A stretch of DNA of 64,000 nucleotides from an uncultured cyanobacterium (GTDB lineage: Bacteria; Cyanobacteriota; Cyanobacteriia; Cyanobacteriales; Cyanobacteriaceae): assembly GCA_963749915.1 (NCBI GenBank), contig CAVVOP010000022.1, positions 128,001 through 192,000 on the forward strand. Direction: 5' to 3'. How positions within the stretch are numbered: position 1 is the first letter of the stretch; every line of letters begins with the position of its first letter. The position numbers and the translations under genes are program-made. The notes beneath the pieces are model-generated. The model ran no database searches. It was not told the origin of the DNA and saw only the letters and a list, made by a program, of their open reading frames with translations. This document shows positions 1-64,000 of the stretch, one piece after another.

Positions 1-1
1 A

Positions 2-1576
2 GGCATTTATCGAGAAGATGCAGTTTATATTCCCCAGGAAGTCTTAGAGTTACCCACTATCACAGATGATATTCCCTTAGTTGTGATCAAAGCGATAACA
101 GCGGAAGAAATTCTGGATAACATCATTAATTTAGCGGATGGTATTGCCTTAGCACAAGAAACCCTTAATGATATTATGACGATCGTCAAAAGTCATGATT
201 ACGATCCCAGTTTTGTAGAGAAAATAGACAATCGAGAATTAAAAGCCTTATTATACGATTTCTATGGCATCGTACCATCTGAGCCGGTAGAATTTTTACG
301 TCATTTAATCAGTAAACTAACCGATGAATCTTTACTGATCAAAAATAAAGATCTCATCGATAAAATTAAACAATCTAACGGTAAATTTTTAGATACTTTA
401 CTCAAAGATGCACCAGATGATTTAGCTTCTATTTTCTTTCGCTTTAAACCCTTATTCTTAGCAATGAAGTCGATTTCTAATAACAAAAGATATTTTAATC
501 AGTTAAGAAAAAAAGCAAATAAATTACATAAACCTCTCCCACAAGATTATCTCAATAGTGTTAGTAGTCAAATCAAGTATGAAAAATTAAATTTAGAAAC
601 TTTAGTAGAAAGACTGAAAAAAGCAACTATTTTTCGAAAAATTCGCCTCGCTTATGCCTTAAAATATCGTCTAAGTGCCTCAGATTCTATTGTTTATCGA
701 GTCAGAAATGGGCGTGGTTGGACCACAGAATTTGACTTTGAATGGTGGGAAGTTGTCCAAGAAAAAACTCAAAAAGCATTGGATATAGTTGTCGATTCTA
801 TTGTTGATGATGTGAAAAAAAATGTTGAGGGTAAAACTCTTTATATTCCCAATCATGTTTATTATGCTTTACCCGCTACTGAGAAACAATTTACGGGATA
901 CTTACCAACTGGTACTTATGTTTTAACTCCAGAAGATATGATTGTCGGTATCCATTGGACAAATACTGAAAAAAAGAGAGTAGATTTAGACTTATCTGTA
1001 ATTGGCGAATCAGGTAAAATCGGTTGGGATGCGGCTTATCGTTCCCAAGAAAAAGAGGTATTATTCTCTGGGGATGTTACAGACGCACCCCCGCCTAATG
1101 GTGCTTCAGAGCTTTTCTATCTTAAACAAGCACACCAAGAAGCAAGAATATTAAAAGTAAATTACTATAATTTTGCCAAGGGTGATAAAGTAGAAGCTAA
1201 GATCTTGGTAGCGCAAGAAAAACCCAAAAATTTTGGGACTAACTATATGGTGGATGTAAATAAAATGATTGCTTCAGCCAATATAAATATTACTAAAAAA
1301 CAAAATATTCTTGGTTTGATTGTTAATATAAATGAAGAAAATAGGTTTTATTTTGCTAACATAAGCATTGGTAATTCGATTACTTCTAGTAATAATAAAC
1401 AGTCCCAACAGGCAAGAAAATATCTAGTGAGTAAGTTGGTTAATTCCCTTGATTTGAGAGAAATTTTAACGATGGCGGGTGCCAAAATTGTGGATGAAAT
1501 ACCTGAAGAAGAAGAATCTATTAATCTGTCTCCAAAGGCATTAGATAAAACAACTATTATCAATTTAATTAGGTAA
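2..1576 (+). CDS. Hypothetical protein with C-terminal TerD-like motifs; 5'-truncated by the window
   Basis: The frame is open from position 2, upstream of the track start at 83. The C-terminal part has VDLDLS...GKIGWD...FSGDVTDAP..GASE, resembling TerD-type domains. Confidence 0.55.
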   Translation, partial: GIYREDAVYIPQEVLELPTITDDIPLVVIKAITAEEILDNIINLADGIALAQETLNDIMTIVKSHDYDPSFVEKIDNRELKALLYDFYGIVPSEPVEFLRHLISKLTDESLLIKNKDLIDKIKQSNGKFLDTLLKDAPDDLASIFFRFKPLFLAMKSISNNKRYFNQLRKKANKLHKPLPQDYLNSVSSQIKYEKLNLETLVERLKKATIFRKIRLAYALKYRLSASDSIVYRVRNGRGWTTEFDFEWWEVVQEKTQKALDIVVDSIVDDVKKNVEGKTLYIPNHVYYALPATEKQFTGYLPTGTYVLTPEDMIVGIHWTNTEKKRVDLDLSVIGESGKIGWDAAYRSQEKEVLFSGDVTDAPPPNGASELFYLKQAHQEARILKVNYYNFAKGDKVEAKILVAQEKPKNFGTNYMVDVNKMIASANINITKKQNILGLIVNINEENRFYFANISIGNSITSSNNKQSQQARKYLVSKLVNSLDLREILTMAGAKIVDEIPEEEESINLSPKALDKTTIINLIR

Positions 1577-1828
1577 TCGTAGCTGGGGTTTTTTGTCGGA
1601 ACCCTAGTTGCTGTTGTCCCTAACCGGATATTCTCCCAAATCCAGTTGAAATAACTGATTACTTCCCTCTCTATTCCTCAACTTAAAATTGTCAGAGTGC
1701 TAGCTGCGACCAAATAATGTTTGAAATAGACAGATAAAGGTATTAAGGTAGAAAGTATCCATTTCCTAAATTAAACATAGGGCAGGATAAAAATCTAATT
1801 TGGTTGTTATTTTCAGCTTACTACCTTT

Positions 1829-2650
1829 GTGCTTGTGACCAGACTTGCAATTCGGATGATGGGAAAAATATTGTTATCGGCTTTAATCGGCTACCTAACG
1901 TTATTGTTGCTCGTTTTTATATTTCAATGGAAATTGCTTTATTTGCCTAGCCAATTTCGCTTGTCAGAGGAAGCGGCACTTGAGGAAGGCTTAGTTTATT
2001 GGCCTTCGTTTGAAGATTATCGGGGATTTATCGGTCAGGAAAAAGCGGCCTCCGCAGAGGGAACCGTCATCATCTTTCACGGCAATGCCGGCGCAGCTTA
2101 TCATCGTTATTTCTACGTCAAAGCACTCTCAGCTTTAGGTTTACGAGTTATTTTGGCCGAGTATCCTGGTTATGGAGGCCGACCCGGACAACCCAGTGAA
2201 GAGATCTTGGTCAAGGATGCCTTGGAAACTATAGGGCTTACCTATCGGCAGTACGGCGAGCCTCTGTTCGTTTGGGGTGAGTCACTGGGGAGTGGAGTCG
2301 TTTCCAGTGCGGTTAGTCAAACTGACATCCCCTTAAAAGGAGTGGTCCTGTTTCTGCCCTGGGATTCGTTAGCGAGTTTGGCTCAAACACACTATTGGTA
2401 TTTTCCCGCACGCTGGTTAATACTAGATAAATACAATAATATTGATAACTTACGACAATTTGAAGGGAATGTCGCTGTCATACTAGCTGAAAACGATGAG
2501 GTTGTTCCCGTACAGCACGGCCAAAAGCTCTATGATTCAATTACAACCAGGAAAAAACTATGGTTGTTCGCCAAAGCAACACATAATGAGATGCCAGTTG
2601 CAGCAGAATTAAAGTGGTGGAAAGAGGTCATCGAATTTATTTCCCAGTGA
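1829..2650 (+). CDS. Alpha/beta hydrolase with N-terminal membrane anchor
   Basis: FHGNAG, EYPGYG, nucleophile GESLG, DEVVP and a C-terminal His (HNE). Confidence 0.85.
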   Translation: MLVTRLAIRMMGKILLSALIGYLTLLLLVFIFQWKLLYLPSQFRLSEEAALEEGLVYWPSFEDYRGFIGQEKAASAEGTVIIFHGNAGAAYHRYFYVKALSALGLRVILAEYPGYGGRPGQPSEEILVKDALETIGLTYRQYGEPLFVWGESLGSGVVSSAVSQTDIPLKGVVLFLPWDSLASLAQTHYWYFPARWLILDKYNNIDNLRQFEGNVAVILAENDEVVPVQHGQKLYDSITTRKKLWLFAKATHNEMPVAAELKWWKEVIEFISQ

Positions 2651-2785
2651 GACCCTCGTCATTGTCTCAAGGTTTGGTTAACTAAAAGGCGATCCCCATT
2701 GTTCTCTTGTTAATTATTTCGGCAACCCTCAGAGCAAGCAGTACAGGTTTTGAATTTTGGAGAATCATCTTCAGAACTGCATTAT

Positions 2786-3760
2786 TTACGTCCAACTACG
2801 GAAAAAATTAGTTTCTTGCCATGTTTGGGCGGTAAGTTGTTCAATCTCTGTTAATTGTTTTTCTGTCAAGGGTTGGAACTGTTGAGCAACCCGAACATTA
2901 CTCTCCAATTGGGCGGCATTTTCGGCCGCAATAACGCAACAATGAACACCTGCTAAAGACAAAACATAACCCATGGCTTGTTCCATTCCTGTTAATACTC
3001 CTTTTTTAAATAATTTCCCATAAGCAGGTATTTTCATCGTAACTACGCCAACATTCTTTTCTTGAGCTACAGGGAGAACAGTCGGTGCAAAGGGACGAGG
3101 ATGGTGAATATCGGCTGCATTCAAGGAGATTAAGGTCATATCAAAAGGATAACGTTGTAACGCTTCAGCAATAACATCTGGTTCATGATGCCCAGTTATG
3201 CCCGAAAAACGGATAATTTTTTGCTCTTTAGCTTCTTCTATAGTTCTGGCGGCACCATTTTTAGCAAATATCTGTTCTAATTCTTCTGGGAATGAAATAT
3301 GATGGAGTTGCCAAATATCCAAATAATCCGTTGTGAGTCTTTTTAGCGATCGCTCTAATTCTCTCCAGGCACTGTCTCGGTCTAGTTTTGCTGTTTTACT
3401 GGCAATAATTATTTGCTGACGATAGGGAGATAATGCTTGCCCCAAATACTCTTCCGAGGGGCCATAACTAGCCGCCGTGTCAAAATAGCGTATTCCTAAA
3501 TTGATAGCAGCTTCGATGATAGAATAGGATTCAGCCGCTTTTCCCCGATGAGATAAAGGTGTCTTTCCAGCACCTCCTAAACCCAAAAGGGGAACAGAAA
3601 GTCCTGTTCTACCTAAAATTCTCTCAGGCATAGGATTGATTGGAGCAGCCAAGGAAGCTCGTTTAACTAATGGTTCTCGACCACAAGCAACTGTTGTTAC
3701 CGTTGTTATTCCCGCTAAGATTAAGTTTCGTCTGCTAATTAAGTGCTTATTCGTGAACAT
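2786..3760 (-). CDS. Aldo/keto reductase with Tat-like/lipoprotein signal
   Basis: LGRTG..LGLG, FDTAASYG, SLKRLTTDYLDIWQLH; N-terminal SRRNLI...VAC. Confidence 0.85.
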   Translation of the reverse strand: MFTNKHLISRRNLILAGITTVTTVACGREPLVKRASLAAPINPMPERILGRTGLSVPLLGLGGAGKTPLSHRGKAAESYSIIEAAINLGIRYFDTAASYGPSEEYLGQALSPYRQQIIIASKTAKLDRDSAWRELERSLKRLTTDYLDIWQLHHISFPEELEQIFAKNGAARTIEEAKEQKIIRFSGITGHHEPDVIAEALQRYPFDMTLISLNAADIHHPRPFAPTVLPVAQEKNVGVVTMKIPAYGKLFKKGVLTGMEQAMGYVLSLAGVHCCVIAAENAAQLESNVRVAQQFQPLTEKQLTEIEQLTAQTWQETNFFRSWT

Positions 3761-3886
3761 TGACTGTATCTTCCCAGAGAAAGTTTGATATATGGATCTA
3801 TGATTTCCCGTTGATTCTCAGCTAATAATAGTCTTGGATAGAACCCAATGGCAAGATAAAAATATTTTCATAATTAGTCTAATTTT

Positions 3887-3946
3887 TAACTGTCCTTCGG
3901 GCGAGGCAGAAGGGAAAATTTTTAGACCAGGAAAAAAGCCTTTTTG
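3887..3946. repeat. Dispersed repeat, short copy (long copy at 31621-31758)
   Basis: TAACTGYCCTTCGGGCGAGGCAGAAGG and GGGAAAATTTTTAGACCA.GAAAAAAGCCTTTTTG are shared with 31621-31758. Confidence 0.75.
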
Positions 3947-3989
3947 TCTCGCCCAATTGGGTTTAAGTCCCCCGTACCCAATTGTTGTT

Positions 3990-4130
3990 TTAATTTTTTT
4001 CTTTGTAAGGATCACCCTCAAAAGGCTGGGCACCTGTTTCGGGATAGTCGTCTTCGCTGGCACTAAAAATACGACGGACTCCACTGCCAATATATTGAAT
4101 AAAGTTCTGTAACCATTTGAAGATATTCAT
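3990..4130 (-). CDS. 46-aa small protein, Norf1-like cyanobacterial family (absent from ORF track)
   Basis: Translates as MNIFKWLQNFIQYIGSGVRRIFSASEDDYPETGAQPFEGDPYKEKN*. GGAGG SD upstream. The RIF...DDYP..G.QPF.G motif is recalled from small cyanobacterial proteins. Confidence 0.7.
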   Translation of the reverse strand: MNIFKWLQNFIQYIGSGVRRIFSASEDDYPETGAQPFEGDPYKEKN

Positions 4131-4299
4131 AGCTTTTAATCCTCCATCTATTGTTGGGATGATTAACCTCTCTTCTAGTCTAAACTAAACCGACAATATA
4201 TTTCCTTAACCGAAAAGTATTGAGCGTCATCCGATTAAACAAAACCAAAAAGCACCCCCTATTACTAGAAAGTGTTTTTTATTTATTATTTAGTTGTCA

Positions 4300-6411
4300 T
4301 TATTTGTCTGTGTGTCTGTCTAAAAATGCTAAAAAATCTTCCTCTTTTAATGGTTTACTCAGTAACCATCCTTGGATAATATCACAGTTAAGATGTTTTA
4401 ATAATTTTTTCTGATTTTCCATTTCTACTCCCTCAGCTACCACCATCATATTATATCCTTTTGCTAAGGTAATTACCGCGGAAACTAAGGCCTGATCCTG
4501 TTTATTTACAGCTAAGTCAACGATAAAAGATTGATCTATCTTGATGATATGAAAAGGGAATTTTTTTAAGTAACCAAAAGAAGAATAACCCGTACCAAAG
4601 TCATCTAAAGAAAATTTTACTCCCAGACTAGACAATTCACCAATAATAAGTTCTGTTCTTGTCACATCCTGCATTAAAAGACTTTCGGTAATTTCTAATT
4701 CTAAATACTGAGGATCAAATTGCGTTTTGTCTAAAATATCTTTGACTTGTTCGACAAAATCTTCTTGTTGAAATTGTTTGACAGAAACATTGACGGCTAT
4801 AATTAGATTTTTATAACCCAAATCATGCCATTTTTTACCGTAAATACAGGCATTTTCCAATACCCATTTCCCAATCGGTATAATTAAACCAGTTTCTTCT
4901 GCTAAAGGAATAAATTTCGCTGGAGAAACCATGTCCAAACTGGGATGTCGCCAACGTAATAATACTTCTACACCGGAAATACGATTAATTTTTAAGTCTA
5001 ATTGGGGTTGAAAATTTAAAAATAATTCTTTATTTTCTAAGGCATTATATAAAGAGTTTTCCAACTCAAATAAGAGAGTTTGTTCCTGACTTAATTTAGT
5101 TGTATAAAATTGACAATTATTTTTGCCCATTTGTTTTGCCCTAAATAAGGCAATATCAGCATTTTTAATTAATTTTTGTTCGTCTAAACCGTTGTCAGGG
5201 TAAACAGCGATTCCGATACTGCAAGTCACAAAAACTGTATATTTTTCTACTAAAAAAGGCTCTCTCAGACTATTGAGAATAAGATCAGCAACATTTCTCG
5301 CACTGGGTAAATCATCGTCTAGTGGGGCTATGACGGTAAATTCATCTCCTCCCCAACGTGCCAAAAAACAGTTGGAGGGAAGGCAAGAAACTAGACGTTG
5401 AGAAAAACCTTCTAATAATTTATCTCCTACAGTATGATTGAGAGTTTCGTTTATATTTTTAAAGCGATCGATATCAATAAAGAAAATGGCTAATGATTTT
5501 TTCTGTTCTTCTTTCTTCCCAAGATATTTTGTTAATTCCCAATAAAAAAATTCCCGATTAGGAATGCCCGTTAAAGAATCATGGTAAGCTTGATATTTCA
5601 ATTTAGCTTCAGAATTTTTGCGGCTAGTAATGTCAAAAATATAACTTCTAACTACATTTTCCCTAGACAAATAGTGAATATATTGCTCAAAATATTTATC
5701 TTGGACCTTGATTTCTCTAATGATTAATTCTTTATTTATTTGATTGCTATTATTCAAGCCAGAAGTTAAAGGATTAATGAAAATATCATCAGTTAATAAC
5801 TCTCCAAAAGATAAATTAGCGGCAGGATTTGTGTAAATTATTTTTCCGTTAAAATCAAATTCTATAATTGGATTAGGGGACAATTCAGGAAAAGATGCTA
5901 ACCTGTTAATATCTTTATTACTCAAATTTTCACTTAGATTTTCTTCCGAAATAATCAAAGTATCCTGTAGTCTTTCCCTAAAATTAAAAGATGAAGGAGT
6001 GTCTTTTTTTGATATTTTTGATAATATACCAGCAGGGGAAAAATTATCCTCTGGTAAAACACTTTCCTGTTGATAAATAGCTTTAATTTCGCTAGTGCCA
6101 AAAACAATTATATCTCCATCATGTAGTTGATGATTAATAATTCTTTTCCCATTAACTAAAATACCATTTTGACTTCTTTTACCTTTTAAATCTCCATCAA
6201 TTAAAACATATAAACTTTCCTCAGTAGCTAAATCTTTTCTGATCAAAGTACCATGGTATCTTGATACTGCATCTGAATTTAACTGAATATTATTATCAGA
6301 ATGGCGGCCAATAGAATAGATACTCTCCGTCAAAGAAATGATAGTTTGCGGTGAGACATTATCCGGATGTAATAAGATAAAATGATTTTTCTTGTTGTGA
6401 GAGTTATTCAT
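4300..6411 (-). CDS. FHA-PAS-GGDEF-EAL c-di-GMP protein with intact motifs
   Basis: FHA (IGRHSDN..SRYH..SQNG), RWGGDEF, EVLLRW, DDFGTGYSS. Confidence 0.9.
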   Translation of the reverse strand: MNNSHNKKNHFILLHPDNVSPQTIISLTESIYSIGRHSDNNIQLNSDAVSRYHGTLIRKDLATEESLYVLIDGDLKGKRSQNGILVNGKRIINHQLHDGDIIVFGTSEIKAIYQQESVLPEDNFSPAGILSKISKKDTPSSFNFRERLQDTLIISEENLSENLSNKDINRLASFPELSPNPIIEFDFNGKIIYTNPAANLSFGELLTDDIFINPLTSGLNNSNQINKELIIREIKVQDKYFEQYIHYLSRENVVRSYIFDITSRKNSEAKLKYQAYHDSLTGIPNREFFYWELTKYLGKKEEQKKSLAIFFIDIDRFKNINETLNHTVGDKLLEGFSQRLVSCLPSNCFLARWGGDEFTVIAPLDDDLPSARNVADLILNSLREPFLVEKYTVFVTCSIGIAVYPDNGLDEQKLIKNADIALFRAKQMGKNNCQFYTTKLSQEQTLLFELENSLYNALENKELFLNFQPQLDLKINRISGVEVLLRWRHPSLDMVSPAKFIPLAEETGLIIPIGKWVLENACIYGKKWHDLGYKNLIIAVNVSVKQFQQEDFVEQVKDILDKTQFDPQYLELEITESLLMQDVTRTELIIGELSSLGVKFSLDDFGTGYSSFGYLKKFPFHIIKIDQSFIVDLAVNKQDQALVSAVITLAKGYNMMVVAEGVEMENQKKLLKHLNCDIIQGWLLSKPLKEEDFLAFLDRHTDK

Positions 6412-6500
6412 TCAGGGATATGTTTTTATTCATCAATCATCAGCAATAATGCGAGTTCCTTTCGGGTTCAGATCTAGAGAACCTGATTGTCTCTAAAAGC

Positions 6501-9068
6501 TTATAAATTATAACTAGAATTAGCTAAAAATTTGTTTATATCTTCCAAATTTAAAGCTGGAGTGAACCAATTACCCTGTATTTCTTTGCAACCTAATGCT
6601 AATAACTGATCTACTTGTGCCTTAACTTCCACTCCCCCGGCAACTACTCGCAAATTTAAAATTTCAGCCATGGTCATCAGTACTTTTACCATCGCTTTCT
6701 CCAGATTATCGGCCATAAAACTTTGTATTACTGGGCGATCGATTTTTAAGGTAGAAAATTCAAACTGTTTCAAGTAACCTAAGGATATGGCCCCCGTGCC
6801 AAAATTATCCAAAGCAATCCTTACCCCTAATTCATTTAATTCTTTCAAGGTTTTGGCGGCCAATTCCATATCGGCGGCGATGGTTTTTTCGGTAATTTCT
6901 AATTCCAATAAATAAGGTTCTAATCCAGTTTTGGTTAAAATATTACTAATCATTCCCGCAAAATCAGGTTGTTGAAATTGTTGGGTAGAAATGTTAATGC
7001 AAATTGGTTGACTTCTTAATGTATTTTGTTGCCATTGTTTCCGTTGAAAACAGGCCGTTTCTATGATCCATTCACCTATAGGCACAATTAACCCTGTTTC
7101 TTCCGCTAAGGGTATAAATTGATCTGGGGTGATCCTCCCCAAATCTGGATGATCCCATCTTATTAACGCCTCTAAACCGGTGATTTTCTGTAAATCTGTC
7201 GCTATCTGGGGCTGATAGTACACAGGAAATTCATTTCGTTCTAAAGCATGGGCCAATAATTTTTCAATTCTTAATAAACGCTCAACTTCTAATTGTATTT
7301 TCTGGTCAAAAAATTTATAGTTATTACTATTGCTACCAGATTCTTTACTTTTAGATAATGCTGTTTGCCCTTGGTTAAGTAGTCCTTCCGAAGTTATATC
7401 CTCCTTCACTTTTAGTGCTACCCCCATGCTAGTTTTAAAGTAAATTTTGTGGTTATCCAAGAAAAACGGCGGTTTCAAAGATTCTAATATTCTATTACTC
7501 ACTCTTCCTACATCTTTTATGCTTCTTACTTGAGGCAACAAACAGACAAAGGTAGATAATTCCCAATGTGCTACTGTGTCACCTGAACGCAAAGATGCCC
7601 TTAAACGTTTAGCAAAACCATCTAAAATACTCGATTTGAGACTATGATTTAAATTGTGCCTATTTTCTTCCAAAATTTCCAATTCAAGAAAAATTATGCA
7701 CAATAACCCCTGATTGCGACAACTATTGGCAATGGCAGTGTTAAGCTGTTCCATAAATAATTGTCGATTAGGTAAGCCTGTTTCGAGATCATATAATCCT
7801 TGTTCCTGAATAAAAGTATCCTGGTTAATATTTCTACTACTAATCGGGCGCACAGCAAAGGATAAAATTGTTTGATCACCGTAATGAACCCAAGTGATAT
7901 TTGACTCTAATTCAACTGATGACTTATTTTTACTTTTATAAATAAATTGTTTAACAAAAGTTTTGTCTTTTTTGGCTTTTAAAATAAAATTAATTTGCTC
8001 ATCCAAAGCAGGTGTATTAAGATCGATTAAATCATATAATTTTAACGAATAAAGATCATCTAAACTATAACCTAATAAATCCGCCAAAGCATTATTAGCC
8101 TCTAAAATCTTTTTACTATTAGCATCTGCTAAGAAAATTCCATCTTTAGTTTGACTAATAAAAGCCTTATATCTTTGCTCACTTTCCTGTAATTGAGTCT
8201 CTAAAACCTTACGTTTTGTAAAATCAAAAATGTAACTTCTAATTAATTTTTTATCCGATAAATAATGAATATATTGCTCAAAAATTTGATCTTTGATGCT
8301 AACTTCTCTGACAAATAATTTATTGTTGTTGCCGTGATTTTCAATATTTTTAATTAAACCAACTAAAATAGGATGATTATCCTTTAAAGGATTATTTTTT
8401 AGTTCAGGAAATTTATTAATAGCCGAGGGATTAAGATAAGTAATTTTTCCTTCCCAATCCATTTCAATAATGGGATTTGGACTCAACTCAGGGAAAGAAG
8501 CTAACTTAGTAATATCAGTATCTTGAGTATCTTGAAAAACCGTATTCTCTTCTGACTCCATATTAGGTTCAGAAATAACTAAAGTTTGTTTTGAATCTCG
8601 ATCATACTGAGACGTTTTCCCACCCATAATAGTACTTTCAGGCTCCACAGACTGATTAAAATCACCAGATTGTAATAAAGCTAAATCAGACATACTATTC
8701 AGAACATAATAACTAGCTCGAATTTCAAAGCCTAAACGGATTACATCTTCGTGTTTTAACTCTTGAACTAAACATCTTTTATCGTTAATAAAAATGCCAT
8801 TAGTACTACGATTTCCTTGTAAATCTCCATCTAAAAGCCAATAGGAAAAACTCTTATTCTTGGTATCAGCTCTTCTTAGTAAAGTGGCGTGAAAACGAGA
8901 AACTTTTTTGGAGGATAAGGGAATTTTATTGCGAGGATCTCGGCCGATAGAATAATTTGCTTCCTCTAAAATAAGAGTTTTGCGTGAATGTTCTTCTTCT
9001 AGCACTAAAACATGAGTAACAGTCTGTAAATCTCGATTTAAAGTTGTTTTGTTATAGTCGTTATTCAT
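6501..9068 (-). CDS. FHA-PAS-PAS-GGDEF(degenerate)-EAL protein
   Basis: FHA (IGRD..SRFH..STNG); GGDEF replaced by ELSTF; EALIRW; DNFGTG. Confidence 0.88.
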   Translation of the reverse strand: MNNDYNKTTLNRDLQTVTHVLVLEEEHSRKTLILEEANYSIGRDPRNKIPLSSKKVSRFHATLLRRADTKNKSFSYWLLDGDLQGNRSTNGIFINDKRCLVQELKHEDVIRLGFEIRASYYVLNSMSDLALLQSGDFNQSVEPESTIMGGKTSQYDRDSKQTLVISEPNMESEENTVFQDTQDTDITKLASFPELSPNPIIEMDWEGKITYLNPSAINKFPELKNNPLKDNHPILVGLIKNIENHGNNNKLFVREVSIKDQIFEQYIHYLSDKKLIRSYIFDFTKRKVLETQLQESEQRYKAFISQTKDGIFLADANSKKILEANNALADLLGYSLDDLYSLKLYDLIDLNTPALDEQINFILKAKKDKTFVKQFIYKSKNKSSVELESNITWVHYGDQTILSFAVRPISSRNINQDTFIQEQGLYDLETGLPNRQLFMEQLNTAIANSCRNQGLLCIIFLELEILEENRHNLNHSLKSSILDGFAKRLRASLRSGDTVAHWELSTFVCLLPQVRSIKDVGRVSNRILESLKPPFFLDNHKIYFKTSMGVALKVKEDITSEGLLNQGQTALSKSKESGSNSNNYKFFDQKIQLEVERLLRIEKLLAHALERNEFPVYYQPQIATDLQKITGLEALIRWDHPDLGRITPDQFIPLAEETGLIVPIGEWIIETACFQRKQWQQNTLRSQPICINISTQQFQQPDFAGMISNILTKTGLEPYLLELEITEKTIAADMELAAKTLKELNELGVRIALDNFGTGAISLGYLKQFEFSTLKIDRPVIQSFMADNLEKAMVKVLMTMAEILNLRVVAGGVEVKAQVDQLLALGCKEIQGNWFTPALNLEDINKFLANSSYNL

Positions 9069-9201
9069 AAGATATTAAAAGTATGTAGCTTTTGTGTTGT
9101 AGTAATGACGAATTAAGATGTAAAATTGAAACAATACTTGATAATCAATTATAAAATGGCAGACAGAAAAAAAATAATGTTTTATTGCTCATGACTAATT
9201 G

Positions 9202-11674
9202 CTAGTTCATCATAGTATGTTCTGCCTTACGAAGAAAGATCGTTGCCTCTTTAGAAGAAAGAGGCCTACTCAATAAATTACCTTGAATTTCTGCACAACC
9301 CAAATCCCTAAGTAATTCCATTTGTTCTAATTTTTCAATACCTACGGCTACTAATCTGATACCATAGCCTTGGCATAAAACACTCATACTTTGAATAAAG
9401 GCTTTATTTTTGGTATTTTCTTCTAATAATTTAATCAAACTAGAGCTAATTTTCACAGTATCAAAGGGTACTTTTTGCAGATAAATGAAAGAGGAATTTC
9501 CCGCACCAAAATTATCTAAACATAAGTTTACTTTTAAAGCCGATAAATCAGCTAATATTTGATATGCCAATTGAGAATTTTGTAAAAAACAACTTTCTGT
9601 AATTTCTAACTCTAGTAGATGTGAGGGCAATGTGGTTTGTTCTAAGACTTTTTCGATGGTTTTCACAAAATTAGGTTGAAAAAGCTGTCTTGCAGAAATA
9701 TTTATCCCCATAGGCAAAGGAGAAATATTTTGTTTCATCCATGTTTCCATCTGTAAGGTTACTGTTTGTAAAATCCACATTCCCAAAGGTAACATAAAAT
9801 CTGTTTCTTCCGTTAACCGTAAAAAATGACGGGGAGTGACTTTTCCCAATTCGGGATGATTCCAACGCAACAAGGCTTCTAAGCCTGTTAATTGCCGAGT
9901 TTCACTATCGATTTGGGGTTGATAACAAAGGAAAAATTGTTGATCGCGAATGGCATTACCGATTAAATTTTCCAATTTTAACAAACTGGCCGTTTTCGGA
10001 CTAACAGTAAATCCGGTTATCCCATAAAGGTTGTTATTTTTTGCCTTTTTGTTTTGTTCAAGGGAGAGTAAACTATTTTTTAGTAATAATGAAAGTTCAT
10101 CGCCGTCGATGGGATAAATCGCTAAATTTATATTTATATTTAATTTAATATCACCGGAAGATTCTCGTAAAAATTGCTCTAAAGTAGAAGATAATTTTTT
10201 GGCAATTTTAGCGGGGTTCCTCGGTCCATTGATACGGGGAAATAACACCATAAATTTGTTTTCATCCCATCTTGCCATCAGTTCTCCTGCCGCCAGACAA
10301 GATGTGATTATTTGAGCAAAATTTTTGATTAATTTATCAATATTTTCTTGAGTATTATTTTGTTTAAATTCCTCAAATTTATCAATCCCTACTACGATTA
10401 AAGCCATTAAATATTGACACCGCTCTGCATTGGCGATCGCTATAATTAATTGTTCATTAAATAACTTTTGGTTAGGAAGATGAGTTGTGTAATCGTGGAA
10501 GACTTGATCATTTGAATTATCAATATTTTCTGAATTAATACTATTTTTTACCACAAAACAATAAATATCCCTGTTTTGATAGCTAATGGAACTAATACTA
10601 GATTTTAAATTAATTAAAGAACCATCCTGATGACGATATAAATATTGTCTTGTAAAATCCTCCTTGTTTTCCAACACATTCGTTAAATCTTGGTTAAAAC
10701 TACTTAAATCACTAGCAATAAGATTGTAAAGAGTCAAATTCGTAATTTCTTGACCAGAATAACCCAAGAGATTCAAAAAAGAATCATTCGCTTCAATAAT
10801 CCGCTTATTACTGGCATAGGCCAAGAAAATCCCCTCGGAAGTTTGTCTGGCGATAGCACGATAACGAGCTTCACTTTCTCGTAATTGAGCCTCCACCTGT
10901 TTTCTTTTGGTAAAATCAAAAATATAACAACGAATTAATTTTTTTTCCGAGAGATAATGAACATATTGTTCAAAAACTTCCGCACCAATTTTAACTTCTC
11001 TTAAAAATAAATTACCTTGTCGATTATTATATTCCGTCAACAAGCCTGAGAGAATGGGATGCTCTAATTTAAGAATCATGAATAGTATCAAATTTAATAC
11101 TAGCCGCCGGATTGAGATAAGTAATATTACCATCCCAATCTAGCTCAATAATAGGACTAGGACTCAATTCAGGGAAAGAAGCGAGACGAATTAACTCCTG
11201 TTGATCTTCCGTATTACTAGAATTCTTCCATTTCTCACTCATAGTTTCACTAGATTGACTCGTGAGAGTTATAGAAGAAGCATTAATTTTGTCTAAACCA
11301 TCGGGATTAAATAAATCAATATTCGAATCCTTAGGAATAATGTAATAATTAGCCTTAGCCTCATTAGCAAAACGAATGGCATCACCATGTTTTAATTCAT
11401 GAGAAATACAAACATGTCCATTAACTAAGATTCCGTTAGTACTTCTTTTTCCTTGTAAATCACCGTCAATAATACGATAAGAAAAACTATCGCTTCCAGT
11501 CTCCATTCGGCGAATTAAGGTTGCATGAGTACGAGAAACTTGATAGTCATAAAGAATGATGGAATTATTGGAATCTCTACCCAGACTATAGTTACTTTCT
11601 TCAAGAGAAATTATCCTTCTACCTTTGCGATCTTCAATGACTAAAACGTGACGAAATTCTTGTCCTTCGCTCAT
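9202..11674 (-). pseudogene. Third FHA-PAS-GGDEF(degenerate)-EAL paralog split by a +1 frameshift near 11075 (real or sequencing error)
   Basis: ORFs 11069-11674 (FHA, PAS start) and 9202-11133 join as ...IHD-LKLEHPIL if one T is removed from CAT GAT T CTT AAA. This matches the paralog's DNHPILVGL. Confidence 0.8.
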
Positions 11675-11832
11675 GTAATTCTACCCCAGATAATTAATAT
11701 AACCTAATAAATATTAATATTTCTTAATTATTTATTTTCACAGTTTATTCTCCCTAACTATTATAGATGAGTTAGAAGATGACAGTTAAAGTTTAATGTA
11801 AAACCGATTGATTCTATTAGTTAAAAACTTTT

Positions 11833-13089
11833 TTGACAATGTCGAAATTTTTAAAATTCAAAAATTTAGTGACTTTATTGTATTATTTTCTGATTAGTAT
11901 TTTACTGATTTTATTGTTTAAAACTTGCCAGATTAATCAATCCGACCAACCATCAAAACAACTTGAAGGAAAACTGTTGATTCGGCATTCCATAGAGGGT
12001 AAAGTCTCCAATGTGATCAGTGATGCAGTGAAAAAATTTGAATCATTAAATCCTCAAGTTCGTGTGATTACTCAATTTATTCCTCCAAATCGAAATCCTT
12101 CACTTTTTGTCGAAGAATCCCAAAGGGGTTTTGGTGAAAGTATGTTGATCCTTCAAGCTAGAAATATTGGGGAATTAGTTAAAAAAAGGCTGATTAACCC
12201 CATTAATTCAGAATCCATCGATTTATCTACCTATTTCCCTACCACTTTAAATCAAGTTCGCTATGGAGGTCAAGTCTATGGTGTGCCTTTAGGCTCGCAG
12301 ACACAAGTTTTGTGCTATAACAAAGCCAAATTGCAAATAACAGAAGACCCTATATTTAGCAACCCGCCAAGGAATTTAGACGGATTAATTGAGCGGGCGA
12401 AAAAAGGTTATTCTGTGGGTTTGGTCTCCTCCTTTGAAGAGACCTTTTGGGGAATGGGAGCTTTTGGCGGCAGATTTTTCAATGAACAAGGATTATTGGA
12501 ACCTAACCTAGGGGGATGGGCAGAATGGATTGATTGGTTAAAAAAAGCCAATCTACAACCTAACTTTATTTTAGCTTCTGAACGTAGTATTCTACACAAT
12601 GCTTTCGCTCAGGGGGAATTAGCCTATTATATCTGTGATTCAGGAGAAATTCCGGATTTAGAAACCAGTCTCCAAGATAGCTTACGAATTGCTCTACTAC
12701 CTCAAGGGGAAAAAGGAAAAGCAATCCCTCTTCTTAAAACAACAGTAATAGTTTTTAATAAAAGTAATAGTGCCAGTGAAAATAATTTAGGATTAGCCTT
12801 TACTAAATTTATGACAAATCCAGAGCAACAACTGATAGGAATTATTAAAACTCAGAGTTTTATACCTTCTAATCGTAATGTTAACCCCAATGTCGATTTA
12901 CTTCCCCTCGAATCCGTTTTATTAAAACAGGTTGAATCTGCCATTGCTATTCCCCTTGATAACTTAGAACAATTTACACAAGTTTTTGAGAAAGGAGAAA
13001 TCTTATATCAACAAGCCTTTCAGGGGGAGATCCTTACCACCGAAGCCCCTCAAAAATTAATGATGTTTATGAATAGTCTCACGGAATAA
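11833..13089 (+). CDS. Extracellular solute-binding protein (sugar ABC-type family)
   Basis: N-terminal hydrophobic segment, YGVPL....VLCYNK, FMTNPEQQ. Confidence 0.75.
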   Translation: MTMSKFLKFKNLVTLLYYFLISILLILLFKTCQINQSDQPSKQLEGKLLIRHSIEGKVSNVISDAVKKFESLNPQVRVITQFIPPNRNPSLFVEESQRGFGESMLILQARNIGELVKKRLINPINSESIDLSTYFPTTLNQVRYGGQVYGVPLGSQTQVLCYNKAKLQITEDPIFSNPPRNLDGLIERAKKGYSVGLVSSFEETFWGMGAFGGRFFNEQGLLEPNLGGWAEWIDWLKKANLQPNFILASERSILHNAFAQGELAYYICDSGEIPDLETSLQDSLRIALLPQGEKGKAIPLLKTTVIVFNKSNSASENNLGLAFTKFMTNPEQQLIGIIKTQSFIPSNRNVNPNVDLLPLESVLLKQVESAIAIPLDNLEQFTQVFEKGEILYQQAFQGEILTTEAPQKLMMFMNSLTE

Positions 13090-13122
13090 ACAGAAGTCGT
13101 CGTAAACTGCACACACTAGTGC

Positions 13123-14502
13123 TTGAACAATTTTGAAATTAACAGATTAAGATTCATTTTCAAGTCAGGTATTTGTATGGAAACTAATGCAATAAGTTTA
13201 TCGGAAATTATCGTTACCCAAGTACTTTTTGTAACACGACTGGATGTTCAAATTCAGTCTTTGATTATCATTGTTTCCCTGATAACAGGTTGGTTGTTAT
13301 CTAAAGCCTTTTGGAAGTGGTTTCATAAAAAATTTCCGAAAATCACCACCTTTGTCTTGAGAGATGAAAAACTCTCTGCCAATGAGTCTTTAGCCCTATT
13401 TATACAAACTATTGATTTTCCTTTAATTACTTTTATTTTACTTCAATTAATCGAAGTATTTTTTCATAATCAAAATTGGACAAGGGGATTAATTATTGGC
13501 GTCATAAAATTAGTCTTAGTTTATTTAATTTACCGTTGTTTATTAGCACTTTTATATGGTGCTTTTCCCTTAAAAATAATTTATCAATATGACTTTAGAC
13601 TTTTTACCCCTTTATTTATCCTTTATGTTTTATCAATGTGTATTAACTTTTTTACCGATTTAGAGCAATTGTCCCAAGTTGTATTAATAACATTATTTAA
13701 TAGTGCTATTACTTTTGGGGAAGTATTTTCTCTCATTATCGGCTTATATTTTTGGGTTATAATTGTCCTTCTTTCAGAGAAAGTTTTGCTGAATATAATT
13801 AATTCTCAAACTACTGCAAGAAAAGGATCAATTGAGGTAACTTTATTATTAATACGTTATTTTTTAATTGCTTTGGGTATTGTTTTAAATTTAGGCTATG
13901 CGGGATTTGATGGTAGGGCATTAACAGTTATTTCAGGAGGGTTATCTGTGGGGATTGGCTTTGGCTTAAAAGAAATTTTTAGTAATTTTATTAGCGGTAT
14001 TTTTCTGTTATTTGAAAAAGTTTTAAAACCCGGAGATCTTATTAGTATTGAAGGACAAACTTGTGAAGTTAAAAAACTGGGTATTCGGGCAACCACTGTC
14101 AAATTATTAGTAGATAACTCAGAAAAAATTATTCCTAATCAAACTTTTTTTACTCAGGATATCACTACTTATACAGGAACTAATAATTTAGTTAACTGTT
14201 GTGTTTTCGTCGGCGTCGGCTATGATTCTAGTGCGGTACAAGTGATGGATTTATTGTTTGAAATTGCTTACAATCACCCCTTAATATTAAAAAATCCTTC
14301 TCCTTTAGCTTTTTTTCTCAATTTTGGTGATTCTAGTTTAAATTTTGAGTTAAAATTCTGGCTAGATGATGTCAATCTCAGAAAGCGGGTTATTAGTGAT
14401 CTTAATTGTTCGATATTGACTAAATTTGCTAATCATAATATTGAAATTCCTTACCCTCAAAGGGATATTCATTTAATTGATAAGGTAACGGCAGAAAAAT
14501 GA
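13123..14502 (+). CDS. MscS-family mechanosensitive channel
   Basis: GLSVGIGFGLKEIFSNFISGIFLL, IPNQ, FGDSSLNFEL, IEIPYPQRDIH. Confidence 0.9.
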   Translation: MNNFEINRLRFIFKSGICMETNAISLSEIIVTQVLFVTRLDVQIQSLIIIVSLITGWLLSKAFWKWFHKKFPKITTFVLRDEKLSANESLALFIQTIDFPLITFILLQLIEVFFHNQNWTRGLIIGVIKLVLVYLIYRCLLALLYGAFPLKIIYQYDFRLFTPLFILYVLSMCINFFTDLEQLSQVVLITLFNSAITFGEVFSLIIGLYFWVIIVLLSEKVLLNIINSQTTARKGSIEVTLLLIRYFLIALGIVLNLGYAGFDGRALTVISGGLSVGIGFGLKEIFSNFISGIFLLFEKVLKPGDLISIEGQTCEVKKLGIRATTVKLLVDNSEKIIPNQTFFTQDITTYTGTNNLVNCCVFVGVGYDSSAVQVMDLLFEIAYNHPLILKNPSPLAFFLNFGDSSLNFELKFWLDDVNLRKRVISDLNCSILTKFANHNIEIPYPQRDIHLIDKVTAEK

Positions 14503-14604
14503 AGTATCAATACTACTATTTAAGTATAAAGCTCCTGAATCCTGAATTCTGGCTCCTGTCTCCTATCCTCACGAAAGAATCTTAACCAAAACTGAGGTTA
14601 GATA

Positions 14605-14691
14605 CGTGGCATAGGGTAGCAATCTCCTAGTCGTGAGATGATTAGGAAGCCCACACTGAATGCGATAGCATCAGTGTTGGGAGGATGTTAC
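14605..14691 (+). mobile_element. IS200/IS605 (TnpB-type) right-end-like hairpin remnant without ORF
   Basis: GAAGCCCACACTGA-ATGC-GATA-GCAT-CAGTGTTGGGAGGATGTTAC hairpin resembles cyanobacterial IS605-group 3' ends, which normally end in ...TCAC. Confidence 0.5.
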
Positions 14692-16698
14692 TTAACTAAT
14701 CACCGTAAATGCGATGGCAAAACCTAAAACGGCGGCAAAAACGATTAAGGCATAAAATTGTGCTCGTCCATTTTCGAGATATTTTAAGCCTTCTCCACTG
14801 ATAATTGTGACTAAACCCGTTAAATTGACTGCACCATCTACTACTTTATAATCTACTTCCATTATGGCACGGGCAAGACGACGACAACCTTGTACAAAAA
14901 CTTTGTCGTAAAAATCATCGAAATACCATTTATTTAAGGAAAGCTCATATAAAGGTTGAATTTTCTGGGCGATCGCTTTGTAGTCGATTTTACCCTGTAG
15001 ATAAGTCAAAGAGGCGATAGTGATGCCGATTAAGGCGATACCGACGGAATTACCCCCCATGATCAAAAACTCATTTAAGTCAAAATGGTGGGCAACTTCT
15101 AATACTTCTTCGTTGGGGGAAGCAATAAACTCCTCAAAACGATTATTCCAAGGCATACCCAATAAACCAATTAAAATAGAAGGAATTGCCAACATCATCA
15201 AAGGAAATGTCATAGTCAGAGGGGATTCGTGGGGTTTTTCACCATGATGTCCTTCACCCCTAGGGGTAACACCAGCCTCTTTTAATAATTCCTCTTGAAT
15301 TTTATGATCTTGTCCGCGGAAATCCCCTTCAAAGGTCATAAAATACATCCGGAACATATAAAAGGCCGTCAAACCCGCCGTTAACCAACCCACCAACCAT
15401 AAAGCCGGATTCGCTTCAAAGGCTAAACCGAGAATTTCATCTTTTGACCAAAATCCGGCAAAGGGAGGGATGCCACAAATAGCTAGAGTGCCGATTAAGA
15501 AGCAACTGGAAGTAATGGGCATATATTTACGTAAATTTCCCATTAATCGCATATCTTGGGCTAAAACAGGCTCATGACCCACAACTTCTTCCATGCCGTG
15601 AATAACTGAACCCGAGCACAAGAATAACATTGCTTTGAAGTAAGCGTGAGTCATGAGGTGAAATAAACCGGCACTATAGGCACCGATACCCATAGCCATA
15701 ACCATGTAACCCAATTGGGAAATGGTAGAATAAGCCAAGCCTTTTTTTATGTCATTTTGAGTAATGGCTATCGTAGCACCAAGGAAGGCAGTAAAGCAAC
15801 CAGTCCAGGAAATCAGGATCATTACGTCGGGAATCGGTTCAAATACCGGGTACATGCGTGCAATTAAGAAAACTCCAGCCGCCACCATTGTCGCCGCATG
15901 AATTAATGCCGATATAGGGGTAGGACCTTCCATTGCGTCAGGCAACCATACATGAAGGGGAAATTGGGCTGATTTGGCAACAGGACCTAAAAACACCAAA
16001 ATGGCGAATAATGCCGCTAACCATCCAGCCACCTGTCCTGATAATACCAATTCATGAAGGCGATCGCCCATTGGTCCAAAATCGAAACTACCAGTAGCCC
16101 AATATAATCCTAGCATCCCCAGTAATAGACCGAAATCCCCTACCCTATTGACGACAAAAGCTTTTTGACAGGCATCGGCAGCAGGTTTGCGATCGTACCA
16201 GAAACCTATGAGTAAATAAGAACAAACCCCCACCAATTCCCAAAATATATATACTTGTACTAGATTGGGACTGATGACCAAACCTAACATGGAAGCACTA
16301 AAAATACTCAGATAGGCATAAAAACGCACATAACCCGCATCATGTGCCATATAACCATCGGTGTAGATCATTACCAGTAAGGCAACAGTAGTCACAATAA
16401 CAAGCATTAGTGAACTAAGGTGATCGATGGTATAACCCATACTGAGCTTGAAATCACCAGCAGAAGCCCATTCTATCATTTTTGTGTAGGGTTCGTGACC
16501 TTGCCATTGACTCCAAAATAAGGCGATGGCTATAGCTAAACAAACTCCTAAAATGGAGATAATGAAAATAGAGTTAACTTGCCTTAATTTGTTGGTGGCT
16601 TGATTAAAAGAAATTAACCCAATACCGACTATCATTGAAGAGAGTAGCGGTAGTGCAGGTACTAACCAAGCATATTCATACAATTTTAAACTATCCAT
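14692..16698 (-). CDS. ndhF1: NAD(P)H dehydrogenase subunit 5
   Basis: KSAQFPLHVWLPDAMEGPTPISALIHAATMV; cyanobacterial NdhF1-like termini. Confidence 0.95.
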   Translation of the reverse strand: MDSLKLYEYAWLVPALPLLSSMIVGIGLISFNQATNKLRQVNSIFIISILGVCLAIAIALFWSQWQGHEPYTKMIEWASAGDFKLSMGYTIDHLSSLMLVIVTTVALLVMIYTDGYMAHDAGYVRFYAYLSIFSASMLGLVISPNLVQVYIFWELVGVCSYLLIGFWYDRKPAADACQKAFVVNRVGDFGLLLGMLGLYWATGSFDFGPMGDRLHELVLSGQVAGWLAALFAILVFLGPVAKSAQFPLHVWLPDAMEGPTPISALIHAATMVAAGVFLIARMYPVFEPIPDVMILISWTGCFTAFLGATIAITQNDIKKGLAYSTISQLGYMVMAMGIGAYSAGLFHLMTHAYFKAMLFLCSGSVIHGMEEVVGHEPVLAQDMRLMGNLRKYMPITSSCFLIGTLAICGIPPFAGFWSKDEILGLAFEANPALWLVGWLTAGLTAFYMFRMYFMTFEGDFRGQDHKIQEELLKEAGVTPRGEGHHGEKPHESPLTMTFPLMMLAIPSILIGLLGMPWNNRFEEFIASPNEEVLEVAHHFDLNEFLIMGGNSVGIALIGITIASLTYLQGKIDYKAIAQKIQPLYELSLNKWYFDDFYDKVFVQGCRRLARAIMEVDYKVVDGAVNLTGLVTIISGEGLKYLENGRAQFYALIVFAAVLGFAIAFTVIS

Positions 16699-17046
16699 CC
16701 TAGTTATTGTCTAATTTATTCATAACGTTTTAATTGTGACATAGGATCATAAATAATGAACAACTAAGAATTAAATTTAGCGGCAAGGTAGGCAATGTCC
16801 ACCGTAGATTTAGAGTTTAAAGTTGACCATTTTTTGAATTCAAAATTCAAAGGGCAAAATTAGGAAAAGATAATTTTTAATTGATTAATTTTGGGTACAA
16901 GCCCCCACTAATTGTCTTTAATTTTGAATTGATAATTTTGAATTTTGAATTCCAAATTTAAGATGACGCAACTGACGAGTCGATCGCCTCAGCTAAATCC
17001 TTTAACTCCGACGTGATCGCTCTAGCTGACATCTTTCTCACATCAA

Positions 17047-17163
17047 ATGAGAAGTGTGGGGAGTGTGGGGAGTGTGGGAAGTATGGGATTTTTCTTCCCC
17101 ATCTTCCCCATCTTCCCCCTCTTCCAAGTCTCACCTTCGCCCAAATATTAAAAACCTACACCC
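17047..17163. repeat. Dispersed element with 9-mer GTGGGGAGT/CTTCCCCAT tandem units, copy 1
   Basis: Near-identical to 32611-32697 and 60546-60707. Confidence 0.85.
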
Positions 17164-17465
17164 TCTTAAATCAATCTTAAACAAGAAAGGTTATAGTACT
17201 GGAGTAGGGGATGAAGGAGGTTTTGCTCCCGATCTTAAATTCAATGAGGAAGCAGTAGAAGTGATTCTGGAAGCTATTACCGCTGGAGGTTACAAACCTG
17301 GAGAGGATATCTCTATCTGTTTAGACCCAGCTACCAGCGAGTTGTGGAGAGATGGTAAATACTTATTATTCAAGTCAACCAAGGAATTGCCAATTCAATT
17401 TTGATTAAGTTAAACTAAACCAAATCGGAACTATGACTGAAACCCTTGATACCATTAACCTAGCG
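17164..17465 (+). pseudogene. eno: Enolase remnant, 5'-truncated and internally deleted
   Basis: [13 protein letters not shown]...[15 protein letters not shown], followed directly by [25 protein letters not shown]. Confidence 0.85.
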
Positions 17466-17537
17466 AATCCGTTATATCCTTAAATCTGATTCAAATTGTG
17501 CTTTCCTGAAGATTTACACCATTAGATTAGTAAAGAT

Positions 17538-18236
17538 ATGTCTGAACTCATTTTGATCCGTCACGGACAAAGTCTCTGGAATGCCCAAAATAAGTTTACC
17601 GGTTGGGTGGATGTTCCCTTGAGTGAAAGGGGAAGGGCTGAAGCAATGGTTGCTGCTTGTAAGCTAAAAGAAAAGCAGTGCCAGGTCAATATTTGCTTTA
17701 CCAGCCTACTCATCCGTAGCATCGAGACGGCAATTATCTGCCTGACTGAATGCGATGAAGTCTGTGGGGGCAGGATTCCCATCCTCAAGCACAATGCTGA
17801 TGACCCCAACTGGCATGGCTGGGATCGCTATGAAGGCAATGCGGATGAAGAACTACCCATTTTCCCCTCTCAGGCTCTAGACGAGCGTTATTACGGGGAA
17901 TTGCAAGGATTGAATAAAGCCGAAACGGCGAAGAAATACGGTGAAGATCAAGTCCACGAATGGCGACGCTCTTATGGAACACGCCCTCCGGGAGGGGAAA
18001 GTCTGGAGGATACCAAACAACGGGTACTGCCTTTCTTCGAGAATCGCATTCTCACTCATATTAAACAGAAAGATTCGATCTTAGTGGCAGCCCATGGCAA
18101 CTCTTTGCGTTCTATTGTCATGATTCTCGATAACTTAACCCCTGAAGAAGTTCCTAAACTGGAACTGGGTACAGCCGCCCCCATAGTTTACGAACTGGAT
18201 GAGGAGGGCAAAGTCCTAGATAAAGTTCTTCTTTAA
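17538..18236 (+). CDS. gpmA: 2,3-BPG-dependent phosphoglycerate mutase
   Basis: [35 protein letters not shown]. Confidence 0.93.
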
Positions 18237-18318
18237 TGGAAACAGACCCGCCCCGTTCACAAGAATCACTATTTCTTTTTGTTTACAACTTAAACATAAA
18301 TACTATGGATGGATAGAT

Positions 18319-19896
18319 ATGGATATTCTCTGGCAACGCTATCAAGACTGGCTTTATTATCATCAAGGTTTAGGACTATATTTAGATATCAGCCGTATGG
18401 CCTTTGATTCTGGTCTTTTAGAAGCTCTTAAGCCCAGGTTTAATAAGGCTTTTAAGGATATGGAAGCTCTGGAAAAAGGAGCGATCGCCAATCCAGATGA
18501 GAACCGCATGGTGGGTCATTATTGGTTACGTAATCCTGACTTAGCACCTCCTAACCTAAAGAAAGAAATTATCGAAACTTTAGAAGGAATTGAAGATTTC
18601 GTTGAAAAAGTTCATTGTGGAGCGATTAAACCCCCTGAAGCAGAGAAATTTACCGATATTCTCTCGGTGGGTATCGGCGGTTCTGCCCTAGGCCCAGAAT
18701 TTGTGGCTGAAGCATTAGCCCCCGATTTTCCGCCCATGGCAATTCATTTTATTGATAATACCGATCCCGCAGGTATAGATCGAGTACTTAACCGCCTCAA
18801 GGATCGCTTAAAAAGTACCTTGGTGATTATTACGACTAAATCAGGGGGAACTCCTGAAACCCGTAACGGGATGTTGGAAGTTAAACACGCTTACGAACAA
18901 CTTGGATTAGATTTTCCAGGTCATGCGGTGGCAATTACCATGATTGGTAGTAAAATGGACGAATTAGAGCGGATGGAAGGCTGGTTAGCTGAATTCCCCA
19001 TGTTTGATTGGGTCGGGGGGCGTACCTCAGAAATGTCAGCGGTAGGGCTATTATCAGCTTCTTTACTGGGCATTAATATCCGCGAGTTATTGGCTGGTGC
19101 CCAGGAAATGGACGAAGCTACTAGAGTAACAGATATCAAAAATAATCCCGCCGCTCTCCTCGCATTATCTTGGTATCATGCCGGTGAGGGGAAGGGTAAA
19201 AAAGATATGGTGATTTTGCCCTACAAAGATAGCTTATTGTTATTCTCTCGCTATTTACAGCAATTAGTAATGGAATCCTTGGGTAAAGAAAAAAATCTTG
19301 ATGGTGAAATTGTCCATCAGGGTCTGGCTGTTTATGGCAATAAAGGCTCTACGGATCAACATGCCTATGTTCAGCAATTACGAGAAGGCATTCCTAATTT
19401 CTTTGCCACTTTTATTGAGGTGCTAAAAGATCGAGAAGGGGATTCCCTTGAAGTCGAACCAGAGGCAACTTCAGGAGATTTTTTGTCGGGCTTTTTACAA
19501 GGTACAAGAGAGGCATTGTATGAAAATCAGCGAGAGTCTATTACCGTTACCATTCCCCAAGTAACAGAAAAAACCGTCGGAGCACTAATTGCCCTTTACG
19601 AAAGAACGGTGGGACTTTATGCTTCTTTAATCAATGTTAATGCCTATCATCAACCAGGGGTAGAGGCTGGTAAAAAAGCCGCTGCTTCCATTCTGGCCTT
19701 ACAGAAACAAGTGTTACAAATTTTAAAACAGGAGGGAAAAGCTATTTCTCTAAGTTCTTTAACACAAAAAGTTGGCTCTCCAGGCAAAGAGGAAGTAGTT
19801 TATAAAATCCTGCGTCATTTAGAAGCTAATGGACGAGGGATCACTATGGAAGGAGATCCCTCTAGACCTTCTAGTCTCCTGTTTTCCGCTTCTTAA
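18319..19896 (+). CDS. pgi: Glucose-6-phosphate isomerase
   Basis: [43 protein letters not shown]. Confidence 0.95.
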
Positions 19897-19980
19897 ACTT
19901 CTTCATCAAACCAGTGCTTAGTGGGAAAATTATCATGATTTTCTTCATTCAACCAACAATTATTCAATTACGCCATTAAA

Positions 19981-21174
19981 GTGAAAACCATGAACAAAAG
20001 CTTATTAGATCAACTCAAGGAAATGACCGTTGTGGTGGCAGATACAGGGGATATTCAAGCCATTGAAAACTTCACCCCCAGAGATGCGACCACCAATCCT
20101 TCTTTAATTACTGCCGCAGCTCAAATGCCTGAGTACCAAAGTATTGTAGATGATACTTTAAAACAAGCAAGAGCAGAACTCGGTGACAGTGCCTCCATTG
20201 GCCAAGTGGTGACTTTAGCCTTCGATCGCCTTGCTGTTTCCTTTGGCTTAAAAATTTTAGAAATTGTGCCCGGAAGAGTTTCCACCGAGGTGGATGCGAG
20301 GCTATCCTATGATACAGAAGCAACTTTAGCAAAAGCCCGTTACCTTATTTCTCAGTACAAAGCAGCGGGAATTTCCGAAAAACGTGTCTTAATTAAGATT
20401 GCCTCTACTTGGGAAGGTATTCGTGCGGCGGAAATCTTAGAAAAAGAAGGCATTCATTGTAATCTTACTCTCCTGTTTGGTTTACACCAAGCCATTGCTT
20501 GTGCAGAAGCAGGAGTAACCTTGATCTCTCCTTTTGTGGGACGAATTTTAGATTGGTACAAAAAATCAACAGGAAAGGAAAGTTATCCCCCAGCGGAAGA
20601 TCCCGGAGTGTTGTCCGTGGCAAAAATTTACAATTACTACAAAAAATTCGGCTATAAAACTGAGATTATGGGAGCAAGTTTCCGCAATATCGGTGAGATT
20701 ACTGAATTGGCAGGTTGCGATTTGCTCACAATTTCTCCCAAGCTACTAGCTGAATTGAAGGAAAGTACCGAAGAGTTACCACGGAAATTAGATCCAGCTA
20801 AAGCCGCTAATAGTGATATTAAGAAAATGTCTATGGATAAAAAGACTTTTGAGCAGATGCACGCTCAAGATTCTATGGCTAAAGAAAAGCTAGCGGAGGG
20901 AATTGAGGGATTTTCAAAAGCTTTGGAAGCTTTGGAAAAGCTTTTGGCAGAAAGGCTTGCTCGTCTTGAGGGAGAAAAAACTCTCAGCAATGCCGCCCAA
21001 GATATTTTCCAAGTCTATGACTTAGATGGGGATGGCGTTATCACTCGAGAAGAGTGGGCAGGCACCGATGCAGTATTTGATGCCATCGATCTCAATGGAG
21101 ACGGTCAAATTTCTCCAGAAGAGTTGGCCGCTGGAATGGGCGCTGCCTTTCGCCTAGTCAAGAGTAATTCTTAA
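19981..21174 (+). CDS. tal: Transaldolase with C-terminal EF-hand pair
   Basis: [30 protein letters not shown] hands [12 protein letters not shown] and [12 protein letters not shown]. Confidence 0.95.
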
Positions 21175-21287
21175 GGAATTCTGATAGAGACAAGGCCTGT
21201 CTTGTCTCGATAAAGTTCACCTCAGTTCCATTGGCCATTCCCAAATTTGTCCCATTTCAAAATAAGCAATCAATTCACTAATTAATT

Positions 21288-23834
21288 ATGTTCACAGAAA
21301 AACTAGGCAAACAAACCAAACAAGGCAATCAAATCCAAGTAGAAGACGATCGCACCGGTTTAGACATCGAAACCCTACGTCGTGCCATGGCGGATAATCT
21401 CTATTATGTACAAGGTAAATTTCCCGAAATTGCTACCAGTCATGACTACTACATGGCATTAGCTTATACGGTGCGCGATCGCTTGTTGCAACATTGGCTC
21501 AACAGCACTCGGACTTACCTCCAAAGTAAAGTTAAGAAAGTTTGTTACCTCTCTGCGGAATTCCTTGTGGGTCCTCATTTAGGAAACAATCTAATTAATC
21601 TTGATATTTACGATAAAGTTAAACAAGCAGTAGAAGAGTCAGGACTTACCTTTCAAGAACTAATCGATATCGAGGAAGAACCAGGTTTAGGAAATGGTGG
21701 TTTGGGAAGATTAGCGGCTTGCTATCTTGATTCCCTTTCTACCTTAGAAATTCCCGCTATTGGTTACGGAATCCGCTATGAATTTGGTATTTTTGACCAA
21801 GAAATACGAGGTGGCTGGCAAGTAGAAATTACAGATAAATGGTTACAATATGGTAATCCTTGGGAAATAGCCCGTCCCGAAGCCTCTGTGTTGGTTAATT
21901 TTGGTGGTCATACAGAGGCTTATACTGACGATCAAGGTAATTATCGAGAGCGATGGGTTCCAGCTTACGTAGTTAAAGGAATACCCTATGACACTCCCAT
22001 TCTCGGCTATAAGGTTAATACTGCCAATACTATGCGCCTGTGGAGTTCTGAAGCCTGCGAAACCTTTGATTTTCAAAGATTCAATCAAGGAGACTACTAT
22101 GGGGCAGTTAATGATAAGGTGAAATCAGAAAACCTAAGTAAGGTACTATACCCCAATGATGAGCAAATTGAAGGCAAAGAATTGCGTTTAGAACAGCAAT
22201 ATTTTTTCGTTTCCTGTTCTCTTCAGGATATGATTCGGATTCACTTGAGTCAAAATCCAAATCTCGATAATTTTGAGCAACAGTGGGCGGTACAACTTAA
22301 CGATACTCACCCATCTGTAGCTGTAGCCGAATTAATGCGTTTATTGGTTGATGTCCATCACTATGAATGGAAAAAAGCCTGGGAAATTACGAATAAAACT
22401 TTTGCTTTTACCAACCATACTCTATTACCCGAAGCACTAGAAAAATGGCCTTTAAACATTTTTGGTAAATTACTTCCCCGTGTTCTGGAAATTATTTATG
22501 AAATTAACCGCAGATTCATGGATGAAGTTCGGATTAAATTTCCAGGGGATGAGGGAAAAACTTTTTCCCTTTCCCTAATTGATGAGGGTGGTGAAAGATA
22601 CGTGCGCATGGCTAATCTGGCTTGTGCTGGTTCCTCTGCTATTAATGGCGTAGCTGCATTGCACTCAGAGTTAGTTAAAGAAACCATACTGCACGATTTC
22701 TATCAGATGTATCCCGGCAAATTTACTAATGTTACCAATGGCGTAACTCCCCGTCGCTGGATGGTACTCAGTAATCCGCGATTGACTCAATTAATTAGTT
22801 CCAAAATTGGGGATGGTTGGATCAAAAATCTCCATGAACTACGTCAATTAGAGACCTATATTAGTAATGCTGAGTTTCGTAGCGATTGGCGAAAAGTCAA
22901 ACAAGCGGTTAAGCAAGATTTAGCAGATTATATTCAAGAAAAGGTCGGTATTACCGTGGATGCCAGTTCTCTTTTTGATGTGCAGGTCAAGCGGATTCAC
23001 GAATACAAGCGTCAACACCTCAATGCCTTACATATCATCACCCTCTACCATCGCCTAAAAAATAATCCTAATTTGGATATTCCTCCTCGTACTTTTATTT
23101 TCGGAGGCAAGGCGGCTCCTGGCTATTACATGGCCAAACGTATCATTAAATTAATTACGTCCATTGGTGATGTCGTTAATAATGATCCCGACATTGGCGA
23201 TCGCCTCAAAGTAGTGTTTATCCCTGATTATAACGTTACCCTGGGTCAACGAGTATATCCCGCAGCAGATCTTTCTGAGCAAATTTCTACGGCGGGGAAA
23301 GAAGCGTCCGGAACGGGAAATATGAAATTTTCCCTGAATGGGGCTTTAACTATCGGGACTTTAGATGGGGCTAATGTCGAAATTCGAGAGGAAGTAGGGG
23401 CAGAAAACTTCTTCCTTTTTGGCTTAACTACTCCAGAAGTAGAACAAACAAAAGCTCAGGGCTACTATCCTCGTGGTTACTATGAAGGCAACGAAGAATT
23501 GAGAGGAGTTCTCGATTCCCTTAGTTCGGGTTTCTTTTCCCATGGAGATACAGAAATGTTCCGCTCCATCGTCGATAATTTACTTTATGATGACCCTTAC
23601 TTATTGTTAGCTGATTATCAGTCTTATATTGATTGTCAGGATCAAGTATCTCAAGCCTATAAGGATCAAGAGCAATGGAGTCGTATGTCGATTCTCAATG
23701 TAGCTCGCATGGGTAAATTTTCTAGCGATCGCTCTATTCAGGAATATGCTGATAATATCTGGAAAGTTAAACCAGTGAAAGTAGAACTTCAAGATTATGC
23801 TCAAGCCAAAGCAGGATTGAAAGTTAATCGCTAA
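21288..23834 (+). CDS. glgP: Glycogen phosphorylase
   Basis: GNGGLGRLAAC, QLNDTHP, KRIHEYKRQ, EASGTGNMK (PLP lysine). Confidence 0.97.
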   Translation: MFTEKLGKQTKQGNQIQVEDDRTGLDIETLRRAMADNLYYVQGKFPEIATSHDYYMALAYTVRDRLLQHWLNSTRTYLQSKVKKVCYLSAEFLVGPHLGNNLINLDIYDKVKQAVEESGLTFQELIDIEEEPGLGNGGLGRLAACYLDSLSTLEIPAIGYGIRYEFGIFDQEIRGGWQVEITDKWLQYGNPWEIARPEASVLVNFGGHTEAYTDDQGNYRERWVPAYVVKGIPYDTPILGYKVNTANTMRLWSSEACETFDFQRFNQGDYYGAVNDKVKSENLSKVLYPNDEQIEGKELRLEQQYFFVSCSLQDMIRIHLSQNPNLDNFEQQWAVQLNDTHPSVAVAELMRLLVDVHHYEWKKAWEITNKTFAFTNHTLLPEALEKWPLNIFGKLLPRVLEIIYEINRRFMDEVRIKFPGDEGKTFSLSLIDEGGERYVRMANLACAGSSAINGVAALHSELVKETILHDFYQMYPGKFTNVTNGVTPRRWMVLSNPRLTQLISSKIGDGWIKNLHELRQLETYISNAEFRSDWRKVKQAVKQDLADYIQEKVGITVDASSLFDVQVKRIHEYKRQHLNALHIITLYHRLKNNPNLDIPPRTFIFGGKAAPGYYMAKRIIKLITSIGDVVNNDPDIGDRLKVVFIPDYNVTLGQRVYPAADLSEQISTAGKEASGTGNMKFSLNGALTIGTLDGANVEIREEVGAENFFLFGLTTPEVEQTKAQGYYPRGYYEGNEELRGVLDSLSSGFFSHGDTEMFRSIVDNLLYDDPYLLLADYQSYIDCQDQVSQAYKDQEQWSRMSILNVARMGKFSSDRSIQEYADNIWKVKPVKVELQDYAQAKAGLKVNR

Positions 23835-23847
23835 ATTAACAGTCTAA

Positions 23848-23885
23848 TAGACCTCTCCATAAATTATAATTTATGGAGAGGTCTA
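23848..23885. repeat. Perfect 38-bp palindrome after glgP (terminator or MITE-derived)
   Basis: TAGACCTCTCCATAAATTA|TAATTTATGGAGAGGTCTA. Confidence 0.8.
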
Positions 23886-23999
23886 ATAAGTATTTCAGCC
23901 CCTTTTTTCTCAAATGTGGTCGATGTCTAATTTTTAAACTACGGAATGAGGTCTTCTTGATAAAGAAACAAATAACGATAGAAAAGGAGAACTGTAACG

Positions 24000-24419
24000 G
24001 TGCCAGTTCGTGATTACTATCATGATGTTGTACGCAATGCTCTTCAAAAAGATGGTTGGACAATTACCCATGATCCCTATCGTTTAAAACTGACCAGAAA
24101 AAAGAATTTGTATATTGATTTAGGGGCAGAACAACTAATTGCTGCGGAAAAAGGTGTGCAAAAAATTGCTGTTGAAATCAAAAGTTTCCGCAGTGCCTCA
24201 GAAATGAAAGATTTAGAGGAAGCAGTAGGTCAATTTGTCTTGTATGAACACTTACTAATACGCTACGAACCAGAAAGAAAACTCTATCTAGCAGTTCCCG
24301 AAGATGTAAGAGAATCTGTCTTTGAAGAAGAAGCAGGACTTGTCTTAATCGAAGACAAAATTATTCGCCTTTTTACCTTTGACTTCAACCAAGAGGAGGT
24401 TATTAAATGGATACCTTAA
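24000..24419 (+). CDS. xisH: XisH family protein
   Basis: HDVVRNALQKDGWTITHDPY, IDLGAE, IAVEIKSF, RKLYLAVP. Confidence 0.92.
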   Translation: MPVRDYYHDVVRNALQKDGWTITHDPYRLKLTRKKNLYIDLGAEQLIAAEKGVQKIAVEIKSFRSASEMKDLEEAVGQFVLYEHLLIRYEPERKLYLAVPEDVRESVFEEEAGLVLIEDKIIRLFTFDFNQEEVIKWIP

Positions 24420-24748
24420 ACAAAACTCATCTGAAACAAGCAATTATTAAAGTCTTACAAGACTACATTGAATTTTTAGGTAATGACCCCGAAAGCGACC
24501 TTCAATTAATCATTGACGAAAAGAAAGATCACTATCTCCTAATTGAAATAGGTTGGCACAAAAATCAAAGGATTTACGGCAGTCTGATTCACATTGATAT
24601 CATTAACGAAAAAATATGGCTCCAACAAGACGGTACCGAAGAAGGAGTTGCCAACGAACTGGTAAAACAAGGCATTTCACCCCAACAAATTGTCCTCGCC
24701 TTTAAAACCTTAGAACGTCGTAGAATTACCGACTTTGCTGTTTCTTAA
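24407..24748 (+). CDS. xisI: XisI family protein
   Basis: HYLL..GW, IHIDI...KIWLQQDGTEEGVANELV..GI....IVLAF. Confidence 0.92.
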   Translation: MDTLNKTHLKQAIIKVLQDYIEFLGNDPESDLQLIIDEKKDHYLLIEIGWHKNQRIYGSLIHIDIINEKIWLQQDGTEEGVANELVKQGISPQQIVLAFKTLERRRITDFAVS

Positions 24749-24950
24749 ACCAGCAATGAATTATTGATGAAGAGGGATTAATTCATTAGAGTCAATTACC
24801 TCTGATAGTACCTGAGTTCGATATAAGAAAATAGTCTCAAACTCTTAACTTATATGAGTTTTGGGTTTATACTATTTTTCGCTATTTTACAATTCTTAAT
24901 GTATTAAAAGTTCTACCCAGATTAATAAGTTAATTTTTCTGAATATTTTT

Positions 24951-25299
24951 GGTTCTTCTACAGTAGCTATGATACATTTTTAAGATACAGACCAATTTAA
25001 TAAGATTCTTCGCCTAAAATTATCAAAATTTGTCATGCCATAAGCTCTTCTCTTAATCAGCTTAATTTTTTGGTTAATTCCTTCTACTATACCTTGACTT
25101 GTTCTGTTGTCAAAATAGCCTAATATTTCATCTAGCCATCTTCTTTATTTTTAATTTCTGAAGCTGACCTTTTTTGCTTTTTTCGCATCAGATCTAATTC
25201 TTCATTTATTTGTTTCATTACATGGAATCTATCTGCCACTATATTGGCATTTGGCATTAACTCCAATGCCAAAGTTTTATATCCTATCCACAAGTCTAT
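24951..25299 (-). mobile_element. ISL3 family transposase remnant, internally deleted
   Basis: Minus-strand fragments IDLWIGYK...[21 protein letters not shown] and GIVEGINQKIKLIKRRAYG..NF.NFRRRILL; GGTTCTT terminus at 24951. Confidence 0.85.
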
Positions 25300-25465
25300 T
25301 CAGCTACAAAATATATCACAAATAGTGCATTCTCGTCACAGAAGTCCAATTAATTTTTTAGTGAATGCCGTGGCAGGATTAATAGCTTATACATGGCAAG
25401 AGAAAAAACCAAAATTGCAATTAGAAAAAGATGAGATAAATTTATTATCTGCATTAGTAATTTAA
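25300..25465 (+). mobile_element. IS982-like transposase C-terminal remnant
   Basis: [37 protein letters not shown]; an ACCTGAGTTCGAT end-like motif lies near 24810. Confidence 0.75.
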
Positions 25466-25667
25466 TTTTTTATCCATATAAAAATAAATAAAATTAAGCT
25501 AAAAATGGTTATTTTAGCTGTGATTTGTTCTGGGTATTTGTTGTTGAAAATTAACATAAAGGTCAAAATACTTGACATACCTTATTTTCAGTTTTATTGT
25601 TACATCGCTTAGGTGTTAAGGGTAACGGCTAAATTCAAATGGGATTATTGAAACTGTAATTGCAGTG

Positions 25668-25750
25668 ACCTAACCCAGCCCAGATCTCATCGCGCAAATT
25701 TGAACGGACGGAAATTAATTGTTTGGTTGTTCAGCCTTAGAGTGTTAGAT
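25668..25750 (-). other. Degenerate attC-like site 2
   Basis: Minus strand ATCTAAC ... CCGTCCGTTCAAATTTG ... GTTAGGT gives an RYYYAAC/GTTRRRY pair; internal pairing is poor. Confidence 0.35.
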
Positions 25751-25798
25751 CCCATAATAAAGCAATCGATTTTGAAAATTAACCATAAAAATGCGATT

Positions 25799-25869
25799 AT
25801 ACTAATCAGTATGACGTCACCGGCAATTTTGTGACAGCGGAAAAATGTCAGGTACACAATTTGTTATGT
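25799..25869 (-). other. Degenerate attC-like site 1 at the end of the McrBC cassette
   Basis: Minus strand ACATAACAAATTGTGTACCTGAC-ATTTTTCCGCTGTCACAAAATT-GCCGGTGACGTCATACTGATTAG follows mcrC; the R' GTT is degenerate. Confidence 0.5.
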
Positions 25870-27319
25870 GTATTGGCGACGAACCTTCATAATGAACCAT
25901 TTCACTGACGACTTCATTAATGCCGTTTTGACTAACTTTATCAGCTTTTACTTCTATTTCCAATCATTGTAACGTTTCGTAACTGCTAATTCCCCAATCT
26001 TCATACTTGCAACCTGTCTTACTGATATGAATGTAGCCTGATCTTGATGTAAGTCGTGTCTGTGGTGCTTTACCTTTTAGTGACATCACTTTGGTCAATA
26101 CTTGTTCGTATAGAATTCGATTTGTATTAAATGGCGTATCTCTATAAAAACCAAAACATTTTGGGAATAATTGCTGAATGACAATTGGAACAGGAATGTA
26201 AACTTCATCATGATGTTATCTCTACCTCCAGCAGTCACTGGTTTAAGCCCTTTTTTCAATGAAACGTTTGAGTTTCGACATAAAGAGGTAAAAAAACAGT
26301 TTTTTCTATTTTTGCGCACTTGCTTTACTACTAGGATATGTTGCAAAGCACTTTTGCAAATCAATCAATGGGTCTTGTAAAATGTCAACATCGAACTCAA
26401 AAAGCGTATTTTCTGTTTTACAAGGTTATAGTTTAAAGTCCTTTGGCTTGATACATTGCAGGACATAATCAGTTGGACTCATCGTTGAAAACCGGATTGT
26501 AACTTTTATTAGCTTGATATTCTGGTTTGTCGATGATCAACCCATCCGTTTGCTTTCAAGGAAACTCTAAATTTACCTTTATCTCGTAATACGCAGTGTT
26601 CAATTGATTTTTCAAGATTGTGGGTATTTTCAGTGAAAGCAATTCTACTGTTTACAAATGTCAAAGACACATCTAATTTCAGAATATTCAGTATGAAACT
26701 CACTTAAAACATTTGTTCTTGCCGGAAAATTTAACCTGTTTTCTACTTTGTATTCGTTGTTGATATATTTTGTCGCAATTAATTTGACCAGTAGGCTGAC
26801 TTAAAACCTTTGTCAATATTGTCAAACTTTCTCGCACGGTGTCATTGTCAGTTTTTCAAGAGCTGCTATGAATTTTACAGCTTCCAAGTACAATGGCGGT
26901 CTGAAATTCTTGCCTGATGACAATGGTAAACTGTCAATGACCTCTGGACTAATTTCAGTTCCAAGTAGGTTCAGAATTTCAATATAGTCCTCAAATCTGT
27001 CACGCCCGGCAAACCTAGGCATAACTACAAAATCACCAATTTGCTTTCCAGTGTCAGAAGCTCTCAAAGGAATAGAGCCAATGAAACCTGATGAACGGAA
27101 TGTTAGTGCAGTGCTTTGGTCTGAGCCCATTATGTATGGCTGAACACCTAGGAATTTAAATTGCTCAGAGTTGTAGTCAATAAATTTCTGGAGATATTGA
27201 CCAATAATTCTTTTGTCTGCTGACTTAAACCACTTTTTTTGCAAGGCAACTCCACCAAACTGTTTTGATTGTTCAGTTAGGCAAGGAATTTCGCAAAAAA
27301 CATCTAATGGCTTTGTCAT
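25870..27319 (-). pseudogene. mcrC: McrC-like restriction subunit, multiply frameshifted
   Basis: Directly follows mcrB. N-terminal ORF 26822-27319, with downstream out-of-frame fragments resembling VFIDAKYK and HRHDLHQ. Confidence 0.6.
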
Positions 27320-28708
27320 TCGAAAAGAGATAGATTTATTCTAGTAGAGAAATAGTTATTGAATTCTTCTTTAGCATTTCGTAAAAGTCCTTCTTGTAGA
27401 TATTCTTTTATCAAGGGGAATATTTGCATAGCGAATGCGATTTTTCATTTCGTCCTCGGAGTCAGCAATGAAGTAGCCTTGACCAGGTTGCAAGTTCAAT
27501 TCAGTACTTAAGGCATACCAGTCAAAAATTTCTTGAATCCTGCTAAAGTCTTCGTTGTAAAACTGTCTCGACTTTATGGCTTTTGGCTTTAAAGTGTACC
27601 AGGCAAAACGTCTTCTAAGTGCAAAGTCAACAACGGCCAAACTTCTATCGGCAGTGTTCGATAGTTGAAATTACAGAAAAGTTATCAGGCAGTTGCTTTA
27701 CCTTGAAGTTGGGAGCAATTTCAATCTCAACATTTGAAACGTCCATCTTATGTTCAAAAAGGTAAAAAATAGGTCCCAATACATTTGAAAGATTGGCTCT
27801 GTTTATTTCATCTATGATAAGGGTAACTTTTTCATCTTTGTGGTCAATGGCAGTATTTTAAGGCCTCTGAAAAACTACCTAAATTTTCTTTATATCTCAG
27901 TTCTTCGTTTGCTGTGTCTGGTCTAATTCCGAAAATAAGATCGGAGAAACTTGTCTCTGCGTGAAATTGAGTGAAGAATGTTTTTGCGCCTATTTTTTCG
28001 GCAACAACTTTTTGCAGTCCTTGTTTTTCCAGTTCCAGGAGGCCCTTGAAGAACAATGTACTTTCTTTCGTTTAAGAGATTTTTTACTTCTTCAGATTCA
28101 TCTAGTTGTTTCTGTTTTAAAAATGGCTCTAAAGCTTCTGAAACTGCTTTCCGATGGTCTTTGTTAGAAGGCCAATCTCTAAGCTTTGCATAACCTGCGA
28201 CAAAAGCTGCAATAATTTGTTTTCCGTCTTCGCTTTCTGGGTCGTCAACTATTTGACAGGTTGGTAAAACTTTGGTGTAAGTTTTAATCGTGTTTTTTAT
28301 ATGTTGTAAATCCAGACTGCCAGTGATTGATTTTGGTAGACTAGTTTCGATGTCTGAAAAATCAGATTTGCAAAATCCTCTTTCGTTAGTCAGCTTTGAA
28401 AATAATCTTCTAAGTCCTGGATAGGTTGCAAGTTCGTAGTCATTTTTGAAACCACTGGACCCAATTCCAAGACATACTAACCAAGGTTTATTTTGGTCGT
28501 TTGGAAAAATTGTCAATGAAAAGTCGTGGAAAGGGCCGGACGCTTCTTCCTCTGGATGGATAAATCCAAAATACGCTCCGTTGTCTTTAAGTGCTTCCTG
28601 TCCGGTGTTGTTTCGTTCAACATAAGGTTTGTTGAATTCGTTGTTTGTCTTGGCACCGAATTGTTCCGCTTTTTCTTTTATGAATTGTCTAATGTTTTCT
28701 ATGCTCAT
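27316..28708 (-). pseudogene. mcrB: McrB-like AAA+ GTPase, frameshifted
   Basis: GPPGTGKT, TQFH, LIIDEINRANL and NTADRSLAVVDFALRRRF are spread over several frames. Confidence 0.85.
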
Positions 28709-28724
28709 AAAACGTCCTTACGAT

Positions 28725-28731
28725 GCCTAAC
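28725..28731 (-). other. attI-like core GTTAGGC
   Basis: Minus strand CTAATAAATA-GTTAGGC lies 16 nt before the mcrB ATG, between the divergent intI and the first cassette. Confidence 0.6.
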
Positions 28732-28919
28732 TATTTATTAGACCGAAACTTTCCTGATAGTCAGCCCTTATGGAACAAAAAAACGAAACTTTCTGGATAT
28801 TCACCCCAATGAAAATAATATCAAGAAATTTTCCGTATTTTCTTTGATGATAGCCAGAAACTTTCTGGGTATCATACCAAATAGTCATAATATCAAGACT
28901 TTTTCTGAATATCATTACC

Positions 28920-29249
28920 ATGGAAAAACCTCCTAAAAAATTGCTCGAACAGGTTAGCGATATAATTCGTCTGAAACATTACTCTTACAAAACTGAAAAA
29001 AGTTACGTTAATTGGATTAAACGCTATATCCTATTCCATAATAAACGGCATCCCAAAGGGTTCAGTTTATTTACCATTTGCCTTGGAGAGAAAATATAAA
29101 AATGCAGATCGAGAATGGATATGGCAGTTTGTGTTTCCTTCCCATCGAATTTCACAAGATCCTCGTAGGAAAGTTTTTCGTCGTCTATGATTTATACTCA
29201 TGTCCTAAATCGAGGTGGGAGAGGTGTTATAAGTCCTCTTGATCCATGA
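28920..29249 (+). pseudogene. intI: Integron integrase remnant, internally deleted
   Basis: [46 protein letters not shown] / [31 protein letters not shown] (IntI-specific insertion) / [19 protein letters not shown]. Confidence 0.9.
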
Positions 29250-29454
29250 GCAACTTCAATTAATGGGATTATAATGCAGCGATCGCTTTTCATAATACAA
29301 TTAGTTTGGCTGAGGTATCGCCAGTTTCACAGGTGACTATAGCGATTTAAGTATTTACGATATTTATACAGCAGAAGGGGATTTTGGTGATGGTGAACAA
29401 TTGACAATTAATGTAATGATGTTCATAGTTATGAGACAATTGATAATGTTCATA

Positions 29455-29533
29455 AGACCTCTTGCAAAAGTCTAATTTTGTGAGGCAAAATCAATATTTT
29501 CAGACCTTGTTCTGGTATTTATGCAAGAGGTCT
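29455..29533. mobile_element. MITE-like element with 12-bp TIRs
   Basis: AGACCTCTTGCA ... TGCAAGAGGTCT. Confidence 0.6.
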
Positions 29534-29703
29534 ATAGTTATGAGGATGACGGTGTTTATGTTGTCACCTTAAAAATGACAAATAATGATACTGGAAGCAG
29601 TAGTGATACATAACCTATAGCTGGTATTGTAAGCAACTGTTGATTAGTGCGTAATATCAGATATTTAATAAACCAGATACTTTAATATTTAAAAAGATTA
29701 ACC

Positions 29704-31623
29704 ATGAACTTTGTAACCAAAAATACTTTCCCGATCGATCTAAACGCATATAAACTCCTGACATTAGATCCAACTATCCCTAGTTTGACTGATCAGCAAA
29801 GAAAAGATCTTCAAGCTAATATTAAATTGTGTCGAGATGCCATCGTCTTTTTTACAGCGACAGGAGCTGCCAAAGGAGTTGGAGGACACACAGGAGGGCC
29901 TTATGATACTGTTCCTGAAGTCATGATTTTAGACGCTTTCTTTCGGGGAAATCCTGATAAATTTGTCCCCATCTTTTTTGATGAAGCAGGACACCGAGTT
30001 GGCACTCAATATCTCATGGCAGTTTTGCATGGCGAACTTCCCGCCGAAAAACTACTCCATTATCGAGAAGCTCATTCTCAACTGCCCGGACACCCAGAAT
30101 TAGGACTTACCCCTGGAGTTAAGTTTAGCTCAGGACGATTGGGACATCTTTGGCCATACGTTAATGGTATAGCCATGGCTAACCCCGAGAAGATAGTCTT
30201 CTGTCTAGGTTCTGATGGGGCACAGCAGGAAGGAGATGATGCGGAGGCAGCTCGGTTTGCTGTTGCCCATAATCTCAATGTCAAATTGATTATTGATGAT
30301 AATGATGTCACTATTGCTGGTCATCCTTCTGAGTATCAACCTGGCTATGATATTTCTCGTACTTTGGGTGGACACGGGCTGGCTACTATTAGTGGAGATG
30401 GAGAAGATCTCGACAATCTCTATAGTCGTCTTTGTCAAGCAGTTAGTAGCGACGGGCCTATGGCTGTGATTAACAAGCGCAAAATGTGTGTCGGTATTGA
30501 CGGGTTAGAAGGTTCACCTCATGGACATGACGTAATTTCAGTGGATCTGGCGATCGCTTATTTAGAAAAACGAGGACAAGATGAAGCGGCGAATTACCTC
30601 AAAGGTATTCCTAAGCTGAAGAATCCTGATGTCTTCCTTGGCTCTGGTAGCCAGATGGGATCAAACCGTAATATCTTCGGTGATAGTGTAGTCTCAGTTC
30701 TCAGTTCCATGAGTGAAGAGGAACGGAAGCAGAAGGTACTTTGTGTCGATAGTGACTTGGAAGGTTCCTGCGGACTAGCACAAATTCGTAAAGCCTATCC
30801 AGAAATTTTCGTCAGTGGTGGCATTATGGAGCGGGCTAATTTTTCTGCGGCGGCTGGCTTCGGTATGGAAGAGGGTAAGCAAGGTATCTTTGCCACTTTT
30901 AGTGCCTTTCTGGAAATGTGTATCTCGGAAATTACCATGGCACGACTAAATGGCTCTAATGTCCTCTGTCACTTCTCCCACGCTGGCATTGACGATATGG
31001 CAGACAACACCTGTCACTTTGGTCTCAATAACTTTTTTGCTGACAATGGACTAGAAGAGGACGATCAAACCCGCCTTTACTTCCCTGCCGATGCCAACCA
31101 GATGAAAGCCTGTGTAGAAAAAGTGTTCTTCGATTTAGGAATGCGTTTTATTTTCTCCACTCGTTCTAAAGTTCCTAATATTCTTGATTCTGAAGGCAAG
31201 GATTTTTATGGGGATCACTATCAGTTTGTGCCTGACAAGGATGAAGTTATCCGAGAAGGAACTGCTGGCTACATAGTCAGTTTTGGAGAGTCTCTTTATC
31301 GTGCTTTGGATGCAGTAGAGCGGCTTAAACAAGAGGGAATCGATGTGGGCTTAATTAATAAACCCACCCTCAATGTAGTCGATGAGGAAATGATGGAAAA
31401 AATCGGTCAATCCCCTTTTGTAATGGTAGTCGAATCATTTAACCGTCGCACAGGATTAGGTAGTCGTTTTGGCTCTTGGTTATTAGAGCGAGGACTAACA
31501 CCAAAATATGCCTACTTGGGTACTTACCGAGAAGGATGTGGAGGTCTGTGGGAGCAATTTCCCCATCAAGGCATTGACCCTGAAGGAATCATGAGTCATG
31601 TCAAAGGATTGATCGCCAATTAA
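29704..31623 (+). CDS. Transketolase-family TPP enzyme, divergent type
   Basis: GGHTGG, GHPE, SGRLGH, GSDGAQQEGDDAE (TPP motif), DSDLEGS, GIMER. Confidence 0.85.
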   Translation: MNFVTKNTFPIDLNAYKLLTLDPTIPSLTDQQRKDLQANIKLCRDAIVFFTATGAAKGVGGHTGGPYDTVPEVMILDAFFRGNPDKFVPIFFDEAGHRVGTQYLMAVLHGELPAEKLLHYREAHSQLPGHPELGLTPGVKFSSGRLGHLWPYVNGIAMANPEKIVFCLGSDGAQQEGDDAEAARFAVAHNLNVKLIIDDNDVTIAGHPSEYQPGYDISRTLGGHGLATISGDGEDLDNLYSRLCQAVSSDGPMAVINKRKMCVGIDGLEGSPHGHDVISVDLAIAYLEKRGQDEAANYLKGIPKLKNPDVFLGSGSQMGSNRNIFGDSVVSVLSSMSEEERKQKVLCVDSDLEGSCGLAQIRKAYPEIFVSGGIMERANFSAAAGFGMEEGKQGIFATFSAFLEMCISEITMARLNGSNVLCHFSHAGIDDMADNTCHFGLNNFFADNGLEEDDQTRLYFPADANQMKACVEKVFFDLGMRFIFSTRSKVPNILDSEGKDFYGDHYQFVPDKDEVIREGTAGYIVSFGESLYRALDAVERLKQEGIDVGLINKPTLNVVDEEMMEKIGQSPFVMVVESFNRRTGLGSRFGSWLLERGLTPKYAYLGTYREGCGGLWEQFPHQGIDPEGIMSHVKGLIAN

Positions 31624-31758
31624 CTGCCCTTCGGGCGAGGCAGAAGGCAGTCTCCATGAAAAAAAATTTTCACCATCAGAGATGAAAGTTGGCACTTTCA
31701 AGTCAGAGGGCATCCGCGCAGGAGGGAAAATTTTTAGACCACGAAAAAAGCCTTTTTG
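31621..31758. repeat. Dispersed repeat, long copy
   Basis: Shares both ends with 3887-3946 and has ~78 bp of extra internal sequence. Confidence 0.75.
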
Positions 31759-31958
31759 AACAGATGGCAAACTGCTTGCAGAGTGTGCTTGCGCTCCCGC
31801 CATGACTCATTGAAAATATTAAATTGATTTTTTGGCTCTCGATTTTTTGATCGTACTATCTTTTTACTCTCTTTTCTTCGTAAAATTGCCAAGTCGTGAG
31901 GTTATTGTTTTTTCCTAAAATTCGATGACCTCGGTAATTACGATATTTCTCTTATCAA

Positions 31959-32525
31959 TTAGTAATCCAAAGTTATACTTAATTTAGGTAATACATCCTC
32001 TCCTGACAAATTAATAGGCATATTAACAACTTCTACCTCTTTATTTTGACGGTAAATTTCTACTTGTTTTTCTTGAGGATTAATCAACCAGCCCAGTCTT
32101 AAACCTGAATCTAAATATTCAAGCATTTTTTCTTGTAATGGTTTTAATCTGTCGCTTTTTGACCTTAATTCAATCACAAAATCAGGACAAATAGGCGGAA
32201 ATCCTTCCTTTTCTTCTGAGGTTAATTTTTCCCATTTTTCTAAAGATACCCATGCCACATCAGGAGAGCGATCTCCACCATTCGGTAAACTGAAAATAGT
32301 TGATGAGCTAAAAACTGCACCTAATTTAGTTTCTTCATTCCACAAACTAATTTGAAAATTTAAACGAGACTCTTTTCTACCACTTTCACCACCGACTGGT
32401 GACATAATTATTAATTCTCCTTGAGGATTTCTCTCTAATTGTAATTCGGGATTGTTGAGACAAAGTTGATAGAATTGTTCTCTCCTTAGAGAGGTAATAG
32501 ACTCAAGATTTAAAACTGTAGTCAT
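31959..32525 (-). CDS. Uma2 (DUF820) family endonuclease-like protein
   Basis: GELIIMSP, SPDVAWV, CPDFVIELRS, GLRLGWLINP. Confidence 0.92.
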   Translation of the reverse strand: MTTVLNLESITSLRREQFYQLCLNNPELQLERNPQGELIIMSPVGGESGRKESRLNFQISLWNEETKLGAVFSSSTIFSLPNGGDRSPDVAWVSLEKWEKLTSEEKEGFPPICPDFVIELRSKSDRLKPLQEKMLEYLDSGLRLGWLINPQEKQVEIYRQNKEVEVVNMPINLSGEDVLPKLSITLDY

Positions 32526-32610
32526 GGACTTAATTTAGTTCCTCTAGTTGTCAATTAATTGTAACAACTCCCATAGCCTCTTACTAACTTGAAAATAGAT
32601 TTTCATGTTA

Positions 32611-32697
32611 ATGAGAAGTGTGGGGAGTGTGGGGAGTGTGGGAAGTATGGGATTTTTCTTCCCCATCTTCCCCATCTTCCCCCTCTTCCCTATCCTT
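32611..32697. repeat. Dispersed 9-mer tandem element, copy 2
   Basis: ATGAGAAGTGTGGGGAGTGTGGGGAGTGTGGGAAGTATGGGATTTTTCTTCCCCATC..., as at 17047. Confidence 0.85.
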
Positions 32698-33104
32698 GTC
32701 ACAACACATAATTATTCAAATCCCTCGCAGTATTGATTGGGGGTGTTAGGTTCTATAGAAGCACAACTGAAAACTCAAACTGAAGCGAAGGAGAATCCAG
32801 CCGTGGACTTGAGCTTAGAAGCAGCCCGTCAAATAGAACATCAGGATTAGGACAGAGCAAAAAGTTTTTTCCGTTGCCATAATTTAATCAAATGACGGTT
32901 AGCGTTATTATAACGCGAATCAATTCCCTTTTTTAGTATAGCAATGGCCAATATTATTAGGCGATCCGCGAGCGGATCTGGCGAAGCCAGTGCGCCCTCT
33001 TTGTAAAACCAAGAGCAATTAAGGATTTATACTCAAGTCAACTTCAATTTCCTAATTACTGAATCGGTGTTCTAGTTCCCTGGTCTTTCCCCGAAATCTA
33101 AACC

Positions 33105-33890
33105 CTAATTACCATCGGGACTAGCTTCAATTTGATTCGTTAAAGTTCCAATACTTTCAATTTCAACATTCACCGTATCCCCTACGGTCAAGGGTTCAAC
33201 ACCTTCGGGAGTACCTGTTAAAATGACGTCCCCCGGTAATAATGTCATAATCTGGGAAATATAAGCCACTAATTGTTCAGGAGAAAATACCATATTTGAT
33301 AATAGTGTGGATTGTTTTGGTGGTTGTTCTTCATTGACAATCGTCGTTAATCTCGCCCCTGAAGTCAGTTCTCTCACGATCCAAGGACCCAATGGGCAAA
33401 AAGTATCAAATCCCTTCGACCTGGTCCACTGACCATCTTTGTTTTGTAAATCTCTGGCGGTTACGTCATTAGCGATCGTATAACCCCAAATTTTATTTTT
33501 TGCTCCCTCTACAGTACAATTTTTTGTGCGATCGCCTATTACTAGGGCTAATTCTCCCTCAAAATCAACCCTTTGAGACTGTTTTGGATAGATAATTTTT
33601 TGTTTGTGAGCAATAACTGCTGAAGAAGGCTTCAGGAAAATCAAAGGCTCTTTTGGCACATCTCCTCCCATTTCCGCCGCATGAGCCACATAATTCTTTC
33701 CTACCGCTACAATCTTAGAAGGTGCACAAGGTGCTAATAAATGATATTCAGATTCCCTTAAAATCTGATCCGTCACCTTACCCTTTAACCAAGGGGGTGC
33801 ATCTAAAACTTCGACTGTGCCATTGAGCTGTAATTTACCATAGTAGATTTGACCACTGGTAGTTCTTACCCTCACATAACGTTGTGCCAT
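33105..33890 (-). CDS. Fumarylacetoacetate hydrolase family protein
   Basis: VGKNYVAH, EGELALVIG, GYTIANDVTARDLQ, KGFDTFCPLGP, LTGTPEGV. Confidence 0.92.
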   Translation of the reverse strand: MAQRYVRVRTTSGQIYYGKLQLNGTVEVLDAPPWLKGKVTDQILRESEYHLLAPCAPSKIVAVGKNYVAHAAEMGGDVPKEPLIFLKPSSAVIAHKQKIIYPKQSQRVDFEGELALVIGDRTKNCTVEGAKNKIWGYTIANDVTARDLQNKDGQWTRSKGFDTFCPLGPWIVRELTSGARLTTIVNEEQPPKQSTLLSNMVFSPEQLVAYISQIMTLLPGDVILTGTPEGVEPLTVGDTVNVEIESIGTLTNQIEASPDGN

Positions 33891-34078
33891 AATAACAAAT
33901 TTTGAATTTGAGATTGATTATAAAAAATTTTGCAATAATTTCTTTTTCTGTTATAAATATATAAGCAATATTGCTAAAAAGTATCAATCAATTTGTTTCT
34001 GAAGATACCGTAAAGCATAAAAAACCTTGCTTCTCAGGTTGTGGGAAGCCATTTTAGTCCAAAAGGAAAAAAATACAG

Positions 34079-34564
34079 ATGTCCAATACTTACGAAATGA
34101 TGTTTATTTTGCGTCCTGATTTAACTCATGATCAAGTAAACAAACAATTACACAAATATCGTGACTTACTTAAACAAAATGGAGCAGAAAAAGTCTCTAT
34201 TGAAATTTGGGGTAAACGTCGTTTAGCATATCAAATTCTGAAATTTCAAGACGGTATCTACGTTTTAACTCATTACACCGGAGACGGTAGTCAAGTAGCC
34301 ATCATCGAAAGGGATATGCGCTTAAGTGAAACCGTAATTCGCTATCTCACAATGAAAGTAGATAAAAATTTTGAATTTGAAGAAAAAGATATTCCTGAAT
34401 TGCAAGCAATACCTGTAACTACTCCTGTGGGAGCACCTATTCCACAAGCAGAAGCGAAAGTTGAAATCAAAACCGAAGCCCCAATGGTAGAAGAATCGAC
34501 TCCTAAAGATGATCTCCCAGGGGAAGAAGTCCAAACAAAAGAAATCATAGAGCTGGAAGCCTAA
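34079..34564 (+). CDS. rpsF: 30S ribosomal protein S6 with acidic C-terminal extension
   Basis: YEMMFILRPDL, WGKRRLAYQI, ERDMRLSETVIRYL. Confidence 0.95.
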   Translation: MSNTYEMMFILRPDLTHDQVNKQLHKYRDLLKQNGAEKVSIEIWGKRRLAYQILKFQDGIYVLTHYTGDGSQVAIIERDMRLSETVIRYLTMKVDKNFEFEEKDIPELQAIPVTTPVGAPIPQAEAKVEIKTEAPMVEESTPKDDLPGEEVQTKEIIELEA

Positions 34565-34592
34565 ATTCCCTGTTGATGGAGGATAAAATAGC

Positions 34593-34949
34593 TTGATCAA
34601 AAAAGGTGAGGGTTGGCGGGTTGGATGGCAAGAAAAAGTAAAGACTTATCAAGGCTTAATCGGTGCTGAACATTGGGCGATGGAATTAACGGCGGCTGAA
34701 ATGGTTGATTTTCGTCGTCTTTTCTCACAAATTCATCAAGGAATGATGGACGTCAGTAAACACCTCATGGAAGGAGAAATTATCCTCTGTGAGGCGGAAA
34801 GTGATTTGATGTGGCTGGGTGCGGAAGGATACCCCCATAACTATTCTCTCCGCATTATTCTTCATCATCATCGAGGCTGTGAAGGTACTTGGTCAGGAAA
34901 TGTAACTCAAGATCTGATTCAAGCTATTCAATCTTTAGAACTTTTTTAA
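34593..34949 (+). CDS. DUF1818-like cyanobacterial protein
   Basis: GEGWRVGW, GLIG.EHWAMELT..E, LWL..EG. Confidence 0.7.
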   Translation: MIKKGEGWRVGWQEKVKTYQGLIGAEHWAMELTAAEMVDFRRLFSQIHQGMMDVSKHLMEGEIILCEAESDLMWLGAEGYPHNYSLRIILHHHRGCEGTWSGNVTQDLIQAIQSLELF

Positions 34950-34950
34950 C

Positions 34951-34979
34951 TTGACAAGGATAAAGATTATTGTTACAAT
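34951..34979 (+). promoter_or_regulatory. Sigma70-type promoter of tRNA-Pro
   Basis: TTGACA-N17-TACAAT. Confidence 0.75.
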
Positions 34980-34996
34980 GGGGAGTCATTGGTAAA

Positions 34997-35070
34997 CGGG
35001 GCGTAGCGCAGCTTGGTAGCGCACCACTTTGGGGTAGTGGGGGTCGTGGGTTCAAATCCCGCCGCTCCGA
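34997..35070 (+). tRNA. tRNA-Pro(GGG), the CAST homing target
   Basis: Cloverleaf CGGGGCG...CGCTCCGA; anticodon arm CCACT-TT-GGG-GT-AGTGG; T-loop GTTCAAATC. Confidence 0.97.
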
Positions 35071-35079
35071 TTTATGTTT

Positions 35080-35150
35080 TGTACATTCAATAATTAATTG
35101 TCGTTGTTCACACATTATTGTCGCTGTTTAACAAAATAATTTCGTTAAGT
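35080..35150 (+). mobile_element. CAST left end (tRNA-proximal)
   Basis: TGTACATTCAATAATTAATTGTCG-TTGTTCACACATTATTGTCG-CTGTTTAACAAAATAATTTCG: TGTACA terminus plus tandem TnsB sites. Confidence 0.9.
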
Positions 35151-35256
35151 AATTTTTTTGTTGAACTTAGCATGTTCTTTATATTACGTCACATAGAAAT
35201 TCTGCAATACCTTGTTTGTTCGCAGGATTTCATAACTGTGTTAAAAGAGGATACAA

Positions 35257-35293
35257 ACCCCAAAGTCGTGCGCCTTTCAATCTTACTCACACT
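35257..35293 (-). CRISPR. Delocalized homing crRNA: variant partial repeat plus 17-nt spacer against tRNA-Pro
   Basis: Minus strand AGTGTGAGTAAGATTGAAAG + GCGCACGACTTTGGGGT; 16/17 match to tRNA 35019-35035, which is preceded by a GTA PAM. Confidence 0.92.
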
Positions 35294-35400
35294 TTAAATC
35301 ATATCATTTTCTGAAGATAGATGTGAAATAAAATATGTCTATTCCCAATTTTCCTTTTTTCCACAAGCTACTTTTCTCGCTTTCAATACTCTATCCATAT

Positions 35401-35728
35401 CTATCAATCTACACAAAATACGAACAAGAATGTAAGAACACATACAGTTATTGTTTTATGCTTGAAGCATCCCCTCTCAATCTACAAAACACTAATTAGA
35501 GCATTTAAACCTTATTGGAGCAATTAGAAACAAGTATTCTGAACACTTTCAATCTACCAAACACTAATCAGAGTATTGAAACGAAAAGGTATCTGAATTT
35601 ATTTATCGAAGGGTCGCTCTTTCAATCTACCAAACACTAATCAGAGTATTGAAACCAAATAAAGATTTAGTTAAAAAAGCGGTAGAAAAAACTTTCAATC
35701 TACCAAACACTAATCAGAGTATTGAAAC
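35401..35728 (-). CRISPR. Type V-K CRISPR array: 3 perfect and 2 degenerate 37-bp repeats, 35-36 bp spacers
   Basis: Repeat (minus) GTTTCAATACTCTGATTAGTGTTTGGTAGATTGAAAG at 35692-35728, 35619-35655 and 35546-35582; degenerate copies at 35474-35510 and ~35401, keeping the 72-73 bp period. Confidence 0.95.
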
Positions 35729-35919
35729 TTTACACGCTCAAAGCAACTCACTGAAGGCTTCTCTAACTCAATTTTGACGAACCTATTAAAATTCGGGACA
35801 AAATCAACTTGATTGACCTAAGTTTTTTTAAGTAACACTAAAATAAGTGCCACTCTGTATGATTTTGGCGTTTTTGACGAACCTCCTAGGGAATTTAACC
35901 TCGCTATAGGTTGGTCAAA

Positions 35920-36250
35920 ATTAGTGTGAAGTAAGATTCCTTCGGTGAAGAAGGTGATTCAGTAACCATCTCTGTAGTCATCCACATCCTCATTAGAGGA
36001 CTAAGCTCAGAAATAACCTTATTCTTTGCTTTACTTCTTATTGCTGGGAGCGTACCTAACCGATAGAATATAGATAGCATTATCATTTTCTGTCAATATT
36101 TCCTTTCTCTGAGCAAGGTTCAGAGATCGCAGCCTCAGAAGTGGACAGTTACTAGGGTCAGAAAGAATAACTATTGCTTAATAGTCAAACTAACCCACTT
36201 TTTTCACAGTGCAGAGGTTTTGTCTAAACATGGACTGCGACGCTAACTCT
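35920..36250 (-). ncRNA. Cas12k tracrRNA (~320-330 nt)
   Basis: Minus-strand blocks recalled from V-K tracrRNAs: TAGCGTCGCAGTCCATG, GGGTTAGTTTGACT, CTTTCTGACCCTAGTAACTG, TAGGTACGCTCCCAGCAATAAG, TACTGAATCACC; 3' anti-repeat AATCTTACTTCACACTAAT. Confidence 0.88.
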
Positions 36251-36251
36251 T

Positions 36252-36281
36252 ATGTTAATAGTTATGTACTGATTTTGTCAA
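36252..36281 (-). promoter_or_regulatory. Putative tracrRNA promoter
   Basis: TTGACA-N18-TAACAT immediately after the cas12k stop. Confidence 0.65.
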
Positions 36282-36296
36282 GGTACTCGGAAAAAT

Positions 36297-38186
36297 TTAG
36301 GCAGATTTTTCCAAGCGACAATTATAACTATTGAGTGCTGTGGTTTTGGCTTTTTCTTGAGGTGTTCCCGATTTAGGTTGGCTGCCAAACTCGATTGCGA
36401 TTCCTTCTTGAGAAGCTAACTGACTAATATATTCGGTTAGTCGGCTATAACTCCACTGGTGTATGTTTTTGCGGTATTCTTTGGCATATTTTTTCTGTGC
36501 TTTCTTGTAACCCATGATTTTAGTTTCTGCTTTGGCTTGAACTTCGCTCAGGATACTTTCTTTGATGTTAGTTAACTTTGGTAAAACAATACTTTGTGCT
36601 TGATAAAATTTAGCCGTTTGTACGATCGCCCTAGCGATTAATCGATCGATGTATTCTCCAAGGTTAGACTCCCCTTTGTTGCTGAATTTGTCTTGTTTTT
36701 GGGGGTGATGTCTTTGCTTAGAAAGTTTGATTTTTTGTTGCCGTTGACGATTGAGAAGTGAATAGTTGTCGCCTAAAAGTTGCTTGATACTTCGATAGAC
36801 GATCGCATCTTGAGTTATTACATTGACAACAGCTACAGTAGCAGGTTTTTGTAATCCAAAACTGACTCCCAGAATAATATTTGGATTTCCCTGATAAACT
36901 TTTTTGTGTGGGCGTGGATAAGAGGTATTAATTCTAGCTAAACTAGATTCTTTTCGTTTTTGATCTGCTAACTGATTGGGAGTAAGTTCTGATTTTTCTT
37001 GATGTTTATCGATTTTTTCTTTTGTCTTTTGGCTTTTTTCTTGTGCTATTTGGTTTGTGCCTTCGGCAGTCCAAAAACGGGTATCAATGGAACATTGTAA
37101 ATATAGTTTGTGAACTTCCCAAGGATTTCCCTTTCCTTGTTCTTCACGCCATAATATTCTGGCAGAACGAAGAGTAAATAAAGCACTACTATATTTACTG
37201 GAATCTTGTTTATAAGTTTGTTGATCTTCCCAAAAACGTTGAAACCAATGAAGCTGACGACGATCGCATCTTAGTTCAAATTGATGTTTACTTAGACCAT
37301 TGAATTTGACTAATAAATGTCCTCGTTGATCTTGTATCCAAGTTAAATCGATATTAGTTTCATAGGCGATAGGATAGGGAATAACTGGAGATTTTTTCAA
37401 AAGACGACTTTGCCACTCAGATGCTTCTTCTTCTGTTTCGGGAACTTTGTCAGATGTGATCGTCAAGGTTTCTAACCATTTGTCTTGGGTTAAATCTCTG
37501 CCTTGGGGAAGTCTATTTTCCAGTTGTTGTTGATGTCTTTCGATTTCAATTTCCTTTTTTCTACGATATTGTTGGAATTGCTTTATGTCTTCAATTTCAT
37601 CGGGTATTTGACATTGATTTTTAAGTAGGTAGGCAATGGCACATCGATCAAGAATGTCTGTTCGTAACTCGTATTCATTCATAAAATGTTGGAACAAATC
37701 ATTGTCTTTTTTTTGTTTCTTCTTTTTTCCTTGTTTGTCTGACTTTAGGTTATTTTGAGCTTCTTTGAGTATTTTGTGGGCTTGATCGACAATTTTTTCA
37801 ATATTACTCCCTGATATTGCTTCTAACTCAGCATCACTTTTGAGAATATTAAGCCATCTCTGTTTACCTTCTATTTTTCTTTGTAGTCTAGCTTGAACGG
37901 CAAACCATGATTTGTATATGTAATGGGTAAGAGCGATCGCACTGGTAAAAAAACGTCCTGGTTGATTTTGATACTGGGGTAAATCCCTTAAAGGTTGGCA
38001 TATATCCTTAATTGGTTTTTGAGATATTTTTTTTGTCTTGAACCATTCTTCAAATTCTTCATGATGAGAGACTCTATAGAGTAATTCGTTAACAAGGGGG
38101 GTATTTTTTTCGCTCATCAGTTTCCAAAGATAACGCAGTGAGTCTGACGGAGCATATAAGCGACATTCAATAGTTTTCTGGCTCAT
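36297..38186 (-). CDS. cas12k: Type V-K effector Cas12k (nuclease-dead RuvC); likely start MSQKTIECRL
   Basis: TIECRL..LWKLM.EKNTPLVNEL, YIYKSW, RRQLHWFQRFWED, YSSALFTLRS, LGVSFGLQKPAT, SIVLPKL, HQWSYSRL; context with array and tns genes. Confidence 0.96.
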   Translation of the reverse strand: MSQKTIECRLYAPSDSLRYLWKLMSEKNTPLVNELLYRVSHHEEFEEWFKTKKISQKPIKDICQPLRDLPQYQNQPGRFFTSAIALTHYIYKSWFAVQARLQRKIEGKQRWLNILKSDAELEAISGSNIEKIVDQAHKILKEAQNNLKSDKQGKKKKQKKDNDLFQHFMNEYELRTDILDRCAIAYLLKNQCQIPDEIEDIKQFQQYRRKKEIEIERHQQQLENRLPQGRDLTQDKWLETLTITSDKVPETEEEASEWQSRLLKKSPVIPYPIAYETNIDLTWIQDQRGHLLVKFNGLSKHQFELRCDRRQLHWFQRFWEDQQTYKQDSSKYSSALFTLRSARILWREEQGKGNPWEVHKLYLQCSIDTRFWTAEGTNQIAQEKSQKTKEKIDKHQEKSELTPNQLADQKRKESSLARINTSYPRPHKKVYQGNPNIILGVSFGLQKPATVAVVNVITQDAIVYRSIKQLLGDNYSLLNRQRQQKIKLSKQRHHPQKQDKFSNKGESNLGEYIDRLIARAIVQTAKFYQAQSIVLPKLTNIKESILSEVQAKAETKIMGYKKAQKKYAKEYRKNIHQWSYSRLTEYISQLASQEGIAIEFGSQPKSGTPQEKAKTTALNSYNCRLEKSA

Positions 38187-38327
38187 AATTTTTATCCTCA
38201 ACAAGAGACTAAATCTAATATAGCATGACCAAAGATGTTAATTAGTGGCTAATAAGTGGCAATAACTAGAATCAGATCTTTTCGTTATAGGATCGATAAA
38301 GTATAAAGAAAAACTAATGAGAGAGTA

Positions 38328-38495
38328 ATGACAAAGAGAGTGTATTTAACACTAGCGGATAAGGTTTATGATGCGTTGGAAAGGTGGGCAAATGATCAGG
38401 GGCGCCCCGTTGCCAATTTAGCCGCCTATTTGGTGGAAAGGGCGATCGAAGATGCTGAAAATGAGGGGAAAATACCTCCCTTGACTAAAAAATAA
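38328..38495 (+). CDS. 55-aa ribbon-helix-helix (CopG/Arc-like) repressor, divergent from cas12k (absent from ORF track)
   Basis: MTKRVYLTLADKVYDALERWANDQGRPVANLAAYLVERAIEDAENEGKIPPLTKK*; occupies the usual CAST regulator position. Confidence 0.85.
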   Translation: MTKRVYLTLADKVYDALERWANDQGRPVANLAAYLVERAIEDAENEGKIPPLTKK

Positions 38496-38589
38496 GGAAA
38501 TTTTTGTTTTCAGATGGGAAAAATGCTTTGTATCTTTGGTAAAATTCTATTTCTACGGTTGTTAGGCACAAACATAAAAAGTCTTTAAA

Positions 38590-40182
38590 ATGGCAAAAAA
38601 CAAAGAAAATAATAACAATACAACTGACAATAAAAGTTTAGAAAGTTGGATTTGGGATGCGGCTTGTAGCATTCGAGGGGTTCAGGAAGCGTCTAAGTAT
38701 AAAGATTTTATATTACCTTTAATTTTTACGAAACGTCTTTGTGATGTTTTTGATGATGAGTTAAATCGTATTGCTAAGAAGATTAAAACTCGTGCTAAAG
38801 CCTTTGAGTTTGTTGAAAATGATCATGAGTTAGTCAGATTTTATTTACCTCTGAAACCGAAAAATCCTGATGATGATGTTTGGAAAGTGATAAGAACTTT
38901 AAGCGATGCCAACACAGAAAAGAGCGATTCTTCTGTAAGCTACGGTGAAAGGGTGACTAATTATTTAAGAGATATTGCCAAAGAGAATCCATTATTAAAG
39001 GGAATTTTAGATAGAGTTGATTTTAATGCGACAACTCACGGCGAAAGGGATTTAGATGACGATCGCCTGTCAAATTTGATTGAGAAAATTTCTGAGAAAA
39101 GATTAGGGTTAAATGATGTTGAACCTGATATTATCGGACGTAGCTATGAGTATTTAATTCGCAAGTTTGCTGAAAGTGGTGGGCAGTCGGCAGGGGAGTT
39201 TTATACGCCGATGGAAGTGGGGATGATAATGGCGAAAATTATGCAACCTAAGCCAAGTATGGAAATTTATGATCCTTGTTGTGGTTCGGCAGGTTTATTA
39301 ATTAAGTGTCAATTGGTTTTACAGGAAGAACAGGGAGATAATCAATACGCACCATTGCAGTTATATGGACAGGAATATACTGCTAATACTTGGGCAATGG
39401 CGAATATGAATATGATTATTCATGATATGGAGGGAAAAATTGAAATAGGTGATTCTTTTAAAAATCCCAAGTTTAAGTATAAAGGGAAGTTGAGACAATT
39501 TGATCTAGTTGTGGCTAATCCGATGTGGAATCAAAACTGGTTCACTGAAAAGGATTATGATAACGATGAATGGGGGCGTTTTCCAAAGGGGGCAGGTTTC
39601 CCCGGTTCAAAAGCTGATTGGGGTTGGGTTCAACATATTAATGCTTCTTTGAAAGATGATGGTAAAGCGGCGATCGTTCTTGATACGGGGGCGGTTTCGA
39701 GGGGTTCTGGGAATGCTAACAGGGATAAGGAAAAGGATGTGAGAAAGTGGTTTATTGAACAAGATTTAATTGAAGGGGTGATTTATTTGCCTGAAAATCT
39801 TTTTTATAACACTTCTGCACCGGGTATCATTTTAATCTTAAATAAGGCTAAATCCGCAGAAAAAAAAGATAAGTTATTTTTTATTAATGCCAGTTTAGAG
39901 TTTGCTAAGGGCGATCCGAAAAACTATATTCCTGATGAGGGTATTAATCGCATTGCTGAGACTTTTTTAAGTTGGCAAGAAATCGATAAGTTTAGTTGTA
40001 TTGTTGATAAGGCTAAAATTGTTGAGAATGATTATAATATCTCTCCTTCTCGTTATATTCATGTAGCTGAGGCTGAAGAATTTAGACCAATTAGTGAGAT
40101 TTTGCTAGAGTTGGATGAGTTGGAGAAGGAAGCAGAAACAACAAATAAGAATTTAATGCAGGTTTTAAGTAAGTTTAGGTAA
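38590..40182 (+). CDS. hsdM: Type I R-M methyltransferase subunit (cargo)
   Basis: GEFYTP, YDPCCGSAGLL, ANPMW (variant of NPPF/W), ENLFYNT. Confidence 0.93.
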   Translation: MAKNKENNNNTTDNKSLESWIWDAACSIRGVQEASKYKDFILPLIFTKRLCDVFDDELNRIAKKIKTRAKAFEFVENDHELVRFYLPLKPKNPDDDVWKVIRTLSDANTEKSDSSVSYGERVTNYLRDIAKENPLLKGILDRVDFNATTHGERDLDDDRLSNLIEKISEKRLGLNDVEPDIIGRSYEYLIRKFAESGGQSAGEFYTPMEVGMIMAKIMQPKPSMEIYDPCCGSAGLLIKCQLVLQEEQGDNQYAPLQLYGQEYTANTWAMANMNMIIHDMEGKIEIGDSFKNPKFKYKGKLRQFDLVVANPMWNQNWFTEKDYDNDEWGRFPKGAGFPGSKADWGWVQHINASLKDDGKAAIVLDTGAVSRGSGNANRDKEKDVRKWFIEQDLIEGVIYLPENLFYNTSAPGIILILNKAKSAEKKDKLFFINASLEFAKGDPKNYIPDEGINRIAETFLSWQEIDKFSCIVDKAKIVENDYNISPSRYIHVAEAEEFRPISEILLELDELEKEAETTNKNLMQVLSKFR

Positions 40183-40222
40183 TTTTCATTAGGCAACAAA
40201 TAGACAATTAAAGAAAATTTAT

Positions 40223-41518
40223 ATGCTTTTATCTCCAATAAAAAATATCCCCAAAGACTGGAAAATAGTTGAACTACAGAATGCAGGTGAAGTTATTTAT
40301 GGAATTCAAGCATCTGTTGCTAATAACATTGAGCCAATCGGAACAAAAATATTAACTAACAAAAATATTACTCTTGATGGTGGTTTTGATTTAGAAAAAA
40401 TTAACTATTTTGAATTGAAAACAAAGCGACATAAAGAAACCATTTTAAAACAAGGTGATATTCTTTTTAATTGGCGTAGTGGTAGTAAAGATCATGTAGG
40501 AAAAACAGCTTATTTTAACTTAGATGGTCAATATACTCATTCTTCCTTTATTCTTAGAATACGTTGCAACACTAATACCATTTATGGTAAGTATTGTTAC
40601 TATTATTTGCTATGGTTGCATAAATCAAAGTATTTTCTAAAACTTCAAACTTATGCTATCAATGCAAAATTCAATAAGAGTGCAGTTAATTTATTACCAA
40701 TTATTCTTCCCCCAATTGAAGAACAAATAAAAATAGTCAATGTTTTAAGTTTAGTACAAAAAGCAATTAGTGAACAAGAAAAGGCGATCGCTTTAACAAC
40801 AGAATTAAAAAAGGCGTTAATGCAAAAACTATTTACCGAAGGGCTAAATAATGAACCTCAAAAAATGACTGAAATAGGTCTTATTCCTGAAAGTTGGGAG
40901 GTTAAAGAATTAAAATATTTTATTGAAATACCTCAATATGGTTTTACTGATAGTGCAAGTGATAAAGGAAATACCAAATTTTTAAGAATTACAGATATTA
41001 CAGAATTTGGAGTAAATTGGAATACAGTACCATTTTGCAATTGTCCAATTGAGAAAATCGATCAATATTTATTAAAAGACAATGACATTGTTTTTGCTCG
41101 AATTGGTGCAACAACTGGAAAAAGTTATATTATTAAAAATCCTCCTTTTTCGGTATTTGCCTCATATTTAATTAGAGTTAGAGCAATAAAAATAGATCCC
41201 GATTATTTATTTCAATTTTTTCAAACACAAATTTATTGGCAACAAATTAATGCTAGAAAAGACGACAGTTTGAAGAAAGGTGTCAACGGTTCTGTATTAA
41301 AAAATATTCTGATTCCAATTCCATTAGAAAAAGAGCAAAAAGAAATTGCAAAAATATTTCAAACTTTTGAGCAAGAAACTAATTTATTAATGATAAAAAA
41401 ATCACAATTACAAGAGTTATTTAAAACTTTATTACATCAATTAATGACTGCTCAAATAAGAGTAGATGAATTAGATTTAAGTGTATTAGAGACTCAAATA
41501 GAGGAGGTTAGAAATTAA
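40223..41518 (+). CDS. hsdS: Type I R-M specificity subunit (cargo)
   Basis: Two TRDs separated by LPPIEEQ...LKKALMQKLFT..IGLIPESWEV. Confidence 0.92.
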   Translation: MLLSPIKNIPKDWKIVELQNAGEVIYGIQASVANNIEPIGTKILTNKNITLDGGFDLEKINYFELKTKRHKETILKQGDILFNWRSGSKDHVGKTAYFNLDGQYTHSSFILRIRCNTNTIYGKYCYYYLLWLHKSKYFLKLQTYAINAKFNKSAVNLLPIILPPIEEQIKIVNVLSLVQKAISEQEKAIALTTELKKALMQKLFTEGLNNEPQKMTEIGLIPESWEVKELKYFIEIPQYGFTDSASDKGNTKFLRITDITEFGVNWNTVPFCNCPIEKIDQYLLKDNDIVFARIGATTGKSYIIKNPPFSVFASYLIRVRAIKIDPDYLFQFFQTQIYWQQINARKDDSLKKGVNGSVLKNILIPIPLEKEQKEIAKIFQTFEQETNLLMIKKSQLQELFKTLLHQLMTAQIRVDELDLSVLETQIEEVRN

Positions 41519-43462
41519 ATGCTAACCTTTGATGAAATTTGGGAAATGTTAACTACCCAAGATGAAAGTACAGAAATAGAAGCGAAAAAAGCCTCTGATA
41601 TGGGTAAAAGCATTTTGGAAACTATTAGTGCTTTTTCCAATGAATCAGGTTTAGGTGGCGGTTATTTATTATTAGGAATAAAATCAGCAGAAGATAGTCA
41701 AAATAATATTTATGAGATTGAAGGTTTAGCAGAACCTGATAAAATTCAAAGAGATTTAGCTTGTCAATGTCGAGAAGTTTTTAACATTCCCATTCGCCCT
41801 CAAATAGAAACTATTACAAAAGAAGGGAAAACGGTTATTGTCGCTTTTATTCCCGAAGCTCAACCCTCAGAGAAACCAGTTTATATTACTAAAAGAGGAC
41901 TACCCAAAGGAGCATTTAGACGTATAGGCTCAACGGATCAAAAATGCACAGAACGAGATTTAGAATTATTCTATCAAGAAAGAAGTAATCAAACTTTTGA
42001 CCAAACTCCCGTTAAAGATGCAAGTTTAGATGATTTTGAGTCACAGGCTATTGATGCTTATCGCCGTATTAGAAAACAAGTAAACCCCAATGCTAGTGAA
42101 CTTAACTATAGCGATCGTGATTTATTAGATTCTTTATATGCCATAACCAAACATCCCAATCAAAAAGGAGAATATTGCCCTACTGTAGCAGGATTAATTT
42201 TATTTGGTAAAGAAATAGCCTTAAGAAAGCATTTTCCTTTACAGCGTGTTGATTATATTGTAGTTGAAGGAAAGGAATGGGTAGAGAATCCAGATAAACG
42301 TTATCAAAGTGTGATTGAAATTCGTCAGCCTTTATTATTGGCTATTCCTCGACTAACAGCTTTAGTTTTAAACGATTTACCTAAAGCCTTTAATCTTCCT
42401 GAAGATCAGATAAATCGGCAAGATATTCCTTTAATTCCTAGTGCGGTTATTAGAGAAGCTATTGTTAACGCTGTTATGCACAGGGATTATCGTATTCGTA
42501 GCCCAATTCAGATTATTCGATATTCAGATCGTTTAGAACTTCGTAACGCTGGTTATTCTTTAAAATCAATAGACGAATTAGATCAACCAAGTTCAAAAAC
42601 TCGTAATGAAAAAATAGCTGAAACTCTCCATGAGTTAAATATAGCCGAAACTAAAGGATTTGGTATTAGAACCATGTTAGAAAATATGCGACAAGCAAAT
42701 CTAACTATTCCTTTATTTGAATCAAGTAGAGAAAAAGACTCTTTTTGTCTTACTTTATTTACTCATCATTTTTTAGAGCAAGAAGATATTGACTGGTTAA
42801 CTCAATTTAAAGATCTTAACTTAAGTAAAGAAGAAACAAATGCTTTAGTTGTAATTAAAAAAACAGGTAAAATAAATAATTCAATTTATCGTTATGTTAA
42901 TGATGTTGATATAAATAAAGCAAGTAAGCAATTAATAAAATTAAGGGATTTAGGTTTAATTAATCAAAATGGTAAAAGCATAGCCACTTATTACACCATC
43001 AAGCCTGAATTTTTATCGGGACAGTTAGAAAAACCTTATCAAGATAGTAGTACAGATAATCAAGACACCTTATCAGGACAGTCAGAAAAACCTTATCAGG
43101 AAGACAATACAGGCAATCAAGACACTTTATCAGGACAGTTAGAAAAACCTTATCAAGACAGTAGTACAAGTCAACAGGGACAGTTAACTCTTGATTTATT
43201 TCCGCCTCTAAGCAAAAAAAAACTTGAAGAAAGATTAAATAAAATTGGTAAACGAACCGAACCAGAGGAAATGAAAAGCCTAATATTGGAATTGTGCAGA
43301 ATAAAGCCTTATTCATCTAGTGAATTAGAAAAATTGTTAAAACGAAAGCGAAAATATTTATTAGAACAATATCTTAAGCCTTTAATTGATGACAAGTTAC
43401 TAGAATACACTAACCCCAATAGTCCTAACGATCCTCATCAAACTTATCGCACAAAACAATAA
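41519..43462 (+). CDS. AlbA_2/HATPase/HTH ('RecG-like') ATP-binding protein with an internal 19-aa repeat (cargo)
   Basis: ESTEIEAK, ETISAFSN..GG.LLLGI, REAIVNAVMHRDY, RNEKIA, C-terminal PNDPHQTY. Confidence 0.85.
   Translation: MLTFDEIWEMLTTQDESTEIEAKKASDMGKSILETISAFSNESGLGGGYLLLGIKSAEDSQNNIYEIEGLAEPDKIQRDLACQCREVFNIPIRPQIETITKEGKTVIVAFIPEAQPSEKPVYITKRGLPKGAFRRIGSTDQKCTERDLELFYQERSNQTFDQTPVKDASLDDFESQAIDAYRRIRKQVNPNASELNYSDRDLLDSLYAITKHPNQKGEYCPTVAGLILFGKEIALRKHFPLQRVDYIVVEGKEWVENPDKRYQSVIEIRQPLLLAIPRLTALVLNDLPKAFNLPEDQINRQDIPLIPSAVIREAIVNAVMHRDYRIRSPIQIIRYSDRLELRNAGYSLKSIDELDQPSSKTRNEKIAETLHELNIAETKGFGIRTMLENMRQANLTIPLFESSREKDSFCLTLFTHHFLEQEDIDWLTQFKDLNLSKEETNALVVIKKTGKINNSIYRYVNDVDINKASKQLIKLRDLGLINQNGKSIATYYTIKPEFLSGQLEKPYQDSSTDNQDTLSGQSEKPYQEDNTGNQDTLSGQLEKPYQDSSTSQQGQLTLDLFPPLSKKKLEERLNKIGKRTEPEEMKSLILELCRIKPYSSSELEKLLKRKRKYLLEQYLKPLIDDKLLEYTNPNSPNDPHQTYRTKQ
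43013..43183 (+). repeat. 57-bp in-frame tandem repeat, about 3 copies
   Basis: Units start at 43013, 43070 and 43127 (LSGQLEKPYQDSSTDNQDT). Confidence 0.9.
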
Positions 43463-43485
43463 ATTATCTTTTTCTTCTCTCAAAT

Positions 43486-46428
43486 ATGCCTAAACCAACT
43501 GAACATAAAACCGTCCAAGATCGCATCTTAACCTATGCCCAAGAAATAGGTTGGACATTTGTACCTCGTAAAGAAGCCGAAGCTAAAAGGGGTTTTAACG
43601 CCCCTTTACCCACGAGTTTGGGAAAACAAAAGGGCGTTGAAATTCAACACAAAGCCCAACAAGGATCATTATATTTTGATGATACTTTGTACCAAAAAGT
43701 CAAAGAATTTAATCCTCATTACAACGAAACCAAAGGGGATTTAATTAAACGCCTCAATAACTTATCCCTCGACATTTACGGTAATCGAGATTTTCTGAAC
43801 CTTCTACAAAATCAAGGTAAATACTTTTATCAAGCTGAGAATAGAGAACTAGATTTAATTTTAGTGGATTACGATCGCTCTGAAAATAATATTTATGAAG
43901 TTACAGAAGAATATTATACCCATAACGGGAAATACGGCACAAGGGAAGATGTGGTATTTTTAATTAATGGTATTTCAGTATTGGTCATTGAATGTAAAAA
44001 CGCCAATAAGAATGAGGCGATCGCATTAGGAATTGATCAAATTAGACGTTATCACCGAGAAACCCCAGAGTTATTTATTCCCCAAATGTTATTTACAGCT
44101 ACAGAGGCGATCGGTTTTGCCTATGGCGTAACTTGGAATATCGTCAGACGCAATATTTTTAACTGGAAAGATGAAGAAATTGGGCAACTAGAAAACAAAA
44201 TTAAGACTTTTTGCCATCCCCAAATAATCTTAAAATTTCTGAAAAATTATATTATCTTTGCGGAAAAAGACGAAACTTTACAAAAATATATTCTAAAACA
44301 ACATCAAACCTTAGCTATCGAACAAGTAATTAACCGTTGTCACGATGAAACTAAATTTAGGGGATTAGTGTGGCACACTCAGGGAAGCGGAAAAACCTTC
44401 ACCATGATTAAAACTGCCGAAATGCTCTTTAAAGCCCCAGAAAGCGAAAAACCCACTATTATTCTAATGATCGATCGCAACGAATTAGAAGATCAAATGT
44501 TACGCAACCTGAATAACTTAGGGGTTAACAATATTCGCCATGCCGATCGCATAAAAACCCTTGTGGAATTACTCGAAAACGATTATCGAGGTATTATTAT
44601 CACCATGATTCATAAATTCCGAGAAATGCCTCCTAACATCAACACAAGAAAAAATATTTATATTTTGATAGATGAGGCACACCGCACCACAGGAGGAGAT
44701 TTAGGCACATTTTTAATGGCAGGTTTGCCCAATAGCACAATTATTGGCTTTACTGGTACACCCATTGACAAAACCAATCAAGGAAAAGGTACTTTCAAGG
44801 TTTTTGGGGTTGATGATGAAAAAGGTTATTTACATAAATACTCGATCGCTGAAAGTATTGAAGATGGTACAACTCTACCCCTTTACTATAACATCGCTCC
44901 TAATCAATTATTAGTCCCTGCGGAAATAATGGAGCAAGAATTTCTTGATTTAGTAGAAACAGAAGGGATAAACGATATAAGTGAACTCAATAAAATTTTA
45001 GATCGAGCAGTTAATTTAAAGAATTTTCTCAAAGCAGATCAAAGAATTGATCAAGTAGCAAAATATGTTGCTGAACATTATACAACCAATGTCGAACCGT
45101 TAGGATATAAAGCCTTTTTAGTAGCCGTCGATCGCCCTGCTTGTGCTAAATATAAAGAAGCCTTAGATCGTTATTTACCCCCTGAATATTCGGCGGTAGT
45201 CTATACAGGTAATAACAACGATAGTGAAGAACTAAAGGCTTACCATCTCGATGATAAAACAGAGAAGCAAATCCGCAAAAACTTCGCTCGTTTTGGAGAA
45301 TATCCGAAAATTTTAATAGTAACGGAAAAACTATTAACAGGTTATGACGCACCATTACTATATGCCATGTATCTGGATAAACCAATGCGAGATCATACCC
45401 TCTTACAAGCGATCGCCCGTGTTAATCGCCCTTATGAGAATGAAACAGAGGAGATGCTTAAACCTCATGGCTTTGTCTTAGATTTTGTGGGTATTTTTGA
45501 TAAATTGGAAAAAGCCTTAGCCTTTGATAGTGAAGAAGTTAACGCTATTGTTAAAGATTTACAATTACTTAAAAATTTATTCAAAATCAAAATTGAGCAA
45601 TTAGTTCCCACTTACTTGCCCCTAATTAAACATAACTTTAACGATCAAGATGTCGATAATTTAATTGAATTTTTCAGGGAAAAAGAACAACGCAAAGGAT
45701 TTATTAAAGGCTATAAAGAGTTAGAAATGCTTTATGAAGTTATATCACCAGATGCTTTTTTACGCCCTTATATTGACGATTATACTAGCCTCTGTGGCAT
45801 TTATCAGGTGGTTCGTAATGCTTATACTCGCAGAATTTATCTCGATCGAGAAGTGAAACGCAAAACTGATGAAATAGTACAACAAAATATTGGGACAACG
45901 GCGATCGCCTCTATTAATGAATTTATCGAAATTAATGCAGAGACAATTGAAACCATTAAAAACAAAAAAAATGGTAACACAACCAAAGTAATTAACTTGG
46001 TAAAAAGTATTGAAAAAATAGCAGAAGAAAATAAAGATGATCCCTTTTTAATCGCTATGGCACAAAGAGCAAAGGCGATCGAAGAAAGATTTGAAACAAG
46101 ACAAGTTGATACTCAAGAAACTTTAGATTTATTATTTCAAGAAATCAAAAATAATGAACAAAGGAAAAAGGAACAATCCGCCCAAGGCTTTGATAATTTA
46201 AGCTATTTTGTTTATAAAATCTTAAAAGATGCTGGAATAGAAAGCCCAGAAGAAGTAAGTCATCAGATAAAACAAGCATTTGTTGATTATCCTAACTGGA
46301 AGAAAAGTGAAAGAGAATTAAGAGAATTACGAAAAGAAGTTACTTTTTCTATCTATGAAAAAATAGATGATTTAGATCAAGTTACTGATATTGTTAATCA
46401 GTTATTCAACCTCTTAAATCAAAATTAA
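43486..46428 (+). CDS. hsdR: Type I R-M restriction subunit (cargo)
   Basis: D.VFLING...VIECK, HTQGSGKT, DEAHR, FTGTP, LLTGYDAP, QAIARVNR. Confidence 0.94.
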   Translation: MPKPTEHKTVQDRILTYAQEIGWTFVPRKEAEAKRGFNAPLPTSLGKQKGVEIQHKAQQGSLYFDDTLYQKVKEFNPHYNETKGDLIKRLNNLSLDIYGNRDFLNLLQNQGKYFYQAENRELDLILVDYDRSENNIYEVTEEYYTHNGKYGTREDVVFLINGISVLVIECKNANKNEAIALGIDQIRRYHRETPELFIPQMLFTATEAIGFAYGVTWNIVRRNIFNWKDEEIGQLENKIKTFCHPQIILKFLKNYIIFAEKDETLQKYILKQHQTLAIEQVINRCHDETKFRGLVWHTQGSGKTFTMIKTAEMLFKAPESEKPTIILMIDRNELEDQMLRNLNNLGVNNIRHADRIKTLVELLENDYRGIIITMIHKFREMPPNINTRKNIYILIDEAHRTTGGDLGTFLMAGLPNSTIIGFTGTPIDKTNQGKGTFKVFGVDDEKGYLHKYSIAESIEDGTTLPLYYNIAPNQLLVPAEIMEQEFLDLVETEGINDISELNKILDRAVNLKNFLKADQRIDQVAKYVAEHYTTNVEPLGYKAFLVAVDRPACAKYKEALDRYLPPEYSAVVYTGNNNDSEELKAYHLDDKTEKQIRKNFARFGEYPKILIVTEKLLTGYDAPLLYAMYLDKPMRDHTLLQAIARVNRPYENETEEMLKPHGFVLDFVGIFDKLEKALAFDSEEVNAIVKDLQLLKNLFKIKIEQLVPTYLPLIKHNFNDQDVDNLIEFFREKEQRKGFIKGYKELEMLYEVISPDAFLRPYIDDYTSLCGIYQVVRNAYTRRIYLDREVKRKTDEIVQQNIGTTAIASINEFIEINAETIETIKNKKNGNTTKVINLVKSIEKIAEENKDDPFLIAMAQRAKAIEERFETRQVDTQETLDLLFQEIKNNEQRKKEQSAQGFDNLSYFVYKILKDAGIESPEEVSHQIKQAFVDYPNWKKSERELRELRKEVTFSIYEKIDDLDQVTDIVNQLFNLLNQN

Positions 46429-46430
46429 TT

Positions 46431-46766
46431 ATGCTTTCAATCGATAAACAAAAAACGTGGAAAAATACTGAAGACTTGAAAAATACAGTTTGGACATGGA
46501 GCGATCGCATTAATGTGCAAGTCAAAGAGATTCAACTACGTCAAATGAAAAATAAATGGGCTTCTATCTCTACGACAGGTAGATTAACTTTAAATAAAGA
46601 ATTGATGGATTTACCTCAAGAATTAGGAGAATTTGTAATTGTACATGAATTAATTCATCTACTCGTACCTAATCACAGCAAATTGTTTAAATGTTATATG
46701 TCAGTCTATTTACCAGATTGGCAAGATCGAGAAAAACGCTTAAAAAAGTTATCTTCTCAAAAATAA
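46431..46766 (+). CDS. M48/YgjP-like metallopeptidase (cargo)
   Basis: MKNKWAS, VHELIHL..PNH; typical partner downstream of hsdR. Confidence 0.85.
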   Translation: MLSIDKQKTWKNTEDLKNTVWTWSDRINVQVKEIQLRQMKNKWASISTTGRLTLNKELMDLPQELGEFVIVHELIHLLVPNHSKLFKCYMSVYLPDWQDREKRLKKLSSQK

Positions 46767-46788
46767 ACAATGTAAATCAAATCAGGAT

Positions 46789-47295
46789 TTATTTTTGCTT
46801 TTTACTCATCTTCGTAAATGATAAATGACAGCGATCGCATCTACCATCTTTCCATAGAGAAGGAACAGAAAAAGAAGTTCCACAGTTAGGACATTTAGAA
46901 AGTAATTTCACCTTATGAAGATCGCATCCTCTTTTCTTCTTATCTTGCCATTGTAAACGATGATAGGGAGCTTCTTGATAACACATTCCACACAGCATAA
47001 TCGGTTTAATTTGCGTCACCATACCCTGATAAGGAAACATTTCCCGAAGGCGATCGACATCCAACATCACGACTGTTGCTAATTTTTCTAATTCTTGTGG
47101 CGTAGGAAAGGGAGAAAAATAAAACTTTTCCCATCGAGCCAAAATAGCCCCCAATCCTGCCACTTCACCCAATCCACTTGGTGCGGAGAAACGATTTCCT
47201 TTCGCACGGCGAAATCTGCCCAAGAAATGACTAATACTTTCCCCTTCAAATGGCTCAACTTTGGTTAACCACAACTCACTTTCTCTTTCTTTCAT
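46789..47295 (-). CDS. tniQ: TniQ, short V-K type
   Basis: PFEGESISHFLGRFRR, RWEKF...P, CxxC/CxxH zinc motifs. Confidence 0.93.
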   Translation of the reverse strand: MKERESELWLTKVEPFEGESISHFLGRFRRAKGNRFSAPSGLGEVAGLGAILARWEKFYFSPFPTPQELEKLATVVMLDVDRLREMFPYQGMVTQIKPIMLCGMCYQEAPYHRLQWQDKKKRGCDLHKVKLLSKCPNCGTSFSVPSLWKDGRCDRCHLSFTKMSKKQK

Positions 47296-48136
47296 AAGAC
47301 CATTTTGTTGATGCTATAACTTGTTTTAATATCTCAGGAGTAATGTGTGTTTCTCCCCTCGAAAGGGAACGAATTGCCGCCTTGCGTAAAATCATGTCTA
47401 AACGTCCAATCAATTTACGAGTAGCAGTTTTGAGTAGTTTTAAATTGTCTGCTTCCGCTAAATTTGAAGGTTCAGGTAATCTCAGGACATTTTTCTCCCA
47501 AACTTGCACAATCATTTTAAACTCCTTATCATCAAGGCGATCTAGTTCGTATTCTTCTAAGAAACGATTAGCAACCTGTTCATCTCTTTTGACAACGGCT
47601 TCTAAACGACTGGTTGTACCCACCAACAAAACAGATATATTCAACTCATCTTCATCGTAAACGTGCCTGACATCAGCAAAAGTTTCTTGCTTTAAATGAT
47701 TAGCCTCATCCACAATCAACATCTCGCAACCATGAATCGCTAAACCATCGAGAGTCCTTTCCCTCAAATCCGATATTGTTCCTTTGGTGGGCTTATTCAA
47801 TGCCTTGAGTATCTTGATGAAAAAATCTCTTGAGCCACATTTTTCAGGTACTTGAATATAAACCACTGGCTTAATCCGTTGCTTTTGCCCTTGTTTTGAC
47901 TTATTGTATCTGGCGGCAAAAGATTTACAAGTAACTGTTTTCCCACAACGAGATTCCCCCACTAATAACCCTGTCATCCTAGAAAGAATCAACTCATACA
48001 TCCAACCGTGACACTGTTTTACCTGTTCAAACTCAATATATGGATCTTTCCTTAATCGCTCAATTTCGGCTTGAATTTCAGCAGTGATAGTAGGAAAGTT
48101 ACCAAACTGGTGTGCGATCGTCTCTACATTTGTCAT
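47276..48136 (-). CDS. tnsC: TnsC AAA+ ATPase
   Basis: Walker A GESRCGKT, Walker B MLIVDEA, VLLVGT, IGRLD.ILR.AAIRSL. Confidence 0.94.
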   Translation of the reverse strand: MTNVETIAHQFGNFPTITAEIQAEIERLRKDPYIEFEQVKQCHGWMYELILSRMTGLLVGESRCGKTVTCKSFAARYNKSKQGQKQRIKPVVYIQVPEKCGSRDFFIKILKALNKPTKGTISDLRERTLDGLAIHGCEMLIVDEANHLKQETFADVRHVYDEDELNISVLLVGTTSRLEAVVKRDEQVANRFLEEYELDRLDDKEFKMIVQVWEKNVLRLPEPSNLAEADNLKLLKTATRKLIGRLDMILRKAAIRSLSRGETHITPEILKQVIASTKWSYERKRK

Positions 48137-48159
48137 TTTTTTGTCCTCAACAAACTGAA

Positions 48160-49851
48160 TTAATGATCATCAAAAAGGTCATCCATGTATGACACTTCGT
48201 AAGTAGGTATTTCTTCATCTAAGTCCTCATCATTTTCATCTTCAACTATTTCAGGTTCAGGAATTGTCAATTTTTCCGCCATAGTTTTAGTTGGATTAAC
48301 CTCTTTGTGAGCTACCTGACGGCGTTCTTGTCGATCCTTTTTCGTGAGAGTTTCCAACAAAACTTCCCTTTCTAACATGGCATCAAGTACCGCATCATTA
48401 TTGATTTTTTCCTGTTCTCGATTGAGATTTTTATTAATCGCCTTCAGTTCACGCAATGACAGACTTTCGGCTTCTAATCCTTGAGCATGGGCATAATCAA
48501 GGAATTTTTCTGTACCGTCATTCAAACGCTCATAAACCAATATTGTCGTTATATCTTCAGGATCATAGCGAATTGAGACGATTTCCCCTGCCATTCCCCG
48601 CAAATGTTCACTTTTATAGGTGATATTTTCAAACTGCAACGTGCCAAACTTCTGAATAGTCCTTCGAGTCTGCCTCATCAAACAAATGTCTAGTTCCCTT
48701 TCTTCATAGGGTTCAGGCTCAACTACTAACCCATTTTCCCACAGTTGTATGCGAGCTTGGTCTTTTCTCCTGCCATCTGGTTTTTGATTATATTCATCAA
48801 CAATATACTTCACCAAGATAAGTTCGAGATCTCTCAGGGTAAGACTAGCATTTTGATCAACATTGTTAGGTCTTTCCTGAACATTTGCACCTGTATAGCC
48901 TGGTAATTCCCTCAACACATTATCATTTAGTGTCCGAAAAAACCTTTCAACAATACCACCATCCGATGGTCTTCTTCTTAAAGAACAAGTAAACCCCAAT
49001 CCCACTGCTATGTGTTCTGTTAGATGAATCGAACGAAAATCCTTGCCACCATCTGTATAAAAATATGTGGGAGTACCATAAGCAGTCCATTCGTTACGCA
49101 AAGAATATTCTGAGCCATAATATTTAGGTAAAATAGCATGACGTAATGCTAAAGCGTCTATTTGAGAACTAGGACTCTCAAAGCCTAAATAAAATCCCAT
49201 TAAACAACGAGAATATGAGTCAATAATGATTGTTAACCAAGGACGATCTAACACCCCAAACTCATCGACCAATCTCACATCGAGACGAGTATGATCGCAT
49301 TGCCAAACATCATTACTAGCTTCTACTTCAAGTTCTCTACCATCACGAGTCATGTGGGTTAATTTCGAGCCTGAATATCCTGGACTTCTAGCTTTGCGTT
49401 TTTTGTCTTGTTCTTGTACATATTGATCGATAATTCTATAGACTGTTTGATGACTGGGATAATCTTTTTTTTCTAAACCTAATTGTTTAGCACGTCCTTT
49501 GACTTTCAAAAAAACTTGATGGCGAGTAATGCGTTTACCATTTTGATTTCCTTTCTTGTAGGCATCTAAAATGAAATCAAACCACTCTTGATCAATACGG
49601 ATTGTACCTTTATCTGCCCTAGTTTTGATTATGCCCACAAAACCTTCTTCTCGGTATTTTTTCATCAATCTTTCGATGGAACGAATTGATACACCCAACT
49701 TTTCAGCCGCTTGTTGTTTTCTTTCACGATACAAGGTGCGATCGCATGGTTCAATCAGACTTTCAACGACTTCCATTCTCAATTTTACCTCATCGGTAAT
49801 CTGTTCTTCAGAAGGAAGCCTATATACTTTTGGTTGCTTCGATAATGCCAT
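48160..49851 (-). CDS. tnsB: TnsB DDE transposase; start uncertain (49851 or 49914)
   Basis: WQCDHT, RPWLT.IIDSYSRC, YTDGGKDF, GIVERFF: intact DDE. Confidence 0.95.
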   Translation of the reverse strand: MALSKQPKVYRLPSEEQITDEVKLRMEVVESLIEPCDRTLYRERKQQAAEKLGVSIRSIERLMKKYREEGFVGIIKTRADKGTIRIDQEWFDFILDAYKKGNQNGKRITRHQVFLKVKGRAKQLGLEKKDYPSHQTVYRIIDQYVQEQDKKRKARSPGYSGSKLTHMTRDGRELEVEASNDVWQCDHTRLDVRLVDEFGVLDRPWLTIIIDSYSRCLMGFYLGFESPSSQIDALALRHAILPKYYGSEYSLRNEWTAYGTPTYFYTDGGKDFRSIHLTEHIAVGLGFTCSLRRRPSDGGIVERFFRTLNDNVLRELPGYTGANVQERPNNVDQNASLTLRDLELILVKYIVDEYNQKPDGRRKDQARIQLWENGLVVEPEPYEERELDICLMRQTRRTIQKFGTLQFENITYKSEHLRGMAGEIVSIRYDPEDITTILVYERLNDGTEKFLDYAHAQGLEAESLSLRELKAINKNLNREQEKINNDAVLDAMLEREVLLETLTKKDRQERRQVAHKEVNPTKTMAEKLTIPEPEIVEDENDEDLDEEIPTYEVSYMDDLFDDH

Positions 49852-49904
49852 TACCCAAACTAATTTACTATTTAACTCTTTTTTTAGAATAGCATTTAGC
49901 CCAA

Positions 49905-50137
49905 GAAACGACAACTAAAATATTAAATTATTCTGCAATGGTCAATTGATCTGATCAAAAAATAAGCGACATTTAAAACTTTAAAAACAATAATAAACGA
50001 CATTTAACTGTTGAAATAAGTTGTCCGATTCCACAAGAACATAAAAAGCACTCTAATCCATATATAATGGCATTTATAGAGATTTTTAATGGCGACAATA
50101 ATGTGTTAAACAGCGACACTTAATTATTGAATGTATA
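49905..50137 (-). mobile_element. CAST right end with multiple TnsB sites; terminus TATACA instead of TGTACA
   Basis: Reverse complement TATACATTCAATAATTAAGTGTCGCTGTTTAACACATTATTGTCG mirrors the left end; further CGACA sites near 49910, 49967 and 49998. Confidence 0.88.
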
Positions 50138-50301
50138 CTTGTTTTAAAAGGGTTTTAGAGATTCTACATATTTCCAGAACTCTTTTCTATTGTCAATAAG
50201 CCGGGCGAAAATAGTTCATTTTAGATAGTTTTAGTTCTATAATTGGTAGATAAAATGAAAGAATCATAAATTTTTGGAGATGTCTATTGCAGAAGGTGTG
50301 C

Positions 50302-50461
50302 GACGATGGTAACTTAGTTTACTGGAGTACAAGAATGGGTAAACATCCCGAAATGCCCCTAAAAACAGCAACACTTCTCAAAAAACAATCTGGGAAATGT
50401 CAGCTATGCGGAAATATTTAGGGATGGAGATAACTTAAACATCGACCACATAATTCCAAAT
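50302..50461 (+). pseudogene. Group II intron RT/maturase C-terminal HNH fragment
   Basis: DGNLVYWSTRMGKHPEMP....LLKKQSGKCQLCG, then out of frame FRDGDNLNIDHIIP. Confidence 0.75.
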
Positions 50462-50476
50462 CTTTATACTTCCCAC

Positions 50477-51478
50477 CTAAAATTTCACCTTTTTGAATAC
50501 GTTATGTAAAACATTAGCTGATTCTTGTAATAATCTTTCTTCTTCCTCGCTAAGGTTAAGATTGACGGTTTTTAAGATTCCTTTTTCATTGATAACCCTA
50601 GGAATGCTCAGACAAACATCTTCAATACCATATAAACCACTCATCAAACCGCTAACGGTTAAAATCCGTTCTTGTGAGTTTAAAATGGCCTTGACAATAT
50701 CTGTGGTAGCTAAACCAATGGCATAGGAAGTATAACCTTTTCGTCGAATGATCTCGTAAGCGGCATTTTGTACCTGATAAAATATCTTAGATAGTTTACT
50801 TTGTTCATTCTCCTCCAAGTTTGACCATTTATTCGGTATAATTTTCATACCGCCAACGTTAGCGGTACTCCACACAGGCACTTCACTGTCTCCATGTTCA
50901 CCGATAATGTAGGCGTGAACGCTACGGGCATCAATACCCATTTCCTGGGCAATTAATAAACGAAAACGAGCACTATCTAAAACAGTACCAGAACCAATGA
51001 CTCTTGAGTTGGGAAAACCAGTGATTCTTAAGGTGGCATAAGTCATAATATCCACTGGATTGCTAACCACTAAAATAATGGCATCAGGACAATATTTCAC
51101 TACACCTTTTAAAATGTTTTTGTAAATAGCGATATTCCTCTCAACTAAACTAAGACGACTTTCCCCCTCTTTTTGTGCGACTCCGGCGGTGATGATAACT
51201 ATATCAGCATTTTTGCCGACATCGGCAACAGTTCCGGCTTTCAAATCCGTTGGCGGCAGAAAAGACATCCCGTGAGATAAATCCATTATTTCCCCTTCGA
51301 GTTTATCCGTGGCTATATCTTGCAAAATTAATTCATCAAAACAGTCTTGAATTAACAGAGAATAGGCACAGGCTAAACCCACTTGTCCTAAACCGATTAT
51401 CACTCCTTTACGGGGACGAAGAGATGAAGGTTTTTCGGCACAGGGATTAGGTATTAAAATTTTTTCAAACATATTCAA
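50477..51478 (-). CDS. ldh: L-lactate dehydrogenase
   Basis: GLGQVG, TAGVAQKEGESRL, VSNPVD, LDSARFR, IIGEHGDSE. Confidence 0.92.
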   Translation of the reverse strand: MNMFEKILIPNPCAEKPSSLRPRKGVIIGLGQVGLACAYSLLIQDCFDELILQDIATDKLEGEIMDLSHGMSFLPPTDLKAGTVADVGKNADIVIITAGVAQKEGESRLSLVERNIAIYKNILKGVVKYCPDAIILVVSNPVDIMTYATLRITGFPNSRVIGSGTVLDSARFRLLIAQEMGIDARSVHAYIIGEHGDSEVPVWSTANVGGMKIIPNKWSNLEENEQSKLSKIFYQVQNAAYEIIRRKGYTSYAIGLATTDIVKAILNSQERILTVSGLMSGLYGIEDVCLSIPRVINEKGILKTVNLNLSEEEERLLQESANVLHNVFKKVKF

Positions 51479-51554
51479 AGATTTTTTTAAAGAGTTTAAA
51501 CCATTTTAGTATAAACACAAAAACCATTTTTTCGAGGTTAATTTAAGGTTAAAA

Positions 51555-51962
51555 TTATAAATTTTCCTTAATGATAAGGGGAATTTCTTGAGTTTTTCTC
51601 GTTTGAGCATCGAGGCAAATATGCCTAGTTAAGGCAGTGGCAATTAAAATGTTATCTTTATTAAGATAATAGCTAATTTCAAATATTTTGTTACTAATTA
51701 ATTTTGTATCGATATCGATAATAATTAAATCACCACAAAAAAGAGGTTTAAAGAAGTCTATTTCTGCGTGAATAATGGGGATAGCAATTAAATTACTGCT
51801 AAAAAATTCTTGTAAATTAATTGTTAATGTGGTTAAATATTCTTCATAAGTTTCATGACAAATTGACAATAAATTAGAAAAATAAACGACTCCTGCCGCA
51901 TCAGTATCAGCAAAATATATTTTTCTTTTATAGGTAAATTTATTCATTATTTTATGATTCAA
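51555..51962 (-). CDS. Hotdog thioesterase, likely DHNA-CoA thioesterase
   Basis: FADTDAAGVVYF..LLSICHE.YE. Confidence 0.8.
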   Translation of the reverse strand: MNHKIMNKFTYKRKIYFADTDAAGVVYFSNLLSICHETYEEYLTTLTINLQEFFSSNLIAIPIIHAEIDFFKPLFCGDLIIIDIDTKLISNKIFEISYYLNKDNILIATALTRHICLDAQTRKTQEIPLIIKENL

Positions 51963-52063
51963 ATAGGATGACTAGTGTTAACCTCTTCCGATTATTAATT
52001 AGAATAGGCAATTGATTTTAAGGTAAATTAGTTTTAACGTTCAGATTTTATTGAGTTAATCCG

Positions 52064-54019
52064 GTGCAAGTATTTAAGGAAATTATCGCAGGTTGGTGGT
52101 CAGAATTCACCCTCCAAACTAAATTAATGGCGATCGCCACTCTAGTGGTATCGTTAGTGATGAGTAGTTTGACTTTTTGGGCGGTTAACTCGATTCAACA
52201 AGATGCTCAAGTCAATGATACTCGTTTCGGACGGGACTTAGGCTTACTTTTAGCCAGTAATGTGGCACCTCTGGTTGCCGAAGATGACTTAACACAAGTC
52301 GCACAGTTTTCCGGACGTTTTTTCAAAAGTACATCAAGTGTTAGATATATTATTTATGCCAATAAGGAAGGGGATATTTTTTTCGGGATTCCCTTTTCTC
52401 AAGATGAGGTCAAAAATTCCCTGACTATTCAAAGAAAATTAGAGTTACCTGAAGACTATCAACCTGATGTCAAAACCCCCGTAATTAGACAACATTTAAC
52501 CCCAGACGGGAAGGTAACAGATGTTTTTGTGCCTTTATCTTTAAATAATCAGTATTTGGGGGTGTTAGCTATTGGCATTAACCCAAATCCCACCGTTGTC
52601 GCTTCCTCTAACCTTACCAGAGATGTTACCATTGCGGTTTTTATCTCCATTTGGGCAATGGTGATTTTAGGAGGTGTATTCAATGCTTTAACTATCACTC
52701 AACCCATCAAAGAATTATTGTTAGGAGTGAAAAATATCGCCACAGGAAACTTTAAGCAAAGAATTGATTTACCCCTTGGCGGTGAATTGGGAGAACTGAT
52801 TTTAAGTTTTAATGATATGGCGGAAAGATTAGAGAAATTTGAAGAACAAAATATCGAAGAATTAACGGCAGAAAAAGCTAAACTTGAAACTCTTGTTTCT
52901 ACTATCGCCGATGGTGCAATTTTATTGGATTCACAACTCAAATTAATATTAGTAAATCCTGCTGCTAGGAGAATGTTTAATTGGGAAGAAACCCATATTG
53001 TCGGTGAGGATTTACTGGAATATTTACCCCCAGAAGTAACGAAACAATTGCAACAACCTCTTACCCACATTTCTCAGGGGGAACATACGGAAGACGAAAA
53101 ATATCATCATAGTATTTTAGCCACAAGGGGCGAATTTACTATTAGTTTAAATCCACCCCATCAACATACTTTTAGAATTTTGTTGACTCAGGTATTAGAC
53201 CAAAATCGAGAAAACATAAAAGGAATTGTGATGACTGTACAAGATATCACAAAAGAAGCAGAATTAAATGAGGCGAAAAGTCAATTTATTAGTAATGTTT
53301 CCCATGAATTAAGGACACCTTTATTTAACATTAAATCTTTTATTGAAACTCTTCTTGAATATGGTGATGACTTAACGGAAGCAGAAAAATTAGAGTTTTT
53401 ACAAACGGCTAATAATGAAACCGATCGCCTAACTCGCTTAGTAAACGATGTATTGGATTTATCTCGTTTAGAATCCTCCCGCAGTTATGAATTTACCCCC
53501 TTAGATTTGGCACAACCTATAGAACAAACTTTAAGAACTTATCAGTTGAATGCTAAAGATAAAAATATTCGATTAATCCAAGATATAGAGCCTTTTTTAC
53601 CGCCCATTTGGGGACATTATGATCTACTTTTGCAGGTATTTACTAATTTAGTTGGTAACGCTCTTAAATTTACCTTAGAAGAAGGCACTGTAACCATTAA
53701 GGCTTATGCTGTAAGAGCCAATCCCGAAAACCCCTCGGAATATTCTCATGTCAGGGTAGAAATCACTGATACAGGAATAGGTATTGCCCCAGAAGACCAA
53801 GAAGCTATATTTGATCGCTTTTTCCGAGTAGAAAACAGAGTACATACCCTAGAAGGCACGGGCTTGGGCTTATCTATTGTGAAAAATATTGCCGATAAAC
53901 ATAATAGTCGAATCCATTTAGTTAGTGAAGAAGGAGTCGGTACAACTTTTTGGTTCGACTTACAAATATATCAAGAAAAAAAAGTGGGCTATCAACTTAA
54001 GGCGGGACAAACTGGTTGA
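52064..54019 (+). CDS. hik33: Sensor histidine kinase Hik33/NblS/DspA
   Basis: WWSEFTLQTKLMA, two TMs, HAMP, PAS, SHELRTPLFNIKS, ENRVHTLEGTGLGL. Confidence 0.93.
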   Translation: MQVFKEIIAGWWSEFTLQTKLMAIATLVVSLVMSSLTFWAVNSIQQDAQVNDTRFGRDLGLLLASNVAPLVAEDDLTQVAQFSGRFFKSTSSVRYIIYANKEGDIFFGIPFSQDEVKNSLTIQRKLELPEDYQPDVKTPVIRQHLTPDGKVTDVFVPLSLNNQYLGVLAIGINPNPTVVASSNLTRDVTIAVFISIWAMVILGGVFNALTITQPIKELLLGVKNIATGNFKQRIDLPLGGELGELILSFNDMAERLEKFEEQNIEELTAEKAKLETLVSTIADGAILLDSQLKLILVNPAARRMFNWEETHIVGEDLLEYLPPEVTKQLQQPLTHISQGEHTEDEKYHHSILATRGEFTISLNPPHQHTFRILLTQVLDQNRENIKGIVMTVQDITKEAELNEAKSQFISNVSHELRTPLFNIKSFIETLLEYGDDLTEAEKLEFLQTANNETDRLTRLVNDVLDLSRLESSRSYEFTPLDLAQPIEQTLRTYQLNAKDKNIRLIQDIEPFLPPIWGHYDLLLQVFTNLVGNALKFTLEEGTVTIKAYAVRANPENPSEYSHVRVEITDTGIGIAPEDQEAIFDRFFRVENRVHTLEGTGLGLSIVKNIADKHNSRIHLVSEEGVGTTFWFDLQIYQEKKVGYQLKAGQTG

Positions 54020-54023
54020 GACA

Positions 54024-54050
54024 AGGTATTAGGTATTAGGTATTAGGTAT
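54024..54050. repeat. Heptamer tandem repeat (AGGTATT)n
   Basis: AGGTATTAGGTATTAGGTATTAGGTAT. Confidence 0.8.
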
Positions 54051-54248
54051 ACCGAAAATGTCCCGGTTTAAATCAGTAGCCAAAAAGTGAAAACAAGGGA
54101 TTATGAATTGCACAAGTAAATTTTTTTTATTCTGAAGCCTTTATTATTTTGTTGCTTTATTGTTAATTGCTCATTTTTAAATGATTTGAACCTTTTTTGT
54201 CTATTAGTCGTCTAAAGACATTACTACAGCAAAAGATAAAGATGATGA

Positions 54249-54842
54249 ATGTCAAGAGCAAATAGTAATGTCGAGATTGCTGATTTGGAGTTAGTACGAA
54301 AATGCCAAAAAGGCGACGGAAATTCATTTCGTTTACTTTACCAACGTTATCAACACAAAGTTAGGGCTACTTTATATAAATTATGCGGTAGCGAATTACT
54401 AGATGATTTACAACAGGAGGTATTTTTAAAAATATGGAAAGCATTGCCTAAATTACGGGAACCACAATATTTTTCTACTTGGCTTTATCGTATCTGTTGG
54501 AATGTGGCTTCAGATCATAGTTTGGCTCGAAAGCGCGATCACCATCGCCAAAAAGTGCAAATAGATCAAATGAAACAATCTTTAAGAACAGATTTAGCTA
54601 AATCAACAAATCATGGTCAAACGGGTTTATTGCAGTTGCATTATCAAGAATTGATACAGTCGGCATTGCAAAACCTTAATCTTGAACATCGTGCCGTAAT
54701 CGTCTTGCATGATTTACAGGATATGCAACACAAGGATGTAGCCGAAATTTTGTCTATTCCTGTGGGTACGGTTAAATCGAGATTATTCAACGCACGAAAA
54801 AGTTTACGTCAATTTCTCGAACAAAAAGGAGTTAATTTATGA
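54249..54842 (+). CDS. ECF sigma factor (SigH-like)
   Basis: DLQQEVFLKIW, FSTWLYRI, IPVGTVKSRLFNAR. Confidence 0.88.
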   Translation: MSRANSNVEIADLELVRKCQKGDGNSFRLLYQRYQHKVRATLYKLCGSELLDDLQQEVFLKIWKALPKLREPQYFSTWLYRICWNVASDHSLARKRDHHRQKVQIDQMKQSLRTDLAKSTNHGQTGLLQLHYQELIQSALQNLNLEHRAVIVLHDLQDMQHKDVAEILSIPVGTVKSRLFNARKSLRQFLEQKGVNL

Positions 54843-55246
54843 GCAAAACTACTTCCAATAATCGATTTGACGATGAATTAGTAGGTTTTTTAAAAACTTA
54901 TTGCCCAGAAACTCCCCCAGAAACCAAACCTTGCGAGGAGTTGGTTATGAGGGCGATCTCCCAGGGATCTGCTATGGAGTCTGCACCGTGCCACTGTGTG
55001 ATCACCCCTGGGTCAAATCATTGGCGAAAAACGTTTCCTAAAATTGGTGTTGGTTGGTTATTACCCGGTACTCTAATAACGACGTTGTTGATTATCGGCA
55101 GTTATTTTTTCAACATGAATAGCAAACCTGTCCCCCAAATCGCTTCCGAAACCGAAGACTTAGAACCCTTTTTGGTTAACAGTTGGTATGGTTCGATGGC
55201 ACAAGAGTCAGAATTTAATTTAGTCACCGTCAATGATGAATTTTAA
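54839..55246 (+). CDS. Putative anti-sigma membrane protein
   Basis: Overlaps the sigma stop (ATGA); single TM segment. Confidence 0.65.
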   Translation: MSKTTSNNRFDDELVGFLKTYCPETPPETKPCEELVMRAISQGSAMESAPCHCVITPGSNHWRKTFPKIGVGWLLPGTLITTLLIIGSYFFNMNSKPVPQIASETEDLEPFLVNSWYGSMAQESEFNLVTVNDEF

Positions 55247-55300
55247 AAATTATTCTGTCTTTTTTTATCAATTTCTAAAATCTTAGGAGAAAATCACATT

Positions 55301-55786
55301 ATGAAACATACAATTAATTACGCTTTGATTTTTGCAACTATAACCACTATGGGTATTAGTTTCCATGCCGTAGCTTTGCCCAATCCCGTCATCAATTCCA
55401 CCATCAAAATCACTCAAAATACCCCTTCTCTGAAACAAAGATGGGAAAATAAAGGTGATAAATTAATGGAAAAACTTAATCTTAGTGCTGAACAACAACA
55501 ACAAATAGAATCAATTCGCAGTAAATATCAGCCAGAAATTGACAATGTGAAAGAACAAATGCAATCAGAAAGAGAGAAAATGTCGGCAATGATGAAAAAT
55601 AATGAATCTCAAGATAACTTGCGATCGCAACATCAAGAAATAGTAGCTTTACAGCAAAAAATGAATAACTTGCGCTTTGAGAGTCTGTTAGAGACAAGAG
55701 AAGTGTTAACCTTAGAACAACGTCAACAATTTTCACAGATGATGAGTGAAAGAAGCTCTAACTGGAGAGGAAAAAAGAAAGAATAA
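55301..55786 (+). CDS. Spy/CpxP family periplasmic chaperone
   Basis: Signal peptide, LNLSAEQQQQI, VLTLEQRQQF. Confidence 0.85.
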   Translation: MKHTINYALIFATITTMGISFHAVALPNPVINSTIKITQNTPSLKQRWENKGDKLMEKLNLSAEQQQQIESIRSKYQPEIDNVKEQMQSEREKMSAMMKNNESQDNLRSQHQEIVALQQKMNNLRFESLLETREVLTLEQRQQFSQMMSERSSNWRGKKKE

Positions 55787-55888
55787 ACACTAATGATAAA
55801 AAATATCCCAATATTGAACCATAATGAGTTAAGATTCTTAACAAAGAAAATTTTAAATTAAATAAAAAAAAGATAGAGGAGGATATTT

Positions 55889-56968
55889 ATGGCTTTAGTC
55901 CCCATGAGGCTATTATTAGACCACGCAGCAGAACACGATTATGGTATTCCTGCATTTAACGTTAACAACTTAGAGCAAATTCTGTCCATTATGGGTGCGG
56001 CTAACGAAACCGATAGCCCTGTTATCTTACAAGCATCTCGTGGTGCTCGTAGTTACGCGGGAGAAAATTTCCTCCGTCACCTTATCTTAGCGGCGGCTGA
56101 AACTTACCCCCATATCCCCATCGCTATGCACCAAGATCATGGTAATAGTCCTGCAACCTGTTATTCCGCCATTCGTAACGGTTTTACCAGCGTTATGATG
56201 GATGGTTCTTTACAAGAAGACGCAAAAACCCCAGCAACTTTTGAATATAACGTTAACGTTACCGCAGAAGTAGTTAAAGTAGCTCACTCTGTAGGTGCTA
56301 GTGTGGAAGGTGAACTGGGCTGTTTAGGTTCTCTCGAAACTGGTATGGGTGAAGCAGAAGACGGTCACGGTTTTGAAGGCAAACTCGATCATTCTCAGCT
56401 TTTAACTGATCCTGATGAAGCAGTAGAATTTGTCGAAAGAACTCAAGTTGACGCTTTAGCGGTTGCCATCGGTACCAGTCACGGTGCTTATAAATTTACC
56501 CGTAAACCTACTGGCGAAATTCTTGCTATTAGTCGCATTGAAGAAATCCACGCTAAATTACCTAATACTCATTTAGTAATGCACGGGTCTTCTTCTGTAC
56601 CTCAAGAATGGTTGGATATGATCAACAAATATGGTGGTAACATTCCTGAAACCTACGGAGTACCAGTGGAAGAAATTCAAAAGGGTATTAAGAGTGGTGT
56701 TCGTAAAGTTAACATTGACACCGACAACCGTTTAGCCATTACTGCTGCCATCCGTGAAGCGGCGTTCAAAGATCCTTCTAACTTCGATCCTCGTCACTTC
56801 TTGAAACCCTCTATCAAATACATGAAGCAAGTATGTTTAGAGCGTTATCAACAATTTTGGACTGCTGGAAATGCAAGTAAAATTAAACAAGTAAGTCTTG
56901 ATGATTTTGCCGCTAAATATGCTAAAGGTGAATTAAGTTCTACCAGCAGAAAAACCGTAGCTGTATAG
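55889..56968 (+). CDS. fbaA: Class II fructose-bisphosphate aldolase
   Basis: [39 protein letters not shown]. Confidence 0.96.
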
Positions 56969-56993
56969 TTCATAAATTTTCTACGTCCTAAAG

Positions 56994-57015
56994 CCCTACC
57001 TCTAAAAAGGTAGGG
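56994..57015. terminator. Hairpin between convergent fbaA and queE
   Basis: CCCTACCT-CTAAAA-AGGTAGGG followed by TTGTTTT. Confidence 0.7.
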
Positions 57016-57020
57016 TTGTT

Positions 57021-57659
57021 TTATCTAATTCCCATAAATTTATGAGTTTGTAGACTCAAACGCCATTGAGGATGATGGAGAATATAATTAAAAATTAACT
57101 CTTGACTATCAGGATTTTCCCACTGGGGTTGTAAATATTTAGGGATGTGAATAGGGATTTTTTCTGCTTCAGATTCTGCCCAAATTAAATCATTTTGATC
57201 ATCAATTACTACTTTTAATTCACTGGCATGATCATAAATACTTTCGTGGGGTTTTTTATAGGGTTTAGGGGAAAAAGTTACCCAATCAAACTCTCCAGAA
57301 AAAACATGAGACCCGGAAGTTTCTAAATGAGTTTTATAACTCAAATTTTTCAGGATTTTTGTTAGGGGAAAAAGATCATGTAATAAAGGTTCACCACCGG
57401 TGATAATAATATGTTTAGTATTAATATTAGTTAGCTCATTCTTAATATTTTCTAATGTGAACAAAGGATATTTTTTCATTGACCAAGTTTCTTTTTGATC
57501 ACACCAAGGGCAAAACACATTACAGCCCGCCAAACGAATAAAAAAGGAATTCTCGCCGCTCCAAAAACCCTCCCCTTGTATAGAATGAAACATTTCAACA
57601 ATGGGATACTTATAATCTGAATCTACTTTATCCTCGGTTTTATTATTAACTAATAACAT
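57021..57659 (-). CDS. queE: 7-carboxy-7-deazaguanine synthase (radical SAM)
   Basis: SIQGEG, RLAGCNVFCPWCD, ITGGEPL, LSLQTHK. Confidence 0.92.
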   Translation of the reverse strand: MLLVNNKTEDKVDSDYKYPIVEMFHSIQGEGFWSGENSFFIRLAGCNVFCPWCDQKETWSMKKYPLFTLENIKNELTNINTKHIIITGGEPLLHDLFPLTKILKNLSYKTHLETSGSHVFSGEFDWVTFSPKPYKKPHESIYDHASELKVVIDDQNDLIWAESEAEKIPIHIPKYLQPQWENPDSQELIFNYILHHPQWRLSLQTHKFMGIR

Positions 57660-57773
57660 TTATATTTAAATTTCCTGTGTTCTCATTATAGGCTAGACTA
57701 TGGCTCTTCGAGAGTAGTTATCTTCTCATTGTCTTAATTAAAAAGGTGAGCATTTAGCCCACCCTAAAGTTAA

Positions 57774-60386
57774 TTATTTAGCACCCACGGGCATACCTAA
57801 AATATCCTCAATTTTCGGCATATCTTCTAACGCTATAACTCTACCCTCATCTTCAAAATTGTCAATTTCATTGAAGTTCAAGTAACGGTATAACTCGCCT
57901 TTAAATGGATCGATTTTCTCTTTGACGATGGTCATATACTCTTCCACAGTAGGTATTTTACCTAGTAAAGCACATACTGCCGCTAACTCAGCCGAACCAA
58001 GATAAACCCTCGCACCTTTACCCATGCGGTTATTAAAGTTACGGGTAGAAGTAGAGAATACCGTGGCATTATCTTCTACACGGGCTTGATTACCCATACA
58101 GAGCGAACATCCCGGCATTTCAGTTCTCGCACCAGAAGCGGCAAAGATACCATATACTCCTTCTTCTCGTAATTGTCGTTCATCCATGCGAGTGGGAGGA
58201 CAAACCCATAAACGCCCTTTGACAGTACCTGCACCCTCAAGGATTTTCGCCGCCGCACGGTAATGTCCGATATTAGTCATACAAGAACCGATAAAAACTT
58301 CATCTACCTTATCACCAGCACATTCACTCATAAGTTTAACATTATCTGGATCGTTAGGTGCGGCTACAATAGGTTCTTTGATTTCACTTAAGTTAACTTC
58401 GATCCTATCTACATATTCCGCATCTTCATCCGCAGACATTAGAGAAGGATTTGCTAACCATTCTTCCATCTTAGCAATACGACGCAAGAGAGTACGAGCG
58501 TCTTGATAACCTCTAGCAATCATATTCTTCATCAAGACAACATTAGAGCGAAGATACTCAGCCACGGTTTCCTCACTTAACTTAATAGTACTACCAGAAC
58601 AAGATCTTTCTGCAGTAGCGTCAGTTAATTCAAATGCCTGTTCGACTTTTAAATCAGGTAAACCTTCCATCTCCATGATACGACCATTGAAGACATTGAT
58701 TTTATCCCCTTCACCGTAAGTCAACTTACCTTCTTGCATCGCTACCCAGGGAATGGCATTGACAATATCTCTCAAGGTTACACCAGGCTGTAATTTACCA
58801 GTGAACTTAACTAACACCGACTCAGGCATATCTAAAGGCATCGCCCCTAAAGCCGCCGCAAAAGCCACTAATCCAGAACCTGCGGGGAAGGAAATACCGA
58901 GGGGGAAACGGGTATGAGAGTCACCACCTGTACCTACTGTATCAGGTAATAACATTCTATTGAGCCATGAGTGGATAATACCATCACCAGGACGTAAAGC
59001 CACACCGCCACGGGTAGAGAAAAAATCAGGTAATTCGTGATGAGTTTTGATGTCTACTGGTTTGGGATAAGCAGCGGTATGACAGAAAGTTTGTAAGGTT
59101 AAGTCGGCATGGAAACCTAAACAAGCTAATTCTTTTAATTCATCACGAGTCATTGGTCCTGTGGTATCCTGAGAACCAACGGTAGTCATGATCGGTTCAC
59201 AAGAAGTACCAGGACGAATACCTTCCACACCACAAGCTTTACCGACCATTTTTTGAGCTAAGGTAAACCCTTTACCCGTATCTTCACCAGTACCTGGACG
59301 GACAAATAGTTCACTAGGAGGTAAGTTCAATGCTTGACGAGTTTTATCGGTTAAAGCACGTCCAATTAACAGAGGAATTCTTCCCCCTGCTCTAACTTCG
59401 TCTAAAACGGTGTCGGGTTTTAGCTCAAAGGTAGAAATGGTTTCACCACTTTCGTTAGTGATTTTTCCTTCGTAGGGATAGATAGTTATAACATCTCCTG
59501 TGTTCATTTGATTGACATCACATTCGATGGGTAACGCACCAGAATCTTCGGCTGTATTGAAGAAGATAGGAGCGATTTTACCGCCTAAAACGTATCCGCC
59601 AGCTTTTTTATTAGGAACATAAGGAATTTCTTCTCCTAGATGCCATAAAACGGAGTTGATAGCGGATTTACGAGAGGATCCAGTCCCGACAACATCCCCA
59701 ACGTAAGCTACGGGATATCCTTTTTCTTTTAATTTAGCGATCGTCTCTAAGCCTTCAGGCATTCTAGATTCTAGCATTGCTAGAGCGTGGAGAGGAATAT
59801 CAGGGCGAGTCGTGGCATGAGGAGCGGGAGATAAGTCGTCGGTGTTGGTTTCTCCTTCCACTTTAAATACTGTTACTGTAATAGTTTCAGGGACTTTAGG
59901 TTTACTGATAAACCAGGTTGCATTTGCCCAAGCATCGATAACTTGTTTAGCGTAGGGATTAGTCTCTGATAGCTCTAAGACATTGTTGAAAGCATCAAAG
60001 ACTAATAAGGTTTTACTTAAGGCTATCGCTGCTTCTGAGGCAACATTACTGTCTTTTGATTTGAGTAATTTAACTAATGATTGAACATTATAACCACCCA
60101 TCATCGTACCAAGTAAGCTTACTGCACCTTGACGAGAAATCAGCGGGCATTCAATTTCACCCTTAGCTACACCTGTTAAAAACCCTGCCTTAACATAGGA
60201 TGCTTCGTCAACTCCGGGGGGTATTCTATCCCGAAGTAACATCATTAATTCTTCTTTCAATGCTTCAGGAGGATTCTTTAACATTTCGCATAGATGCGAT
60301 GTTTGCTCGGCATTTAAGGGCAAGGGGGGAATACCTAATTTTGCTCTTTCTTCTACGTGCTGATGATATTCGTCTAACCAAGTCAT
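57774..60386 (-). CDS. acnB: Aconitate hydratase B
   Basis: [42 protein letters not shown]. Confidence 0.97.
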
Positions 60387-60545
60387 ATTGTATTTCCTGC
60401 TATATCTTTACATTTATTTAACTATTTTAAGCATATCAAGGTGATTCAGTTTTGTATCATTTGTATCGACTTTATTAGGGGCGATCGCTTTTTGAGAGGT
60501 GGTGGAGTTGCAATACTGCGAGGGATAGCGGTCAAACTTTATGAG

Positions 60546-60707
60546 ATGAGAAGTGTGGGGAGTATGGTCGGTGTGGGAAGTGTGGGAAGTATGGGATTTT
60601 TCTTCCCTCTCTTCCCCCTCTTCCCTTTCTTCCCCCTCTTGCAAGTCTCACCTTCGCCCAAATATTAAAAACCTACACCCGAAAGCTTCCCCCTCTTCCC
60701 TATCCTT
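60546..60707. repeat. Dispersed 9-mer tandem element, copy 3 (longest)
   Basis: Has both the AAGTCTCACCTTCGCCCAAATATTAAAAACCTACACCC tail of copy 1 and the CTTCCCTATCCTT tail of copy 2. Confidence 0.85.
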
Positions 60708-60740
60708 TCCCTCTGCTTTTGCCTGTTCCCTGTTCTCTAT

Positions 60741-63029
60741 TTAACCATTAACAGAATTAGTCTTTTCGACATCCAGTTTGAGCATTAAAACCCCTAACGG
60801 TGGTAAACACAAATCAAGGGAGTCGGCATAGTTATGGAAAAACCATTTCTCTGTCCATTTTCCGCCTAAGTTGCCCATGTTACTACCGCCATACTCGCGA
60901 GAGTCACTATTAAAGATTTCGTTATAAAATCCGGCTTGAGGTACACCAATGCGATAGTGACTATGGGGTTGAGGGGTAAAGTTACAGACGATGACGATAA
61001 ATTCATCAGTATTTTTAGCACGGCGAATAAAAGCAACCACGCTATGACGATTATCGCTACAATCAATCCACTGGAAGCCTTCTTCTTCAAAATCTAACTC
61101 ATATAAAGCAGGTTCATCTTTATATAAGCTATTGATGTCACTGAAGAATTTTTTTAGTTCTTTATGTTTTTCGTATTGTAGTAAATGCCACTCTAAATCA
61201 TTCCAGACATTCCACTCACTCCATTGTCCAAATTCCATGCTCATAAACATGGTTTTTTTGCCCGGATGTGCGAACATATAACCAAATAAACTGCGGATAT
61301 TTGCAAATTTCTGCCATTCATCCCCAGGCATTTTACCGATCATATTACTCTTGCCGTGGACAATTTCGTCATGGGATAGGGCTAACATATAATTTTCGCT
61401 GTGGTGATACCACATACTAAAAGTAATGCTATTTTGATGGAATTGACGAAACCAAGGATCCATGCTGAAGTAGTCTAACATATCGTGCATCCAGCCCATA
61501 TTCCACTTCATATTGAAGCCCAAACCCCCCATATAAGGAGGACGAGACACCATCGCCCAAGAGGTTGATTCCTCTGCAATGGATAAAATACCAGGGAAAT
61601 AGTTAAAGATAGTACCGTTGACTTGACGTAAAAATTCTACGGCACTAATATTTTCTCTACCACCATATTCATTTGTTACCCATTCCCCATCTTCCCGATC
61701 GTAGTCGAGGTAAAGCATAGAGGCTACGGCGTCAACCCGAATCCCATCAATGTGGTATTTATCAAACCAAAATAAGGCATTGGCGACGAGGAAATTGCGG
61801 ACTTCGTTACGTCCATAATCAAATACTAATGTACCCCAACCTTTATGTTCTCCTTTGCGGGGATCTCCATGTTCATATAAGTGTGTACCATCAAAGAAGG
61901 CTAAACCATGACCATCTTTAGGAAAATGTCCGGGTACCCAATCTACGATAACGCCGATGCCGTTTTGATGACAGACATCGATAAAATACATTAAATCTTC
62001 TGGGCTACCATAACGAGAAGTTGCTGCGTAGTAGCCTGTAACCTGATACCCCCAGGATCCATCGAAAGGATGTTCAGCAACGGGTAATAATTCAATATGA
62101 GTATAGCCTAATTCTTTGAGGTAGGGAACCAATTTTTCTGCAAATTCATAGTAATTTAAAAAACGGGCGGTGGGTTTTAACTCTGATACCTGTACTACTT
62201 CAGCGTTTTTACCATATTGTTTCAGGGGATCTTCGATAGATGTGTGCAACCATGATCCTAAGTGTAATTCATAAACAGAAACAGGCTGAGTTAGAGGATC
62301 TGTATTACGACGTTTTTCGAGCCAATCTTGATCATTCCACTGATAGGAGTCTAAATCGGCAACGATGGAAGCAGTTTTGGGACGTACTTCTTGATAAAAT
62401 CCGAAAGGATCTGATTTCTCGTAAATATGCCCTTCCCAGTTTTTAACCTCATATTTATAGTGTGTACCATAATCAAGATCGGGGATGAATAACTCCCAAA
62501 TCATATTCTGGCGCTTTCTCATTTGATGTTCTCGTCCATCCCAGGAGTTAAAATCCCCTAAAACAGAAACATTACGGGCATTTGGAGCCCAGACAGCAAA
62601 ATACACACCTTTTACGCCGTTTTGTTGGATTACGTGAGCACCTAGTTTTTCGTAAATACGGTGATGATTACCTTCCCCAAACAAATGTATATCATAATCT
62701 GTTAATTGTACTTCTTTGAATTGATAAGGATCATAAATTACTTTTTCGTGATCTCCTTCTTTTATCCGTAATTGATAGCTATTTAATTCTTCTATCTCGA
62801 TTTCACATTCAAAAAAGTTAGGGTGATGTTGCGATCGCATTTCGTATTCTTGACGACTATCGGGAATAACCACAGAAGCGCTGGTGGCCTTAGGTAAATA
62901 AGCTCTAATTATCCATTGTTTGTGATTATCTTTTTCTGACAGTAAATGACAGCCGAGTATTTCAAAAGGATCATTATGTAAATTATGGACTATTTGATTA
63001 ACTTGCTCAGAGGTTATTGTTGTAGGCAT
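60741..63029 (-). CDS. glgB: 1,4-alpha-glucan branching enzyme
   Basis: FAVWAPNA, SWGYQ, DGIRVDAVASM, AEEST, LSHDE. Confidence 0.97.
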   Translation of the reverse strand: MPTTITSEQVNQIVHNLHNDPFEILGCHLLSEKDNHKQWIIRAYLPKATSASVVIPDSRQEYEMRSQHHPNFFECEIEIEELNSYQLRIKEGDHEKVIYDPYQFKEVQLTDYDIHLFGEGNHHRIYEKLGAHVIQQNGVKGVYFAVWAPNARNVSVLGDFNSWDGREHQMRKRQNMIWELFIPDLDYGTHYKYEVKNWEGHIYEKSDPFGFYQEVRPKTASIVADLDSYQWNDQDWLEKRRNTDPLTQPVSVYELHLGSWLHTSIEDPLKQYGKNAEVVQVSELKPTARFLNYYEFAEKLVPYLKELGYTHIELLPVAEHPFDGSWGYQVTGYYAATSRYGSPEDLMYFIDVCHQNGIGVIVDWVPGHFPKDGHGLAFFDGTHLYEHGDPRKGEHKGWGTLVFDYGRNEVRNFLVANALFWFDKYHIDGIRVDAVASMLYLDYDREDGEWVTNEYGGRENISAVEFLRQVNGTIFNYFPGILSIAEESTSWAMVSRPPYMGGLGFNMKWNMGWMHDMLDYFSMDPWFRQFHQNSITFSMWYHHSENYMLALSHDEIVHGKSNMIGKMPGDEWQKFANIRSLFGYMFAHPGKKTMFMSMEFGQWSEWNVWNDLEWHLLQYEKHKELKKFFSDINSLYKDEPALYELDFEEEGFQWIDCSDNRHSVVAFIRRAKNTDEFIVIVCNFTPQPHSHYRIGVPQAGFYNEIFNSDSREYGGSNMGNLGGKWTEKWFFHNYADSLDLCLPPLGVLMLKLDVEKTNSVNG

Positions 63030-63216
63030 TTAATTAAAGAGACTTAAATGTTTTTCATATTGTTTTAATCATAATAGCTAGTCTTGCTTTTAGGATAATT
63101 AGTTTTTTGCCTAACAACACCTTCGCCAGAAAAAAGACAATTTTGCTAAATTATATACACATTGATTATATTATTAATTTGACAAATTTATCGAACTTTT
63201 ATATCAACTCTAACAT

Positions 63217-63573
63217 TTATTTACTTCTAGCAATGTCAATGGTAATTCTACCACCAAAATCGGGAATGGGTGCAGCGGGTTTAGATAGTCTGACTCTCAC
63301 TTTATGGATGGGCTCAATTTTTAAAATATCTTCCGCAATCACATCGGCCAATTTTTCCACTAGGGCGAATTTGGCAGTTTTGATAATATGTTGAACCATC
63401 GCAATGGTATTCCTATAATCCACCGTATCATTCAAATCATCACTTTTTGCTGATGGTTGCAAATCCACCCACAATGTTAAATCTACCTCAAACCATTGAC
63501 CTAATGTTCTTTCTTCGGGAAGAAAACCCGTATAACCATAACTGCGAATACCCGTAACTTCTATACAATCCAT
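63217..63573 (-). CDS. folB: Dihydroneopterin aldolase
   Basis: GYTGFLPEERTLGQWFEVD, TVDY, LVEKLA, KPAAPI. Confidence 0.92.
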   Translation of the reverse strand: MDCIEVTGIRSYGYTGFLPEERTLGQWFEVDLTLWVDLQPSAKSDDLNDTVDYRNTIAMVQHIIKTAKFALVEKLADVIAEDILKIEPIHKVRVRLSKPAAPIPDFGGRITIDIARSK

Positions 63574-63712
63574 AACTGATTATTGACTTAAATTTAATAC
63601 TTAAATAATACTTCTTAGGAAAACACAAACACAAAAAGGAATTAAAATTATTGCAAGAGCTCGTATTCCTCATTCCTTACCTTCACCGAAACACTTTTTC
63701 AACAAACCCTAT

Positions 63713-64000
63713 TTATATTAAATTATGTCTGATAGCTAAAGTAAGAATACCTTGTTGACCTAATAAAACTTCTCGTAGCAAGGTAAAAATCCCTAACCAA
63801 ACAATGGGAGTAATGTCTATACCTCCTAAAGGGGGTATAATTTTGCGGGTGGGTACTAAGAATGGTTCTGTGGGCAAATAAGCTAATTTATAAGGAAATT
63901 CTGAGAGGTTAACATTGGGATACCATGTTAAAACGATGCGAAAAATGAATAGTAATGTCATGATAAAAAACAAAATACCAAGAGTAACACTACTGATAAT
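63713..64000 (-). CDS. YggT/Ycf19 family membrane protein; start lies beyond the window
   Basis: RIVLTWYP...TEPFL.P.RK.IPPLGGIDITP; frame stays open to position 64000. Confidence 0.85.
   Translation of the reverse strand: MISSVTLGILFFIMTLLFIFRIVLTWYPNVNLSEFPYKLAYLPTEPFLVPTRKIIPPLGGIDITPIVWLGIFTLLREVLLGQQGILTLAIRHNLI

Follow-up and report, generated by a model that had tools for sequence, protein, structure and literature searches.

Type V-K elements carry a homing unit of their own, for which "delocalized crRNA" is said to be Saito's 2021 term. Other names for it are truncated repeat-spacer unit (bioRxiv 10.1101/2021.02.06.429022) and anchor spacer (PMC9938897). In their accessible parts, these sources describe a 17-nt anchor spacer, a truncated repeat (R*), a GTN PAM and 46–82 nt to the left end (PMC9938897), and report homing units in nearly all of 282 V-K elements when fewer than four mismatches are allowed, the match being mostly perfect (bioRxiv 2021.02.06.429022). 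The word "mismatch" is absent from the accessible main text of PMC9938897, and Figure 3B of bioRxiv 2021.02.06.429022, which gives the match at each position, may already display the seed depletion described below. The accessible part of PMC12416283 gives a mean PAM-to-left-end distance of 62 for V1, and as criteria for V-K_V2 it lists an Arc_2 regulator, an anti-repeat 2 (AR2) that follows P4, a repeat end GGTGGTGGGTTGAAAG, a PAM-to-left-end distance of 54 nt, a TnsC of about 306 aa, and a Nostocales host.

In the window, the 64,000-nt stretch of cyanobacterial DNA that was analysed, we found an element that shares with ShCAST and AnCAST the order tRNA, left end, anchor, array, tracrRNA, cas12k, regulator, cargo, tniQ, tnsC, tnsB, right end, as well as a 17-nt spacer and a GTN PAM; its PAM-to-left-end distance is 61 bp (Table 1). 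It differs from these systems in having one mismatch outside the seed, a feature that is common in the family; in an R* pairing of about 15 bp rather than about 9; in a regulator of the RHH_5 family rather than a MerR-type CvkR; and in a non-canonical right-end terminus.

Table 1. Features of the element and its attachment site, in window coordinates
Feature	Position	Strand	Remarks
tRNA-Pro(GGG), attachment site	34997..35070	+	sole gene with a GGG anticodon in the assembly
PAM GTA	35016..35018	+	in the tRNA D-loop
Anchor protospacer	35019..35035	+	inside tRNA-Pro(GGG); mismatched base 35025 is tRNA position 28, anticodon stem
Target-site duplication, left copy	35075..35079	+	5 bp, TGTTT
Left end	35080..35145	+	TGTACA and three TnsB-site-like repeats (cores 35099, 35119, 35140)
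Homing (anchor) spacer	35257..35273	-	17 nt; 16/17 match to protospacer; mismatch at 35267
Truncated repeat R*	35274..35294	-	about 15 bp pairing with tracrRNA anti-repeat 2, one bulge
CRISPR array	35401..35728	-	three identical 37-nt repeats, two degenerate (32/37, 20/37); four spacers of 35-36 nt
tracrRNA anti-repeat 2 (AR2)	35923..35938	-	directly after P8-like hairpin 35939-35954
Predicted tracrRNA, V1-like	35923..36250	-	z -2.25; HMM match E 1.2e-7
AR1 of predicted tracrRNA	36161-36165		CTTTC
Promoter-like site of predicted tracrRNA	36281-36252		
cas12k	36297..38204	-	635 aa, open frame; NF038191, 864 bits (cut-off 150)
Ribbon-helix-helix regulator RHH_5	38328..38495	+	divergent; PF07878, 64.4 bits
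Cargo	38590..46766	+	type I R-M (hsdM, hsdS, hsdR), AlbA_2/RecG-C protein, YgjP-like peptidase
tniQ	46789-47295	-	Pfam TniQ match under the curated cut-off (21.2 vs 27)
tnsC	47276-48136	-	286 aa
tnsB	48160-49914	-	
Right end	49966..50139	-	four TnsB-site-like repeats; read inward, the terminus is AGTATAC and not the canonical TGTAC
Target-site duplication, right copy	50140..50144	+	TGTTT, provided the right end is placed at 50139

In the assembled sequence, the homing spacer differs from its protospacer only at position 7, where the spacer has G and the gene has C, and the match ends at exactly 17 nt. The R* that precedes the spacer ends ATTGAAAG, and the left end begins with TGTACA at 35080, 61 bp from the PAM. 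A 16/17 match would arise by chance with a probability of 5.8e-10 per site, or about 1e-6 within 1 kb. The genome contains a second 16/17 match to the spacer (0.005 expected), on contig C21, apparently in a coding gene and preceded by CAA instead of GTN, and so the case rests on match, PAM, position, and repeat taken together. The preliminary description had reported the 16/17 match with its mismatch at position 7, the PAM GTA at 35016–35018, and the 61 bp to the TGT at 35080, and we found all of these coordinates to be exact. Its assignment of the locus to V-K homing also holds, as the 17-nt anchor, the truncated repeat, the GTN PAM, and the spacing agree with the published anatomy. The locus is a known, textbook V-K homing unit; taken alone, it contributes a further V-K element targeting tRNA-Pro and not much beyond that. 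A second motif like the repeat end ATTGAAAG lies at 35380–35392 on the minus strand, between the array and R*.

The element has the cas12k of V1 elements, their tnsB-tnsC-tniQ at the right end, a predicted tracrRNA with AR1, P8, and AR2 between cas12k and the array, a short array whose 37-nt repeats end in TGAAAG, the homing unit, and a 5-bp target-site duplication (with the right end at 50139). V1 elements have TGT at both ends; here the left end has it, and the right end reads AGTATAC. The missing TGT bears on mobility and not on descent, and the element is V1-like. An RHH_5-family regulator adjoining cas12k is a possible point in common with V-K_V2, but the element's AR2 follows P8 as in V1, its repeat ends TTTGGTAGATTGAAAG, its PAM-to-left-end distance is 61 rather than 54, and its TnsC has 286 rather than 306 aa. 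A comparison by eye with the 11 Arc_2 proteins listed in the accessible supplement of PMC9938897 shows no more than a distant likeness to the regulator. An RHH_5 regulator (38328–38495) sits on a V1-type element, whereas the accessible part of PMC12416283 ties the family to the V2 subgroup.

The tniQ, tnsC, and tnsB frames are open and DDE-like motifs were found. There is no tnsA, and no ORF of at least 100 aa lies between tnsB and the right end. The element's cas12k is the only one in the assembly, and two cas1 matches lie elsewhere in the host genome. We found no targets of the array spacers in the element's own genome, in plasmids, or in phages, and no close relatives of the element in viral contigs or plasmids. 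Outside the element, the broken-up ORFs at 26822–29099 look by eye like a McrBC-type locus and the start of an integrase.

The explanation that we favor, with moderate confidence, is a V-K homing unit with a tolerated substitution outside the seed and preferential loading of its guide. By analogy with published V-K systems, from which we infer expression and activity, a short crRNA consisting of the truncated repeat and the 17-nt spacer would pair with the tracrRNA and load nuclease-dead Cas12k, which would then bind the GTA-flanked site in tRNA-Pro(GGG); insertion by TniQ, TnsC, and TnsB would follow 61 bp downstream, without damage to the tRNA. The homing unit's anatomy is present in the DNA, and the exact geometry, a distance equal to the median of the survey described below, and the presence of all components support this explanation. 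The mismatch at position 7 would be a point substitution just beyond the PAM-proximal seed, tolerated and with no designed role, and the homing guide would probably be loaded preferentially, as the computed AR2 pairing suggests.

To put the mismatch in context, we scanned 156 loci, 140 around cas12k matches and 16 from metagenome pattern matches. An anchor was called only where the PAM contained GT and the match had no more than two mismatches, or no more than four inside a tRNA; a tally of PAMs is therefore circular. Anchors were called at 92 loci, and the other 64 had short contigs, short flanks, or chance matches; removal of four duplicates left 88. Among the 87 homing spacers other than the one described here, 48 match perfectly and 39 have at least one mismatch. 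Only 5 of the 48 distinct mismatches fall in positions 1–6, where 16.9 would be expected (binomial p 9e-5, overstated because the loci are related). Position 7 also accounts for 5 of the 48, and mismatches are scattered over positions 7–17 with no favored site. In this survey, positions 1–6 of Cas12k homing guides are constrained and positions 7–17 are free. The depletion is seen alike in D-loop targets (2/22) and other tRNA sites (1/19), and it could in part reflect conservation of those tRNA positions. The median PAM-to-left-end distance at the 66 measured loci is 61, the same as here.

A mismatch of the kind found here is ordinary, common variation, and it is probably tolerated. Its substitution type is unique to this element in the survey, as C>G is absent from the 48 other mismatches. 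An rG:dG opposition is a harsh mismatch, and for these two reasons the mismatch at position 7 may cost more than most. Wobble-friendly C>T changes outnumber G>A changes by 16 to 7, which is not a significant bias (p 0.22). We found no link across the survey between mismatches and broken cas12k genes (7/13 versus 27/65, p 0.54; breakage coded by hand). A relief of guide hairpins or self-structure by the mismatches was considered and rejected (mean rank 0.39, n = 21, p 0.12). We know of no canonical V-K nuclease system, and so a rationale of guide hiding cannot be transferred from type I-F3b to V-K. The atypical (privileged) att guides of type I-F3b are likewise dedicated to homing, have a repeat that has diverged, and tolerate mismatches, and these mismatches also hide the guide from canonical I-F1, but I-F3b uses a Class 1 Cascade and no tracrRNA, unlike V-K (PMC11406308, accessible part).

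In four cases, the identical mismatch is found in more than one genome. One of them involves an orphan V-K left end elsewhere in this genome (L307, G000:C5:979-1211), which lies 60 bp from a PAM in tRNA-Pro(TGG) and has its own R* and an anchor with a mismatch at position 10, as in L002 and L225; no cas12k is nearby and a transposase-like ORF follows. Its homing module might be usable in trans. We found no tRNA in 201 genomes that matches this mismatched spacer, which is thus not a host allele there. Because the recurrent mismatch is also present in the orphan and no host allele was found in those genomes, mismatched guides appear to travel with their elements. At another locus (L022, genome G010), the anchor has four mismatches to its own tRNA-Arg site and resembles the tRNA-Leu-type target of L018; this element possibly lies at a non-cognate site.

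Instead of being merely tolerated, the mismatch could be a selected attenuation, with weaker pairing favored after arrival, because dead Cas12k sitting inside a tRNA gene that has no second copy could block its transcription or attract further insertions. The assembly has only one tRNA-Pro(GGG) gene, and the strand paired with the guide is the template strand; dead Cas12a represses most effectively in this orientation. Occupied sites appear to be re-hit: left-end flanks end in TGT at 14 of 66 loci (for example L011, L200, and L297) compared with a background of 2.7%, and two more end in TGTAC. Such ends may be footprints left when an element inserted into an earlier left end, although they are read from one side of the elements only. 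Footprint loci are mismatched less often (5/16 versus 29/50), and some mismatches recur across elements; both points count in favor of attenuation. Together with the unique C>G type, the lower rate at footprint loci also speaks against plain drift. The difference at footprint loci is a non-significant trend (p 0.086), however, and the suggestion in the preliminary description that the mismatch limits re-targeting goes no further than this trend. In addition, 48 of the 87 anchors match without error, among them 6 of the 8 that target tRNA-Phe(GAA), mismatches show no significant excess at non-redundant tRNAs (25/52 versus 8/25, p 0.22), and they spread over positions 7–17 without a preferred site. 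We therefore regard selected attenuation as unlikely.

Somewhat less likely still, the mismatch could be a change acquired since insertion by an element that no longer moves, or an assembly error; in either case it would be uninformative about homing. Because no TGT stands at the right terminus, the element may be unable to move and the circuit may no longer be live; in the closest GTDB relative (G007, 71% Cas12k identity) the right end is canonical. Conserved CA-3' ends characterize this transposase family. The right end here exceeds the left in length by 2 bp. The substitution type is unique in the survey, and we found no second copy of the spacer. Against decay or error, the tns genes and cas12k are all open with intact motifs, the mismatch rate is alike in intact and broken elements, and contigs of near-identical elements from sequencing runs X1 and X2 can be aligned as far as 50139 and 50141, a hint that these elements have the unusual right end too.

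Such near-identical elements, about 88–97% alike, occur in runs X1–X3 and X6; the presence of relatives in RNA-library contigs is no sign of transcription. In a contig from X6 that spans 35059–35271, the 3' end of the tRNA is the same but 10 additional bases precede the left end, so that this element inserted at the tRNA independently. Elements in X2 and X3 retain the left end and R*, the alignment breaking after spacer position 5, and one left end in X3 abuts a different tRNA-like 3' end; anchors are therefore swapped among close relatives. Att sites are described as differing among close V-K elements (PMC11406308, accessible part). A search of 401 genomes of the class with up to three mismatches for other anchors to the same site gave, besides this one, only three-mismatch matches; none of 29 other fetched loci and none of 16 metagenome pattern matches was an anchor. 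In the survey, L266 homes to the same tRNA-Pro(GGG) site; its spacer matches at position 7 and is mismatched at 15 and 17. L274 also homes to tRNA-Pro(GGG), at a T-loop site. The direct repeats bordering the closest relative at its two ends (L142/L305, G007:C4) measure 18 bp rather than 5 bp and suggest that two insertions, made independently at one tRNA, have recombined. In genome G042, a related element at tRNA-Pro(CGG), in another family, has the same 9 bases between tRNA end and left end (L306:59-68) as are found here at 35071–35079; this identity may be chance in T-rich trailers.

The preliminary description had also offered a previous host's tRNA allele as the source of the mismatch. An exact scan with the 17-nt spacer of 185,579 species genomes, a set from which very close genomes may be missing and in which tRNAs are often unassembled, gave 105 matches, none of them a called tRNA, and no cyanobacterial record is among the 80 matches listed. 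With the pattern left free at positions 7–9, 401 genomes of the phylum gave 155 matches. Among the 150 listed, 147 have C or T at position 7, and nine that were fetched were confirmed as tRNA; G occurs in this spacer and in two chance look-alikes (G427 and G258), which are neither tRNA nor anchor. In four of five further genomes alleles vary at position 5, and position 7 is again C or T. The search of cyanobacterial tRNA-Pro genes for a perfect match that had been proposed found none in these genomes. That the spacer records an earlier host with G at this position of tRNA-Pro(GGG) is very improbable: the position is polymorphic among cyanobacterial alleles, but as C or T; it is tRNA base 28, which pairs with G42 (C28-G42, read from the sequence), so that G28 would break the anticodon stem and require a compensating C42; and no mismatched survey spacer has a perfect PAM-plus-target elsewhere in the DNA examined.

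For the tolerated substitution with preferential loading, the pairing of AR2 with the two kinds of repeat is relevant. The computed pairing energy of AR2 (35923–35938) is -17.5 kcal/mol for R* (35274–35294) and -9.2 kcal/mol for the array repeat, the third largest gap among 61 loci; in the closest relative the values are -15.9 and -5.4 kcal/mol. For this comparison, AR2 was fixed by an HMM of the upstream 100 nt, which allowed 61 of the 88 loci to be scored. An earlier version in which the site was chosen by folding often picked wrong sites, with the array stronger in 39 of 60, and it was replaced. Counted in Watson-Crick pairs, R* has more than the array repeat at 40 loci, equally many at 10, and fewer at 11, and it tracks its own AR2 (7.85 versus 6.07 shuffled) more than the array repeat does (6.84 versus 6.06). 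When G:U pairs are counted, R* has no advantage across the 61 loci (8.33 versus 8.26), and pairing energy shows no overall difference between R* and array at these loci (p 0.19). According to the accessible part of a structure preprint, the AR:R2 duplex has no contact with Cas12k and may serve crRNA-tracrRNA recognition (bioRxiv 2021.07.07.451486). Because the duplex lies off the protein and may serve recognition, a loading preference would be plausible. A promoter-like site at 35327–35298 was considered as an own promoter for the homing crRNA and rejected (scan 7 versus 4.2±2.1 in shuffles), and promoter-like sites near the homing crRNA show no positional peak across the 88 loci.

At 18 of the 88 loci, this one not included, R* and the homing spacer directly follow a tracrRNA-like copy that is fused to them, an arrangement resembling a natural sgRNA (L006, L010, L015, L018, L022, L025, L029, L220, L233, L235, L236, L245, L263, L274, L283, L297, L302, and L304); 12 of the 18 also have an upstream first tracrRNA in view. 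A second tracrRNA-like copy ends 25–49 nt before the spacer at all 10 loci with poor pairing between R* and the main tracrRNA and at none of the 51 others. Four second copies that were tested are 71–76% identical to the first over 189–265 nt, and a stem of at least 6 bp closes onto R* at 6 of the 10 second-copy loci compared with 0 of 51. At the 51 trans-paired loci R* pairs better than the array repeat in 39, ties in 10, and is worse in 2, a count that is partly circular because the group was defined by R* pairing.

We tentatively propose, at less than even confidence, that V-K elements rank the homing and array pathways through the tracrRNA. In most elements, and strongly in this one, AR2 would have co-evolved with R* rather than with the array repeat, so that the homing guide is loaded ahead of the array guides and a mismatch in it is affordable. 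Another group (18/88 loci, in at least four host families) would instead have a homing guide that is a natural single-guide RNA, with the main tracrRNA mostly fitting the array repeat better (9 of 10 scored). Neither the AR2-R* preference nor fused guides were found in the literature searched, which lacks most subscription papers, including Saito 2021. The survey provides a natural mismatch map for Cas12k homing guides. If the side results on AR2 pairing and fused guides hold, the choice between homing and targeting of mobile elements, made without a dedicated protein, would become directly testable, and the fused guides would offer natural single-guide scaffolds for V-K integration tools.

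What the first reader, a model, noticed from the sequence alone, without database searches (positions are those of the whole stretch)
35080..50137. Complete type V-K CAST (RNA-guided transposon) with intact core genes
Seen: all parts in canonical order (tRNA, left end, homing spacer, array, tracrRNA, cas12k, repressor, cargo, tniQ, tnsC, tnsB, right end), with intact TnsB DDE and TnsC Walker motifs and no cas1, cas2 or tnsA. Established: the V-K class (ShCAST, AcCAST) is known. This ortholog's repeat, tracrRNA and ends can be read in full, so it is a candidate for reconstitution as an insertion tool. Whether this ortholog is already catalogued cannot be told here.
Basis: partly seen in the sequence, partly recalled or inferred. 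Interest (0 to 1): 0.85.

Follow-up and report, generated by a model that had tools for sequence, protein, structure and literature searches.

The report
Cyanobacterial RNA-guided transposon at tRNA-Pro
This is a real RNA-guided jumping gene of a well-known cyanobacterial class, with intact genes and an anti-phage restriction cargo but one worn end; it is another member of a common family, and it offers small clues to how these elements change their landing site.

Summary
Confirmed: a 15,058-bp type V-K CAST, 61 bp from a GTA PAM in tRNA-Pro(GGG). Cas12k (NF038191, 864 bits) keeps the dead RuvC and the PAM residues, and TnsB DDE, TnsC and TniQ are intact. The cargo is a type I restriction-modification operon. 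'Complete' needs a caveat: the right end starts TA instead of TG (26 of 27 related ends start TG, none TA), and there is no 5-bp target duplication, so the native copy is probably poorly mobile. Cas12k is common in the host family (12 of 20 genomes). This ortholog's repeat and homing spacer are absent from a 128-system catalogue, but its clade is represented there (Rippkaea PCC 8801; Cas12k 53%, TnsB 69%). Three side observations: (1) three close relatives sit at three tRNA-Pro isoacceptors, each with a matching homing spacer on an exchanged DNA block; (2) the tracrRNA anti-repeat pairs better with the homing repeat than with the array repeat (19 of 26 loci by Watson-Crick pairs; 11 of 26 counting G-U); (3) an RHH_5 regulator sits beside a V1-type tracrRNA, a pairing the catalogue does not list. 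Earlier scan notes held nothing on this element. New member of a known kind.

The parts
34997..35070 (+). tRNA-Pro(GGG), host attachment gene (outside the element)
   Evidence: ARAGORN; Rfam RF00005
35016..35035 (+). GTA PAM (35016-35018) and 17-nt homing protospacer (35019-35035); 61 bp from protospacer start to left end
35080..35146 (+). Left end: TGTACA terminus and three tandem TnsB sites (the third has a core substitution)
   Evidence: 92.5% identical to G006 left end
35147..35267 (.). Variable block between the inner left-end site and the spacer seed; unrelated in close relatives; holds the distal part of the homing spacer
   Evidence: joints in runs X2, X3, X7
35257..35273 (-). 17-nt homing spacer, 16 of 17 to tRNA-Pro(GGG), mismatch at position 7
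35274..35292 (-). Truncated homing repeat; 9 contiguous Watson-Crick pairs to tracrRNA anti-repeat 2, against 5 for the array repeat
35380..35473 (-). Decayed distal repeat remains and a 37-nt spacer-like stretch
   Evidence: fuzzy repeat hit at 35401-35417
35474..35728 (-). CRISPR array: three identical 37-nt repeats, one degenerate repeat, three spacers of 35-36 nt with no target found
35924..36245 (-). tracrRNA, V1 type with two expansions (about 320 nt; ends inferred); anti-repeat 1 CTTTC, terminal hairpin 35939-35954, anti-repeat 2 35924-35938
36252..36281 (-). Promoter-like site just after the cas12k stop codon (candidate tracrRNA promoter; the scan as a whole is at chance level)
   Evidence: position as described for AnCAST
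36297..38186 (-). cas12k, 629 aa; RuvC-inactive S442/P536/P609; PAM-contact residues R78, T277, R340, R411, R418
38328..38495 (+). RHH_5 (CopG-like) ribbon-helix-helix regulator, 55 aa, divergent from cas12k
   Evidence: Pfam PF07878 64 bits
38590..40182 (+). Cargo: type I R-M methyltransferase HsdM
40223..41518 (+). Cargo: specificity subunit HsdS
41519..43462 (+). Cargo: Schlafen/AlbA_2 + HATPase_c_4 + Fic-like C-terminal protein inside the R-M operon, with three 57-bp internal repeats
43486..46428 (+). Cargo: restriction subunit HsdR
   Evidence: TIGR00348 above cut-off
46431..46766 (+). Cargo: short YgjP-like metallopeptidase (C-terminal half of the Pfam model)
46789..47295 (-). tniQ, 168 aa, zinc-finger Cys/His kept
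   Evidence: ShTniQ E=9e-59
47276..48136 (-). tnsC, 286 aa, Walker A GESRCGKT, Walker B LIVDEA
   Evidence: ShTnsC E=3e-65
48160..49851 (-). tnsB, 563 aa, D186/D267/E302 and an acidic C-terminal hook-like tail
   Evidence: ShTnsB E=2e-174
49907..50137 (-). Right end: five TnsB sites (2+3); terminus reads TATACA instead of TGTACA

Best explanation
A type V-K CRISPR-associated transposon of the V1 tracrRNA type. Shown from sequence: nuclease-dead Cas12k, tracrRNA, a homing guide matching the adjacent tRNA-Pro(GGG) beside a GTA PAM, insertion 61 bp downstream, intact TniQ/TnsC/TnsB, and a type I R-M cargo. Inferred from ShCAST: the Cas12k-tracrRNA-crRNA complex binds the target and recruits TniQ and a TnsC filament; TnsB joins the 3' ends without TnsA (replicative, co-integrate-prone). 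Array spacers would direct hops to mobile DNA and would be acquired by host Cas1-Cas2 in trans; the RHH_5 protein probably represses the divergent cas12k promoter. The proteins are probably functional, but this copy is probably impaired as a donor, because the right terminus has lost the conserved TG/CA and the flanks show an old or recombined insertion.
For: NF038191 864 bits against a cut-off of 150. All 5 PDB matches are ShCas12k; top PDB matches for the other three are ShTnsB, ShTnsC, ShTniQ. Residues map onto those named. Homing match and 61-bp spacing fit the V1 mean of 62 rather than the V2 value of 54. tnsC against G006: 57 synonymous and 18 non-synonymous codon changes, 60 of 82 differences at third positions. 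Ends: 26 of 27 metagenomic matches begin TG, 1 TC, 0 TA; G006 and G007 right ends are TGTACA. TnsB contacts the first two end nucleotides (PMC9371665).
Against: No activity or expression data. No run held half of the sampled words, so the right-end base could be an assembly error; one search did not display that position. I found no test of this exact end change in a V-K system (search 58, listing only). Repression by RHH_5 is inferred from position. No array spacer target was found. The best PADLOC hit is a model labelled 'Cas12j' (870 bits), slightly above 'Cas12k' (862 bits). No type I-D Csc2 was found in this genome, although I-D is the proposed spacer donor.
Confidence: 0.85

Rival explanations
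1. Fully active element: the right-end change is an assembly error or is tolerated, and the missing duplication only reflects recombination between serial insertions at the same site.
For: All ten ORFs are uninterrupted. Near-identical pieces lie in four runs from four studies. G006 and G007, whose termini are normal, also lack a clean 5-bp duplication; G007 has an 18-bp one. Dual insertions at one site are published.
Against: 0 of 27 related ends start TA. The third left-end site and the distal array repeats are also decayed.
Confidence: 0.3
2. Dead or domesticated island kept for its restriction-modification cargo; the CRISPR and transposase modules are recently inactivated relics.
For: Damaged ends and a short decaying array. 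The closest relatives are decaying: G006 lacks cas12k and G007 tnsB is split by a frameshift. The host genome carries other end relics at tRNAs.
Against: No stop or frameshift in cas12k, tniQ, tnsC or tnsB, and every checked functional residue is kept.
Confidence: 0.2
3. Member of subgroup V-K_V2, suggested by the RHH_5 ('Arc_2') regulator.
For: RHH_5 is the domain that defines Arc_2. In the catalogue the first Arc_2 row is row 109, and the 12 of 20 Arc_2 rows I viewed all carry V2-type tracrRNAs.
Against: PAM distance 61, not 54; TnsC 286 aa, not about 306; V1 tracrRNA layout with anti-repeat 2 at the 3' end; V2 is restricted to Nostocales. Cas12k groups with P0007, whose system is catalogued as V1.
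Confidence: 0.02

Closest known systems
ShCAST (Scytonema hofmanni), type V-K prototype
   Same: Gene set and order, RuvC S/P/P, PAM-contact residues, DDE, GTN PAM, about 60 bp spacing, no TnsA or Cas1/Cas2.
   Different: Separate TnsB clade (relatives at about 60-91%, then a drop to about 55% or less); tracrRNA about 320 nt against 218 nt; repeat 3' end GGTAGATTGAAAG instead of the V1 consensus GGyGGGTTGAAAG; RHH_5 regulator; type I R-M cargo.
Rippkaea orientalis PCC 8801_(2), row 77 of the 128-system catalogue (PMC12416283 Dataset 3)
   Same: Long V1 tracrRNA, homing to a tRNA-Pro from the same register, same Cas12k clade (12-row clade 100/100); Cas12k 53% and TnsB 69% identical.
   Different: Targets the CGG isoacceptor, has another array repeat and a 682-aa Cas12k; the catalogue lists no regulator for it.
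V-K_V2 subgroup with Arc_2 regulators (PMC12416283)
   Same: Regulator of the RHH_5 family, divergent from cas12k.
   Different: tracrRNA type, spacing, TnsC length and host order all differ. The RHH_5 here is 46-75% like homologues with no cas12k beside them, so an independent capture is likely (inference).
MG64-1 and MG64-6 (PMC11906591)
   Same: Metagenomic V-K orthologs with pseudo-repeat self-targeting spacers, GTN PAM, 57-67 bp insertion.
   Different: Those were shown active; this one is untested. Their sequences were not compared here.

Membership tests
Type V-K CAST | Cas12k effector | tested here: met
   NF038191 864 bits; ShCas12k E=2e-189
Type V-K CAST | Inactivated RuvC (S452/P546/P619 in ShCas12k) | tested here: met
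   S442/P536/P609
Type V-K CAST | tnsB-tnsC-tniQ operon at the right end, no tnsA | tested here: met
   TnsA domain only on contig C15
Type V-K CAST | No cas1/cas2 in the element | tested here: met
Type V-K CAST | tracrRNA between cas12k and a short 37-nt-repeat array | tested here: met
   18 of 67 predicted pairs have compensatory changes among 6 sequences; no Rfam family matched it
Type V-K CAST | Truncated repeat with 17-nt spacer to the adjacent tRNA, GTN PAM, 46-82 nt to the left end | tested here: met
   16 of 17, GTA, 61 nt
Type V-K CAST | Ends with TG...CA termini and multiple TnsB sites | tested here: inconclusive
   Left end and eight sites present; right terminus reads TA; read-level check not possible
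Type V-K CAST | 5-bp target-site duplication as the scar of a fresh insertion | tested here: not met
   TGTTT against CTTGT; also missing in G006 and G007; bears on the age and history of this copy, not on the class
Type V-K CAST | RNA-guided insertion activity | not testable with these tools
   needs reconstitution
V-K_V2 subgroup | V2 tracrRNA, 54-nt spacing, about 306-aa TnsC, Nostocales host | tested here: not met
V-K_V2 subgroup | RHH_5 (Arc_2) regulator | tested here: met
   PF07878; definition; relatedness to V2 Arc_2 proteins judged by eye only

The most novel reading that the evidence does not exclude
V-K elements change their chromosomal home by swapping a short cassette (the distal homing spacer plus the DNA up to the inner left-end TnsB site) with co-resident CASTs, recombining in the shared repeat-plus-seed. 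In addition, the tracrRNA's second anti-repeat co-evolves with the homing repeat rather than the array repeat, so that homing guides are loaded preferentially. This element would also mark an uncatalogued V1 sub-clade with its own end sequence and an independently captured RHH_5 repressor, possibly orthogonal to ShCAST.
Probability: 0.35. Interest if true: 0.6.

Novelty: new member of a known kind. Interest (0 to 1): 0.36.

Why it matters
As a tool candidate it is one more V-K ortholog. It comes from a transposase clade with different end sequences, and I found no reconstitution of that clade in the papers seen, so it could be orthogonal to ShCAST. Anyone rebuilding it should test a consensus right end and base the single guide on the homing repeat, which pairs better with the tracrRNA than the array repeat does. 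The trio at three tRNA-Pro isoacceptors gives a concrete test case for why V-K attachment sites do not follow the Cas12k tree and why atypical homing repeats exist (called unresolved).

Tried and rejected
Array spacer targets: no full-length match in the own genome, only chance-level hits in plasmids and phages (best E 0.02 and 0.8), and 0 exact 20-mer matches in viral contigs for each of 3 spacers. The homing spacer has one other 16/17 match in the genome (C21:395631), without a GTN PAM; not counted as a target. Cas12k scan of metagenome contigs: 38 pattern hits, 0 confirmed. Sequencing runs: 0 of 24 held half the words. The four laid were contigs of relatives, so expression and the right-end base could not be read; habitat labels were not used. 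The idea that the position-7 mismatch relieves a spacer hairpin gave -0.5 against -1.3 kcal/mol alone and no difference with the repeat attached: rejected. The duplex energies used a clipped anti-repeat and were set aside for those. Promoter scan: 5 sites against 4.2 expected, not evidence by itself. Type I-D Csc2 not found in the genome. HIP1 density gave no signal. The PADLOC 'Cas12j' label was set aside: NCBIfam, PDB and gene context all say Cas12k, and I recall, from no call, that V-U5/Cas12k was briefly called Cas12j. Saito et al. 2021 is not held and may already describe homing-repeat pairing; the Hsieh and Peters table of 282 Cas12k genes was not seen, so 'not catalogued' holds only for the 128-system table. 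Earlier scan notes concerned unrelated R-M islands or were empty. No structure or complex was predicted.
Full report
Observation. The element runs from 35080 to 50137, 9 bp after tRNA-Pro(GGG), with 27-nt inverted arms at its ends. On the minus strand lie a truncated repeat with a 17-nt spacer (35257-35292), an array of three identical 37-nt repeats and one degenerate repeat (35474-35728), a tracrRNA and cas12k. The spacer matches tRNA positions 35019-35035 at 16 of 17, behind a GTA PAM, 61 bp from the left end. The naive chance expectation is about 2e-8; the only other genomic match at up to two mismatches has no GTN PAM. A 55-aa RHH_5 gene diverges from cas12k. It is followed by hsdM, hsdS, a Schlafen/AlbA-HATPase gene, hsdR and a short YgjP-like gene, then tniQ, tnsC and tnsB facing inward from the right end.

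Proteins. Cas12k scores 864 bits on NF038191 (cut-off 150) and matches only ShCas12k entries in the PDB (5 of 5). The residues that replace the RuvC triad in ShCas12k and its five PAM-groove residues (bioRxiv 2021.07.07.451486, passages) map to S442/P536/P609 and R78/T277/R340/R411/R418. TnsB has D186/D267/E302, the counterparts of D205/D287/E321 (bioRxiv 2022.08.05.502904, passages). TnsC Walker motifs and the TniQ zinc ligands are intact. tnsC differs from that of G006 mostly at synonymous sites (57 against 18 codons). One contrary label: PADLOC ranks a 'Cas12j' model (870 bits) just above 'Cas12k' (862 bits).

The ends are worn. The right terminus reads TATACA inward. Among 27 metagenomic matches to this end type, where the first two bases were left free, 26 begin TG, 1 TC and none TA; some of the loci are redundant. 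G006 and G007 have TGTACA at the right end. The flanks are TGTTT and CTTGT, with no 5-bp duplication; G006 has none either and G007 has an 18-bp one, which points to old or recombined insertions. TnsB holds the first two end nucleotides (PMC9371665, passages), but I found no test of this substitution (search 58, listing only), and no reads of this strain were available. Impaired mobility is therefore an inference.

How common, and is it catalogued. Cas12k is found in 12 of 20 genomes of the host family, this one included, and 791 of 7,999 scored candidates reach E<=1e-100. The nearest full-length Cas12k proteins are 71% (G007) and 62% (P0002). The nearest named TnsB proteins come from Geminocystis herdmanii (91%), Gloeothece citriformis PCC 7424 (72%) and Rippkaea orientalis PCC 8801 (69%). 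In the 128-system catalogue of PMC12416283 (parts 1-3 of 5 of the text; supplement searches with long cells cut) this repeat, homing spacer and end string have 0 hits. Row 77, Rippkaea PCC 8801_(2), is a V1 system with a similarly long tracrRNA that homes to tRNA-Pro. A 29-row Cas12k tree, without V2 or ShCas12k rows, puts the window and P0007 in one 12-row clade (100/100). The 282-gene table of Hsieh and Peters (bioRxiv 2021.02.06.429022, parts 1-3 of 4 of the text) and Saito et al. 2021 were not seen and may hold closer entries.

Side finding 1: retargeting by block exchange. The window, G006 and G007 sit at tRNA-Pro GGG, CGG and TGG, each with a spacer in the same register that matches its own isoacceptor (16, 17 and 16 of 17). 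G006 is 93-95% identical in TnsB/TnsC/TniQ, 92.5% in the left end and 94.5% in the homing repeat region, yet the block between them, which holds the distal spacer, shows no similarity. Contigs from 3 of 4 laid runs jump from 35133-35145 to 35268-35269. A relic of a different end type at this genome's tRNA-Pro(TGG) shares G007's spacer, mismatch included. Exchange between co-resident elements explains all of this, but fresh acquisition followed by local turnover is not excluded. That V-K attachment sites do not follow the Cas12k tree is already published.

Side finding 2: the tracrRNA favours the homing repeat. Here anti-repeat 2 makes 9 contiguous Watson-Crick pairs with the homing repeat and 5 with the array repeat (-18.9 against -12.0 kcal/mol). 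Of 54 tracrRNA rows, 26 had both repeat types: the homing repeat had more Watson-Crick pairs in 19, tied in 4 and had fewer in 3, and its duplex was stronger in 18. With G-U pairs counted the split is only 11/8/7. Mean pairs with own against foreign tracrRNAs were 8.15 against 6.50 for homing repeats and 6.96 against 6.50 for array repeats; dropping 3 doubtful rows (L078, L080, L112) gives 19/3/1 of 23. The loci were drawn mostly by likeness to this tracrRNA and are related, so the sign-test p of 0.0009 overstates. There is partial precedent: Rybarski et al. write that the tracrRNA has 'homology to the atypical repeat' (bioRxiv 2021.08.16.456562, passages). I saw no quantified comparison in searches (listings) or in the passages read.

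Side finding 3: regulator. RHH_5 is the domain that defines 'Arc_2' (PMC9938897, passages). In the catalogue Arc_2 first appears at row 109, and the 12 of 20 rows viewed have V2 tracrRNAs. This element is V1 by tracrRNA layout, spacing and TnsC length. RHH_5 genes face away from cas12k in 4 elements of this clade (window, G007, L172, L096); of the 19 other matches in a 401-genome search, 18 had no cas12k in the fetched flank (up to 1.5 kb). An independent capture is the simplest reading.

Verdict. A genuine V-K CAST with intact genes and a worn right end: a new member of a known kind, from a clade that is catalogued but, in the papers seen, not reconstituted. The class is no surprise; the side findings are testable leads. 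Interest 0.36.

Noticed in passing
G000:C5:1138-1211 (minus strand) and downstream (L140): tRNA-Pro(TGG) carries a second V-K left-end relic with a different end type and a homing unit, cut off by a transposase-like ORF. Its 17-nt spacer equals that of G007, including the same mismatch (34 nt at 94%).
   Followed up: partly
G000:C21:497609-497710 and G000:C5:15113-15200: tRNA-Pro(CGG) and tRNA-Ala(CGC) are followed by short TGTACA end-like stubs with no element behind them: possible scars of lost insertions.
   Followed up: partly
G000:C15:24364-26610: A TnsA domain next to a distant TnsB homologue (28%): another Tn7-like element in the genome.
   Followed up: no
G007:C4 about 1004100-1024400 (L044, L045): The related element is flanked by an 18-bp duplication instead of 5 bp, as recombination between two insertions at different offsets would give; its tnsB is split by a frameshift.
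   Followed up: partly
window 38187-38327: The cas12k-RHH intergenic region keeps three short motifs in 4 of 4 RHH-linked elements, one a near-palindrome (TAATTAG core), a candidate operator.
   Followed up: partly
window 35298-35327 (minus strand): An extended -10 promoter-like site lies just upstream of the homing repeat and could give the homing guide its own transcript; the scan overall is at chance level.
   Followed up: no
window 43013-43183: Three 57-bp in-frame repeats in the Schlafen/AlbA-HATPase cargo gene placed between hsdS and hsdR.
   Followed up: no
L077 and L078: Two tracrRNA copies lie in tandem in each of two genomes; in one, a homing repeat follows the anti-repeat within about 10 nt, like a natural single guide.
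   Followed up: no
L144-L170: Left ends of this end type sit at tRNA-Lys, Thr, Phe, Ala, Asn and Pro, so the clade retargets widely.
   Followed up: partly
G000:C8:935421-939556: An intact cas1-cas2 beside a 37-repeat array is the likeliest in-trans spacer source; a second cas1 on C21 is partial.
   Followed up: partly

Follow-up and report, generated by a model that had tools for sequence, protein, structure and literature searches.

CRISPR-associated transposons (CAST) that belong to type V-K and have the V1 type, with ShCAST and AcCAST/AnCAST as described representatives (bioRxiv 2021.02.06.429022; PMC9938897), carry cas12k, a tracrRNA, an array with 37-nt repeats and a truncated repeat with a 17-nt spacer, which are followed in this order by the left transposon end and a tRNA gene. 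The spacer of this homing guide matches a target next to a GTN PAM, with a published PAM-to-left-end range of 46-82 nt; tnsB, tnsC and tniQ occupy the other end, and a small divergent regulator is also present. The homing repeat has been described as approximately 12-13 nt long. In published models, anti-repeat 2 of the tracrRNA is matched to the array repeat and a single base stays without a partner, which the duplex descriptions of both sources do not explain (Ziemann 2025, PMC12416283; Mitrofanov 2022). According to section 1.2 of Mitrofanov 2022, where no reason is given, it is position 6 that mostly does not correspond to the tracrRNA in the array duplex, and this position is most likely the variable n of the V1 repeat consensus AACCCnCCC (Ziemann 2025, PMC12416283). 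In the ShCAST structure the anti-repeat 2 duplex does not touch Cas12k, and a role in recognition has been suggested.

The choice between homing and spreading in V-K transposons was stated to be unclear (Hsieh and Peters, bioRxiv 2021.02.06.429022). The I-F3 CAST (Petassi 2020, as cited in PMC11406308) resemble V-K systems in that a special repeat, different from that of the array and proposed to favour homing, flanks the attachment-site spacer. I-F3 systems read this atypical repeat through a protein complex, TniQ-Cascade, whereas the V-K discriminator would be RNA-RNA pairing with the tracrRNA. The nearest prior statement is a remark in the Rybarski preprint, which ascribes to the tracrRNA 'homology to the atypical repeat'. 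We found no paper stating the better homing fit, the co-variation or the fused guides reported below; a part of it may be shown in the principal paper on such guides (Saito 2021) or in the figures and supplements that accompany Hsieh and Peters, which lay beyond the scope of this comparison.

Here, we analysed a V-K locus in a 64,000-nt stretch of DNA from an uncultured cyanobacterium (hereafter, the window) and compared the pairing of its tracrRNA with homing and array repeats to that in related V1 loci.

Materials and methods

Neighbourhoods of cas12k were collected by genome searches, with matches in 21/51, 87/401 and 39/401 genomes of overlapping samples; genome matches to the front part of Cas12k alone were mostly left out. 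Metagenome loci came from the best 80 of 167 matches. The search of genome contigs with a single protein gave one useful locus, and two partial cas12k matches from a plasmid search were left out of the set.

A tracrRNA profile seeded on V1 motifs was found in 192 of 205 loci (163 after de-duplication), and 159 of these reached the tracrRNA 3' end. The parts were located independently of each other: anti-repeat 2 via the terminal stem-loop, the homing guide via its PAM and the match of its spacer, and the array repeat by taking the most frequent 37-mer. Fifty-three of the 159 loci were excluded, namely 38 with no homing guide in the sequence covered, six with an unanchored anti-repeat, five lacking an array repeat, three with a fused guide alone and one with a weak match. 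The final set thus comprised 95 loci with a single tracrRNA, the window included, and 11 loci (about three lineages) with two tracrRNAs; all are V1 systems, and V2 lies outside the set.

The phylogenetic tree was built on tracrRNA cores devoid of the anti-repeat. Energies were compared with a margin of 0.3 kcal/mol, using models that include neither the anti-repeat 1 triplex nor protein. Energies were also computed with 20-32 nt upstream of the homing repeat, and these were given no weight because the A-rich flanks pair with the U-rich tracrRNA tail.

Results and discussion

The element in the window

The locus is a V1-type V-K CAST at tRNA-Pro(GGG), and apart from the duplex described below it is an ordinary V-K element (Table 1). 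It shares with the described V1 systems the order of parts given above, the divergent regulator and the GTN PAM, with 61 bp between the PAM end and the left end. The homing protospacer was the only GTN-flanked match with up to three mismatches in a search of the own genome, where the array spacers gave no meaningful match and no second tracrRNA copy was found. As is typical for V1, P2 of the tracrRNA contains anti-repeat 1, and its 3' end, behind the 5-bp stem-loop, contains anti-repeat 2. The array repeat ends with TTGAAAG, as for type V-K, and differs from the homing repeat in 4 of 20 positions.

Table 1. Coordinates of features of the V-K element and its attachment site in the window
Feature	Position	Strand	Remarks
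tRNA-Pro(GGG)	34997..35070	+	Host attachment gene
PAM and homing protospacer	35016..35035	+	GTA PAM 35016-35018; 17-nt protospacer 35019-35035, 1 mismatch vs spacer
Transposon left end	35080..35135		Starts TGTACA; repeated TnsB-site-like motifs; inverted match to right end; inner limit approximate
Homing (anchor) spacer, 17 nt	35257..35273	-	
Truncated homing repeat, 20 nt	35274..35293	-	16/20 in-register identity to array repeat; 35279-35293 pairs with anti-repeat 2
Candidate sigma-70 promoter	35298..35327	-	Just upstream of homing repeat; 10/12 matches, extended -10; weak
Two degenerate trailer-end repeats	35401..35510	-	35401-35437 and 35474-35510
CRISPR array	35546..35728	-	Three identical 37-nt repeats (35692-35728, 35619-35655, 35546-35582); spacers 35-36 nt
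Leader between tracrRNA and array	35729..35919	-	Position as in published loci
Anti-repeat 2 of tracrRNA	35920..35938	-	Core 35930-35938; distal extension 35920-35929
Conserved 5-bp terminal stem-loop (S8/P8)	35939..35954	-	Directly precedes anti-repeat 2
tracrRNA, V1 architecture	35920..36245	-	Approximately 325 nt with internal insert
Anti-repeat 1	36161..36165	-	Pairs with last 5 nt of the repeat, same in homing and array repeats; role by homology
tracrRNA promoter-like site	36252..36281	-	10/12 matches; conserved place after cas12k
cas12k	36297..38204	-	NF038191, 864 bits vs cut-off 150
Ribbon-helix-helix (Arc-like) regulator	38328..38495	+	PF07878, E 8e-18; divergent from cas12k
Cargo, type I restriction-modification genes	38590..46766	+	hsdM-like, hsdS-like, AlbA_2/HATPase protein, hsdR, YgjP-like
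tniQ	46789..47295	-	PF06527, E 5e-4, weak Pfam match below cut-off; size and place fit
tnsC, 286 aa	47276..48136	-	PF05621 and PF13401 (TniB/AAA_22)
tnsB, 584 aa	48160..49914	-	PF09299 (Mu-transposase C-terminal)
Transposon right end	50092..50137		Outermost bases TATACA, not TGTACA

The genes tnsB, tnsC and tniQ are three adjacent ORFs; tnsA is absent, with no ORF of at least 100 aa between tnsB and the right end. Both Tn7-like ends are present. As to the 5-bp target duplication of type V-K, the 5-mer at the altered right end (50130-50144) that corresponds to the left flank lies 2 bp out of place; the element may no longer be mobile. Within the cargo, a 647-aa AlbA_2 / HATPase_c_4 / Fic-like_C protein (41519-43462) is encoded between hsdS and hsdR. 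It should also be added that 35770-35922 contains three copies of a 13-nt motif, two of them in the leader and the third, in inverted orientation, just past the anti-repeat; possibly, this is the motif that has been connected with type I-D adaptation in leaders.

The window shares an RHH_5-type regulator beside cas12k with V-K_V2 systems (Ziemann 2025, PMC12416283), from which it differs in that the V2 tracrRNA has no 3' anti-repeat, the V2 repeat ends with GGTGGTGGGTTGAAAG, the PAM distance is 54 as compared to 61, and TnsC has approximately 306 as compared to 286 aa. The position of anti-repeat 2, the repeat end, the PAM distance and the TnsC length of the window all fit V1 and not V2. According to the same source, RHH_5 defines Arc_2, the regulator type used exclusively by V2; the regulator in this V1-type system was assigned by its Pfam RHH_5 match, and it may be of the Arc_1 or the Arc_2 type.

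Two related loci, L001 (6933-6962) and L207 (1172-1208), carry a homing repeat near-identical to that of the window (guide at 35257-35293) with different spacers. The three spacers match three different tRNA-Pro genes, each beside its own element, which points to retargeting by spacer change. L207, in genome G296, is a decayed sister element whose tracrRNA is 97% identical and cut at its 5' end; cas12k is missing alongside and the array is reduced to remnants, with the homing guide and anti-repeat intact. G296 has other cas12k genes.

Anti-repeat 2 pairs better with the homing repeat than with the array repeat

The first-pass annotation of this DNA had proposed that the tracrRNA 3' end fits the homing guide better than the array repeats. 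The anti-repeat segment at 35923-35938 and its homing counterpart at 35279-35293 were indeed found there on the minus strand, and they form 15 bp with one bulge on the tracrRNA side, the first nine positions being all Watson-Crick pairs. The interrupted array duplex that it described was also reproduced by cofolding, which gave 5 bp, a bulge, 3 bp, a 2x2 loop and 8 bp plus a G-U. The RNAduplex comparison that it had called for gave -19.4 kcal/mol with the homing repeat and -15.3 to -15.7 with the array repeat. The same annotation called the homing pairs spacer-proximal; the pairing stands, and direct adjacency to the spacer does not, as five repeat bases (35274-35278) intervene, which pair with anti-repeat 1 at 36161-36165.

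Over the 9 nt retained in mature guides, the homing repeat forms nine Watson-Crick pairs (-8.0 kcal/mol) and the array repeat five pairs, a bulge and three pairs (-3.8 kcal/mol). In the long precursor the array repeat forms more pairs (17 vs 15) and yet binds more weakly (-14.1 vs -18.2); the gap is proportionally larger in the mature 9 nt. For guides of 14+17 nt, net binding was -8.7 with homing, and the three guides of the array gave -6.0, -5.6 and +0.1; for the precursors, net values were -14.2 for homing and -8.1 to -11.4 for the array. When both strands of the 64-kb window were scanned in 24-nt steps, the homing repeat was the best partner of the anti-repeat, its own antisense strand aside (-18.9, with -15.1 for the next site and -13.4 for the array repeats), and none of 5000 shuffled homing 15-mers reached -17.9 (mean -6.0, best -16.3).

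This fit would be irrelevant if the mature tracrRNA ended before the segment. For its first 8-9 nt that is unlikely, since in the ShCAST structure the duplex is formed by the last 8 nt of the tracrRNA; the distal part of the window anti-repeat 2 may be trimmed in the mature RNA. The paired parts in the window are long: the homing repeat of 20 nt and the anti-repeat pairing of 15-17 pairs exceed both the published repeat length and the medians of the set (12 nt and 10 pairs, respectively).

Better pairing with the homing repeat is common among V1 loci

The same pattern, which the first-pass annotation suggested to look for in other V-K loci, was present in most of the V1 loci examined. Over nine positions, the homing repeat formed more Watson-Crick pairs in 71 of the 95 loci and the array repeat in five, with 19 ties (means 8.11 vs 6.77); among the 65 loci with at least three repeats the corresponding counts were 50, 2 and 13. 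The first eight pairs were perfect for the homing repeat in 54 loci and for the array repeat in five. By energy over 9 nt, homing was better in 65 loci and the array in 15, with a median of -3.3 kcal/mol, and over 12 nt the array was better in 22/95. Homing and array repeats differed at 219 sites altogether, where the tracrRNA pairs with the homing base in 166 cases, with the array base in 39 and with neither in 14. Three loci (L123, L169 and L178) represent reverse cases, in which the array pairs at positions 4-8 and the homing repeat is mismatched at position 7.

Position 6 of the homing repeat is paired to the tracrRNA in 88/95 loci, and that of the array repeat, by Watson-Crick pairing, in 26/95. 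An imperfect array duplex may be read as a signal for processing: its bulge or mismatch would mark the site of cleavage that leaves a repeat end of 12-14 nt, and the homing guide, being already short, would need no such mark and could pair fully. The duplex does coincide with the processed repeat end, the nuclease of which is described as unidentified (Mitrofanov 2022), and the imperfect fit persists in loci with two tracrRNAs. However, the arrays paired at position 6 speak against it, and so does the mismatch itself, which is no commoner than in non-cognate pairs; we therefore hold this explanation to be very unlikely.

Kinship and co-variation

Kinship does not explain the homing advantage. 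After clustering at 80% tracrRNA-core identity, 18 of 20 clusters favoured homing and none the array by pair count, with two ties. The energy difference was weaker over 12 nt, with clusters divided 16 to 4 for homing at 80%, and 9 to 4 at 75% (p 0.27).

The homing repeat formed 8.11 of nine pairs with its own tracrRNA, as compared to 7.26 with those of near relatives and 6.06 with non-cognate ones; for the array repeat the respective values were 6.77, 7.06 and 6.20. Across 47 path-disjoint pairs of loci, 41 anti-repeat changes were compensated by the homing repeat in 23 cases, by the array repeat in five and by neither in 18. Scored per pair, compensation favoured homing 12 times and the array never, with 12 ties (sign p 0.0005). 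The change at position 6 between the window and L001 was compensated by neither repeat. The first-pass suggestion of co-evolution is thus borne out for the homing repeat by these compensations and the cognate fit, and it extends beyond the single window in which it was made. By computation, anti-repeat and homing repeat are almost perfectly complementary and change in concert, and the variation of the array repeat is largely independent. Altogether, anti-repeat 2 of the tracrRNA very probably co-evolves with the homing repeat and not with the array repeat in most V1 loci examined, and selection appears to be strict on the homing pair and loose on the array pair.

The same pattern could be a product of history, if arrays are quickly replaced or homogenised, or if homing units are copied from the tracrRNA end, so that tracrRNA and homing repeat remain as an older matched pair with little effect on loading. 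Array repeats do vary widely between loci, the fused units described below tie homing repeats physically to tracrRNA ends, the homing advantage rises with distance from the array (Spearman -0.32, not corrected for kinship), and heterologous repeats are functional (Hu 2024). The compensations along independent paths and the cognate advantage over near relatives, however, would need continuing selection or repeated copying, and the homing repeat stayed fixed when the spacer changed among the three tRNA-Pro genes of the window, L001 and L207. We consider a purely historical origin to be quite unlikely, and the continuing selection on tracrRNA and homing guide to be the preferable reading.

The array repeat: self-folding and imperfect fit

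Array repeats fold on themselves, with a median of -14.6 kcal/mol and 11% of the pairing positions unpaired, as compared to -2.5 kcal/mol for homing 37-mers; the array fold was the more stable one in 94/95 loci. In a simple two-strand model, which includes neither triplex nor protein, net anti-repeat binding to the 37-mers had a median of -0.3 for the array and -11.2 for homing, and homing was better in all 95 loci. The array repeat of the window forms a less stable hairpin (-6.2 kcal/mol), and the anti-repeat there has a distal 8-9-bp array match.

Hsieh and Peters (bioRxiv 2021.02.06.429022) proposed that V-K arrays borrow the type I-D adaptation machinery, which would shape their repeats. 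The other clear CRISPR repeat of the own genome (36 nt, three arrays) is unlike the V-K repeat, with anti-repeat 2 pairing of -1.5 vs -3.8, and thus lends no support to a constraint from adaptation.

A selected ranking, in which the array mismatch itself is kept as a throttle and tracrRNA affinity sets the choice of pathway, would also account for the imperfect array duplex. In its favour, 62/95 loci have an array mismatch at position 6, formed by different letter pairs, and in 58 of these 62 the homing repeat is paired; the imperfect array fit remains in the 11 loci whose first tracrRNA serves the array alone; and type I-F3 is known to have categorised homing guides that are hyperactive (PMC11406308). 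Nevertheless, the array matched its own tracrRNA at position 6 with a frequency of 0.27 and those of unrelated loci with 0.31, which gives no clear indication of active avoidance; in 20 loci all three partners match at this position; and the array self-hairpin accounts for the independence of the array with no need for a throttle. Selection to hold array guides back or to weaken array pairing is therefore not supported, and a kept mismatch appears to be an unlikely explanation. We also rejected a model of compromise, in which the array would fit poorly since the tracrRNA has to serve homing: the array duplex reached 0.60 of a perfect duplex in the 11 loci with two tracrRNAs vs 0.66 (p 0.73).

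Fused tracrRNA-homing units

Among the 117 loci in which a homing guide was found, 15 have the homing spacer joined to the tracrRNA end by a short linker, which in most cases contains a hairpin and has as its last bases the last five of the repeat. Eleven of them (L016, L019, L025, L027, L052, L054, L060, L067, L093, L117 and L128) carry the fusion on a second tracrRNA copy past the array, with no second cas12k between, and four (L011, L030, L063 and L202) on the sole copy in the sequence covered. The fused spacers match adjacent sites with GTN PAMs, one of them with four mismatches. Anti-repeat 1 was present on both copies in the seven fused dual loci that were readable by pattern, the remaining four being unreadable on both copies. 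On the tree the fused state required four changes, at least three of them forced by well-supported branches, in a count that includes the looser case L068. By their structure, these units seem to be naturally occurring single guides that serve homing, and they are present in three lineages or more. No tracrRNA-homing fusion occurs in the window, and in L142, which has a second tracrRNA, no homing spacer was found in the sequence covered.

The cas12k matches of L011 and L024, both in genome G077, score identically; one cas12k is followed by the fused homing guide and tRNA alone, and the other by a normal tracrRNA. We infer that the first of these two forms may arise by array loss through recombination between two tracrRNA copies.

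The fused units resemble the long tracrRNA of Streptococcus pyogenes Cas9 (bioRxiv 2020.05.21.102756) in combining a repeat mimic and a targeting sequence in one chain. The long tracrRNA autoregulates the cas operon, whereas in the V-K fusions the targeting part is a 17-nt tRNA spacer used for homing, in most cases attached to a second copy of the tracrRNA.

Promoters and transcripts

The conservation of a tracrRNA promoter after cas12k has been published, and the promoter-like site in the window occupies that place. The candidate promoter of the homing guide (Table 1) is at chance level, with five such sites vs 4.7 expected, and a homing-guide promoter as a family rule was rejected, as no TAnnnT peak at a fixed distance was seen in 92 loci (top 0.10 vs a 95th percentile of shuffled maxima of 0.098). 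The homing unit, for which no conserved promoter was found, may be read through from the array.

RNA data consisted of assembled contigs of relatives, with a word share of up to 0.16, from which strand, ends and levels are not readable. In three studies, all or most of the anti-repeat is spanned by contigs of close relatives; two samples of one of these studies have contigs that extend from approximately 36230 across the leader and reach the first repeat. A joint tracrRNA-array precursor was reported for V-K systems (Ziemann 2025, PMC12416283) and for Anabaena, and the contigs are a weak hint at such a transcript, because they give neither strand nor ends and were compared with no DNA run. No contig covered the array past the first repeat, the homing repeat or nearly all of cas12k, an absence which carries no weight. 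In two samples of one study, contigs covered the left end (35035-35271) and stopped inside the homing spacer, at 35269 and 35271.

A possible homing-first adaptor

The best explanation in our view, and a reasonably probable one, is that selection for tight anti-repeat 2 pairing acts on tracrRNA and homing guide jointly and hardly on the array. The homing guide would be a minimal, unstructured unit approximately 500 nt downstream, which the element would need to settle in each new host chromosome, and it may be captured in trans by base pairing at the anti-repeat 2 duplex, an RNA-RNA recognition that would proceed with no Cas12k contact, as the ShCAST structure suggests. The array would be transcribed in one piece with the tracrRNA and may manage on about five good pairs, its repeat keeping the palindromic 37-nt form probably for spacer acquisition via host Cas1-Cas2. 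Per molecule, the predicted binding of the tracrRNA is stronger to the homing guide than to crRNAs of the array or the host, so that homing would be favoured if tracrRNA-Cas12k is limiting. The advantage would thus stem from securing homing and not from handicapping the array, and some lineages seem to have gone further by fusing the homing spacer to its own tracrRNA copy.

Preferential loading of the homing guide is a likely consequence of the predicted pairing difference, and that this advantage matters in cells seems somewhat more probable than the opposite. Guide abundance could outweigh affinity. In ShCAST in E. coli, a type I-D repeat was as good as the native one, and on-target insertion was highest with single guides (Hu 2024); the former suggests that duplex fit may matter little when there is no competition.

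For tool design, it is relevant that engineered single guides have the tracrRNA folded with the crRNA repeat. The folded repeat is presumably that of the array, and the homing repeat would usually be the better partner; related loci may offer ready-made natural single guides.

More broadly, and only tentatively, V-K guides may be ranked by RNA pairing alone, the tracrRNA being a homing-first adaptor through which homing guides outcompete array and host crRNAs for limited Cas12k, with a dedicated single guide in at least three lineages. A duplex tuned to the homing guide would be one testable answer to the question of pathway choice and to the unexplained unpaired base. If true, the homing-first adaptor would explain why natural insertions are found nearly exclusively at tRNA sites, and better homing pairing may make the safe tRNA site the default target of these elements.
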